This document shows, piece after piece, positions 1 to 64,000 of a stretch of 64,000 nucleotides of DNA. Location: positions 60,057,195 through 60,121,194 of the forward strand of contig CM074513.1 of assembly GCA_037379345.1 (NCBI GenBank). The letters run 5' to 3'. The position numbers were made by a program, and so were the translations under genes. Position 1 is the stretch's first letter. Each line of letters starts with the position of its first letter. The notes under the pieces were generated by a model. The model searched no databases and had not been told where the DNA came from. It saw only the letters and a list, made by a program, of their open reading frames with translations. Source of the DNA: Perna viridis (Eukaryota).

Positions 1-380
1 GTAATATTGTCTGTATTAGTGTATGCAGGTGACACAGTTATATTGTCTGGATGATACAGTTATATTGTCTGTATTAGTGTATGCAGGTGACACAGTTATA
101 TTGTCTGTATTAGTGTATGCAGATGACACAGATATATTGTCAGAAACAAAAGAAGGCATGCAAACGATTTTAAACATTTTTCATGCCTTCAGCAATACAT
201 GGAAATTTTAGATCAATGTCAAGAAAACAAATGTCATGATATTTAGTAAAAAGAAAAATGAATAAAATACAGTATTCACTTTTCAATGATTTACCTTTAG
301 ATATTGTAGAAAAATGGTCTCGATCGGTGTAGTTTTCAAGTGCAATCATCTGAATGGTAAATTTCTAGACACGAAAAAAG
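1..380 (+). mobile_element. Degenerate non-LTR retrotransposon RT fragment (YADD region), preceded by 36-bp tandem copies of the YADD-coding segment
   Basis: Translates to VLVYADDTDILSETKEGMQTILNIF..WKF*INVKKTNVMIFSK; contains a stop and frameshifts. Confidence 0.75.
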
Positions 381-381
381 T

Positions 382-2100
382 TAATCAATCAATCTATAAA
401 ATCACTTCATTTCATATATAAATGATAATTATCTTAATCATTCTAAATATATACTTTAAACCTATGTAGAAACATTGGTATACAGATAAACATGCATATT
501 TTACAATATTAATGTACAGTTGCTGAGGAACAAAGATTAAAGTACAAATAGCCAACAGACAAAAAAGTAAGAGAGATAAATACAAAGTAGCATATAAAAA
601 GATGTGGGTTTATGTGTGGTGGGTAAAATCAGGGTGATGAGTAAATGACTAAATGAGAGAATCCATTTTCTTATTGATAATTCTGATAAATTGACACAAC
701 TTGCGGAGTTCAGACTTTTTTGTGGTATTCATTCATTTATTGAACTTTAAAACTTTGCAATTCACTAAAAACTTATCTGTATATATTTTTCTCTCTATCA
801 TGATGGAACTGCATTTTAGTATATAATGATATTCATCACCTATATCGCCATCCCAGCAAAAAAGGGCAGATTCTGTTACATATATCTCTTGATATGATTT
901 CCATCTCCCACTTTCAACAGAAAGTTTGATTTATAAGTCGAACTTTACATACCTTTATCATGAAGTACATCAAAATATTTTTCGATACCATGATCTTTTT
1001 TCAATAGTTGGTAATTCAATGTTTCAGCGCCATTTTCAATACTTGAATTTTTTCAACAGTGCTTTTTAGCCATTTACCATTGTATACACATTGATAGCGC
1101 CATATGTATTGCAGGCCACATTCATTCAAAATGTTTTCAATACCTTTAAGCCAAGATGACGAAAAAGATGTCGTGTTTGTTAGGTTGATTATCAGCTTAT
1201 AATGGTACTTAATTTTTGCTCTGGACCGTTTTAGAATTTCGCCCCAAAAGAAATCATTCTTACTTTAATATCTAAGACTAATGGACATATTCCTAATTCC
1301 TCATAAACCATGGAGCTAGGCGTTGTTGATTTAACTTGGAGTAGAAGTTTACAAAACTTCAAATGGATTTTTTCTATAATTTCATATTACCAAAGCCTCA
1401 TATTTCACAACCATACAGTAAGATTGGCTTGACAAGTTTATCAAACAGATCCAGCTGGCATTTAACTGAAAGATTATGTACTCGCCTTTTTTTCAGTAGA
1501 CTATACATGGCTTTATTTACCTTTTCAGCTAATTGATGTTTGCAGGTTTTAAAGTTTCCACTCTTCCCAAAATGTACATCCAAGTTGTCATTTACGATTT
1601 CTACAGCAGAATTGTTGTAGACAAAATTCATATTCTTTATTTGTCTTTTTCGACATTAACACTTGATTGCCATGCGTTACAGTACTCTTTAAATTTGTTC
1701 AATGAGTATTGCAGATTACTTACCGATTCATCATTGTATTAAAATGTCCTGGATTGATCTGTATAATGGGAGCTTTGATTAACAAATTGCATTTTCGTTA
1801 CATAGAGTTATCCTTCTTAGAACATGCATTTGTTTTTGTCCAAAACTCAATGCATCGGTTGATGTGGTTGGTTCCAGATTGGGTCGTCAATTTAATAGAA
1901 GTACTATTTTTAGCGTGTATGACGATTATAGGCATAATTGATCAGATTACTCTCCTACAATTGTTAAAACTGGTGTAGTATTTTACTTTTTGGATACTTT
2001 CTAGTGACTAGAGCAATGCAAATGTTCGATTGACGATGGATGGAGATATTTTAAGAATGAACAATTGACTTTATTGTCAAGTCAAATTTGTCTTGTCGAT
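382..2100 (-). mobile_element. Decayed LINE (RTE-X-like) 3' portion: RT C-terminus, C-terminal Cys/His knuckle, 3' UTR and short (ATTG)n tail
   Basis: Minus-strand KAMYSLLKK..KCQLDLFDKLVKPILLYGCEI, IEKIHLKFCK, ESGRW and IGDEYHYILKC motifs with frameshifts. AATCAATCAATC at ~383-394 is the tail. The upstream boundary is approximate. Confidence 0.75.
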
Positions 2101-3786
2101 ATTAATATGTACCTTTGTTTTATTTTTTTAGTTATGCTGCTCAATATTTGACCTCTTCTTTGGTTCTACGCAATACATTTCTATGACATCAGAGAATGAT
2201 AATTAATCAACTTAACGTAATACCATACTATAATGGAATAACTATTTTAGCTACGTACAAACATTAACATTCGTCCATCATTTTGAAATTCAAATTCAGT
2301 GTTAGTTTATAGTAACTGGTAATTGAGATGGGATCTTTTGTTATCCCCGTCATGTTTACAAATGAGGCCTGTAATAGATATGGATTTGTTTGTCATTACC
2401 TATATTGCGTTGTGACCCGAGAAAAAAAAACTTATCGCAAAATTACCCAGGGATCATCGAAACAAAAGACACGGTACATAAGAACAGTGTACACCAACAT
2501 TACTTTTCTCATCAAAGCTATGCGTACATAGTCATATATGATCTATATATACATGTATGATTTGTTAACCTCCGTAAAGATAGCATACATGTATATAATT
2601 ACTACGCAATTGAACAAGAAAGAAAAAAAAAAGAAAAAGACAGAAAGTAAAGCAAACTAAAGTTACAATGGTAACTACACGCGTACATACATTGTAAGAT
2701 GCTGTTAATTGTAGTCAGCGGTCTACACAATCATTACTTATCTCGTCAACGGTATGCATACATATTTATAGGAAATCGTTAATCATTTAAAGTGGAGATA
2801 AATGTAATTAAAAATCTAATCGCATAAAATGCGTTTGCAAAAGTATGAATTCCATGACAGGACGTTAAAAAGCCAAATAGTTTGTCTCTAAATTGCTCTA
2901 ATACCGCGGAAAAAAACTAACTTGATAAACATCTGACTGGGTAAGATCCAAATATTACATCAGGCAAATTATTGCATTAGCGCTAAAAATATGAGTGACT
3001 TGAACTTTCAAGAATTTCCTGTTGTGTATTTTTAGCATTACCAATTCTTATACAAGACTATAAATACATGTACGATGATGATATGTCTGTCGTGTAAATG
3101 ACTGTTATAGAGTAATGGTCCGATTCTACGTTCAGATATTTGACTCTCGTGTAGCCAATTTGATCTTTGTACTCTCCAAATATTTAATGGGTATCCTATA
3201 TTTAATGATATTCTGTTTTTTCACATCTCTATGTTTTTGGCATTTTATAACGTTCGGATTCCAGAGAACTTCTGTAAAACCCCGTCTAAATGGCTCTAAT
3301 AAAGCCATTTTAACAATGATGTATTGCCTGGTTTAAGAAATTGAACGTACGTGTTCGACACTTTTATCCATCTTTTATATTTCTGTAAGAGCATTTAGTA
3401 GTTTTTTCATGTAAATTTTGTGTTTGAATCAGCATTTCATTTAAGCTTATGAAACCAAATAATCTGTCACTGTTGGAGATGGGTTGTTAAGGTTATAAAA
3501 GCAGTATTAATATGATCGATTACTATTTCCCTGGTGTCTGGAGAATTCTTAGACTTTTAAGAAAATCAACCAATTATTTACACATTGGAATAAACGGTAG
3601 CATTGAACAAACGGCTTATCAGAGATATTTTTGATGACAAGACACGTAGATTTTTGTTCAGATTTTCAAGTATATTTTCAAATTTTGCGTTAATGTTCAT
3701 CATGACACATTGGTCATCTCGATATCTACCACAGGCGTGCTTGGTTCTGTTGTACTTCATATATCGACAGGGTATGTTTTGTCTGA

Positions 3787-4470
3787 AAGAGTAATCAAGG
3801 GAGTCAAGATTCTAGCGAAAATCAAAAGAATGTAATCCGGGGACAAAGTCCATACATGGAAAACAGACACACAAAACAAAGAACATAAAATAACAAAAAA
3901 ATATACATACAAAATAATAAAAGTAAATGAGCAACTCGGACTCCACTAAAAACCGGGAGCATGGACCAGGTGCACCGGTAGGGTAAGCGTCCTCTGCTTT
4001 TCTATAACACCCGCCGAGATCCACGAGTTCATGATGACGACCATAAAACCAATAGTGAAGATTTCAGTTATAGCAACATACTAGTAACCCTGTCCCAGAA
4101 GCTTAATTGTAAGAAGTCTAGCGCGGTACAATAAGTTTGCATAGTTAAGGTAAGCTCTGACAAAGTATGAGTTCTGATATGAATACCATACACAGGTACA
4201 GAAGGGATGTTGCCACAGATGAAAGAAAAGTTGACAATACGGAATAAAAAGTCATCGCGTTTGTCGTATAGTTTGGTCAACAGTTTTCCTTTTCCGTCGA
4301 TCTCTTTAGTGTAGGTCAAGATAAGAGGCTGATTTCACAGTGTCTGTAGTATCCATTATCTCAAATTGCGATATATAAAATCCTCGAAACTAGGATTGTT
4401 TAACGGTGATACGTCATCTATATATCGGAAACTGAGATCGAACGATCTGGTCGATTAACGATGTTCCTTC
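3787..4470 (-). mobile_element. Penelope-like retroelement fragment (family 1, copy A; internal deletion near 4018)
   Basis: FRYIDD at ~4412-4430, then KLLTKLYDKRDDF..IVNF.FICGNIPS and FYGRHHELVD. Shares the 3' end TTGATTACTCTT with the other copies. Confidence 0.85.
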
Positions 4471-4624
4471 CTTTGGATCAGATATATTTTTAATATTCAA
4501 AACAAAAAACGAAATCGGCAGGATCTTCATTATCTAAAAATAAATAGGCAGGATATAAAATTTCATCCTATCCCTAAAGATCAAATAGAGCTCCCCGACA
4601 AAACTGATCATCAAGTCTTTATAC

Positions 4625-6060
4625 ATGATACAGAACTGCGATTAACAAAGCATAACCACAGACCACGATTTTACACCTAACACAGAACTGCCGAATAAGA
4701 AAGCATAGACCACGAATCTCTATACCTTACACAGAATTGACGAATAACAAAAAGATAGGTACAGTCCACGGCTCTCTATAGATTACACAGAACTGACGAG
4801 TAACAAAGGATAGACAGTCCACGACTCTATACCTAATACAAAACTGACCAATAATAAAGCATATAAAAAGGCCACGACTCTACACATAACACACAACTAA
4901 CGAATAACAAAGGATAGACACAGTCCACGACTCTTTATCTAACAAAGAACTACAGAATAACAAAGAATAGACATATGCCACGGCTGTACATCTGACACAG
5001 AACTACCAAATAACAATTGATAGACACATATCACGACTCTATACCTAACTTGGAACTGTTGACTAACAAAAGATAGACACAGTCCACGGTTCTTCACTTA
5101 ATAAAATGACGAATAACAAAGGATAACCACAGACCACGATTTTACACCTAACACAAAACTGTCAAATAACAAAGGATAGACACATGTTATGTCTCTTCAC
5201 CTACCCCAGAACTGCCGAATAACAAATGATAGACACAGAATACGACTCTATACCTAACTTAGAACTGCCGAATAACAAAGGATAGACACAGTCCACGATT
5301 CTACATTTAATACAGAACTGGCAAATAACAAGGGATAACCACAGACCAGGGTTTTACACCTAACACAGAACTGCCGAATAATTAAGCATAAACACAGTCC
5401 ACGACTCTCTTTACCTTACACAGAACTGATGAATAACAAAGCATAAACACAGTCCACGACTCTCTTTACCTTACACAGAACTGACGAATAACAAAGGATA
5501 GGCACAGACCACGATTCTACACCTAACACTGAAATGGAGGATAACAAAGCACAGACACAGTCCACGACTCTCTATACCTTATACGGAACTGAAGAGTAAA
5601 AAAGGATAGACACAGTCCACGACTCTATATCTAACTTAGAACTGTTGAATAACAAAGGATAGACATAGTCCACCGTTCTTCACTTAATACAGAACTGCCG
5701 AATAACAAAGGATAGACACAGGTTATGTCTCTACACCTACCCTAGAACTGACGAATAACAGACCAGGCGCAGACCACGACGCTTTACCTAACCTTGAACG
5801 GTTGAATAACAAATGGTAGACACAGTCGACGGTTCTTCACCTAATACAGAATTGACGAATAACAAAAGATATCAACAGACCACGACTGTATACCTAAATT
5901 AGAACTGTTGATTAACAAAGGATAGACACAATCCACGACTTTAACTTAACACAGAACTGACGAATAACAAGGGATAGACACAGACCATGACTCTATACTT
6001 AACATAGAATTGACGAATAACAAAGGACAGACTCAGTCGACTCGATACATAACACAGACT
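4625..6060. repeat. Diverged 53-bp minisatellite (~27 units)
   Basis: Consensus CACAGAACTGACGAATAACAAAGGATAGACACAGTCCACGACTCTATACCTAA. Confidence 0.92.
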
Positions 6061-6815
6061 TGACAAGCTATTTAAGTATTGTCCTATCTAATTGTTGTTA
6101 TCTGACAAGCTATTTCTACGGGGCGCCGAATGGGACAATGGGACTCGTGTGGTTTTGTACTCAAAATTCAATTTTGTACAGACAAAATTCAATTTTGTTC
6201 AACAAAAACGAGTTCTAATTAACAAAATTATTAACATATTTCGAATTTTCAATTTTGTGTCACAAATGTCAATTCTGTGTCACAAAATTCAATTTTGTGA
6301 GACAAAAGTCTACTTCGTGTCACAAAATTAAATTTTGTGTGACAAAATTTATTTTTTCACAAAAGACAATTTTGTCACAAAATTCAATTTTGTGAGACTT
6401 TTTGTCATAAAAGTCTATTTTGTATGCAAATTAGTATACAGAATCATTTGAATATGCAGAGGAATTCTCTCATCACGATTTTGTAAGAAGATTTCTCAGT
6501 GGATATAGTAACAGGTTTCCGATTACTTCGAGCAACGCAGGACGGTTAAGGTCGTTTTAAGTGAGATATTAAAAAATCTTGGTTGCATTCTACAGTAAAA
6601 CTGTTTTGAAATTACTGAAATTGCTATTATACGTTTACTATGAGATTTGTTTGATAAAACAGATTTTAAAATACGCGATTTTCCTACTTTCGATTTATTG
6701 GGATTTTCCCTGGTGAATCACGTGATCATTTCCTGACATCTTTCAACTCAACTATAAAATGCTTTTGCCCGACCTGTTAATTGCAACCAAATTTGTTAAA
6801 ATTTGACCAGATAAT

Positions 6816-6988
6816 AATAGGGTAATTAACTGGAAAGAGTGAATAACCAAAATAAGATCAGGGGTGCCTAAGACCGCCTAGATTTAACGAGTGTGCGGAA
6901 CTTGTTCCGCGCACGAGTTAAATCAATGCGTTCTTGGCACGAGTGATCATATTTTGGTTATTCACTCTTTCCAATTGATTATCCTATT
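6816..6988. repeat. 173-bp imperfect palindrome (fold-back element, possibly Crypton-related)
   Basis: Arms AATAGGGTAATTAACTGGAAAGAGTGAATAACCAAAATA.. and ..TATTTTGGTTATTCACTCTTTCCAATTGATTATCCTATT, centred on GGAAC-TT-GTTCC at ~6902. Confidence 0.85.
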
Positions 6989-7249
6989 TGTTACATAGAT
7001 TTCCTGCATTATTCATTGTTATTTTCAACGTGAACGGCGGAATGATATTCGTGTCGTGATGTTTCGGTAGGGGAAAGCGCGTGAGTGAAATTATCGAATT
7101 TATTTCACAGTGTGAATTATCAGAATTTATTACACTGGAAACATTCGATAAAACACTGCTATCTATATGATAGTTGTATTAATGTATTTGTCCCAAATTT
7201 TGTTGGAAAAAAGAAATTGAATTGTCAGATTAGCCAAGAAAATCATATT

Positions 7250-7429
7250 AGAGTAATAAAGGGAACCAAGGTTATACCGAGCGGTAATCAAAAGAATGCA
7301 GTCCAGGGACAAAGACCAGACATGGAAAACAGATATACACAACAAAGAACATAAAGTAACTAAAATCATACATACAAAGTAACAAAAGCAATGAGCAACT
7401 TGGACTCCACCAAAAACTGGGAGCATGGA
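7250..7429 (-). mobile_element. Penelope-like family 1, 3'-terminal fragment (copy D), nested in the MITE
   Basis: Closely matches the reverse complement of 24535-24712 and is homologous to 22030-22210. Confidence 0.85.
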
Positions 7430-8739
7430 AATACATGTATGTTGTGCGGTGAAATTTGTTAATCTGCTGTCCAAGTCGGTTAAAGATTATTTTGTTCCAC
7501 TATCCCTCACGATTTTTTGCCAGATACAGATAGATTTCTTATTTCATTCCGATTCTATTGATGTATGACACAAGAAATTCGGTTGAGTGGAACAGGTCGG
7601 GCGAGATGAAAAACCGACAGAGTATGAGTCTAACTTTCGTTTCCCTTTTGTTTACAAATGCTCAAATGATCTTAGATTCACGATTAAGTGACAAAGTGGG
7701 TTATACGATTACGATATCCGATATTTCTTTCACTTAGGTGCTTTATTATAACGGTGTACATCAGTACCTTATCCACTGTATTGCAGTGAATAGTCTAATA
7801 CACGTGTACATGATGCTGCACATTTTGAATTTATTTGCATATCCAAAGGATTCTGTAAACTAATTTGCATACTAAATTGATTTTAGTGACACAAAATTGA
7901 ATTTTGTCTCACAGAATTGAATTTTGTTACATAAAATAGACTTTTGTCTCACAAAATTGATTTTTGTGAGACAAAATTGACTTTGATTACAAAAAAGATC
8001 AAGTCCCGTTCGGCGCCTCGTAATTTCTGTAAGAATTGTTTTTCTATAGTCGTCAGGTAACTCGTTATGTTAGTCCTGGTCAGTTTCATTTGGTAAGTGC
8101 TTTGGGATGTCAATTAAGGCTATTTTCTCTGTCGGTAGGTATTTACATCTAATTTCATCTAACCAGTGATTATTGTGCCTCTGTGTGCACTAATGATACA
8201 ATAAAGTAAATTAAAAAGTCTTTTTACGGTCAGCGAGAGATCCATTGTAGCCACATGATACATGGCAGGGAAAAGAACATCAATTGTTTTGGTCTTCCTC
8301 CAGATTAATCAAATAATCCAATCAATATTGGTGGCGTTTGGTTTCTGAGCAGGGATAAGGAAAATATTGCTTTCTGCTAGCAGTTTGACGGGATAGGAAA
8401 CGTTATAGTTATTTTCTAATTAAGATTTTGTTTCCTGCAGACCATGATATGTTTGCCGTGGTTATCAATACTCTAGCGCCTCGACTTCCCATTCTTTTGT
8501 AACGGATTCTCTTGTTTTGCGTATTATATTGCATAAACAGAATTATTTCGTATTGCTCCTGTATATTTATCATTTGTTTTTATGATAAAAATTTTTAATC
8601 TATTGTGTATGCATTCTGTATGTTGGTACTGATATCATGGCTAATTTGTCAATTGTCTAGTTTCTAAGTGTAAGTATCTTATTAGTAATTGTAGCTAAGA
8701 CCAGAAAGGTGGTCAATATTTAGTCAAAAGTCAATTTGT

Positions 8740-9008
8740 ACCGACCATTTTTTTTTTTTTTGGGGGGGGGGGGGGTCATGATGAAGTTTTCTATCTTACA
8801 TTTTTGTTTTGAGAAAATATAGTCCATGTTTTTTTTTTAAATTTTGTTTATACATACAATAAAAATTAGGACAATGACAAATCCAGTTTTTTTTATAATT
8901 TAGTTCAATACCTTTCCTACCTTTTTATTTTAGGAAAACTCAATTTGGATTCTGCTTTTTTATTTCAAATTTCACCCTAATCTCCATATAAATCAAATGG
9001 TAGTTTCC
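8740..9008. mobile_element. Small MITE-like element (ACCATTT..poly-G / CCC..AAATCAAATGGT ends)
   Basis: Degenerate inverted ends; similar architecture to 51981-52143. Confidence 0.45.
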
Positions 9009-9019
9009 AAAGTCTGTTA

Positions 9020-9655
9020 ACCGTTACCTTTGCATATTTATAGCCAATACTACATAGAAGTGGAGTTGTAGCCCTCCGGCGCCGCGTGTTTTGGTACGTC
9101 TTGCGTCCAAGTCGGTTTGTTACCTTCTTGTGTCTGTAGCCCAAAATTACGTAGAAGTGGGTTTGTTGTCCCCTGTGTCTTTTAGAAAGGGTCGTGTCCA
9201 AGTCAATTTGTAACATTCGTATGTTTGTAGCCAGTATTACGTAGAAGTGGGTTTGTTTTCCTCTGTGTGTTTTAGTAAGTGTCGTGTCCAAGTCAATTTG
9301 TTGTTGCCAATATTACGTAGAAGTGGATTTGTTTTAGTAAGTGTGTTTAGTAAGTATCGCGTCCGAGTCGGTTTGTTACCTTCGTATGTTTGTAGCCAAT
9401 ATTACGTAGAAGTGGAATTGTAGCCCTCCGTGTGTTCTAGTAAGTCTCGCGCCAAAGTCGTATGTTTGGAGCCAATATTACGTAGAAGTGGAATTGTAAC
9501 CCTCCGTGTGTTTTAATATAAATGTCGCGTCAAAGTCGTTTTGTTACCTCCGTATGTTTGTAGCTAATATTACGTAGAAGTGGAAATGTAACCCTCCGTG
9601 TTTTTTAATATAAATGTCGCGTCAAAGTCGGTTTGTTACCTTCGTATGTTTGTAT
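9020..9655. repeat. ~90-bp minisatellite (7 units, some shortened to ~76 bp)
   Basis: TAGAAGTGG recurs at ~9056, 9152, 9242, 9318, 9407, 9483 and 9575. Confidence 0.88.
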
Positions 9656-9974
9656 TCAATAAGACTTTTAGTCAATGTTACGACCAAGGCTATTTGAAAC
9701 TTCCAGTAATAGTAATCATTGTTACGGCCCAAGCTTGTGATTGACTTACGAATGTTGTTTATTGCAGAATTGACTTGTTTATGTCACGATTTATATATGG
9801 AGTCAACATGGTAATGTTACGATATTTGATATCATCTCCTGCTAATGGATGATATCTGCGGTGGAATAGGCTTGCTGAAGTTGCCTGCTTATGTTACGAC
9901 ATACATATAAGTGATGTCTGTCGTGGAATTGACTTGCTGATGTTGTCTATTTATGTTACGATATCAATGGATGA

Positions 9975-11425
9975 TGGTAGAACTGACTTGATATATTGTC
10001 TATGGTAGAATTGACTTAGTGTGTATGATGTTTATGGTAGAGTCGACTTAGTGTGTATGATATCTATGGTAAAATTGATTTGATGTGTATTACTGACTAA
10101 GTATGTATGCTGTCTATGGTGGAATTTCCTAAGTGTGTATGATGTCTATGGTAGAATTGACTTGATGTGTATGACTGACTTAGTATGTATTTTGTCTATG
10201 GTAGAATTGACTAAGTGTAGATGATGTCTATGGTAAAATTGACTTGATGTATATGACTGACTTAGTATGTATCTTGTCTATGATAGAATTGACTTAATGT
10301 GTATAATGTCTATGATAAAATTGAACTGATGTGTATGACTGGCTCAGTATGTATGTTGTCTGTTTTAGAATTGACTTACTGTACATGATGTCTATGGTAG
10401 AATTTCTTGGTATGTATGATGTCTGTGGTATAATTGCTTTAGTTTGTATGATGTCTATGATAGAATTGACTTAGCGTGTATGACGTCTATGGTAGAATTG
10501 ACTTAGCGTGTATGACGTCTATGGTAGAATTGACTTAGTGTGCATGATGTCTATGGTAGAATTTCTTGGTGTGTATGATGTCTGTGGTATAATTGACTTA
10601 GTGTGTATGATGTCTGTGGTATAATTGACTTAGTGTGCATGATGTCTATGGTGGAATTTCTTGGTGTGTATGATGTCTATGATAGAATTGACTTAGTGTG
10701 TATGATGTCTGTGGTATAATTGACTTAGTGTGTATGATGTCTATGGTAGAATTGACTTAGTGTGTATGACGTCTATTGTATAATTGACTTAGTGTGCATG
10801 ATGTCTATGGTAGAATTGACTTAGTGTGTATGATGTCTGTGGTATAATTGACTTAGTGTGTATGATGTCTGTGGTATAATTGACTTAGTGTGTATGACGT
10901 CTATGGTAGAATTGACTTAGTGTGTATGATGTCTATGGTAGAACTGACTTAGTGTGTATGACGTCTATGGTAGAATTTCTTGGTGTGTATGATGTCTATG
11001 ATAGAATTGACTTAGTGTGTATGATGTCTGTGGTATAATTGACTTAGTGTGCATGATGTCTATGGTAGAATTTCTTGGTGTGTATGATGTCTATGATAGA
11101 ATTGACTTAGTGTGTATGATGTCTGTGGTATAATTGACTTAGTGTGTATGATGTCTATGGTAGAATTGACTTAGTGTGTATGACGTCTATTGTATAATTG
11201 ACTTAGTGTGCATGATGTCTATGGTAGAATTGACTTAGTGTAATATATGATAGTGTCGACTTAGTGTATGATGTCTATGGTAAAATTGATTTGATGTGTA
11301 CGACTAAGTATGTATGTTATCTGTGGTAGAATTTGCTTTGTGTGTATGTTGTCTGTGGTATAATTGACTTAGTGTGTATGATGTCTATGGTAGAATTAAC
11401 TTACTGTGTATGATGTCTATGGTAT
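9975..11425. repeat. 32-bp minisatellite (~45 units) with a homogeneous core and decayed flanks
   Basis: Unit TGTATGATGTCTATGGTAGAATTGACTTAGTG, with a 31-bp ATTTCTTGG variant. Confidence 0.95.
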
Positions 11426-13240
11426 ATATGATATTTATAAGTTGTCTTTCTGAACCAATTAGATGTCCATGTCACTTCCGAGTGTCAATTTCAGTTTACC
11501 TTTCAAAAACTATATAGATTCGTAGTACGTAATTTTTAAACCACTGTACTGTGTCACCTTCTAACAATTGGATAAAAAAAGCTGTATTTGCAGAAACAAA
11601 TTAATTGAATGTTTTCTTCCTTTTCATTGCCTTGTGTTTTTCACCTAGTGATTATGGTGAAATAGTTGATTAGAAAGTCTGTTTTAATAAAATTCCGACG
11701 AACCTAGAGCGTAAATCGATAAACATTGAGTAATTGGTGTGATCTCATGATGCTAAAATAATGAAAATTATTGGTATTTTGTCAATTAAGAGTGACTCAT
11801 AAAACATCTTTGAGGAACACATAAAGCGGTGATTTAAGAGGTTTAAACTAAATGGGAGATTTTCGATGGAATTGATGGTAGTTCTCCTCCTCTGCTACAG
11901 CTTTGATGTAAACGTCTCTGAAAACAAAGCTTATTGTAACATGTTTTATCAGACAGTGAGTCAGCACTTTCAAGTCCATGCTGGGGACAATGTTGTCAAC
12001 ACGAACTTAAGTCGATGACTTAGTGACGCAGTACACAAATGACGAGACATCACGAATTAATTTAAGCAAGAAAGACAACATTCTACTAATTTGCATGTCG
12101 AAGTAAAATTAACTGTGCCAACTTCTTAATTCTCCAATTACTAATTAAAATGAAGATACAAAAATCAAGACATAAAGAAAATTGATCTGATAAATTACAA
12201 AGGAAACAAAAGAATTATTAATGGGACCTGGAAGTTGTACACGAGAGTGTGCTTAAATTGATTCCATATCACTGCAGACTTCGTTTCATCGTCATGGGAA
12301 CACACGAAGTAAGTGGACACATGTCCATGGCATTTTACATTGTTAGTCATTCACAGTTCGGTCTATGGTTGTATCACAATACTTATGTTCTTTTGTTTGT
12401 TAATTGTTTTTATAGCTAAAAAGATGCTCTCCTCACATCGATCCTTATAAATGATTTTGATGCCGAATATGTTCGTAAAAAATAACTAATAAACACGATA
12501 AATGATTAAATCAAACTACAGCACACTGAACGATTTGTATCAGGTGTAACTACATGTCAGAAAAGATAATTTGTTGTGTAATTAAGTTAAGATTTCAGCG
12601 CCTTTTAATCTACAACATGCCTGTAGATTAGTGACAATTGATGGGCCATTAATTGGTTCTGGCATCTCTCCGACATTTCTGACCCCGGTAAACAATTGTA
12701 TTTCTCTAAAGTACCATTAAGTTTGACCTACTTATAATTTTAAGCCATGCGACTTTAGTTTCTAAAAGACTTATGTACGTTATATTTGTTCTCATAGTAG
12801 TCTCCGATCTAGATACATTTTACAAGTTTTGGGTAAAAGTTAATTGGTATTCCATGAAACCTTGTCTTATCGTCATTTATCATCAGGAGGTTTCGAATTT
12901 CTGTCAGATTCTTGATTAAACAAAACCAGAACAAATTGACATCAGAGCAGATGATTCCAATGTTTCTACTCCGTCAGTCAGGTGGAAAAAGACAATAATG
13001 AGGCGTCATCAGTCATCTTCCAACGTGGTTCTGTCTAGAGTTTGTAATCAAATAATTATACGCACACCTGCTGATTAAAACAAACACCTTAGTGATTTGA
13101 TTTCCCGCCACTGCTGGAAGTAGATGTGTCTAATTTGTCTGCCACCTCATCACGCTCTATTGGCAACAAGAAGCTGCAAGTACTACACGATCGAGGTAAT
13201 ACGTATAAACATATTTAAATGGATACCGTCTTAATAGCAT

Positions 13241-13690
13241 TATACCACCTCCCGCAAACAAAACTTTAAAGATATATAGAACTCCTTACATCCGTCTGTC
13301 TGTCCGTTCGTCCGTCCACATTTCCTTTAGTTGCACTTATTCCTGAACTGTTCAATGGATTTTGAAATAAGGCATTATATGTAGATGTGCATGAAGAAAA
13401 ATAACTGTAATCATATGCCTGCAAAAAGGATAATCGTACTTACGGGTTAGTGTGATGACTTTGGACGCTCAACTCCTCCTAAACAGTTTTATGGACTTTG
13501 ATGACATTTTATAGGACGGTCAGGTCAGGGATAGTATGTATATCTGCAGGAAGGCATTGTCCGATGCCTGCAAAGGGAGATAATCAAATTTGAGGTTTAA
13601 TGTGAAGACCATGTAAACTTATTTTCTTCCAAACATCTTTATGGCAACATCTATTGAGCGTATACAGGCCTGCAATTACTATTATTTTTC
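13241..13690 (+). mobile_element. Decayed Helentron-associated (HINE/pearl-like) element
   Basis: TTATACC..CCCGCAAAC start, (GTCY)n microsatellite at ~13291-13317, then two ~150-bp core repeats (ATGCCTGCAAA.GG..ATAATC at ~13415 and ~13564). Confidence 0.55.
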
Positions 13691-13954
13691 TTTTCCAAAT
13701 ATCTTAGGAAAAATCAGCCATTGTTGACTTAAGTTGGCAGGATATGTCATGAAACTACATTCGAAATTGCTGTGAAACTGTATATTAGGATGCCGGCAGC
13801 TAATAACGCAGAAGGTAAATAAACGAGTCACTGTTATTACTGCTGAATGTGACTCTTTACTGTTCTAAAACTGATCAAAGATGTCGCCAATACTATAAAG
13901 AGAAAAATCCTTCAAGGCAAATGTCTAGACATGGAAAGGGTTTTCCTGGTGTAT

Positions 13955-14215
13955 ACCAGTCATGGAACAGACTTTTCTGGTGTCTACACACTCCAGTTAT
14001 GGAACAGACTTTTCTGGTGTCTACACACTCCAGTCATGGAACAGACAGTCATGATACAGACACAGACATGTGAAAGACTCTCCTAATGAATATCAAAAAC
14101 ACAGTCAAAGAACAGAGACAGATATGGAACACATTTTGCTATATGTATCTTAGTTTCCTAGTGTCTATCCAAATCGTGGAACAGGCTTTCTTGGTGTCTA
14201 ACCCAGTCATGGAAC
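13955..14215. repeat. Short ~37-bp tandem repeat
   Basis: GTCATGGAACAGACTTTTCTGGTGTCTACACACTCCA x2.5, with decayed copies downstream. Confidence 0.7.
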
Positions 14216-16229
14216 ATCTTCTACATAACATGAGAATATGAACAGACAAAAGTATCACATTTGTACACTGTACTTCGAGGGTGAAGCTATATATATTGAA
14301 GGAATTATCTTGGCCAGACTGACCTGTTAGGCGACATGGGAGTGGGTCTGAAAATGTGTTGCTTTCTCACAAGTAGAGCTTAAGTAAATATTCCACCTTA
14401 TAGTAACAGAAGGTGATTATGGTGTGAACAATTTGATAATAAGTGCACAAAACATTTAGCAGTCTTTTCTAAAGACGTTCCATATTCAGGGGGGTGTGGT
14501 ATCAAATTATAACACTCCACGTGAAAGTCCCCTTATAAGATCGTTACGAAATCGGCACTAGAACAATTACAAAGTGTCGGAACGTTACATTACCAAAACT
14601 GACAAATAAAGAGTGTAAAAAAAAACAAAACATGTCGAAATTGAAAATAGGGTCTCTTGCTAAGTCTATTGATCTTAAAATTATAAAGTCAGTTTAAAGG
14701 CATCGATTGCTAAATCTGAGATGAATAGACTTGAAATGGAATACAAAAGAACATGTAAAGTATGTCCATGTAAAACTGTTTAATTTACAGTTCCGCTGCA
14801 ACTTTCCATTGATTTATCTTCGATGGCGCCTTCAATGCGGAAGAAATCTTGGAATACTCTACATTATTGAATAGATATCACATTTGTTAGACATCGAATA
14901 TGCATGTATTTATTTTCAACGTATGAAGCTTATAAATCTATTTTTATTGTTTTAAGATAAATGATTTTTCTTTGAAATCACCACCACTACTAATTGGTTT
15001 ACGATTATATAATGTGTTAATTTTCAGTGAACTTTATGAATGAATATCCTAGAAACAGGTGGTAGTAATTCCGCGCCAATGTGCTGCACCCAGTAAATGA
15101 GGCTCTTTAAGAGGTGGTTTTGGGTTACATACTGCTCAGCAATGGGCGTTTTGATTATCAAATAAAAGTATTTGAATTTGAATACTTCAGTTATATGTCT
15201 TTGTCGTGGTTATCTTTGAAATAAAAATAATAAAAATGAAAATTAAAACATGTTTCCTGCAACTTATTTAGTAAAGTCCGAAGCTTAGGGGACTTTCAAA
15301 TCCCAAAAGAAAGAAATCATAAACTTCAAATAATGTTTGAAAATGGACAAAACTATCAAATGTTTGCTTCTTATAGAAAAGTATTCATAGCTTTATATAT
15401 ACAACATGTTCCCTGTTTTATATTGGACCTAGACCACTTTTGAATTGAGATTTTTGTGTGTTTTATATATTTTGTTGTCTGTATTTGCTAGATGTAGGCG
15501 TCGGGTCCCATCAAAATAGTATATAACTCTGTCGCATTTTTTCAGCCATTCCAAAGTCAAGAATGTCTAATCTTGTATTCATCTAGTAAGATTTGTATTT
15601 TTTTATTTACGGTGTAGTGTCGATATTTTATGGAAGTTTACGGTGTAGTGTCGATGAACCACTGTATTTATCGTTTCGCGGATTCAAGGACCAGTCGAAT
15701 GGGGATTAACTGTCTTTGGCTGTTTTTTTTTACAGACTGGTAGTATAGTTTGTTTCCTTAACCCCTTTTTCTTTTTTTCGTACGTCTATGCAGTCCCCGT
15801 TTCCTTTTTTCTTTTCGAACATGTACGTCTACACATATTGCACACACATTTATCTATTTTATTGTCATTTCTTTTTACACGTTTTCACTTTCAGATTTTT
15901 TAAATTTCTCCACAGAGAATAATCTTAATATTGTTATGACGAGTAGATGATATCTATTTTTATAGCCGATCTTCTCAGTACACACAGGACGTGTTACTGT
16001 CATCAAATAACAGAAGCACCGTCGCCAGATATTTAACACATCTGGAAGATCTAGAATCTATTACGTAACGAAATGCTGCACAATATAACTTGTTGACATT
16101 TCTGCTTTTATTTTGTTCAGGCAGATGATAACTTAATATGCCTGACTGACATGCTTTTTGGTTGTACATAATTGAAGCTGCTGTATACTGGAACAAATAT
16201 TAATTTTCTGTGTGAAAAATATACGAACC

Positions 16230-16844
16230 ATTTTTTAAACAAATTATTCCATGGTAGTAGATAACATATTAGTTATTCCATTGTAATAGAGTATTCCATG
16301 ATGCTAGATTTTGATGACAATTATTACGTTATATAAGAGATTTTGATAACAAATTTTTCCAAGGAAATTATTCCATGATAATAGAGGTTTTGATAACAAA
16401 TTATTCCATGCTAGTAGGTACAAATTTTAATAACAATTAGTCCATTGTGATAAAGATATTGGTGACAGTTATTTCACGGTAAAATATATCTTGTCTGATC
16501 ACAAATCACCATCGCATGTAAAAAGCATACGTTAAAAATTACCTAGTCACAAAATTCCCTGATAGCCCCTCATCGGCAGTTTACAAGATACCCTGATAGG
16601 ACCCAACCTAACGGCAGTTTTTTTTTTTAAAGTACCTGATAGCATCAACCCATCGTCAGTTTATAAAGTATACTCAACTAATCGGTAGTACACAATGGAC
16701 CTTGATGGTTCCCATGCAATCCATCGACAGTCAACAAATCATTCTGATACCATAGGACCCAACTAATCATCGGTAGTTTACAAAGGACCATGATAAATCG
16801 ACAGTTAACAAAGTATTCTGATACCGTAGCACCCAACTCATTGA
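16230..16844. repeat. Two adjacent degenerate minisatellites (AAATTATTCCATG type, then GATAGCACCCAAC..CAGTTTACAAAG type)
   Basis: Visible motif recurrences; the second array resumes at ~17212-17262, beyond a LINE-tail insertion. Confidence 0.6.
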
Positions 16845-17168
16845 CACTCTAAGACTAAGACACTTTATTTAAAGTCGGTACATATAAACATACAAAACAT
16901 AAGCTCTGTAGAGCTTTTATCCGACATTACAACAGTAAAATCAACAACATACATTAACAGCACATACACAAGTAATAAATACTTAAATATGGCAAAGCAA
17001 AGACAAAGCAGAACTAGCATGCTGCATTAAAAGCACTAGCAACCAATTATAATCCATGCGCTATTAAAACGAAATAATATGAAGCACTATAAAAGCACTA
17101 GTAACTAATTATAATTCATGTACTATCAAAGCAAAACATACATACATGTATATGATATAGCATACTGC
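16845..17168 (-). mobile_element. 5'-truncated LINE insertion consisting of 3' UTR only
   Basis: 9-bp TSD ACTCATTGA at 16836-16844 and 17169-17177. The minus strand ends with a GTCGG..CCGAC stem, AATAAA and a (TCTTAG)n tail. Confidence 0.65.
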
Positions 17169-17832
17169 ACTCATTGAGATCTGCAGGAGCCACATCTGCA
17201 AGAACTGCCATTCCAGTTGTTACAAAGGACCATGATAGCACCCAAACCCTCAGCAGTTTACCCCTGGTACACTACTGGCTCCTACAAGCTATAACCATCA
17301 TAATTATAGATTCATTTATAATTGACTTGTTCCCTTGTTGGTATGACAACTGTTTATAAGTTACCCTGTTGACACCCTCATATGATTTTGCTAGATACTT
17401 TGATTTAGAAGTCAGACGCGGGTTACAGCGTGTGAATAAAAGATAAAGTAGAATCAATTTTCAGCGTAGTGTTGTTTTACTTACTAGTTCTGACTTCCGC
17501 TGTTTATCGCTTTTGAGAGGGTCACAGCCAGTGAACCGATAATATTTCTCTGGAATTTTAAGAACTTTATCAACGAGAAAATGAGCATTAATTTTCAAAC
17601 ATCATTATTTGTATCGAATTGTGCTTGGGTTCTGCTATTCATGGTTAAAATAATCAACTGTATACATTAACCCTATTTATTTAACTGATTTGAAACATAT
17701 CTCATCTTTTCCATAATTAACAATTTGAAAATAGTTTTAACTGTTTTTTTTAACAGATATTTTGGATTTTTGGAAAGCGTATTAATACCCAAAAGGTTCG
17801 CTTTGAACACGACTTGAATATTTAAAATATCG

Positions 17833-19110
17833 TTTAAGTTTTCCTGTGTAATGCTCTACTGTGTACGTTTTCCTGTGTAATGCTCTACTGTTTAAGTTTC
17901 CCTGTGTAATGCTCTACTGTTTAAGTTTTCCGGTGTATTGCTCTACTGTTTAAGTTTTCCTGTGTAATGCTCTACTATTTAGGTTTTCCTATGTAATGCT
18001 CTACTATTTAAGTTTTCTTGTGTAGTGCTCTACTGTTTAAGTTTTCCTGTGTAGTGCTCTACTGTTTAAGTTTTCCTGTGTAATGCTCTACTGTCTAAGT
18101 TTTCCTATGTAACGCTCTACTATTTAAGTTTTCTTGTGTAGTGCTCTACTGTCTAAGTTTTCCTGTGTAATGCTCTACTGTCTAAGTTTTCCTGTGTAGT
18201 GCTCTACTGTTTAAGTTTTCCTGTGTAGTGCTCTACTGTTTAAGTTTTCCTGTGTAATGCTCTACTGTTTAAGTTTTCCTGTGTAGTGCTCTACTGTCTA
18301 AGTTTTCCTGTGTAATGCTCTACTGTTTAAGTTTTCCTGTGTAGTGCTCTACTGTTTAAGTTTTTCTGTGTAATGCTTTACTGTTTACGTTTTCCTGTGT
18401 AGTGCTCTACTGTTTAAGTTTTCCTGTGTAGTGCTCTACTGTCTAAGTTTTCCTGTGTAATGCTCTACTGTTTAAGTTTTCCTATGTAATGCTCTACTGT
18501 CTAAGTTTTCCTGTGTAGTGCTCTACTGTCTAAGTTTTCCTGTGTAGTGCTCTACTGTTTAAGTTTTCCTGTGTAATACTATACTGTCTAAGTTTTCCTG
18601 TGTAATGCTCTACTGTCTAAGTTTTCCTGTGTAGTGCTCTACTGTCTAAGTTTTCCTATGTAATGCTCTACTGTTTAAGTTTTCCTGTGTAGTGCTCTAC
18701 TGTCTAAGTTTTCCTGTGTAGTGCTTTACTGTCTAAGTTTTCCTGTGTAGTGCTCTACTGTGTAAGTTTTCCTGTGTAATGCTCTACTGTCTAAGTTTTC
18801 CTGTGTAGTGCTCTACTGTTTAAGTTTTCCTGTGTAATGCTCTACTGTCTAAGTTTTCCTGTGTAATGCTCTACTGTCTAAGTTTTCCTGTGTAGTGCTC
18901 TACTGTCTAAGTTTTCCTGTGTAATGCTCTACTGTCTAAGTTTTCCTGTGTAGTGCTCTACTATTTAAGTTTTCCTGTGTAATGCTCTACTGTCTAAGTT
19001 TTCCTGTGTAATGCTCTACTGTCTAAGTTTTCCTGTGTAATGCTCTACTGTGTAAGTTTTCCTGTGTAGTAATTGACTGGTAACGTTTTCCTGTGTAGTA
19101 ATTGACTGGT
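17833..19110. repeat. 29-bp minisatellite (~43 units)
   Basis: Unit TYTAAGTTTTCCTGTGTARTGCTCTACTG; decays out to ~19280. Confidence 0.96.
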
Positions 19111-19396
19111 AACGTTTGCGTGTATAATAGAATACTATTAAATTTTCCTGTGTAATAGTCTCCTGTACGATAATCTCCTGTACGATAGTCTACTGGCTAT
19201 ATTTTAACTGTGTTCTAGTATACTAGTTATGGTATACTGTTTTCTAGTATACTGGCTATGTTTTAACTGTGTTCTAGTAAAAACACAGTTTAAGTGCGCC
19301 AAAGCCAATTTTCCTAGTCACAAGCTATTTTCAAAGACAAAAAGCTATTTCCTGATATTTTTGGGTTCAAATTAATATCAGGGTTATGTCAGATTG

Positions 19397-19471
19397 CATT
19401 CTCCCAAGTCAGGGTTTTGAGTCCACTCTCAGGGAGCGAGAGTGGACTCAAAACCCTAACTTGGGAGGATG
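19397..19471. repeat. 75-bp hairpin with 34-bp arms
   Basis: CATTCTCCCAAGTCAGGGTTTTGAGTCCACTCTC-AGGGAGC-GAGAGTGGACTCAAAACCCTAACTTGGGAGGATG. Confidence 0.9.
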
Positions 19472-19608
19472 ATATTAGAAATTCAATTGAATTTTTTAAT
19501 ATTAAAAAATGATTTTTTTTAATATTAAAAAAAATTGTTTTATAATATAAGAAATCTAATTTGTAATATTAGAAAATGAATTTGTAATTTTCCACTTTGG
19601 CTTACCAT
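19472..19608. mobile_element. Truncated right end of the same MITE family as 19875-20876
   Basis: TAATATT-rich repeats ending TCCACTTTGGCTTACCAT. Confidence 0.7.
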
Positions 19609-19874
19609 TATATTCTTAATTATACACACACCAATGTCAGTCATAAATGACTCTTAAACAGATTTTTCAGATGCTATATATTTTTTTCACATTCATGGTA
19701 AAGTACAGGTCGATGACTTACGTTACGGTAATTTCTTTTAAACGGATAAAAACACTGTTCTCTGAACAATTCAACTATAAATCATTATCAATGACATCGC
19801 CTATCATACGGGCATCTTTAGAAAGGAAGTTGTGACGCGGGAACAATTGTATTTAGGCGTTCCTGCTGTATTCC

Positions 19875-20876
19875 TATGGCAAGCCAAAATGGAGAAAAAT
19901 GAGTATTTTCTAATATTAAAAAATGATTTTATAATGTTACAAATTCATTTTCTAATATTACAAATTAGATTTCTTATATCACAAAACACTTTTTTAATAT
20001 TAAAAAATCACTTTTTAATATAAAAAATTCAATCGAATTTCTAATATTAAAAAACGATATTCTAATATTGGAAATTGATTTTCTAATATTGGAAAATGGG
20101 TTTGTTGTATTCAATTACGATTTTTTAATATTAGAAATGTGACTGATTTTACAATATTGCAAAGTGATTTTCTAATATTACAATTTCATTTTCTAATATT
20201 ACAAATTCAATTTGTAACATTACAAAATGTGCGAAGTTTTGTAATATTACTAAATCAGGAAATTGTAATATTAGAAAATGAATTTTTAGTATTACAAAAT
20301 GAATTTCTAATATTAAAAAATATTTTCTGATATTAAAAAAATGATTTTGTAATATTAAAAATAAGTGTTTTTAATATTAAAAAATGATTTTTCAATATTA
20401 CAAATTCATTTTCTAATATTACAAAATAGATTTCTAATATCACAAAACACTTATTTAATATTAAAAAATCTATTGAATTTCTAATATTAAAAAACGACTT
20501 TTTAATATCAGAAATTGATTTTCTAATATAAGAAAATGGATTTGTCGTATTCAATTATGATTTTTTAATATTAGAAAATCATTTTGTAATATTAAAAAAT
20601 ATGACTGATTTTGCAATATTTCGAAGTGATTTTCTAATATTACACATTCATTTTCTAATATTACAAATTAAATTTGTAATATTACAAAATGTGTGATATT
20701 TTATAATATTACTAAATCAGGAATTTGTAATATTAGAAAATTCATTTTTAATATTACAAAATGAATTTCTAATATTAAAAAATCTTTTCTAATATTAAAA
20801 AAATGATTTTGTAATATTAAAAATTCATTTTCTAATATTACAAAATATTGATTTTTGTCCACTTTGGCTTGCCATA
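19875..20876. mobile_element. IS3EU-like MITE (~1 kb) filled with AT-rich TTTCTAATATTACAAAA repeats
   Basis: TIRs TATGGCAAGCCAAAATGGA / TCCACTTTGGCTTGCCATA; 6-bp TSD TATTCC (19869-19874) / CATTCC (20877-20882) with one mismatch; internal ~460-bp duplication. Confidence 0.85.
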
Positions 20877-21429
20877 CATTCCCTCTAGTCGTCAGGGTCC
20901 TTAATTTCTGTTAAGTGCAATTATTTAGATATCATTGATTCGTCTTCAGCTTAATTTAATTTAGAAACGGAGAATACATGTACTGGTAAGATGTTATGAC
21001 AATATTATATTGCTATGTATGATATATAAATTAAGCATTGGTATATATTACGGTATAACGTAATTCACAACATTGTAATTCGCCGGTTCATAAACTGTGT
21101 GTTTTTATTACAGAGAATGGTTTTACATGACAACAAAGACAGGAATAACTTTCGAAGAACAAAAGCCATTCAAAAACAATTTAATCATTGCAAGAATTTA
21201 AGTAATCACAAGAAGATAAGTGCTTCTTTGTGAACTGATATAGATAAATTATTTTTTGTTTTTATTTATTCAGATCACTTGAAAACAAGGAATATATATT
21301 GAACTCAAGCATAACTACAATAAACAAAATTATTTAAAGCCCAACAAATAGGGCCGTCCGTGCGAGACCCGACAGGGTAGTCAAGGGGTTAGTTACTACA
21401 ATAAAATATTTGATATTGCACCTTTAAGC

Positions 21430-22210
21430 ATATACCAACGATCACTTTCAATTTCTCAGCGATATAGATGGCATATTATCTTTAAACATTCCTAGTTTCG
21501 GGGGTTTGATACATCGCATCTACCCAAAAGAACTTAAGATAAAGGATACCACAGACACCGTGAAATCAGCCTCATATCTTGACCTACACGTAGAGATCGA
21601 TGGTAAATGGAAACTATTGATCAAACTTTACGACAAACGTGATGATTTTTCATTCAAAATTGTCAACTTTCCATTCATCTCTGGCAACATTCCTTCAGCC
21701 TGCGTATTTAGTTTTCATATCACAACTCGTACGTTATGCCAGAGCTTCAGTAACTACGTAGACGTCTTGTATCGCGCCAGACTTCTTACAATTAGGCTTA
21801 TGGAATGGGGTTATGTTGCTACACGAATAAAGTCATCAGTACAGAAGTTTTATGGTCGTCATCATGAACTCGTGGATCGTTATGGTGTATCCATCTTCAC
21901 CATGAAAAATGATTTGTTCAACGTATCAAAGTTTTCCTTTCCTCTTTCGTCTACCCGGACTCTACTTTCTATGAGCAACTCGGTGAATGTTTCTAGAAAA
22001 GCAGAGGACCTTACCCTACCGGTGCACCTGGTCCATGCTCCCAGTTTTTAGTGGAGTCCGAGTTACTCATTTACTCTTGTAACTTTGCATGTATTATCTT
22101 AGTTACTTTATGTTCTTTGTTAGGTTTGTCTGTTTTCCGTGTCTGGTCTATGTTCCTGGATTAAATTCTTTTGATTTCAGTTAGAATCCTGGTTCTCTTG
22201 ATTACTCTCT
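21430..22210 (+). mobile_element. Penelope-like family 1, copy B (RT C-terminal half plus complete 3' end)
   Basis: IYPKELKIKDTTDTVKSASYLDL..KLYDKRDDFSFKIVNFPFISGNIPS..KFYGRHHELVDRY; degenerate YIDD; no GIY-YIG domain after the RT. Confidence 0.88.
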
Positions 22211-24510
22211 CAAGTGACGTTACAATATCAGCGAAAAGTTGTTTCTGTGAATTACGTTATATTTTAATTTTGAAATTATAATAATTTCTGGTACAAGATT
22301 ACTCGTTGATCAAACATCTTATGTTTTGAAAGTATACCAGAACTATTTGTTATAATATGTTAAACAATTGATCGAACCAATTGTACCATTATCATTTCAT
22401 TACATGCCATTAAAGACTTCGATATGTCTTCATGTGGGGTGTATAAAAATGACAAACTTAACAGATATGATTTTTTTTTTTAATGTTGCTTGCCAAAATA
22501 TTGCAATTAGTTGCTTTTCGTGTTTGACCTTCCAATTTTGTTATGTGTTCCAATTGATGCATGAGAAAGCCATGAATTATATATATCACACTGTTATAAG
22601 TGAATTACGTTACAGAGTCGGTCATTCCCGTTAAGCTAATTATGAACATTCCAATTGGATTTGAATGCACAATTGTTTTCTATGTACATTTGTATCACCT
22701 ATAAGATGTATGAATGTAAATAGGTTGCTAAATTGGCCTTCATCTTTTGTTAATTATGTTTCCAAAGAATAATAAAGATAGCTTGTTTTCAATTTCATTT
22801 TGTCTTATTATTTTTGTTATTAGATGTTATAAAATATATAGTATCTTAAAAAAGATAATAATTTTTGAACAAATATTTGTTTCGTGTTGTGAATATATTG
22901 TTTATCTATCGAATGATATCATTTGAAGCGCAGTTTTGAATAATTGTATGATGAGACTTTTATTGTTATTCAACATTGGTGTCCAGAAGTAACGTAATTC
23001 ACTACCAAAATACACTGGGCGTGTTAAAAATTTCGTACAGGACATAAATCAACCCAACAAGAGCTATCTTGGGTTTTCTTGCAATTCAAACTAACGTTTT
23101 ATTGAAATTAAAGCATTTGAGTTGTTTTCAGTGTTCAAAATGTCCGGCCGCTTTTCTGTTCCTATTGGGGAACTTAAACTGAATAATAATGATTATATTT
23201 AACTGTGTGTTATTCTACCGGTTTTTATCGACTCTTTTATTTGAGAAATCCTCAAATAACTTGTATTTGTTCTAGAAAATTCCATTCATATTTCATACCT
23301 GTAATCAATTTGTCCCGTTCTCTGATTGGCTGTCTTATCATCCATTCGATGCAGAAATGTGTTCATGTTTGTAGTGTCACTATGTACCTTGCAAATCATA
23401 TTTTCATTCCGTAAAAACAAATAATTGCCAGTTTTATATGGCTAATTTGTTTTGAATTTTAACATTGAAAATAAATTTTGAGCTATTTAGAAAGTGAGAA
23501 TCGTTTCGCTAGTTCGTACTGTCGTATTCTTTAGTAATTTTGACCTACAAATGGCACCAAACCTCTAACCAAAACCATGGTCAGTTTCCCCAACCCTTAC
23601 TCGTGTCAAACACTGAGAAAAATGTTCTTGTGTGACTTATAAATATTAAATGAATAATAAACATTAAATTGCTTCAGAACTCATTCAGTCGACTATCACA
23701 GATCTAACATACATAAATAATTGCTGACATTGGTTAGTCCCAAGAGGTATTCCTAAACTATAATGCCTTACATGCGTGTTCTGTCTATCAATAGTCGGAA
23801 CCTGATATGCATTTTTTGGTCTTTAAACCATGTGCTATCAGTGAAGCCAAAATTCGAGTAGTATGTATAATTCGAAGTCATTTTGTTTTCGTGCTACACA
23901 GAAAAACAGAAGTCGACATATTATTGAAAAAAAAAATGGGACTGTACCCTGGAGACGGACCGAAATATGGACAGTGGATAAAGTATCATCCCATGTGGCA
24001 TTATAAGAACTGTTTCTGTGTGGTACATTTGTAGCTAATCATTATTACCAAGGAGCTAAAATGTTCATTAAAGTCAGTTTTCTCTACAGAGGTCAAGTTT
24101 CTAGGAGTTTCATGCTAGTTTGTGGCTGTTGGTCAACCACTAGATAATTAGATAGTTCTGTTTGAAGGTGTGGAGTTCTCTGTAGTATTTACATAAAACA
24201 ATGAATCACAGATGGGTTATTGTTACAATTAATACAAGAACAAGGTTAAGTACATTAGAAACAAACTATTCCATCTGTTTCTGATATCTTAGATTGATAC
24301 ATGATTTATTAATAGTGTTGACGTAACTGGAAAGGTCACGATACAGAAAGGCATACAGCATGTTCAGTCTGAGGACGAATTATTTCTGTATCAGAACTCT
24401 CCATCGTTCGCTGAGTGATTTTCACGTCGGTCTATACATCCTATTAAAGCTGTAAATAAGTCAACATGATTTAAACTTTGGTGTAGTCTTTCTACTAAAC
24501 ATGATTTGAA

Positions 24511-24712
24511 CGCTTACCCTACCGGTGCACCTGGTCCATGCTCCCAGTTTTTAGTGGAGTCCGAGTTGCTCATTTGCTTTTGTTACTTTGTATGTATGAT
24601 TTTAGTTACTTTATGTTCTTTATTGTGTATGTCTGTTTTCCATGTCTGGTCTTTGTCCCTGGATTACATTCTTTTGATTACCGCTATAACATTGGTTCTC
24701 TTGATTACTCTT
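24511..24712 (+). mobile_element. Penelope-like family 1, 3'-terminal fragment (copy E)
   Basis: CGCTTACCCTACCGGTGCACCTGG...TTGATTACTCTT, inserted in the second unit of a 35-bp tandem dimer; TTGAAC is present at both junctions. Confidence 0.85.
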
Positions 24713-25519
24713 GAACTTTGGTGCAGTCTTTCTACTAAAAATCGAAAAAAAATAATAAATTAAAAACACTGGAGTCAGGCATCGATGCAGATCATTTTTA
24801 TGTGGAGTGTAACAATCAAAGTCAGTATTCCGATATACATGTACTTAAAAAAAATATTGACTTATCAAAGGGAATTATGATGCGTTTAGTGGAGATCCGT
24901 AAATACTGTATAGATTCTCTCACGAACCAAAGACCCAGATTATGTTCAATAAGATTTTATGTAATTAAAGCCTGTTTTAGTATCGATTGATTAAACATCT
25001 ATGAATAAAGTTATTTAGATGATATTTTGTCAAGTATACAAATCCGGAATCAATCGATCATTGTACATGAGGTTTAATTTTTCCCCAACTATCTCCTGAT
25101 GTTTCTCTGTAAAACTCGAAATCTACTTCGATTGCTCATCGTTCAATATTCAACAGCAGAGAAACAAGGCTCTGTTATTACCCTTGCTTATCATAGCACG
25201 ATTCAGCATCTCTAGAAGATCTGATCATTGTTTCGCATTGTTTTAATTTGTTTCAACTTAAAATGGAATTAAACACAACTGAACGGCACAAAAACGAATG
25301 ATTTCATTTTCTGACTCTGCTTCAGTTAAAGGCATATCGTCGATACATTCTCAACCGCTACACATAAAAGGCTATCGTTCGGACCATTTCCGCTTTAAAT
25401 TTGATTTTTCCTGCCAGCTGTATAAAGATTGGTAAGTATACTACAGGCCTTGAGATTTAAACTGTGAAAAACAGTTTTGGCTGAATTCAGAAAGCACTGC
25501 CTCCTATGCGTGGTAAAGA

Positions 25520-25865
25520 GGTAGTGCCTTATTCTGAAAGCAGTATCATCCATGCCTTATTAATCTGTGGTATACAGTTTGGGTCGTATTCTGAACGCAG
25601 CACCCCCCCTCCCCGTCCCCCTTACATTTTTTTTTATCTGCAAGCCTTTTTCATATGTAGTGGTATTCTGGAAGCAGCATTTCCAATGCCTTTTTAATGC
25701 ATGTTATGAATTTGTTCGGTATTTTTTGGCAGTATCAACCCCATGTCTTTTTAATCTGTGTGATATGAGTGTGGTCCAATTTCTGGAGACAGCATCTCCC
25801 ATGTCTTTCTTTTTAATCTGTGTGATATATACTTTGGTCGGTATTCTGGAGGCAGTATCGATGTT
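25520..25865. repeat. Degenerate ~55-bp tandem repeat
   Basis: Recurrent GTATTCTGGARGCAGYATC..CCATG..TTTTTAATCTGTG. Confidence 0.55.
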
Positions 25866-26444
25866 TTATGGTAATTTACGTTGGTACTGCACATGGCGCT
25901 CAAAATGTTTCAATAATCAAGCAAATATAATCTAGAAATTGTCTGGTCCTACATTGTATTGAATCAATTTCTCCGGAGACCAATTCATATTAGCTGGTAT
26001 GTCAGAAACATGTACGAAGTAGCTCGGATTGGCTAGCCTTAGAATCGGCTATCCTTTGATAGATTTTTATATTGAGTAGATTTATAATTAAGTAATCATT
26101 TTCACTCGAAATGCAATCAAACAGCTAGCAATTCAAGATACACAAGAAAATTAGTTTTACTACAAACACGGAATAAAAAGAACTAATCTTGATTTCATAT
26201 AACGTTTTGTTAAATTCGATTAATGTTGCTATTGTATTAAAGTTAGTGGAGTAGGTTATAATTGGGAAGAAATCTATGATGTAACAGAAAACAAACATAT
26301 TGTTAAGTTGAAAGACAATGTATTATTTAGCGAAATAATCAATCGATCCTGGCGATGAATAGTTAATAGACAACCAATGTTTAGTTCTCAAAACAAAATG
26401 ATGTCATAACCACATAGTAATGTCTGAACATTTCTATTTCCCCT

Positions 26445-26580
26445 TTCAAAACCCACAACTTCGCCGTAAGTCTGATCGTGGAATAGGTTTTTTCTGTATC
26501 GTTACTGTTTCCCCTATCAAAACCCATAACTTCGCTGTAAGTCTGATCGTGGAATTGGTTTTTTCTGTATCGTTACTGTG
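26445..26580. repeat. ~70-bp tandem duplication
   Basis: TCAAAACCCAYAACTTCGCYGTAAGTCTGATCGTGGAAT.GGTTTTTTCTGTATCGTTACTGT x2. Confidence 0.85.
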
Positions 26581-29500
26581 TATTTGTTTCTGTGAATGTA
26601 CATGTAAAGCGATTAAATTGTTAGGCTTTTTGCTAAAAAAAAAAGTCACAAGTCGGTAGAGATTTTCCATGTTTTGCTACACGATCTCTTTTACAGTGAT
26701 AGATGTTGCACCGCATTTGTACTGTAACTGAACTTTTATGCATGTTATATTTGATAACATTTCCATTTTTTGTTCACCCCGGTACTACTAAGGAGAAATA
26801 CGGCTTAGCTAAAGCAAAGTTTCCGTGTTTATTTTTTTTCCTTTTTTGGTACATGTTTATAATTATTTCAAGAATTAATATTATATGGGAGTCCGAGTTC
26901 TAATTCTATTTGTAAAAAATAATATAGTTGTATCTCACTGTGTTGATGATGGTAGTTCCCTTTGAATGCTTGAAAGTTTAGTTGAGTCATTTAGGTGACA
27001 TGCTAATAACACTTGTTTTATTTTTTGTGTATTACACTGGGTAGCAGCATCAAACGTATCATACATTTTCTGGTCTTATTTTTTTAATAATGTAAGTAAT
27101 TCAAAGTTAATAATTTTATTTGCAGAAAAATAAAACTTTTACAATTTATAATTCTTTGATATTCAATAAGTATAGAGGCAAATACATCTTGTAGTGCCTG
27201 GGTAAAATAAAACATATGTTTGTACTGTAATAACATAGTTATTTGCTTTGAACACATTCTTACAACACTCAATAATTGGGACATATTATAATGTAAGTTA
27301 ATATAATAAAATAGAAAATACTAAACTATCATCTTCATCTGCTCTATCTCTCATATAACTTTCTCAAAATATACAAAATAATATATATGGTATACATTAA
27401 CACCTATAGATATACTGGATTAGTCCAGTGCAAGCCATGCCAGGGAAACTAATACAGGGGACTGTACTCTCCATATTTACACCAGGGGACTGTACTCTTC
27501 CATATTTACAAGACCGATAGAATTTCTATTCTGTATGACCAAGTGTTTACATTAATGGGACAAAATTGTAATGACCATAGAAATAAGGGAAAACTGACCA
27601 GTATAATGCTAGTGTATATCTTTTATGCAAAATTCCTCAAGAAATTTCATGTTACACTGAATTTTCATTATCAACTTTTTGTTTCACTTATTTTCGACAG
27701 AAATGCACCTTGGTTTTTCAATCTTCATTTTAAATGAAGAAAAGTATTCAAAATTTGTTACAAGAGTTTTACAAGTTCAATATTTAAAAAAGTATTATGG
27801 GACAGGTTGGTAATTCAGGGTCAACCAAAAAAAAAAAGAAAGTAGACTGGGCTGCATAGAATTATTGAAGGACTATGTACATAAAGGACTAGATATGGAT
27901 CCCTGACATGGCTGTTCCTGCCACAACAAACAAAGCCTAGTATAAAATATAAATGTAAAAAAAGTTTTGTTTTCCAATGTAATCCAAGCCATTTGATTCA
28001 AAAACAACATAGCTAATAAGCTTGACATATATCACAGAGTACCACACACTATAGCTTACAGAGGGTTTACACCAAACAATGCCATTTCACCAATCAAACT
28101 TAAATACTACCAGTCCATCAACCCCATGTAAGCTGCAGTGTCATTTATTAAGGAAGATCTGCATGTATATATATCTATACCAAAACATTCAACAAAATTT
28201 TCGATGCTTTTTACTGTTAACATAAGCACAGCTTGTAAGTTAAGGGTGAAAATTTTTGGCAAATAAAAAAAAAAAAATTGGGTAGTATAAGAAATTTAAA
28301 AGTAGACAATTTTTACATTTTTTTCATTGCATATAAAAAGTTTTACATAAAAGATGTTACTTAATTTAAACTGCATATAGTTAGGTATGTAAACAATCTA
28401 TTGACATTCAAACCTAAAATAAACCATCTGCTCCTTGCACACATTTCTCAACTACAGATTATTAAAGTGCAAAAATTTTAATACAATAAAATAGGTCTTC
28501 TCTTAGGGTTATAAAAACTTTTGACAGCGGGATTAAAATATAATCTTAAAAAGAAAATATTGTGATTATCTAACATACATTTCTGGTGAGATTCATTGCA
28601 TATATATTCTGTGTAAAAATGGAAAATGTAGCTAAGCCAGACACTTATAGGCCATATAGAAAACACTTTTGAACAAATACAAAATACTAACTTAAAAATG
28701 ATGTGAAAAAGTGAAAAGTTGAACCTTTTCTATATGGCATATATTTAACTATGAAGTTGGATTGTGAGGATACTTGTTCTGATGTTGGCTCCTCAAAGTA
28801 AGTACTATGTATATATGAAAACAATATTTACTACTGTAACATCTGAATCATTTTCTATTAAATGAAACAAAAAGTGAATCTGCATAGATTTAATATCAAT
28901 TTATGTAAAATGAGAAAGGGAGACAACTTGACAGGAATATTAAAATGATAATAAAATCAATTTCATTAATTTTTGTTGGTTTTTTATGAAGTTGATAAAA
29001 CTTTTTAAAACAATCAACAAAATAAAAACTCAACCATATGGAATGGAAAAAATACAACCCTGAAAAGTCTTACAAGTAATTACACTTTGGTCATTTCACA
29101 TAATTCTTTACCACTTTGGCTTTTTCAAATTCTATATCACCATCAAGGTGACTTGGATATGAAAAAAAATAATCCAACAACTATTCAAATGATGTGATTA
29201 AGAACCTTGCATATTCTCAACATCTAATTGATAAAGTAAGTTGACAATAAAGATAATACAAAGTTCTTTGACAAAATATCTTAAAAAAAAATAAACCTTA
29301 ACCAAGAATGGAATTCTGCACAACCTACTAACAGCTATAACCTACCAAATAACAGATCTTTCCAGCTCTGCTCTTTATGAAAAATAAATTCTCTGACATT
29401 TCATAATTATATAATATTTACACTTATATAAACATCATGAGACAATCAACAAAAGAAATTGCACCAAAATTTTTAAAAGAAGATTCATTTCTAATTATGC

Positions 29501-30483
29501 CAACAATTGCTTACTAAAAGCTAAAGCTACATGTACTAATTTTTTTTTCTTCTGTCTTTTCTAAATAGGTGTCATCTATTCTTAGATATCAAAGGTAAAA
29601 AAATGGCCCTTAACCCACAAATAAATTTTAAATTTCAAAATATAAATTGTTTAAATATTCTCACTTTTATAATTTTCATGTTCAATAGTGAATACTGACA
29701 TGGTTCTAAATTGATAAATTAAAGCAAACCAAATTAAAAGATGTCAAAATAAAACCAAAAGGATTTCAAGACAAAAATTACCCCCACTTTAAAACCTAAA
29801 GCACTAACATTGAGCATTGCAACAGTCAAAAAAAAAAAATTACCTCCCTTTTCTTAAGGAATAAATACAACAAATAATCTTAAATTTAACAAAAATAACT
29901 AAACTACAATATATTAACACAAGAATAAAATAATAAATGTTCATTTGGCCAATCTGGTACAAAAATAATATCTAAACATAACAAAACAATGCTTCCGTCT
30001 GTCCAACATCATGTGCTATAAATGTCAACCATTCAATGGTGTGGGATGATGAAAATGTTGATAAAAACAAATGACTGGTGTGAGACTTAGTGAGTAAAAT
30101 TTTCATCTACTGATAATTCTACTGTGGTATATGTTTTTTATACATTCTCCATGGTATGATCATATTGACATTTGTAACACTTGATGAAGCTACAATGTCA
30201 CAAAGTTAACCCTCAACCTTTGATACTTGCATTAACCGAACCTCAATGCTTGCAGCTCATTACAAAATTATTATTTCAATTGAAATTTCTGCTATCCAAA
30301 GAAGTGGTTAACTTTGTCACATTTAACATGTATAATAAATGCATAAAGAGCATGTAGACCATGTAAAATGTCTATCATAAATAATCTTATTCTTATAAAT
30401 GTATAGAACATAATCTCATGACATCAGATTGTTCAATGCGAGAAAACTCAGTGGTGATGAAACGTTAAAGTGTCCTGAATCTG

Positions 30484-31793
30484 TTACGAAAATATGCGTA
30501 TAGCCTGAGTAGGTGTCTGGTGACATACAGGACAAAGGCGCTCCGTCATCGGTTTCTCTACTATAAGACTAGCACACTCCATACAAAACAGATTGTGGCC
30601 ACATGGTACTAAAGCAGCAACTATGTCACTCTCAGAACACATCAGACAATGTCGGTGGGGTTGTCCGTTAAGTGTTGGAACCTTGACTGGACAAGACACA
30701 CTACCCATGGACTTGGGTGAACCCACAACGCTGTTGATGATTGATGCACTAATACTATCACTCGACAGAATATCGGTGGGAACACAGCTTGCGGTAGTTG
30801 TGATGTTTCCGAATGCTGTTGAAACTACTGTGGTTGACTGGGGAATAAAGTCATTTGTAATTTGTCGGACTAGATCAGGAGCTGGTGGTGAGTTTTGACC
30901 ACTAGACTGACTGGTGGAATCTGTAAGTGGTGGAGATAATGAGTGTTGTGATGCTGCACTTCCTAAACTGCTACCACGGCGAGTAAATGTGCTACCACCA
31001 AACCCTGTAAGGGCTTCTGGCCAAACAGATGAAGGAGGCATCTGGTCAAACTGTGGTGAACCTCCAAAACCTTCATCGTTGTCGTACACACCGAAACCAT
31101 TTGTGAAACCAGTGTTCATTGAAAGGGGTGCAAAATCTGATATTTTTGTAACAGGTGGAAAGTTGAAAACTGATGTATCAAAATTGCGTTGTGTCATGAG
31201 CTTGTTGCCATTGACAGAGTTTTGATAGTCAGTATATGTACTGTAACCATTAACTGGCTTGAAGGAAAAGAAATTGTTACCATTCAATTCATGGAACCCG
31301 GAGTCTATACCATTGTTGTGAAAATCATCCTCTTGACCTTCTATTTGACCTCCAGTGCGAATTGCAATATGACTTTCTATTTCTACTTTCGCTTTCTCTA
31401 CATTTTCTGGTAACCCTGTAACCTCAAATATTGGCTCCTTATCTCTACTAGGTGTAACAATATATGTGTGGGTCTGTTGCTGAATTCTTTTAATTGTAGC
31501 ACCTTTAGGTCCTACGACCAGCCCTACAACCTTGTATGGAACACGCACCTGGATTGTGACTTGTCCTGGAGCACTAGGACTTGGTGGGCCCATCATAGAT
31601 CCACTACTGGATACACTGCTATTTCTCCTTGAAGCCCGAATCTGACTGAAATGCTCAGCTGCTGATAAGATTTCTCTCTTAGCAAGGCAGACATCTTCTT
31701 TCCTTCCAGTAACAACAAACACAGGTTCCTCTCCTCGCACTGGTGTCTTGATGTATGTGTTAGTCTTAGCTCTTAATGCCTTGATCTTACATC
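30484..31793 (-). CDS. MEX3: MEX3 coding exon 2 (rest of KH1, KH2, Ser-rich linker, C-terminal C3HC4 RING)
   Basis: Acceptor CTTTCAG|GA at 31794/31793. Splicing gives [38 protein letters not shown]. KH2 is VRVPYKVVGLVVGPKGATIKRIQQQTHTYIVTP; RING is CLMC..PCGHNLFCMEC..CPVC; stop TAA at 30486-30484. Exons sum to 232+1310=1542 nt = 513 aa + stop. Confidence 0.97.
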
Positions 31794-34700
31794 CTGAAAG
31801 TAATGAAATGTCTGTACTAGTTTTGTATTAATAGCAAATCTATGACAGCTCTTCCTGTCCCAGAAATAATATAGGCAATTAAATAATGGCAGATCTAATT
31901 TTATAATTATCAGTGTTCATTTATAGGAGAGAGGCATTGTGCAGATTGTATAAATAAATGAAGATCGGGGTAAAAAATGCTACTTTAATGTACAACTACA
32001 AGTGACAGGTAAATGCCTGAAGCCTCAATGTGAATGATGAAGAGTGTACAACATCTGTGACTAGTAGATGTAAGACTTGAGTGTCTTAAAGGTACAGCAG
32101 TTTTATTTTTCAGACTTCAATTCAGCAGCTTCAAGTATCATTATCAGTAATACTTATAATGAGCAGACATACAACTATGTTGGTACAAATATACAATGTA
32201 TTTTGCATGGCATGTTAACATTTTTCTTTCCATAAACTTAAACTAAAACTTTTTCCCAGACTGGAAAAAGATTTTATGAATCACTTGTAAATCAGAGATC
32301 ATAAACAGAAATTATCAACATTACTAAGACTGTCTATGATAAGAATCTACTGCACCCCAAAAACTTGACAAATTTCCAGTGTATACTGATAAGATGAAAC
32401 TATGATTATTATCATAGCCAGATACTAGACTGGCAAACACCATTCATAAATATTCTGCTACATATGTTTCTCATACAAATATTTAATACAAGTACATTTA
32501 TATAGGATACAATTATACTTGTACATGCAATACTGCAGAAAAGTAACTTAACTTAATTACCAGGGTATGGCCAACAATATCATTCATAAGGCTAAATACA
32601 ACAAGTGTGTATGTACACTTACAGGTTTTAAAAATCATACAAAGAGTTACATCATCAGGACTTTCTTCACCTACATCTTTCAGCTCATTTAAACCTTAAT
32701 TGATTGGGAGCACTTCTCATTTAGACCCCACCCTATGAAAAAAAACCCACACCACCATACGCGTTGACGCACAAACATGTATACAGCATATAAATGTTAA
32801 TAATGAAATTTCTTTAAGCCAAAAGTGAGCCTACATCAATAAAATTAAATTCATCAAATTCTCATAGAAATTGCTACAAGCATTTTTTAGATGTACTCCA
32901 AATATTGAAAAACGCTCCTTTTGTGTACCTACATTTAAATATGTCCATAACTCAACATCAAATCTGAAATTGATAAAAATTGAAATCAACAGAAATAAGC
33001 AATTTCCGGATTTTTTCAGTGTCCATTAACAGGGAATCACCTTTTAATGAATAAAGCCCCATAACTCACATACATAAAATAGGAAATTTCAGTGTTCGCC
33101 TTTAGTCACTCACTATCCCAAGACAAGGGCTAGTAAAAAATGATTCGGGATGGTAAAATTATGTGTACTTTTCTTGTTTCGGGCTAGTCTTTGAGAATTT
33201 TGAAGGAAAGAACTGAAATTTATAAAATCCTAAAGTGTGCTTACTTCAACAAAGAGAAACAATTTAACAGGTTTCATGAATATTAAGAGCAGGGACTATA
33301 TGACACAAGTACATGTGCATTTTGTAGGTGGAAGCAATTTTGAGTTCATGTGCAAAGTGTGAACATAGGACAGATGAACCATACTACAAGTGTACAACCA
33401 AAGAAAGATAGGCAAATAATTTTATTTTTACCAAAATGTATGATAAAAAATTGGTCTTGGCTTTACTTTTTTTGGTACAATGTGTATACTGACAGACAAA
33501 TGTCTACTGAAAGGCAAGTGTTGACCACTTAACTTTGCCCCTTAAAGAAATCCTTCCGCACAGAAATAATTACAATGTATGTACATGTACTCCTAGTAAA
33601 ACAATTCCCTATACTGATTATGTTAACAAAACATCCCAATTCACAAATTCATTTGTATATTACAAGTAAATGTACAATATGGCAAATTACAATTGTGTAG
33701 TTTAAAACTTTTCATGAACATATTGAACTCTCAATTTAAATCACAAATGTATATTGTGATACCAGAAATTCTTCCTCAGACAAAAAAAAAAACAAACATG
33801 TGAAATGTACATATACTTGTATGGTTAGTAAAAGAACAAGTAAAGAATTATGACAGCTAGAATCTAAGTATGGAACCGATGGTCTACGTATTGTGTATGG
33901 ATTATATGTACATGTTAACATATACATGTACACATGTATGGTCTTTGTATCCTGATGCTTTCTTTCAGTCAGATCAATTTTTAAAATAAATTAGAAATGT
34001 ACATGTACAAAATGTGTCTACTGGTTATTCTTCATATTTGCCTCCACAACTTAAGCTACAATGTACTTTATCCTGACCTGACTTCTGTACTTTATAATCA
34101 ATCACACATTATTTTTATTTAAATATTTTAGCTTTAAAAAAACTATCACATCTGGAACAAGTCAAAATGATTTCACTATTCTTTCCTTGCAATTTTCTGT
34201 AACTTCTTCCAAAGTTCAGTGGTTTTGTGTTGTTTTCACCCCAGAAAAAAAATTGTAAATAGGCCACATGTTCGGGCTACATTTGTACATGTAACTACAT
34301 ATTTTTGTCAAAGTTGTCTGTGTATTACATTGTGTACAAACAATATGGACAATATTTTCTTTATACTTGATTAAGTGCTTCTAAAAACACAAATTAGGAA
34401 TGCTTATGCATTTTTGTTCCCATGTTACATGCACCAGAAACGTAAGCATGGTTTAATTTGATATGTTCATGTACACATGTACATGTATTGTACATTGAGG
34501 CTTTTTAAAAATTGTTTTTTCTTAATATATGGATCATTCTGAATAAACTGAAACAATACACATTAATCACTAAATATGCAAGTCAATTGACTTAAATCCA
34601 TTTAAAATTAACACATACTGTATCATGCAGGAGCTAGGACCTGCATTTTTTTTCTTTGGGTCTACATTGGCCTTTTTTAATAAATCATTACTGATATTCT

Positions 34701-36000
34701 AGTTTATAATCTACATTTATATTTACATTACAGAAATATGGTAAAAATATTTCATTAATAATGGCTCATCCATACTGTGCATGAACCATTTTTTTTCTTA
34801 AAACTGAACTTAGGTCTTTTCTGAATAATTTGAGTCATATTTAAAATACCTACTTTTCCATTTCATCTACATGTACTAATATTTGGAGCAAGCATACATG
34901 CAAATTCTTTTGAAGATAATACTTGCATGTACTTGGTTAACATTATATGTGTACTCTATATAATCAGAAAGCTTGGAAACTCTCATATCTTATTTGAAAG
35001 TGGGAATAATTACTGTATTTGAATATTTTCAGAAGAAAGTATCCTTTATCATTTTAATATCTAAAAAGTTGTGGACCTTGAGATATTGCATTTTACCTGG
35101 GTCTTTGATATTTGAAATAACGAAAACTTTTTGTTCAACAAATAATCCCACTTTTAAACAATATTTCATGTTTAAAAAACAATTTTTATAGTGGATAAAA
35201 AATCCATGAATGGGAGGTAAACCCTTATTTGAGCTGTTGAGATCTTGTTCACAACCAGTTGAGTGACTAATATTTATCATATTATTTGAGGTACTGTAGT
35301 TACTTTTAATTGAACACATCATCCCCTGAAAAGTTTCATTTGAAGACATGACAAATGTCAACCTAAATATTCATAAGAAGGCTTAATATACTAATTTTTG
35401 TCTAGTATTACTTTTCTAAATTGATCTTTTCAAAGCATTATGAACTTATCCGAAAACCACAGAGTTCTCGAAATGAACCCATTCTATGGATCAGTTAAAA
35501 AAACTAACATAACAGGAAAAACTCATGCTCCACGAAAAACACGTGCTACTAGATAACAATGCAGTCGATCTGCCTAAAACCACAAAGCATTTCTCGTACC
35601 AATATTCCCTCAAACGACTGTGCAAATTCACATATCAACATGTCTTCACTTATACCATAGTAACTTTAATTCAAGTCATTGTATCAATCAAATATTCAGT
35701 AATAAATGAAAACAGAACTTCTTTGTTTCCTGCAATAACATTAGTTCTTTGTTCAGGAATAAATCGCACGTGGTCGACTGATTCTGAGACGACGGAGAAA
35801 ACAAAAATCAATAAGCCAACATTTCCGAGGCTTCAATGTAATGAATCAAGCTACAATTGTAAATTAAGCATGTTTATATTACAAATACGACAATAATTTA
35901 TACTATACGCATAACAAGACTACCACGCGTGTCATCAAAATTAACGCACTGGACCGTAAATGATGTATACATCCAAATGTATGAATGAAATTATTTTTAC
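31794..36000 (-). other. MEX3: MEX3 GT-AG intron (4207 bp, phase 1, splits KH1)
   Basis: Canonical GT/AG ends; removing it restores the conserved KH1 reading frame. Confidence 0.93.
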
Positions 36001-36232
36001 CTTGCCTTCCAACAATTTCTGCAACATGTTCGGAACTTGGTACAGGAACACATTCTGTCATATTAGCCCCATTGTTTTTCTTGTTTATCTCTGCATTATC
36101 ACCAATGTCATTAGCATTTGAACTGTTATTATCCTCTTCAATTCCAAGCATTGAAAGCTCAAAAGCCAAGTGCAGTGCTCGTTGCTCCTCTAAATTAACA
36201 GGTAAAGTCTCCGTAAATAAATTCGCAGGCAT
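36001..36232 (-). CDS. MEX3: MEX3 RNA-binding E3 ubiquitin ligase, coding exon 1 (NES-like helix and first half of KH1)
   Basis: ATG at 36232-36230. Encodes ...[17 protein letters not shown]...[22 protein letters not shown], the hallmark start of MEX3 KH1. Ends CAAG|GTAAAA with the GT donor at 36000-35999 (phase 1). Confidence 0.96.
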
Positions 36233-36339
36233 TGTGAAAATAATATATCCAAAGTAACAACGTATAAAAATAAATATTTATATGTAATCCATGTAACACT
36301 AAAAATTCTTCATGAACTGAGCTTCTGTTGCTGAGAGCG

Positions 36340-36585
36340 GAAAATGAACTGTCTGCTATTTTTATTCACGATGTACAAAAGCCAATAGGTTTACTGACGT
36401 CATTTTCCCAAGATTCCGCGGCATTTTCATAATTGAATCATTTCATTGGCTTATCAATCAAGGAAGGCGGAGCTTATGTTTGACCTCGTGAGGATCGGAG
36501 CATAACAATAACAACAAATTATATTTAGATATCGACAACCAAGGCGAAAAACGCGCTAAATCCAACAGAAATGGCGCGTACTTTA
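36340..36585 (-). promoter_or_regulatory. Putative MEX3 proximal promoter
   Basis: Lies ~110-350 bp upstream of the ATG and is locally CpG-rich. Contains CCAAT 36382-36386, ATTGG 36445-36449, palindromic CRE TGACGTCA 36395-36402, GC-box-like AGGCGGAGC ~36465-36473, E2F-like GGCGAAAA ~36543 and YY1-like AAATGGCG ~36569. Confidence 0.55.
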
Positions 36586-38323
36586 AATTAAAATTTTAGC
36601 CTTAAAAACTATTCAGTCAAACCAGGGAGTGTATGTTAGAGCAGGGCTTTATGTAACACTCCCTGCACAGTGTAACCATAGACATGTATTTGAATTACAT
36701 GTAGATGGTTGAACTTTTATATCATGAAAATCTCCCATAAAAATCAGGGAGTGAATACATGTTGAAAAATCAAGTCCTTGTAAATATTAAGAAAACTTTT
36801 TAAAGGTGCACAGGAAAGTACATGTAGTCCTGGAAATGCATTTACACCAATCAAATTATTGTTTAAACATTTTTTCTGTTTGCTATATAAAATAGTAAAT
36901 GTATGTTTTATTGTTTTCGAAAGAACAATGGCTTTGTGTAATATGTAAAACCAGCGGCATTTAAATCACACGATATAAATGTTCCTGGTAAAACTTAGGT
37001 TTTCTGCGTTGACCAGTCTTTCTTCAATAAAGATTTGAATTTTGACCTAAAATTGGGTTTAACTTTTGAGATGGAAAGTATTTTTCTATTTCTGCAGGGA
37101 AAATGGTGGTGTGAAGTTTTATCTTCCTTTCATAGCTAACAAATATTAAATAATAATAATAAACGGGTCTCTAAATTTCGTCAAAGGTTAAAATCGTTTA
37201 TCAGTTATCTAAGCATGTAAAACGTTCCTTATCAGTAATTCTTTACTAATTATGGTTATTAAGTATATGTCAATTTTATAACAAGCCTCTAATAAAGGCA
37301 TTTGTTTATGTAGTACGAATGATAAGATGTTGATTTCACACCGTGGGGCCACGGGTAATAACCATGTTAGTCGTTGTTACACAGAGCTGTCAACTATGAA
37401 GTATACCTTCTTTCAACTGACACTCGAGTGAATTAATACACTAATTGAATCAAAAGTAAATGGCCCCTTTATAGACAACTGGGATTTGGGTCTTAATCCA
37501 AATTTGTTCTTGTGAATTAGGAAGGTGTCAGCACCTGGGCGTGTTAAATAGCACAGCTTCTTAGAGTGGCTACTTCCGGAGTTTCTTGAAAGTGACAAAG
37601 TAAAAAGATTTCACAGTTGTCCATAAATACAGTGCTCAGCATGCTAAATCACTGATATCACATGTATGTGGTCATTAAATTAATATGAACAGATAAAAAA
37701 TGCGGTGACCTTCTCCATTTCCGGATTTATTTTTAAAAGCAGTATATCAGTAATGAAGAGTGCCAAGCTGTAACCTACAGTTATGAAACTGTTTCGAAGA
37801 GTCGATCGATCGTTAATCTTCGAAAATAAGATCCTTTGCTTAGTCGTCCGTATCACTTTTTGATTATTTAAGAGCCAAAGTCTAGAGATAATCTATCTGT
37901 CTGATGGTTCCTCCGACAATTTTATCGTTTTCCTATACGAATACAGATATTCGGTCTATTACCGACTACAAATGTTTTGGTAACAATTTGTAATGAGAGA
38001 TTCATCAGTAACCCATACAGATAATGGTGCCATTATCCAAATTATTGTTGTCCAAACATTAATTACACTCAGTGGGATTACAACAATCATTCTCGCGCCC
38101 ATTTCAAAGGAGTAGTTAAAAGCCATCATACACAAGTCTGTTTTTACATTCAATATTAATCAGATTGTTATAAAAACAATAAATTGTTTGATGATAAATC
38201 GTCAATAAAGGGATGCTTTCAGGTGCCGTGAAGATTTTCAGGACTGTAATATTTGTCTGTAAATGACCAACGACTACTGTTTAATTTTATATAAAGATGA
38301 TAATATGGTTAGTTACTCGAATG

Positions 38324-39228
38324 GATGTCTTCCTCGAATGCCAACATTGTATATATTAGCTAGTTCTTGAATGCCAACAAAATATTTCAATAGATGTTTA
38401 TATTAAAACAATAGGAGTTTTTATAACAATTAAAATGTTTTATAACTATTTAACTGTTGAGATTAATTAGTGAAGTTGATAAATGGAACAAAAAGCAGAT
38501 TTTTAAAAATATGCAAGAATATAATTTAATTGAATTATTAAAAATTTATAAAAATATAATATTAACATTTTTTTACTTTTATTTAAAGAAATGTACAAAT
38601 TTAAAGAAATTCAGAGATTTAACAACAATAAAAATAATTTCAAACTCTTCAAACTTATTGAAGACTATGATTTATTTCATTCTTTATCATTCTTACGTTT
38701 TAACTAATTAATATGAATATATTTATTTTCTACTTTTCATGCCTAATGCGGTGTCAAATTATAGTAATAAGAGTATAGTCCTTAAACCACTTACAACAAA
38801 AACAGATCTTCTGAATTGTGTATCAATTACAAATATTTTATTATATTGAACAAAGACCTCATACTTAGTAACTAGTACTAGTGTTTAGTACTAGTATTCC
38901 TACATAAAATAGAATGATAGATTGAAATAATCAAGTTATTGGACTACAAAACTAATTCAAATATCTATTGTGTTGTATATGTACATGTATGATTTTGTGA
39001 AGAAATGCTTGAGTAGAAACTGCCAAAAAAAAAATTAACAACTGGAATTACCATCTGAAATATGAACTGAAATAACTCACCTGTAATTTACCTATCTGTT
39101 AATTAGGTAGTTTTGATAAGCATGCACTTTTTTTGTTATATCACTAACACCTATTCCTTCAATGCCAACAAAATTTTACAGGTAAATTGTGGGTAGATCA
39201 AAGGATGTTGGCATTCGAGGAATAAACC
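38324..39228. mobile_element. 905-bp MITE with 8-bp TSD (Merlin- or MULE-like; superfamily uncertain)
   Basis: TIR core TTCCTCGAATGCCAACAT at both ends; TSD CTCGAATG at 38316-38323 and 39229-39236; extra AATGCCAACA subterminal copies. Confidence 0.8.
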
Positions 39229-41654
39229 CTCGAATGTAAGCAAATTAAACTTGTAATAAAATCACAACAAAATTATTATGATGTATAAAAATGACAGTAA
39301 TTTTCAAATTAAAAAATAGTATAAAAGCCACGTGATTTACAACAGATGTCTTCACAGCTAATACATATCACCTGCCTTATTCAAGTGTGAACAATGTGTA
39401 ACTTTAAAAAAAATGAAATGATAAATTCATGACTGACGCTTAGTACCATTTATAATTTATCCTCCACGTTAAAAAAAAAAAAAACAAACAACTTATCCAA
39501 CTGCAATATACAAAAATTCATAAAGGTAAGTTTAGGTCAAAAACCTTCTCATGTTTTCTTTCTTTCTTTTTTTAGTAAATGCTCTTTGGAAACATTTTAT
39601 GCATCTCCTTACCCGACCCTATCTCCTGGCTTTGGGTAGGTAGGCAGGAAAACATTTCTCCCAAAAGTTTATATGATTCTGTAAAAACCATGATCAAAGA
39701 AGTTAAAAATGTGGCTTTGAAAATTTTGTAAAAATGTCAGAGAATGGCAATAAAATTATTTGAGAAGTGCCATTGTTTTGGTACTTAGGGTAAGGGTAAA
39801 CAAACTTCAGGCAATCTAGAATTCTGCAACCATCGACAAATACTCATTCTTAAACAGTTGACCATAAATGTATAAGTTAACCAAACAAGCATGAACAAAA
39901 GAGAGAAAACAATAAGACAGGAATATTTTGGGACTCGCCCTGACAGTTAACTATCCAACTCATGTGAAAATATTGGAGCATTAAGAAAGTAGTGTGCGAT
40001 AAACTAGAACACACCGTCAAATCCTGTGTGAAAAGTATGTAGATAATATATCGAACGAGCCTGGAAAATCGAGATAAACCCTGTTAAAGGGTAGAAAGAT
40101 CTGAAGTGTCGGCTCCCTCCAGAAAAAAGAAAAAATAATTAATTTCCAGTTAATTGCCTTTTTAGTCAAATGAGGCAGGTGCTTCAACAGGATGTTCTCT
40201 AAACAAACCCTGCACACTGCTCTGGGTCAAATGGTCAACATAGCTATTGAATGGTGTATCTTCATTTAAGCCATTTATTCGTTCGGTGAACAAAGCGTTG
40301 ACACAGAAGAGATGATTGTCCTGACAACCTAAACACACAATTTATTGAGTTTAAAAAGGATTGATTAGAAATTGTAGTTTGAAGGCATTGGATGAGAAAG
40401 TAGAATCTCGATTTTGTCGTTTTATGCGGTCATGCACAACTGGATAGCATTTGACTTAAATTTTCTCATCTTAATTTGTAGTATGTAATTGTCCATATTC
40501 TGAATAGAGACATGTCATTAATTTGGCGGACGGGTAGGAGAAAGAAACTAGTTTTATTGTAGGATTCGGCTAGTCGACGACAACCCCGACCGAATACAGA
40601 GGTCCGTCCAGCACGTCTTGACAGTAGCAATGACAGCTTCGTGGCAGTGTGTGTGGTTTCTACTAAGGTTTGAAACTCTCCACTTCAAACCAACGACAGC
40701 AAAAATGTCACCCAGTCTCACTACCAAAATGAACAGGAAACGTCCCCTGTCTGTTGATTACACGTGGGTGTCATAATTACAATCGATTAACACTATGACA
40801 TTATCTCCGATAATGACCAGGTAATATTAATGGCACACCGACCTCCCTTTATTTGAACTAGACCATTGTCAAAGTTTGTAACTATTTAAACATTCTGATT
40901 TTGACAAAGGATGTTTTTGTTTATTTTGTAAATAACTGATTTACATTGTCATTCGAAGAGCAGTGAAGTATTTTATTTGTTCTAAGTCTGGCATTAACCG
41001 ATACACATAGTTTGTGTAACGATTAATTGGTTAGCATATGTGGTTCACATGTACTTCTACATATATTAATGTTTACAATGAACAAGAAAGACAATTTTGA
41101 AGCACATTTTCTTTAGTGTTGTAACTTGCATTCAGACCGGAGTGACATGGCTTCTTAATTCGCAAAGGTTTAATAGTTTTTAATTCCCCTCTTTGTATTG
41201 GTGTCTGACCAGCTTATGAACCATGAACCAGAGTTACTATGATATACTCAGAAATCACATTAACTACGAGCAGAAAATGATTTAATATTTTAGTCCAAAC
41301 AATCTGTTTTATAACTCTACTGGTCTTTCTGGGACTATTTTGAGGCGTCCTTCTTGGCCTATTTGGAGACGTTTCTTCTAAGGTAATGTATTGTCTTCTT
41401 AGGTCCCTCCTACACTGACATACAGTATATTGTGTTCTCGAGAATGGCAACATCCTCCCTCTGTCGGTTGGGTCCAAACGAGTAGACCTGGTTAAAGACA
41501 AGAAGGAAGATCCTCACTCTGACGGTCAGGTTCGTAAGTAAAGAAAACAAATAATGTTAGTGGTTAGTAGAACCAACTAGTGTTGGTGGCGAAACCCATC
41601 CTTCAGGATACCTGACTGAAGAACTCGGTCAGAGTAATTAAGTCCTACTAGCGG

Positions 41655-43950
41655 CTTCAGTGGCCCTGTATGGTGCCAGTTTTAACCCTTCAGTGGCCCT
41701 GTATGGTGCCAGTTTTAACTCTTCAGTGGCCCTGTATGGTGCCAGTTTTAACTCTTCAGTGGCCCTGTATGGTGCCAGTTTTAACCCTTCAGTGGCCTTG
41801 TATGGTGCAAGTTTTAACCCTTCATGGTGCCAGATTTAACCCTTCAGTGCACTGTATGGTGCCAGTTTTAACCCTTCCGTGGCCCTGTATGGTGCCAGGT
41901 TTAACCCTTCAGTGGCCTTGTATGGTGCCAGTTTTAACCCTTCATGGTGCCAGATTTAACCCTTCACTGCACTGTATGGTGCCAGTTTTAACCCTTCCGT
42001 GGCCCTGTTTGGTGCCAGTTTTAACCCTTCAGTGGCCTTGTATGATGCCAGTTTTAACCCTTCATGGTGCCAGTTTTAACCCTTCAGTGGCCTTGTATGG
42101 TGCCAGATTTAACCCTTCAGTGCACTCTATGGTGCCAGTTTTAACCCTTCAGTGGCCTTGTATGGTGCCAGATTTAACCCTTCAGTGGCCCTGTATGGTG
42201 CCAGTTTTAACCCTTCAATGGCCCTGTATGGTGCCAATTTTAACCCTTCAGTGGCCCTGTATGGTGCCAGTTTTAACCCTTCATGGTGCCAGATTTAACC
42301 CTTCAGTGCACTGTATGGTGCCAGTTTTAACCCTTCCGTGGCCCTGTATGGTGCCAGTTTTAACCCTTCAGTGGCCTTGTATGGTGCCAGTTTTAACCCT
42401 TCATTGTGCCAGATTTAACCCTTCAGTGCACTCTATGGTGCCAGTTTTAACCCTTCAATGGCCTTGTATGGTGCCAGTTTTAACCCTTCCGTGGCCCTGT
42501 ATGGTGCCAGTTTTAACCCTTCAGTGGCCTTGTATGGTGCCAGTTTTAACCCTTCATGGTGCCAGATTTAACCCTTCAGTGCACTGTATGGTGCCAGTTT
42601 TAACCCTTCCGTGGCCCTGTTTGGTGCCAGTTTTAACCCTTCATTGTGCCAGATTTAACCCTTCAGTGCACTCTATGGTGCCAGTTTTAACCCTTCAGTG
42701 GCCTTGTATGGTGCCAGTTTTAACCCTTCAGTGGCCCTGTATGGTGCCAGTTTTAACCCTTCAGTGGCCCTGTATGGTGCCAGTTTTAACCCTTCAGTGG
42801 CCCTGTTTGGTGCCAGTTTCAACCCTTCAGTGGCCTTGTATGGTGCCAGTTTTAACCCTTCATGGTGCCAGATTTAACCCTTCAGTGCACTGTATGGTGC
42901 CAGTTTTAACCCTTCCGTGGCCCTGTATGGTGCCAGTCTTAACCCTTCAGTGGCCTTGTATGGTGCCAGTTTTAACCCTTCATGGTGCCAGATTTAACCC
43001 TTCAGTGCACTGTATGGTGCCAGTTTTAACCCTTCCGTGGCCCTGTTTGGTGCCAGTTTTAACCCTTCAGTGGCCTTGTATGGTGCCAGTTTTAACCCTT
43101 CATTGTGCCAGATTTAACCCTTCAGTGCACTCTATGGTGCCAGTTTTAACCCTTCAGTGGCCTTGTATGGTGCCAGTTTTAACCCTTCAGTGGCCCTGTA
43201 TGGTGCCAGTTTTAACCCTTCAATGGCCCTGTATGGTGCCAATTTTAACCCTTCAGTGGCCCTGTATGGTGCCAATTTTAACCCTTCAGTGGCCCTGTAT
43301 GGTGCCAGTTTTAACCCTTCATGGTGCCAGATTTAACCCTTCAGTGCACTGTATGGTGCCAGTTTTAACCCTTCCGTGGCCCTGTATGGTGCCAGTTTTA
43401 ACCCTTCAGTGGCCTTGTATGGTGCCAGTTTTAACCCTTCATGGTGCCAGATTTAACCCTTCAGTGGCCCTGTATGGTGCCAGTTTTAACCCTTCCGTGG
43501 CCCTGTTTGGTGCCAGTTTTAACCCTTCATTGTGCCAGATTTAACCCCTCAGTGCACTCTATGGTGCCAGTTTTAACCCTTCAGTGGCCTTGTATGGTGC
43601 CAGTTTTAACCCTTCAGTGGCCCTGTATGGTGCCAGTTTTAACCCTTCAGTGGCCCTGTATGGTGCCAGTTTTAACCCTTCAGTGGCCCTGTTTGGTGCC
43701 AGTTTTAACCCTTCAGTGGCCTTGTATGGTGCCAGTTTTAACCCTTCATGGTGCCAGATTTAACCCTTCAGTGCACTGTATGGTGCCAGTTTTAACCCTT
43801 CAGTGGCCCTGTTTGGTGCCAGTTTTAACCCTTCAGTGGCCTTGTATGGTGCCAGTTTTAACCCTTCATGGTGCCAGATTTAACCCTTCAGTGGCCCTGT
43901 ATGGTGCCAGTTTTAACCCTTCAATGGCCCTGTATGGTGCCAGATTAAAC
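41655..43950. repeat. 33-bp minisatellite with 22-bp and 32-bp variants in higher-order blocks (~75 units)
   Basis: Unit CAGTGGCCCTGTATGGTGCCAGTTTTAACCCTT; variants CATGGTGCCAGATTTAACCCTT and CAGTGCACTGTATGG... Confidence 0.96.
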
Positions 43951-44978
43951 CGTATGGTGTTATTATATACCACTGAACCATAATGCACATATTGGCACTC
44001 GTTCACGGACCATTTTAACCTGGGACAGGGAGATGTCACGGGGTTTCACTCCTGACCATTTCTAGGTACCTGTCACTAAAAAATGGTAAAATTATGTACA
44101 CAAAAGTTAAAAACAAGCTTTTTAATCTCACTTTTCATCTTTTCATGACTTAAGTAATTCTTAATAAGGACTAAAGATACGGACATTTTAGAGAATAAGC
44201 AGATATTGTTCATTATAACAACAATCGGTTTGTTTTCAGGGCTGCATTATTGTGATTCTTCTTACTTATTTACTGTAAAGGTATTCATTTAATTAATCCA
44301 CCCATTGTGAAATTCTGTGTATTGGGTGTATCAGACAAACAAAGAGTAACTGTGAAGTATTTTATTGTGGTTGACTTGTTTTGAATATAACATCAGTTAA
44401 ATTTTCTCTCTAAGTGTACGAAGGCAACTCATTCGAATGGCACAGTATATCAAATGTCAAAACATTGCACCATTAGAAGGTTCATTCCCTATTTTTAGAT
44501 GGTGCCGTCCCCTTGTCACCATCATATCACAAATGGTCCGATTTGCTCGTACTTGTAACAACGTTCCGGATTTAACGAAAATCATCTTTACATCAAGGTT
44601 TTCGATATCACAAGCTTGTAAAGACATTCACAAATTTTTCAACCGATACAAGGAACTCGCTCTCAAATACAGATGTACTTGTAAAAGATTAATACGTACA
44701 GATGTCTCTCACCTTTGTTTTACGGTAATTATAAAATAAAAAAAAATAATAAATTCTAGTAATATAATATTCTACACAAAGCACGGACTTGAAGCTCAAT
44801 ACTCACCAATAAGTTAACGAAACCGTTGAATAGTCATATCCGTAAGGGATATAGTTAAGATGATATTATTGTCAAATCGTTAAGGGTAGAATTTTTTTGT
44901 ATTAACAATGATTCGCTCATAGGGTCTTTACATAGAAATATAAACACTGTATCTAAAAACAGTTTTGGCATGACTTGG

Positions 44979-45495
44979 TTGATTGATTAATTGTTGGGGT
45001 TAAACGCCCGAGCAGCAATATTTCAGCTATATTCAGGCGATGAACATGAAAGGGATAAAATGAACATGAAATGATGATGAAATGAAAAAAAAGGGATGGG
45101 ACACAAGGACAATATGGTCGACAAATTTTGATTGGCACAAGAAAAAAAGGGAGGGATAGGTAGGGTCGGGCAATTTAGCCTCCTGTGGCGGAAAGGTTCC
45201 TACTCCTATCGAAATACCACGGCATGGTTCTTTAACGTGCGAGGAACGTGGCATCTTTCCAAACACGGTGCATCACTATGGTTTGCGGTCAGGTTTTCCG
45301 TGTTATAGCCTGACAACCCCAATATGTAACACGCCAGGGGTATCCCATTCCACCACCTGGGGCACACATCCCAGTTGCTCTGTGGGCAGAGCGCCCAGCC
45401 CCCGGCTAGGTTTCTGAGCACTATTTAGTCGCCTTTTACGACAAGCTTAGCGGTGCTGCAGGCCTATTCTTTTGACACCCGGACTTGCACAGGGT
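44979..45495 (-). mobile_element. Full-length SINE-like retroposon, copy 1 (non-tRNA structured head, GCACGTTAAAGAACC central block, I/Nimb-type tail)
   Basis: 12-13-bp TSD (T)GGCATGACTTGG at 44966-44978 and 45495-45507; (CAAT)n tail; homologous end to end with 61117-61653. Confidence 0.9.
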
Positions 45496-45840
45496 GGCAT
45501 GACTTGGGTAGTGCCCTTATTGTATGACTTATGATGTACCGTGCCAAGATGCTCAAGCCAGGATGGGAAGAATTGGGATTGATTTTACATACGATGGGGA
45601 CATAATTTTTTGTAGGTTTAAACTGGTGTGGAGCTGGCATGTCAATTCACTGCTAGTAGTCCTTAGCTTGTACATTTGTGTAATTTATACTAAGTTTCTT
45701 TATTTCCGTTGTAACAAGGGACTCATACCTTTTTGAACTGATATTTAGGTGTGTTTAATTGTGACATATTTTTTTTTAAAGGTGAAGGGTTGTGATCACG
45801 CCAAAGTACTTTAACCCCGCCGCATTTTTGCCCCTGTCCC

Positions 45841-46371
45841 AAGAGTAATCAAGGAAACCAAGGTTATAGCGGTAATCATAAATCGGTTTTCATGGTTCAG
45901 ATGGATACACCATAACGATTCATTAGTTCATGATGACGACCATAAAACTTCTGTAGTGATGACTTTAATCTTGTAGCAACATAACCCTGTTCAGAAGCCT
46001 ATTTGTCAGACTTCTAGCATGATACAAAAAGTCTGCGTAGTTTCGGCAAGCTCTGGCATAACGTATGAGCTGTGATATGAACACTCCATACGCAGGTGCT
46101 GAAGGGATGTTGCCACAGATGAAAGGAAAGTTGACAGTTCTGAATGAAAAGTCATCACTTTTGTCGTAAAGTTCGGTCAGTAGTTTTCCTTTACCATCGA
46201 TTTCTAAGTATAGGTCAAGGTATGAGGCTGACTTCACAGTGTCTATAGTATCCTCTATCTAAAGTTCCTTGGGGTAGATGCGATGTATCAAATCCCGGAA
46301 ATTAGGGTTGTTTAAAGATAATACGTCATCTATATAACGGAAACTGAGATCAAAGGATCTAGCCAAACGAT
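45841..46371 (-). mobile_element. Penelope-like family 1, copy C (3' UTR partly deleted)
   Basis: FRYIDDV at ~46323-46342; KSASYLDLYLEIDGKGKLLTELYDK..PAYGVFISQLIRYARAC; ends TTGATTACTCTT. Confidence 0.88.
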
Positions 46372-46997
46372 ATAGGAATTTCTGGCCTCTGTATGTCTTG
46401 TTTCGTTTTCATCTGTAGTTTTATTTTTATGTTACTTGAATATGTAGGGGTAACTCTTTCGCTGTACCTGTGTATAACGATGTTTTGGGGCCAGCTGAAG
46501 TCTGCCTTGTGGTATGAGTATTTTCTCGTCGTTCATTGAAGACAAATGGGTGGCCTTTGGCTGACATTTTCTTCCTGGTGGGGTTGTTGTCTCTTTGACT
46601 TATACACCGTACCTATTCTTTTTATATTATAAGAAGTATGTGTATAGATAACAAATTATCAGGCAACTAAATTCATATATCCTCATTTTCATCTTTTTAG
46701 TCGAATTGGAAAAAAAAAAAACAACTAATTTTGAAAAAAAAGAATAAGCTAAATTGCAAATACTTGTTTGAATAGTGTAATAGCTACAAAACGATAATTG
46801 ACCATAATAAAATTAATTTATGAATTAAGAAGCAGATTTAACAATACTCTACACAATCAAGAACATAATATCTACGGTGATTAATGGAATGTGGTAACAA
46901 CATATTTTGCTCGAATTTGGGATAATATTATAAATTTCAAATACTGAATAATAGTCCCCATCCCTCGATATAAAAATGATCGCTCCGGTGCCTTTTA

Positions 46998-48805
46998 GGT
47001 TACAGACCACCAATTCAACCAATGAGCATTTGGAACGTAGCAAAAATAGTCCTACGCAGAAATTACCCCTGTTCCTCATAGTGCTGTGAAAAAAAGTTCT
47101 CATCTTATTTAAAAAATTTAAAGAGTTTCTGAAAGGAAAAACATTTCCGTACATTTTATAGGTGCATTTTGCTTCTTGTGATGTGAAGCCTAATCTCCAT
47201 AATGATTTTTAAATATACCCCTATCTTGTGAAAACACTGGGATTTCCCATGCTATTTATAGACCCTTCACTTCCGGTGACCAGTACTGCACTGCAAGTCT
47301 GCTAACCCCACATGCCATTCTGAGGATTGTGAGCTGACATATGTAGAATCATGCTGATATATAGTCCTCTGCAGGCTAAAGTTAAGGTAAAGTCCAAAGA
47401 AGCCATTGAATATTGTGAAATTAGCATAGAAGCCTATGGGAAGTGGAATTAGTGGTTTTTAGCCTTTAAGATGAAGCCATGGCAAAATGAAAAGTTTCTT
47501 GAAATAGCTTTAAACTACTTGAAGATCTTGTTAAATTTGCCATGAGAGGAATACACTACAAAAATCCTTCAAAATATGCATTTTTTTTTAAGCTATAGGT
47601 CCAAATTATGGAAAATTGGTCTTTTTGGCTGATTTTTATGTCCTATCTTGTAAAAAGTGTAGAAAATTTAGTAAAAATATCAAATATTAAACTTTGAGGG
47701 CTATATTTACCTAAATATGGTGGTAATAAGCACTTGAAATCAAGTTTTGTGTAGATTTGAGCAAAAATTAGGTTAGAAATGAGGAAAAACTCACTTTCAA
47801 TACAGCGGTTAAGGCCATATAAGCATTCCCCTATGGCAACATGGAAAATCCATTATTGAGCACTTTTTTTGCTTTAGGTGCCCTTTACTGGTCATGTTTG
47901 AATGTGAAAACACTGTATTTACAAATTTAAAGCCAAATATATCACCTTTTGTGAAAATTTAAAGATTTAGGATTTTTGACATGTGATCAAGAAAAAGGGG
48001 GAGGCATGTCAGAAATAAATTTTTAAAAATAGACCAATTTCTCAGAAAATGATTACTTTTAAAACTATTTCTTCATTAATATTGTTAAAAAAACAAGTTG
48101 TGATTGATATTTTTATTTGAAAAGTCAGAAAAAGTTCTTTGCAAATATTTAATGCATTTAAGTATGGTAGAATATTGTCACTTTTTTGCTCGCACAACTT
48201 GGTTACCCTATATTTAAAAATCAAATATTTAAAAAAGTGCTTGTCACATTTCACTGAAACTTTGCAAATGCATTCAGTATGTGTGTAGGAAGATACCTGT
48301 ATAGTTATTTATTTTTTCTAAGACAAAAAGTGACTCTTTAGGTTACAGACCACCAATTCAACCAATGAGCATTTGGAACGTAGCAAAAATAGTCCTACGC
48401 AGAAATTACCCCTGTTCCTCATAGTGCTGTGAAAAAAAGTTCTCATCTTATTTAAAAAATTTAAAGAGTTTCTGAAAGGAAAAACATTTCTGTACATTTT
48501 ATAGGTGCATTTTGCTTCTTGTGATGTGAAGCCTAATCTCCATAATGATTTTTAAATATACCCCTATCTTGTGAAAACACTGGGATTTCCCATGCTATTT
48601 ATAGACCCTTCACTTCCGGTGACCAGTACTGCACTGCAAGTCTGCTAACCCCACATGCCATTCTGAGGATTGTGAGCTGACATATGTAGAATCATGCTGA
48701 TATATAGCTCTGCAGGTTAAAGTTAAGGTAAAGTCCAGAGAAGCCATTGAATATTGTGAAATTAGCATAGAAGCCTATGGGAAGTGGAATTAGTGGTTTT
48801 TAGCC
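46998..48805. mobile_element. Composite-like non-autonomous DNA transposon (KolobokP-like): LTDR 46998-47464, 876-bp internal region, LTDR 48341-48805
   Basis: Two ~467-bp direct repeats differing by about 3 substitutions and a 2-bp indel. Each has imperfect TIRs GGTTACAGACCACCAATTC / GAATTAGTGGTTTTTAGCC and TTTA/TTAA-type flanks. No TG..CA ends. Confidence 0.85.
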
Positions 48806-50549
48806 TTAAGTCAGACGAAACAAGAGGTATCGGGTGGAAAGATATTTACCTGTTAAAAAGTTAATAAATGGGAAAACGCATGTCAATATGTGATACGTTC
48901 GACTTAACTTGGAATGATCGCATTATTGTTAAAATTGAAGAAAAATAACTACATAGTAAAAAAGCCGATATTTTATATAATATGAATATACTAAAGAACT
49001 GTAATAATTTCTGATTTATATGCCACTCTAAAGAATATTAATATTAAAAAAAAATAAAAAAGCATAGAGCACACCTTTCGAGTTGAATCATTTTAAGACG
49101 GAAAACTTTTCTTTCATTATTTTAAATCATTTCAGTGCGTCACAATTCAAATTTCCCTGATTGTGAATCGAACAAAAACTTTTAACAAAAAAGATAGGTA
49201 GTGAAAAAAAATGAATTCACAATTGTGATCTTGAAAAAAAAAACGTACATTTATAAAAATCGGATTGCTATCATGATTTCCAACTAAAACGTTTCATCAT
49301 CATTCTGTGGAGAATTTACACAATGAATTTTGCAATAAAATCGGTTTTTTTTTTTTCAGTTTTTAGATCAAAACAGGTTTTTTAAGTCTCAGAAATAGGA
49401 ATTCACAAATTTTCAATTTTTGTCGAAAACTGATCTTCACCATTACCTTTGCATTGCGTAAAATATCTGCAATTTAAAGGATTTGAAGTTTTGTTACTAT
49501 TGAATTTAAACGGGTATACACAGTTTCTTTTTTCCATTAGTATATATAAGTAATACCGTTCAAATAACAAATAATGAAATAGCTCAGACCAACAATCCTA
49601 AATCCTTTACTGGAATGTCTCTTTTGTGTCTTCCGTGTTAGTAACATCTGTTCTCCAAGGTTAAGGGTGGACGAGGCCGTCAAAGATGGTAAAAAATTAA
49701 TTCTTCGATTCAGAATAAATTGGACAGGTTTATTTTCATATTTACAAAAGATTTTTCACCTGTATGTTAATGCAAAAGGTGAATTAAAGTTTCTTGACAT
49801 TGTGATTCAATGTTCTGTCAGACAGACGGTGTTGTGACGTCAAAGCAGGTGAAACTTTCTTGATTATTTTTTTGGTGGAAAATCAATTGAATATTACTTT
49901 GTGTTAAAAAGAGTCTTCAAGCGAGGCATAAGATATTAATCTAATATGTTTTCCTGTAAGTGTGACCAACAATGGGGGGTCGCGTAAGATAAGAAAAGAA
50001 GGTAAACAAATACCTCGATTAAAAATGCCTATGGCACGCGCCAAGTACAGACGAACAAAGAAAGGCGCTTAAAAAGATAATTGCTTTGTATTGGTATACC
50101 TTAAGCAGGTGCTAGGTCGTACGCGGTAAGACAGGTAAAGAACAGATGGCTTACGACTGAAGAATGTAAAATGATAATTTAACAATTACATGTGACACGA
50201 CAGCTATATAGCAATGAGGATTCATTTCATTGAATTGAATTTAAATTTAAAGCCTCTACGTTAAAGGGGGCTCCATCATATCGGCATACATACATATACA
50301 TGTATATCAAACTTGTGAATTTTGAAAATAAAAGGTAGTTCTTAGAATCGATTAAAATAGACAATTTGGAGACAAAAGTATGAAAAAAATTATGATATGA
50401 TATTCAAAGTAAGATTTGTTTTTGTTTAAAAGTATAGTAGAAAATTTTCAGCAATTTCTTGAGTCTAGACATACCTATTTTTTTTTTTGGGGGGGCTCCG
50501 TTTTTGATTGATGTTGATGGTGTACAGTGTTTTTGGTATGTTTGTAGAA

Positions 50550-51115
50550 GCGCTGGATGATCCAAGAGCAGTCAAATTTCAGTGGGGCCCGCCCCCTTAG
50601 AAAATTGTTGAAAAATTGTTCAAGATACCCTCAGAATGTAGGATTTGAGGTTTAATATTTCAAAATTTTCTTCGGGGGAGGGGGGGGGGGTGGCATGCCC
50701 AATACCCCCGTAGCGAAGTCGGATCACTCCGTTATCCTCATCTGTTCAAGACTGTTTCATCTAAAAACATAATCGATTTCTTACGGGACATAGGTTTATT
50801 TAATAAAATCTAAATTTTGATGCCTTCCTTGATTTTTCAATTTTTTAATGTTTTATCGAGGTAATGTTTCTATGTGTGTTTTATGTCTTTGATTTATCTT
50901 TTACGTACCTTTTTATATGTAAATAACTTTTTGTTTTAATTTCATTATTTGAGACTTTGATCTTGCTTTGTTAAATATTCTTGCCGTGATATGGCCCTGG
51001 TCGCCGAAACGGCATTAAAAAATAACAAACAATCAATCAATCGTTATCCTCATCGGTGATCCTGTCAAGAATTTTTTTTTGGCCCCCCTTACCTAAAACT
51101 CTGGATCCGCCACTG
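50550..51115. mobile_element. Decayed GGATCCGCCACTG-ended MITE hosting a LINE-tail insertion
   Basis: Right end CTGGATCCGCCACTG at ~51101-51115; left end degenerate; internal G/C runs. Confidence 0.45.
50743..51041 (+). mobile_element. 5'-truncated I/Nimb-clade LINE 3' end
   Basis: 13-bp TSD CGTTATCCTCATC at 50730-50742 and 51042-51054. ORF2 C-terminus LFKTVSSKNIIDFLRDIGLFNKI*; GCCG..CGGC stem followed by a (CAAT)n tail. Confidence 0.82.
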
Positions 51116-51503
51116 AGTTTGTGGAGAATTACTACGTTCTATCTAGTACCAAGTTTTCTCAGTCTTAAGGTAAATAGAACTAACAATTGTTGCGAGGCTT
51201 TCCATCCACATTTCAGCAAAATATTTAACCGTAACAACCTAAAGATCTATGATATTACAAAATAAAAAAAAACAAAAACAAAAACAAAAACACAAAAACA
51301 GAAAAACAAAAAACAAATCCAAACCTTTAGTACATGCCGCCTCTGCGTTTGACAATAGAGGGAAAGGGAAAATGCAAGATGCGAAACATACAAAAGAAAT
51401 CTCATAAGAGCAGATTTTGTGACAGTAAATTATCCTGCTCGAAATCCTACTTCCACCTCCCTCTTTGCGATTGATTGCGTGCATAATAATGCATTTAATC
51501 CGG

Positions 51504-51778
51504 CTCACGGAAGGGGTTGTCTACCTCACGGAAGGAGTTGTCTAACTCACGGAACGGGTTATATAGCTCACGGAAGGGGTTGACTAGCTTATGGAAGGGG
51601 TTGTCTATCCAGCTCACAGAAGGGGTTGTCTAGCTCACGGGAGGGATTGTCTAGTTCACGGAGAGGTTGTCTAACTCACGGTAGGGGTTGTCTAGCTCAC
51701 GGAAGGAGTTGTCTAGCTCACGGAAGGGTTGTCTAGCTCATGGAAGGGATTGACTAAATCACGGTTGGGGTTGTCTAA
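51504..51778. repeat. 21-bp minisatellite (~13 units)
   Basis: Unit CTCACGGAAGGGGTTGTCTAG. Confidence 0.92.
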
Positions 51779-51980
51779 TTTATATACATTTTATTGCATT
51801 TACCTGTTTTTTTAAAATGTATTTTCTCTGGCTATACACATTTATCGGACAAGAGTTGACATGCTGTATAGAACTGATAGAAAACTAAAGGAGAAAGGGA
51901 GAAAAAAAAATCCAGAATATTAATCCTAGTTCTTAAAACATTAATTTCCGACATATATGGCCTTCTCAGACAAGGAGAGC

Positions 51981-52143
51981 AAGGTACCATTTGATTTTTT
52001 TTTTTGGGGGGGGGCAGGATTACATTTCTACCATGCCTCTTTATTATGATAAATTATAGTTCCTGCATTTATTTTTTTTTTTTAACCTTTTCATTTCAAA
52101 TTTGACCCTAGAGCCCCCTACCACCCCATAAAAATCAAATAAC
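51981..52143. mobile_element. Small MITE-like element
   Basis: ACCATTTGATTTTT..GGGGG / CCCCATAAAAATCAAAT inverted ends. Confidence 0.5.
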
Positions 52144-53260
52144 AAATCCGAAGTTCTAGCTACAATACACTGACGAATTACATCGTAAACTTCAGCGCAC
52201 AGTTCTGTTGTTTAACTACATTACGTTGCTACAAGACACATATAGCTCTGTGTATATTTATGTTCTTAGTAGGTAATTTAGATTGACTGACAACGAACAG
52301 CCGGGGACGTTTTTCTGAAGTATTTTTTATGCATGTGATATAATCCATGCTTGTACTTCAGTGACGACTGTGTATACCCATGTGTTATAGTGATCGTTCC
52401 CCTAAAATGGTAAATCTTCACTTACATCAGTATCAAACTGAGAGAAATAAAGACAGCAAAACATGAGTGTGGCAAATATTTTATATTGCAATAACACTAT
52501 TTTAGTACATTTCCGTTTAACTCTCGGCTGCATTAAAAAAAGAAATAAAGTCAAGTAAATTACTGTAATTAGATATGGAATCCCGTAGGCGCCATTGATT
52601 TCCTGTCCAGCTACAGACGAACGAGATCTTGCGTGAACGAACTTTCGGAACCCTTTGCAGACAAACAGACAACTTAATGAATACGTAAACGACATAATTT
52701 CCCATTCCTCGATCAAAGGCTTGTTAAGATTGCTGCTTGATTATTGTAAACGATTGACAGATAGATAAAGCAAAACTTTTAATTAATAGTTTTTGATATT
52801 GATTAGTGTTAGTGAGTTAGTTTACTTTATGGAAACGGTAACGCAGAGTATGATTTAACATGGTTATTTAAATTGATATATTTTGTCGTCTTTAATTCTT
52901 TGTTTAGAAACTTATTTTTGACTGCCCAGTAAGCTGGTTTTCTTTCTCCTTTGTTATCGACCTAGAGGATCTTAATTACCATCGCATGGACGGATTACAG
53001 TTTATATATCAATATCAATGTTTGTATATTGTAAAATGAAGTTATTGTTAGTAAATATTTAGCGACGATTCTTCAGATGGCATATTAAGTCTGATACCGA
53101 CGACATTTTACAAAAAAAAAAACACTATTCACTAGCTGACATAATGTCACAGATAAAAGGGGCACTTGATTGCTTTCTGTATCAACTAACGTTCGACAAA
53201 CAATCGAGTCTGTCAACTACAGATGAAATAACATATACTGATAACACCTTATATAATTTA

Positions 53261-53728
53261 GGTTACAGACCACCAATTCAATCAATGAGCATTTGGAACG
53301 TACGCAAAAATAGTCCTACGCAGAAATTACCCCTGTTCCTCATAGTGCTGTGAAAAAAAGTTCTCATCGTATTTAAAAATTTTTAACAGTTTCTGAAAGG
53401 AAAAACATTTCTGTACATTTTATAGGTGCATTTTGCTTCTTGTGATGTGAAGCCTAATCTCCATCATGGTTTTTAAATATACCCCTATCTTGTGAAAACA
53501 CTGGGATTTCCCATGCTATTTATAGATCCTTCACTTCCGGTGACCAGTACTGCACTGCAAGTCTGCTAACCCCACATGCCATTCTGAGGATTGTGAGCTG
53601 ACATATGTAGAACCGTGCTGATATATAGTCCTCTGCAGGTTAAAGTTAAGGTAAAGTCCAGAGAAGCCATTGAATATTGTCAAATTAGCATAGAAGCCTA
53701 TGGGAAGTGGAATTAGTGGTTTCTAGCC
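53261..53728. mobile_element. Solo LTDR of the KolobokP-like element
   Basis: Third copy of the ~467-bp repeat, same orientation and same termini, with no internal region attached. Confidence 0.9.
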
Positions 53729-54379
53729 TTATATAAGAATCCGGGTTTCTGATTGGTTGATAAGAAGTGTTTTTTTTTTACATATCCTTAAGATTTCGGT
53801 CATTTTTACAGCTGCTGGGGTATATATACATAAACCATATGCGCTTTTTCCCGTCCGTGCGAGACTCGTCAGAGTAGTCAAGGACGTTAAAAACCATTTT
53901 CCCCTCTTAACCGTGGTTTTTGCCAAAATTTACCCTCGCGAGCCACGTCTCGCCAAAACTCAACCGGAAGATCTTTTAATTGTTCGTTCAAAGTAACGGT
54001 TTTTTTTATTTGCGACCGGTAATTTTCGGAAATACCCCTCCATGCCGTGAGATATCTGTTCAGTAAACTTGACGTGTTAAAGTCGGAGACACTTTAAAAT
54101 TAAAATTTGGTATTTATTATCATTATTATTATTATTATTGAAATTTCTCTTTTTGACTATTAAACATATTAAATGTGGATAAAACACGTGACAAAACAAT
54201 AACCTACTACTAGTCTACTCAACAGCTAAGACCAGATACTAAAGATTCTACCAATACAACAATTACAGTGTAATATTATCAAACAAGAGATTAATGTCTG
54301 GTGAAATCTCTGATGTCTTTGTCAAATTTCTGCAATGATCAAGAGATACTCTCTTCATTAACTTCACGCACAGCTAACC

Positions 54380-57300
54380 AAAACTCTCACAATGAACTTA
54401 TACCACTATGATACCCTCACCATGAATCTTTACCAATATAACGCTCTCACCATGAATCTATACCACTATAACACCTTCACCATAAACACATACCACAATA
54501 ATACCCTAACCATAAACACAGACCACTATAATACCCTCACCATAAACATAGACCACTATAATACACTAAACATAAACACATACCACTATAATACACTCAC
54601 CATAAACACATACCACAATAATACACTCATCATAAACACAGACCACTATAATACCCCAACCATAAACACATACCACTATAATACACTTACCATAAACACA
54701 GCCCACTATAATACACTAACCATAAACACATACCACAATAATACACTCACCATAAACACATACCACAATAATACACTAACCATAAACACATACCACAATA
54801 ATAACCTAACCATAAACACAGACCACTATAATACACTCACCATAAACACAGACCACTATAATACCCTAAACATAAACACATACCACAATAATACACTCAT
54901 CATAAACACATACCACTATAATACCCCAACCATAAACACAGACCACTATAATACACTAACCATAAACACAAACCACTATAATACACTCATCATAAACACA
55001 TACCACAATAATACACTAACCATAAACACAGACCACTATAATACACTCATCATAAACACATACCACTATAATACCCTAACCATAAACACATACCACAATA
55101 ATACACTAACCATAAACACATACCACTATAATACACTCACCATAAACACATACCACTATAATACCCTAACCATAAACACATACCACAATAATACACTCAC
55201 CATAAACACATACCACTATAATACCCTAACATTAAACACAGACCACTATAATACACTCACCATAAACACAGACCACTATAATACCCCAACCACAAACACA
55301 GACCACAATAATACACTAACCATAAACACATACCACTATAATACACTCACCATAAACACATACTACTATAATACCCTAACCATAAACACATACCACAATA
55401 ATACACTCACCATAAACACATACCACTATAATACCCTAACATTAAACACAGACCACTATAATACACTCACCATAAACACAGACCACTATAATACCCCAAC
55501 CACAAACACAGACCACTATAATACCCTAACCATAAACACATACCACTATAATACCCCAACCATAAACACAGACCACTATAACACACTCACCATAAACACA
55601 TACCACAATAATACCCTAACCATAAACACAGACCACTATAATACACTCTCCATAAACACATACCACAATAATACACTAACCATAAACACAGACCACAATA
55701 ATACACTCACCATAAACACATACCACAATAATACACTCACCATAAACACAGACCACTATAATACACTCACCATAAACACAGACCACTATAATACCCTAAC
55801 CATAAACACATACCACAATAATACACTCATCATAAACACATACCACTATAATACCCCAACCATAAACACAGACCACTATAATACACTAACCATAAACACA
55901 TACCACTATAATACACTCATCATAAACACATACCACAATAATACATTAACCATAAACACAGACCACTATAATACACTCATCATAAACACATACCACTATA
56001 ATACCCTAACCATAAACACATACCACAATAATACACTAACCATAAACACATACCACCATAATACACTCACCATAAACACATACCACTATAATACCCTAAC
56101 CATAAACACAGACCACAATAATACACTCACCATAAACACATACCACTATAATACCCTAACATTAAACACAGACCACTATAATACACTCACCATAAACACA
56201 GACCACTATAATACCCCAACCACAAACACAGACCACTATAATACCCTAACCATAAACACATACCACTATAATACCCCAACCATAAACACAGACCACTATA
56301 ACACACTCACCATAAACACAGACCACTATAATACACTCACCATAAACACATACCACAATAATACCCCAACCATAAACACAGACCACTATAATACCCTCAC
56401 CATAAACACAGACCACAATAATACACTCACCATAAACACAGACCACTATAATACCCTTACCATAAACACATACCACAATAATACACTCATCATAAACACA
56501 GACCACTATAATACACTCACCATAAACACATACCACAATAATACCCTAACCATAAACACAGACCACTATAATACACTCACCATAAACACAGACCACTATA
56601 ATACCCTAACCATAAACACATACCACAATAATACACTCATCATAAACACAGACCACTATAATACACTCACCATAAACACATACCACAATAATACCCTAAC
56701 CATAAACACAGACCACTATAATACACTCACCATAAACACATACCACAATAATATACTAACCATAAACACAGACCACAATAATACACTCACCATAAACACA
56801 TACCACAATAATACACTCACCATAAACACAGACCACTATAATACACTCACCATAAACACATACCACAATAATACACTAACCATAAACACAGACCACTATA
56901 ATACACTCACCATAAACACATACCACAATAATACACTAACCATAAACACAGACCACTATAATACACTCACCATAAACACATACCACAATAATATACTAAC
57001 CATAAACACAGACCACAATAATACACTCACCATAAACACATACCACAATAATACACTCACCATAAACACAGACCACTATAATACACTCACCATAAACACA
57101 TACCACAATAATACACTAACCATAAACACAGACCACTATAATACACTCACCATAAACACATACCACAATAATACACTAACCATAAACACAGACCACTATA
57201 ATACACTCACCATAAACACAGACCACTACAACATTCTCACCATAAACCTTTAGCACTACAACATTCTCACCATGAACCTATACCACTAAACATTCTCACC

Positions 57301-57950
57301 ATGAGCCTTTATTGCTGTAATACCCTCCCCATAAACGTATACCACTATAATACTCTCATCATAAACATATACATGTACCACTTTGGTACGCTCACCATAA
57401 ACCTATACCATTATAACACTCCCACCATAAGCACATACCGCTAGTCTATACATGTATCACTCTCACCATGAACACATACCACTATAGTACTCTTATCATA
57501 AACTGATTCCACTATAATACTCTCACTATAAACCTTTACCACTATAATACTCTCACTATAAACCTTTACCACTATAATGCTCTCACCATATACATATACC
57601 ACTATAATACTCTCACCATATACATATACTACTATAATACTCTCACCATAAACATATACCACTGTAATACTCTCACCATCAACATATACCACTATATTAC
57701 TCTCACCATATACATATACCACTATAATACTATCACCATAAACATATAGTTCTACTCTCACCATAAACATATACCACTATAATACTCTCACCATAAACAC
57801 AAACCACTGTAATACTCTCACCATAAACATATACCACTATAATACTCTCACCATAAACACAGACCACTATAATACTCTCACCATTAACACAAAGCACTGT
57901 AATACTCTCGCCATATACATATACCACTATAATAGTCTCACTATAATCCT
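54380..57950. repeat. 30-bp minisatellite (~118 units), decaying rightwards to ~58750
   Basis: Unit CATAAACACAKACCACWATAATACMCTMAC, in unbroken 30-bp register from ~54390 to 57300. Confidence 0.97.
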
Positions 57951-58809
57951 CTATAGCACTTTCGCTTTAAACCCACAGCAATATTAACAAAAAATCTGAT
58001 CATTAACCACACATATATTATCAAAATTCTTCACCATAAGGTTACATCCATATTATCAAGCAATCTCACCATAAACCATCACCACTTTAACATTTTTCTG
58101 ACATCAACAAATATCACCGTTTTATTAACACTCATCACAAATAACCTCAATGTACTCGCACTATTATTAATATGTACGCTCATCGCATTAACCCCAACAT
58201 CAATATTTAATATCACCACCAACATTTACTCTCACTGTAAACCTGCACCACTGTTAATATTTACTCTCACCATCAATACGTTTTCTCACCACATCCCACA
58301 CCACTATGAACATTTACTCTCACTGTAAATCCACTCTTACCATCAATGTGTATTCTTACCATTATCTGACACCACTGCTAACATTCTCTCACCATCACCT
58401 CACACCATAGTTATAACATTCTCCCATTCTCTCACATCAATATGTATTATCACCATTATTCCGCACTATTTGAATTTACTTTCACCATCAATATGTTTTC
58501 TAACCATTTTCCAACACCACTGTTAACATTCTCTCACCATCAATATGTATTCTAATCATTTTCCCACGCCACTGTTAACATTTTCTCACCATCAATATGT
58601 ATTCTAACCATTTTCCAACAACACTGTTAACACTCTCTCACCATCAATATGTATTCTAACCATTTCTGTACTACTGTTTGAATTTATTCTCACCATCAAT
58701 ACATTGTATGTATTCTTACCATTAGCCCGCGTCACAGTTAACATTTACTATCATTTTCCGCGCCGCGGTGAACATATATCCATCGTAGTCTCACCAAGTG
58801 CGAAAGATC

Positions 58810-59030
58810 ATGGACCAGGTATACTCAAAGTACGATAGGGCCAGGCATACCAAAAGTTACGGTAGGACCGGGTATTCTAAAAGTCACGGTAGGACCAGGT
58901 ATACTAAAAGTTACGGTAGGACCAGATATACTAAAAGTTACGGTAGTGCCAGGTATACCAAAAGTTACGGTAGGACCAGGTATACTAAAAGTCACGATAG
59001 GGCCAGATATACTAAAAGTTGCGATAGGAA
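58810..59030. repeat. 27-bp minisatellite (~8 units)
   Basis: Unit GGACCAGGTATACTAAAAGTTACGGTA. Confidence 0.9.
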
Positions 59031-59297
59031 CGGTTTCTTGTGTTATAGTGTTTATTGGGAAGAATTTTCATGAACTACAAATTCGTATTTGATTACCCTC
59101 ATGTCTATTTGAATGATACTTTCTTTATACGAGGCAAAGTGTTAATTAACACACAAGAATCACTGCTGTGATGGATTTTTATGCAAAGGTCGAATACGGT
59201 AAGCAAAGTTGAAGTCCTTGACTTGAATATCTTGTCTCACACATAGATATTTTACCATATCTCAGTTTTAATAATAAATATATCAAAATGAAATAGA

Positions 59298-59520
59298 ATA
59301 ACAGCATCACACCTTCCACTGTACATATTTATTGTGCACTGTCGAGACTATATATATATAGACATAACAGCATCGCACCTTCCACTGTACATATTTAGTG
59401 TGCACTGTCGAGACTATATATATAGAGAGAGACATAACAGCATCGCACCTTCCACTGTACATATTTATTGTGCACTGTCGAGACTTTATATAGACACATG
59501 TACAACTCACTTGTCGCACC
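59298..59520. repeat. ~66-70-bp tandem repeat x3 with an embedded (TA)n
   Basis: ATAACAGCATCGCACCTTCCACTGTACATATTTATTGTGCACTGTCGAGAC. Confidence 0.88.
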
Positions 59521-59909
59521 CTTTTTGTGTACATAGAAACTCGGTAAAAATATACAAGTTTGACAAGCTTTAACATTACCTAAACATCTCCCAATAGTGT
59601 GAAACAAATAGTGAAATATCAAACAACATAATTTAATCATTTTTATCATCAATACTGAACTATAAAATTTACTCGTTTTAATTCGTTCGAAAATACCAAA
59701 ATGTTATTAATTAATTGGCGAGTTATGGCAATATATCTATTTTATGGAGTCAATAAAGGACGTTTTTGGTATAGCTAAATGGATGTAAAGACAAATGTAA
59801 TCTTAATTAGTGTCTTCTATTGTCAAAATAAAATGGCAGAACTGGTTGTTAAGATGCATGACCGTAATTTTGATATTAATGTATACTAATAAAGGTCGTA
59901 GTTATGATA

Positions 59910-60115
59910 GATAAACGGCCCTTTATACCTAACGATAAACGGCCCTTTATACCTAACGATAAACGGCCTTTTATACCTAACGATAAACGGCCCTTTATAC
60001 CTAACGATAAACGGCCCTATATAAAGTACTAACGATAAACGGCCCTTTATACCTAACGATAAACGGCCCTTTATACCTACGATAAACGGCCCTATATTAA
60101 GTAGTTAACGATTAG
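59910..60115. repeat. 24-bp minisatellite
   Basis: Unit GATAAACGGCCCTTTATACCTAAC. Confidence 0.9.
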
Positions 60116-60118
60116 CAA

Positions 60119-61760
60119 CCCCTTATAAGTCCTATATACAGTTATACTAAAGATAAACAGACCCTTATAAAGTCCTATATACAGTTATACTAAAGATAAA
60201 CAGACCCTTACAAAGTCCTATATACAGTTATACTAAAGATAAACAGACCCTTATAAAGTCCTATATACAGTTATACTAAAGATAAACAGCCTCTTATAAA
60301 GTCCTATATACAGTTATACTAAAGATAAACAGACCCTTACAAAGTCCTATATACAGTTATACTAAAGATAAACAGACCCTTATAAAGTCCTATATACAGT
60401 TATACTAAAGATAAACAGACCCTTACAAAGTCCTATATACAGTTATACTAAAGATAAACAGACCCTTACAAAGTCCTATATACAGTTATACTAAAGATAA
60501 ACAGACCCTTACAAAGTCCTATATACAGTTATACTAAAGATAAACAGACCCTTACAAAGTCCTATATACAGTTATACTAAAGATAAACAGACCCTTACAA
60601 AGTCCTATATACAGTTATACTAAAGATAAACAGACCCTTACAAAGTCCTATATACAGTTATACTAAAGATAAACAGACCCTTACAAAGTCCTATATACAG
60701 TTATACTAAAGATAGACAGACCCTTACAAAGTCCTATATACAGTTATACTAAAGATAGACAGACCCTTACAAAGTCCTATATACAGTTATACTAAAGATA
60801 AACAGACCCTTACAAAGTCCTATATACAGTTATACTAAAGATAAACAGACCCTTATAAAGTCCTATATACAGTTATACTAAAGATAAACAGACCCTTATA
60901 AAGTCCTATATACAGTTATACTAAAGATAAACAGACCCTTACAAAGTCCTATATACAGTTATACTAAAGATAAACAGCCTCTTATAGAGTCCTGTATACA
61001 ATTATACTGAAGATAAACAGACCCTTATAGAGTCCTGCATGCAGTTATATGAAAGATAAATGACCCCTTTTACCGTCCTATATACAGTTAGATTGAATCC
61101 TATTTGAACCACACTTACCCACGTGCAGGTCCGGTGTTAAAAGAATATGCCTGCAGCAGCGCTAAGCTCGTCGTAAAAGGCGACTAAATAGTGCTCAGAA
61201 CCCTAGCCGGGGGCTAGGGCGCTTTGCCCACAGAGCAACTGGGATGTGTGCCCCAGGTGGTAGAATGGGGTACCCCTGGCGTGTTACATGCTGGGGTTGT
61301 CAGGCTATAATACGGAAAACCTGACCACAAACCATAGTGGTGCACCGTGTTGGGAAAGATGCCACGTTCCTCGCACGTTAAAGAACCCTACTGTGGTATT
61401 CTCCCGGAGTAGGAACCATAGGGCTCCGCCACAGGAGGCTAAATTGCCCGACCCTACCCACCTCTCCCGATTTCCAGTGGCAATCAAATTTCTCGACCCC
61501 ATTGTCCTTGTGTCCCATCCCTTTTTCATTTCATCATCATTTCATGTTCATTTTTTCATCAATTTCATGTTCATCGTCTGAATATAGCTGAAATATTGCT
61601 GCTCGGACGTTAAACCCCAACAAACAAACAAACAAACAAACAAAGAAACAAACTTTCGTATTTGACCCCTTATAAAGTCCTATATACAGTTACTAGTATA
61701 CTAAAGATAAAGGTCCCTTATAAAGTCCTATATACAATTAGATTGAACCCAATATGACCG
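60119..61760. repeat. 43-bp minisatellite (~22 homogeneous units), interrupted near its right end by SINE copy 2
   Basis: Unit AAAGTCCTATATACAGTTATACTAAAGATAAACAGACCCTTAY; resumes at ~61665. Confidence 0.95.
61117..61653 (+). mobile_element. Full-length SINE-like retroposon, copy 2
   Basis: Starts ACCCACGTGCAGGTCCGG at the same 5' position as copy 1 and ends GACGTTAAACCCCAA(CAAA)n. No clean TSD. Confidence 0.9.
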
Positions 61761-62639
61761 TCGCCTCTATTGTACAGGTATTCCTTATTTACCCCTTTCG
61801 ACTTTTTAATGTAGTGTTCGCAAACAAACAATAATATACTATGGTTTGAATAGCAAATAAATGAAATATGACATATCAAAAAAATATGGTTCCCCTGTGA
61901 CGTTTTGCCTATCGCAAAACAATGCCTAATATACAGCACGAACAATAATTTTCTGCATTGTGGGAGTGTACAACCTGAACCTTCCAAGCTTGCTAATGAA
62001 TTAATGGCATTTAAACACAGCAGGCATTCAAAAGCCACTTAACGGTAATAGAGTTCACAAAATATTAGCCGTGGTTTATAAATCGCCCATATAAGTCCTT
62101 TTTGAGTGAGGAGGTATTATTACATGCAAACACATTCCGACAACATTTAAAAAAAACAATCGTAGCCATTAATTACTAAGTCGTTGTCGTATATATAGGT
62201 GTACATCATTGGCTATAACAGCCATAATAGTATGTGTTAAAGTAGAGGAGCTTTTTCCCTGAGCAAAACAACCAAATATCCCAAAAAAACCTCTTCCAGT
62301 TCTCAAAAAACTCTTTGAGGCCAGACTGGTAACCGTCACAGAAAAAATACCGACCTCTTATTTTTTGATTGATTTTTCAGTGTTCTTGAATCCACATTTT
62401 ATTGCTTTTGACGTATGCTTATCACTGTCTTGTGGATTGTAATTATTTATCTATTCTGTGAAGTAAGACGATTTGTAGACATACCTTAACGTTGTTTGTG
62501 TGTTTATTGGCTCTGGTTATGCTTCCAATACATTTGAATTCTCTTTAGTCCAATTAAGGATACTTAACTAATCTCTAGAAACTAGTTAAGAGAACTAATC
62601 TCTAGACACTAATGAACAGTTGTAGTAGCAGGAATAGAT

Positions 62640-63218
62640 AGTAGCCCAATGATCTCATAGATTGGACTTCATGCTCTCAAACGGACAACATAATGCACTG
62701 ACCTTCTAGATTAGACTTCGCGCTCTAAAACGGACAACATAGTTCATTGACCTCCTATTTTGGACTTCAGGCTCTAAAACGGACAACATAGGCCTTGATC
62801 TCCTTGATTGGACTTCATGCTCTCTCAAACGGACACCATAGCCCATTGACCCCTTAGATTGGACTTCAGCCTCTCAAACAGACAACATAGTTCATTGACC
62901 CCCTATTTTGGACTTCAGGCTCTAAAACGGACAACATAGGCCTTGATCTCCTTGATTGGACTTCATGCTCTCTCAAACGGACACCATAGCCCATTGACCC
63001 CTTAGATTGGACTTCAGCCTCTCAAACAGACAACATAGCTCATTCACCTCCTATTTTGGACTTCAGGCTCTAAAACGGACAAAATAGCCCTTGATCTCAC
63101 AGATTGGACGCCAGACTCTCAAACGGACAACATAGCCCTTGACCTCCTAGACAGGACTTCAGTCTCTCAAAATGACAAAATAGCCCATTGACCTCTTGGA
63201 TTGGACTTCAGGCTCTCT
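62640..63218. repeat. ~49-bp minisatellite (12 units) with a 148-bp trimeric higher-order repeat
   Basis: TTGGACTTCA recurs every 48-51 bp; 62760-62907 is repeated almost exactly at 62908-63055. Confidence 0.92.
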
Positions 63219-64000
63219 TTTACTGCCAAGTAAAGTACCAGTTTTTATATTGAACTAAAGGTAGGATAATTATGCATATTCCTTGCAGATGCTGCACGCG
63301 CAGTTGCACGTGCTGAAATGAGGCATCAAGTAATGATATTACAATTATAGATTTTTAAATCATTGTGATATTGTTTTTCATTCCGTGGTAACAATGACAT
63401 CACTCTCGTTATGTTTGTTTCTTTATGTCCCAAGGTAAACTAAGGTCTTCAATGATTCCTTTTAATCTTTGTCTGAAATCGACCTGACTCACATCATTAA
63501 TATATTAATTCATTATCCTTCCTTGACTCAGATATTAGAATTTGGTCTTAGTCATGGTCTTTGTCGTCCGTTGAGTCCGGATTGCCATAGCTCTTTCGGA
63601 ACTTTCGTCTTCAGCCTAATTGGATGTTAAAAGGCAAACATGACCCCGGATTTACAAACCATCTGCCACGAACTCGTTCCCGTCAAATTGCTCTGTGGCT
63701 ATATCGATAGAATGAGTTACCGTTATAATAGAATAAAGCAGTGTCGTGAATCATCTCTGTGATTGGATTAAAAATGGAATTCGAAAAAAAAAACCAAACA
63801 AAGTCGTCTGAATCAGAAATCGATACTGCGTACTGCAATGAGTCAGGTGGTAATTCGTAACATCTTTTCATGTAATATTAATTTTTATGACTTTATTTAG
63901 AACAAAAGATTTCTAGGCATGTAACTAGGGTGACATTTGGGTCAAATAACATGCTTTATACAATGACACTCAATCAATCTTACAATAGTGATAAAGAGGG

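Follow-up and report, generated by a model that had tools for sequence, protein, structure and literature searches.

A pseudoknotted RNA module predicted in the head of a Perna viridis LP-type SINE and in the 3' UTRs of RNA viruses: a putative exonuclease-resistant RNA

Results

The SINE and its two copies in the window

The window analysed here, a stretch of 64,000 nucleotides of Perna viridis contig CM074513.1, contains two copies of a SINE of about 520 nt (Table 1), which is non-coding, its longest ATG open reading frame being 97 aa. An alignment of both window copies gave 89% column identity, in agreement with the original prediction, which had placed two diverged copies at 61117 (plus strand) and 45495 (minus strand). 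It had also had them begin at the same ACCC, and this did not hold, as the ACCC of one copy is shifted by one base against that of the other and the A of copy 2 is the last base of its perfect 13-nt TSD. Copy 1 is bounded by a TSD as claimed, but an imperfect one (9/11), and it is the TSD of copy 2 that is clean.

Table 1. Coordinates of the SINE copies and of the features of copy 1 within the window.
Feature	Position	Strand	Details and evidence
SINE copy 1: head, body, tail with AAAC repeats	61117..61644	+	blastn coverage; non-coding
LP-SINE head of copy 1	61118..61195	+	predicted H-type pseudoknot, then stem-internal loop-hairpin; covariation
Pseudoknot stem S1 (predicted)	61120..61134	+	61120-23 with 61132-34; encloses unpaired U 61124 and 5' strand of S2; damaged in copy 1
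Pseudoknot stem S2 (predicted), 7 bp	61125..61154	+	61125-31 with 61148-54; A-rich loop ends in conserved AGAATA (61142-47)
Stem P3 (predicted)	61158..61195	+	61158-64 with 61189-95; sequence and register variable
Hairpin P4 (predicted), near-invariant	61170..61187	+	GTCG / 7-nt loop / CGAC, then TAA; motif counts, comparative alignment
A-box-like 11-mer near +140, without B box	61258..61268	+	exact match in 70/88 full-length copies
T-runs (T5, T6) before tail	61521..61558	+	potential Pol III terminators
Imperfect TSD of copy 1, 5' copy	61106..61116	+	9/11 match to 61645-61655
Imperfect TSD of copy 1, 3' copy	61645..61655	+	9/11; overlaps A/C-rich tail
SINE copy 2	44979..45494	-	head at 45413-45494; perfect 13-nt TSD 45507-45495 / 44978-44966

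The family is abundant. The 15-nt hairpin of the repeat has at least 9,128 exact matches in the genome, against 1 for a reversed control, and the window contains 2 occurrences of the hairpin motif against 0.04 expected. In a blastn search with 61117..61644, 500 nt or more were covered in most of the loci fetched, at 80-97% identity, and the hairpin matches sampled across the genome (30 of 134, 30 of 181, 6 further odd matches, and a listing of 66) belonged throughout to a single SINE family. The tails are AAAC/AATC repeats, and of 73 full-length copies that have a tail, 56 show a TSD of at least 9 nt. A short block of the body (61374-61388) may be the core of a Meta-type conserved SINE domain, and the tail presumably resembles those of Nimb-type SINEs. 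No partner LINE was found in the same genome, with no long upstream frame in the 30 examined of 48 tail variants. Four contig-only sequencing runs, guessed to be RNA, contain the SINE, and 17-30 contigs per run extend into the upstream flank, although contigs cannot show starts.

Copy 1 sits inside a degenerate tandem repeat of about 48 bp (60900-61100 and 61660-61750), and SINE copies are often clustered, nested or mutually inverted neighbours (L002/L003, L011, L045, L055, L089). Elsewhere in the window there are a long 30-bp tandem array with strong strand skew (54260-57700; about 106 overlapping windows, 82-85% identity), a region of short inverted repeats (19900-20850) and a second dispersed repeat family (3780-4300, 7280-7390, 21460-22210, 24510-24710, 45880-46335).

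Relationship to published LP-SINEs

The head had been regarded as undescribed, but it is the published LP-SINE head (PMC4758252). Matetovici et al. 2016 described LP-SINEs with a head of about 70 bp common to the 5' ends of Nimb-17_LMi, I-3_DR and RTE-9_CPB, that is, on two Nimb LINEs and one RTE LINE, which bears out the link to LINE 5' UTRs in the original prediction; a putative promoter was proposed, not shown, and in oyster SINEs the LP head had replaced a tRNA head (PMC4758252). Pr77 is named there as an analogy, and the parts of that paper drawn on here give neither a structure nor viral copies. Compared by eye with the scallop 'Nimb-17 homology' block of its supplementary Fig. S2, the window head has the same layout, with the S2 strands pairing 7/7, and the 17-nt hairpin motif is exact in 3 of the 16 rows of the block; homology to LINE 5' ends is taken from the label of that block and the wording of the paper, not from LINE sequences. 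A 5' domain homologous (by eye) to Nimb-17, variable TSDs, short tandem repeats at the 3' end and the lack of coding capacity all place the SINE as an added member of the LP-SINE group, with a head sequence that was already known.

The RNA fold of the head and its sharing with viruses are apparently new. Within the full-text literature searched, a body outside which lie subscription journals, Repbase, Dfam and the contents of figures, the motif string occurred in no paper and the term 'LP-SINE' was found only in PMC4758252, while matching by title or abstract start (again with subscription journals, Repbase and Dfam outside) returned nothing for the fold. The main text of a 2024 survey of bivalve SINEs (PMC11481361) contains neither the LP-SINE term nor ribozymes. 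No known Rfam family matches the head: there was no match at gathering level in the window, one weak microRNA match over the tail (E 1.1) when the element was searched at E<=10, and none at E<=1 in 10 homologous loci.

A tRNA, 5S or 7SL head was considered and rejected: ARAGORN found no tRNA, Rfam gave no match, an exact B box occurred in none of the 88 full-length SINE copies, and potential Pol III terminators lie inside the element. The claim that tRNA A and B boxes are missing was right as to the tRNA and the B box, but 70 of the 88 copies carry the A-box-like 11-mer near +140, a possible remnant of a former tRNA head, which lies too far inside to be placed to start a transcript at +1. Runs of T>=4 occur inside 85 of the 88 copies and runs of T>=5, upstream of the tail, inside 78. 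Since T runs of five or more stop Pol III, these, together with the absence of the B box, disfavour a Pol III origin.

The 5' boundary

An intact 5' end was present in 88 of 97 non-redundant SINE copies, and in 59 of 68 when loci were picked by the hairpin alone. Among TSD-delimited copies 36 of 56 begin at one position (30 of these with G) and 49 of 56 within 1 nt of it; the precise 5' end claimed from the two window copies is borne out. The family start is G-N-CCCGTG, with N mostly C, and the boundary is sharp, 1-2 nt upstream of the first pseudoknot stem. Counts in four SINE families each gave a purine as the first base, specific to the family: G in 64/88 copies with an intact 5' end in the present family, and A in 19/29, G in 8/9 and G in 6/6 in the others. 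The A-starting family shows no excess of G one base earlier (8/29), a mild point against a capped template.

Predicted fold of the head and its covariation

In the predicted fold of the head, the 3-5 bp of S1 are followed by a single unpaired U and the 7 bp of S2; next come an A-rich loop with AGAATA at its end, stem P3, an internal loop, and hairpin P4, whose loop has 7 nt. Much of this had been foreseen: the helix TGCAGGT/GCCTGCA, given as 61124-30/61149-55, and the hairpin followed by TAA (61170-87) were confirmed. The 5' ACC(C) had been paired with a loop, and a pseudoknot stem is indeed predicted there, but the family pairing is CCCG/CGGG, and the first stem of copy 1, with one substitution and one deletion, has about 2 pairs left. 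The AGCAC stem said to be intact in copy 1 is found literally in copy 2, the corresponding stem of copy 1 being 61158-64/61189-95.

Pattern scans for homologues gave at least 122 metagenome stretches and 9 viral stretches. Covariation was assessed on 19 compact non-viral heads, chosen from the pattern-scan matches and the P. viridis genome with long-loop and badly decayed heads left out, and aligned by MAFFT regardless of structure, i.e., in an alignment not fitted to the fold. Across these heads the H-type pseudoknot covaries. Overall pairing was 88.4% compared with 80.6 +/- 1.2 in shuffles, and two-sided changes occupied 23 cells compared with 6.8; neither value was reached in any of 500 shuffles, counts which are no P values as the representative heads are mutually related. 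Slid-register controls were 29-49% paired. S1 was 78.9% paired, with two-sided changes at 2 of 4 pairs, and S2 87.1%, with two-sided changes at 6 of 7. The covariance model R1 match to the head of copy 1 spans 61118-61199 at 67 bits, and the head of copy 2 scores 75.7 bits, as expected since relatives built the model.

Support for P3 was weaker than for S2: among 24 representatives its best-stem score was 279, compared with 245 +/- 12 in permutations (89 of 20000 as high). P4 shows no covariation, and its invariance is partly built in, as homologues were collected by a P4 pattern. When the helices were anchored automatically, the anchors were wrong in several families and 87 of 238 hits received none, but still 122 of 175 were paired against 92.5 expected, with 0 of 20000 as high. 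Folding of three single copies without pseudoknots was only modestly better than for shuffles (z -2.2, +0.1 and -1.2); as single-sequence folding is uninformative for a pseudoknot, the support for the fold is comparative. The loop inside the pseudoknot contains spacers of 130-148 nt in 7 copies and of 30-85 nt in 13; in these, 5.5-5.7 of the 7 pairs of S2 are still formed. Long insertions of low complexity interrupt the pseudoknot loop in two SINE families, in which both halves of the head are still present (L138, L156, L171, L174, L190, L214; and L104, L108, L125, L195). On one metagenome contig (L133:1370-1519) two diverged heads follow one another at a distance of 74 nt, an arrangement like that of the tandem pair described below for virus contig L246. 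The 5' arm and loop of P4 (61170-61180) are presumed to resemble the 3' strand of the decoding site of small-subunit rRNA, which may be chance; the resemblance, if real, may favour a ribosome- or factor-related role.

Copies of the head in viruses

The covariance model, built from the 19 non-viral heads only, was used to score the 100 viral loci listed, all of them pattern-matched. Among these, seven viral contigs scored 38-68 bits (E 4e-13 to 3e-6) and the other 93 no more than 25 bits; relaxed patterns returned the same 7 contigs and no further viral variants. Six of the seven (1.1-6.9 kb) are RNA viruses, five of them distinct: L461, L467 and L471 encode RdRP domains; L265 and L470 encode a Peptidase A21 capsid and carry the same copy of the motif in two separate contigs; and L246 encodes an S-domain capsid and a long RdRP-like ORF, whose nearest Atlas clusters are viral RdRPs, a match that is weak by the tool's own scale. 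PDB sequence searches with two viral ORFs gave no match. The remaining contig belongs to a DNA virus (212 kb), and here the motif lies between two genes of the same strand.

All six RNA-virus contigs carry the motif on the sense strand and in the 3' UTR, with starts 6, 11, 11, 24, 74 and 101 nt past the last stop codon, and 27-119 nt separate its end from the end of the contig. None of them ends in poly(A), with 0-5 A in the last 12 nt. Among the six distinct heads from viruses, five from RNA viruses and one from the DNA virus, no two share an S2 sequence, yet 41 of 42 pairs are kept, a value reached by 1 of 720 permutations, the true pairing itself, and S1 has 3-5 contiguous pairs in 6/6. A second, cut-off copy at the end of L246 shows a compensatory change in S2, from A-U to G-C. 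The first base is not conserved, being T, C, T, A, C and A in the six viruses. Six-mers complementary to the loop occur within the first 200 nt of one of the six RNA-virus contigs, which may lack their 5' ends. That the viral copies are products of chimeric assembly is unlikely, given six different sequences at one position and in one orientation.

Loose gapped patterns gave mostly chance matches in the viral collection, among the matches listed, and in the prokaryotic one. In the latter, 5 genuine heads were recognised among 100 scored of 112 loci (L378, L406, L400, L437, L439), three of which had helped to build the model; these heads in prokaryotic genome bins probably represent contaminating eukaryotic (host) DNA. 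The phage collection contained no match to the head.

Discussion

This study followed up a short repeat head in the P. viridis genome. The LP-SINE head, published as a putative DNA promoter, appears from comparative evidence to be a conserved RNA structure that is kept also in the 3' UTRs of RNA viruses. As no DNA stage occurs in RNA viruses, promoter activity in DNA cannot be all that the head does, and whatever the two settings have in common would lie at the RNA level. The published hypothesis of an internal promoter acting in DNA only, under which the viral copies would be captured passengers or assembly chimeras and the helices incidental, is therefore considered very improbable, even though it fits the position at +1, the purine found there, the copy between two genes of the 212-kb DNA-virus contig, and the tRNA head having been replaced in oyster SINEs (PMC4758252). 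It sits poorly with six different S2 sequences in six viruses that keep 41 of 42 pairs, with the same position and strand in all the RNA viruses, with one viral copy recurring in two separate contigs (L265, L470), with the compensatory change between the tandem copies of L246, and with the covariation among non-viral heads.

The explanation favoured here, tentatively, is that the LP-type head is a putative exonuclease-resistant RNA (xrRNA) that would set the element's 5' end. Read-through from host Pol II units would transcribe the SINE copies, an exonuclease working 5'-to-3' (Xrn1/Xrn2) would trim the read-through RNA and stall at the base of the pseudoknot, and the trimmed, uncapped RNA would then be copied via its tail by the reverse transcriptase of a LINE. 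In the viruses, a 3' fragment protected by this fold would remain, of 89-183 nt counted to the contig end. An exonuclease block fits the retroelement and the viral setting with a single function, and an end-defining module independent of a promoter would explain the swapping of heads among unrelated LINE clades and SINE bodies. With slightly more reserve still, it may be suggested that the head represents a new class of xrRNA common to animal retroelements and unrelated RNA viruses, in which case LINEs and SINEs would need no promoter or ribozyme of their own, the host decay enzymes carving their 5' ends from read-through transcripts.

Described xrRNAs have a pseudoknot, a position in viral 3' UTRs and possibly tandem copies (PMC8374639, PMC11702639, PMC13556198), and for one xrRNA of class 3 the arrest of Xrn1 is placed at the 5' base of the first stem (PMC11702639, PMC8374639). 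The LP head has at least one predicted pseudoknot and, in 6/6 RNA-virus contigs, a sense-strand position in the 3' UTR; it does not match the described secondary structures (class 1, 2, 3, coremin), having no Rfam match and a different layout as compared by description. Several other observations count against the xrRNA reading. A family-specific purine is the first base in four SINE families, as polymerase initiation gives, and the viral fragments predicted would be short. A loop whose sequence hardly varies is more usual in factor-binding sites than in the majority of xrRNAs. A plain H-type pseudoknot threads no 5' end through a ring, so that the hairpin would have to dock back, and the long loop insertions could break such a ring.

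The purine start, the invariant hairpin and the lack of an inferable ring are better explained by a factor-binding RNA combined with a promoter than by an xrRNA. Here the fold would bind a conserved host factor, either an initiation factor or the ribosome, and the same 75 bases would also contain an internal Pol II promoter that gives the 5' end; placed in viral 3' UTRs and LINE 5' UTRs, the head would enhance cap-independent translation, and it would bring SINE RNA to ribosomes making LINE proteins. This is a possible though doubtful explanation. It draws on the purine in four SINE families, on a hairpin loop near-invariant across retroelements and viruses, and on the RNA-virus contigs without poly(A), in which the motif stops 27-119 nt short of the contig end, where the 3' CITEs of tombus-like viruses lie (PMC6471432); a double role as promoter and RNA has a precedent in Pr77 (PMC3383444), and a promoter role has been proposed for the LP head itself (PMC4758252). 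It requires two functions where one would do, however, and the A-starting family has no copied-cap G, spacing within the head changes too much for promoter elements at fixed distances, and loop-complementary sites were found in the first 200 nt of only 1 of the 6 contigs, even if these may lack 5' ends.

The original prediction was of an undescribed catalytic or processing RNA defining the 5' end. The RNA-virus copies support the processing RNA, but a ribozyme is not the likeliest form of it: a new self-cleaving class, cutting just 5' of the head and freeing the element from host read-through transcripts, is judged unlikely. It would agree with the sharp 5' boundary and the conserved unpaired bases, with the precedents of L1Tc (PMC3383444) and the twister variants of Schistosoma (PMC8501958), and with the occurrence of ribozymes in the UTRs of linear RNA viruses, toti- and tombus-like ones included (PMC13725137). 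Those viral ribozymes, however, are described as preceding ORFs or coming as pairs (PMC13725137), whereas the present viral motif stands behind the last stop codon, so that cleavage there would likely cost the genome its 3' end. Nor is a base conserved at the putative cleavage site (G or A in the SINE families; T/C/T/A/C/A in the six viruses), and Rfam gave no match in the window or in the 10 homologous loci.

As the original prediction had it, the head fits none of HDV, hammerhead, twister or pistol, with no Rfam match and a different layout of the fold. Hammerhead, twister and pistol were rejected on the Rfam searches (E<=10 for the element, E<=1 for the 10 loci) and, for the hammerhead, on the absence of its core motif from all 88 SINE copies (0/88); a loose twister pattern was uninformative, with 68 of 88 copies matching anywhere. 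An HDV-like ribozyme was rejected because the covarying helices form an H-type pseudoknot followed by a separate stem-loop, not a nested double pseudoknot whose last strand pairs back to the strand after P1, and because no base at the cut site is conserved. The strand order of the head fits neither the HDV nor the pistol topology.

Should the xrRNA reading be true, it would add a third way of defining the 5' end of a non-LTR element, and a cellular xrRNA present at thousands of copies per genome; cellular xrRNAs are treated as not yet found in a 2021 review (PMC8374639). Any outcome at the RNA level, whether xrRNA, translation enhancer or ribozyme, would mean an RNA class that is absent from Rfam and common to retroelements and viruses, and the puzzle of LP-SINE and LINE 5' ends, and of the swapping of a 70-nt module between LINE clades, becomes approachable on a 75-nt RNA.

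Comparison with known systems

The head has points in common with several known RNA modules and departs from each of them. Like the xrRNAs (flavivirus classes 1-2, class 3 of Tombusviridae and Solemoviridae, coremin) it has a predicted pseudoknot, an early position in the 3' UTR, tandem occurrence and a boundary at the base of the first stem, but it has no three-way junction, no class 3 stack of P1, internal loop and P2, and no coremin layout; it possesses an extra, invariant downstream hairpin, and is found mainly in animal retroelements. With the 3' CITEs (PTE, BTE and others) of tombus-like viruses it shares a place in the 3' UTR of non-polyadenylated RNA viruses and a conserved loop, but it has no Rfam match and, in contigs that may be incomplete, no consistent 5'-3' complementarity, and occurs also at the 5' end of non-coding SINEs; to our knowledge its fold differs from 3' CITE folds. 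Pr77/L1TcRz and the other 5' ribozymes of non-LTR elements (HDV-like in L1Tc, R2 and RTE; twister variants in Schistosoma) are likewise pseudoknotted modules of about 75 nt at the extreme 5' end, common to unrelated elements, but the LP head is without the nested double pseudoknot of HDV and a conserved first base, and is present in viral 3' UTRs. The closest relatives are the LP-SINEs, which have the same head, TSDs, short tandem-repeat tails and mollusc-type distribution, and differ in length, at 255-256 nt in three listed families compared with about 520 nt in the P. viridis SINE (PMC4758252).
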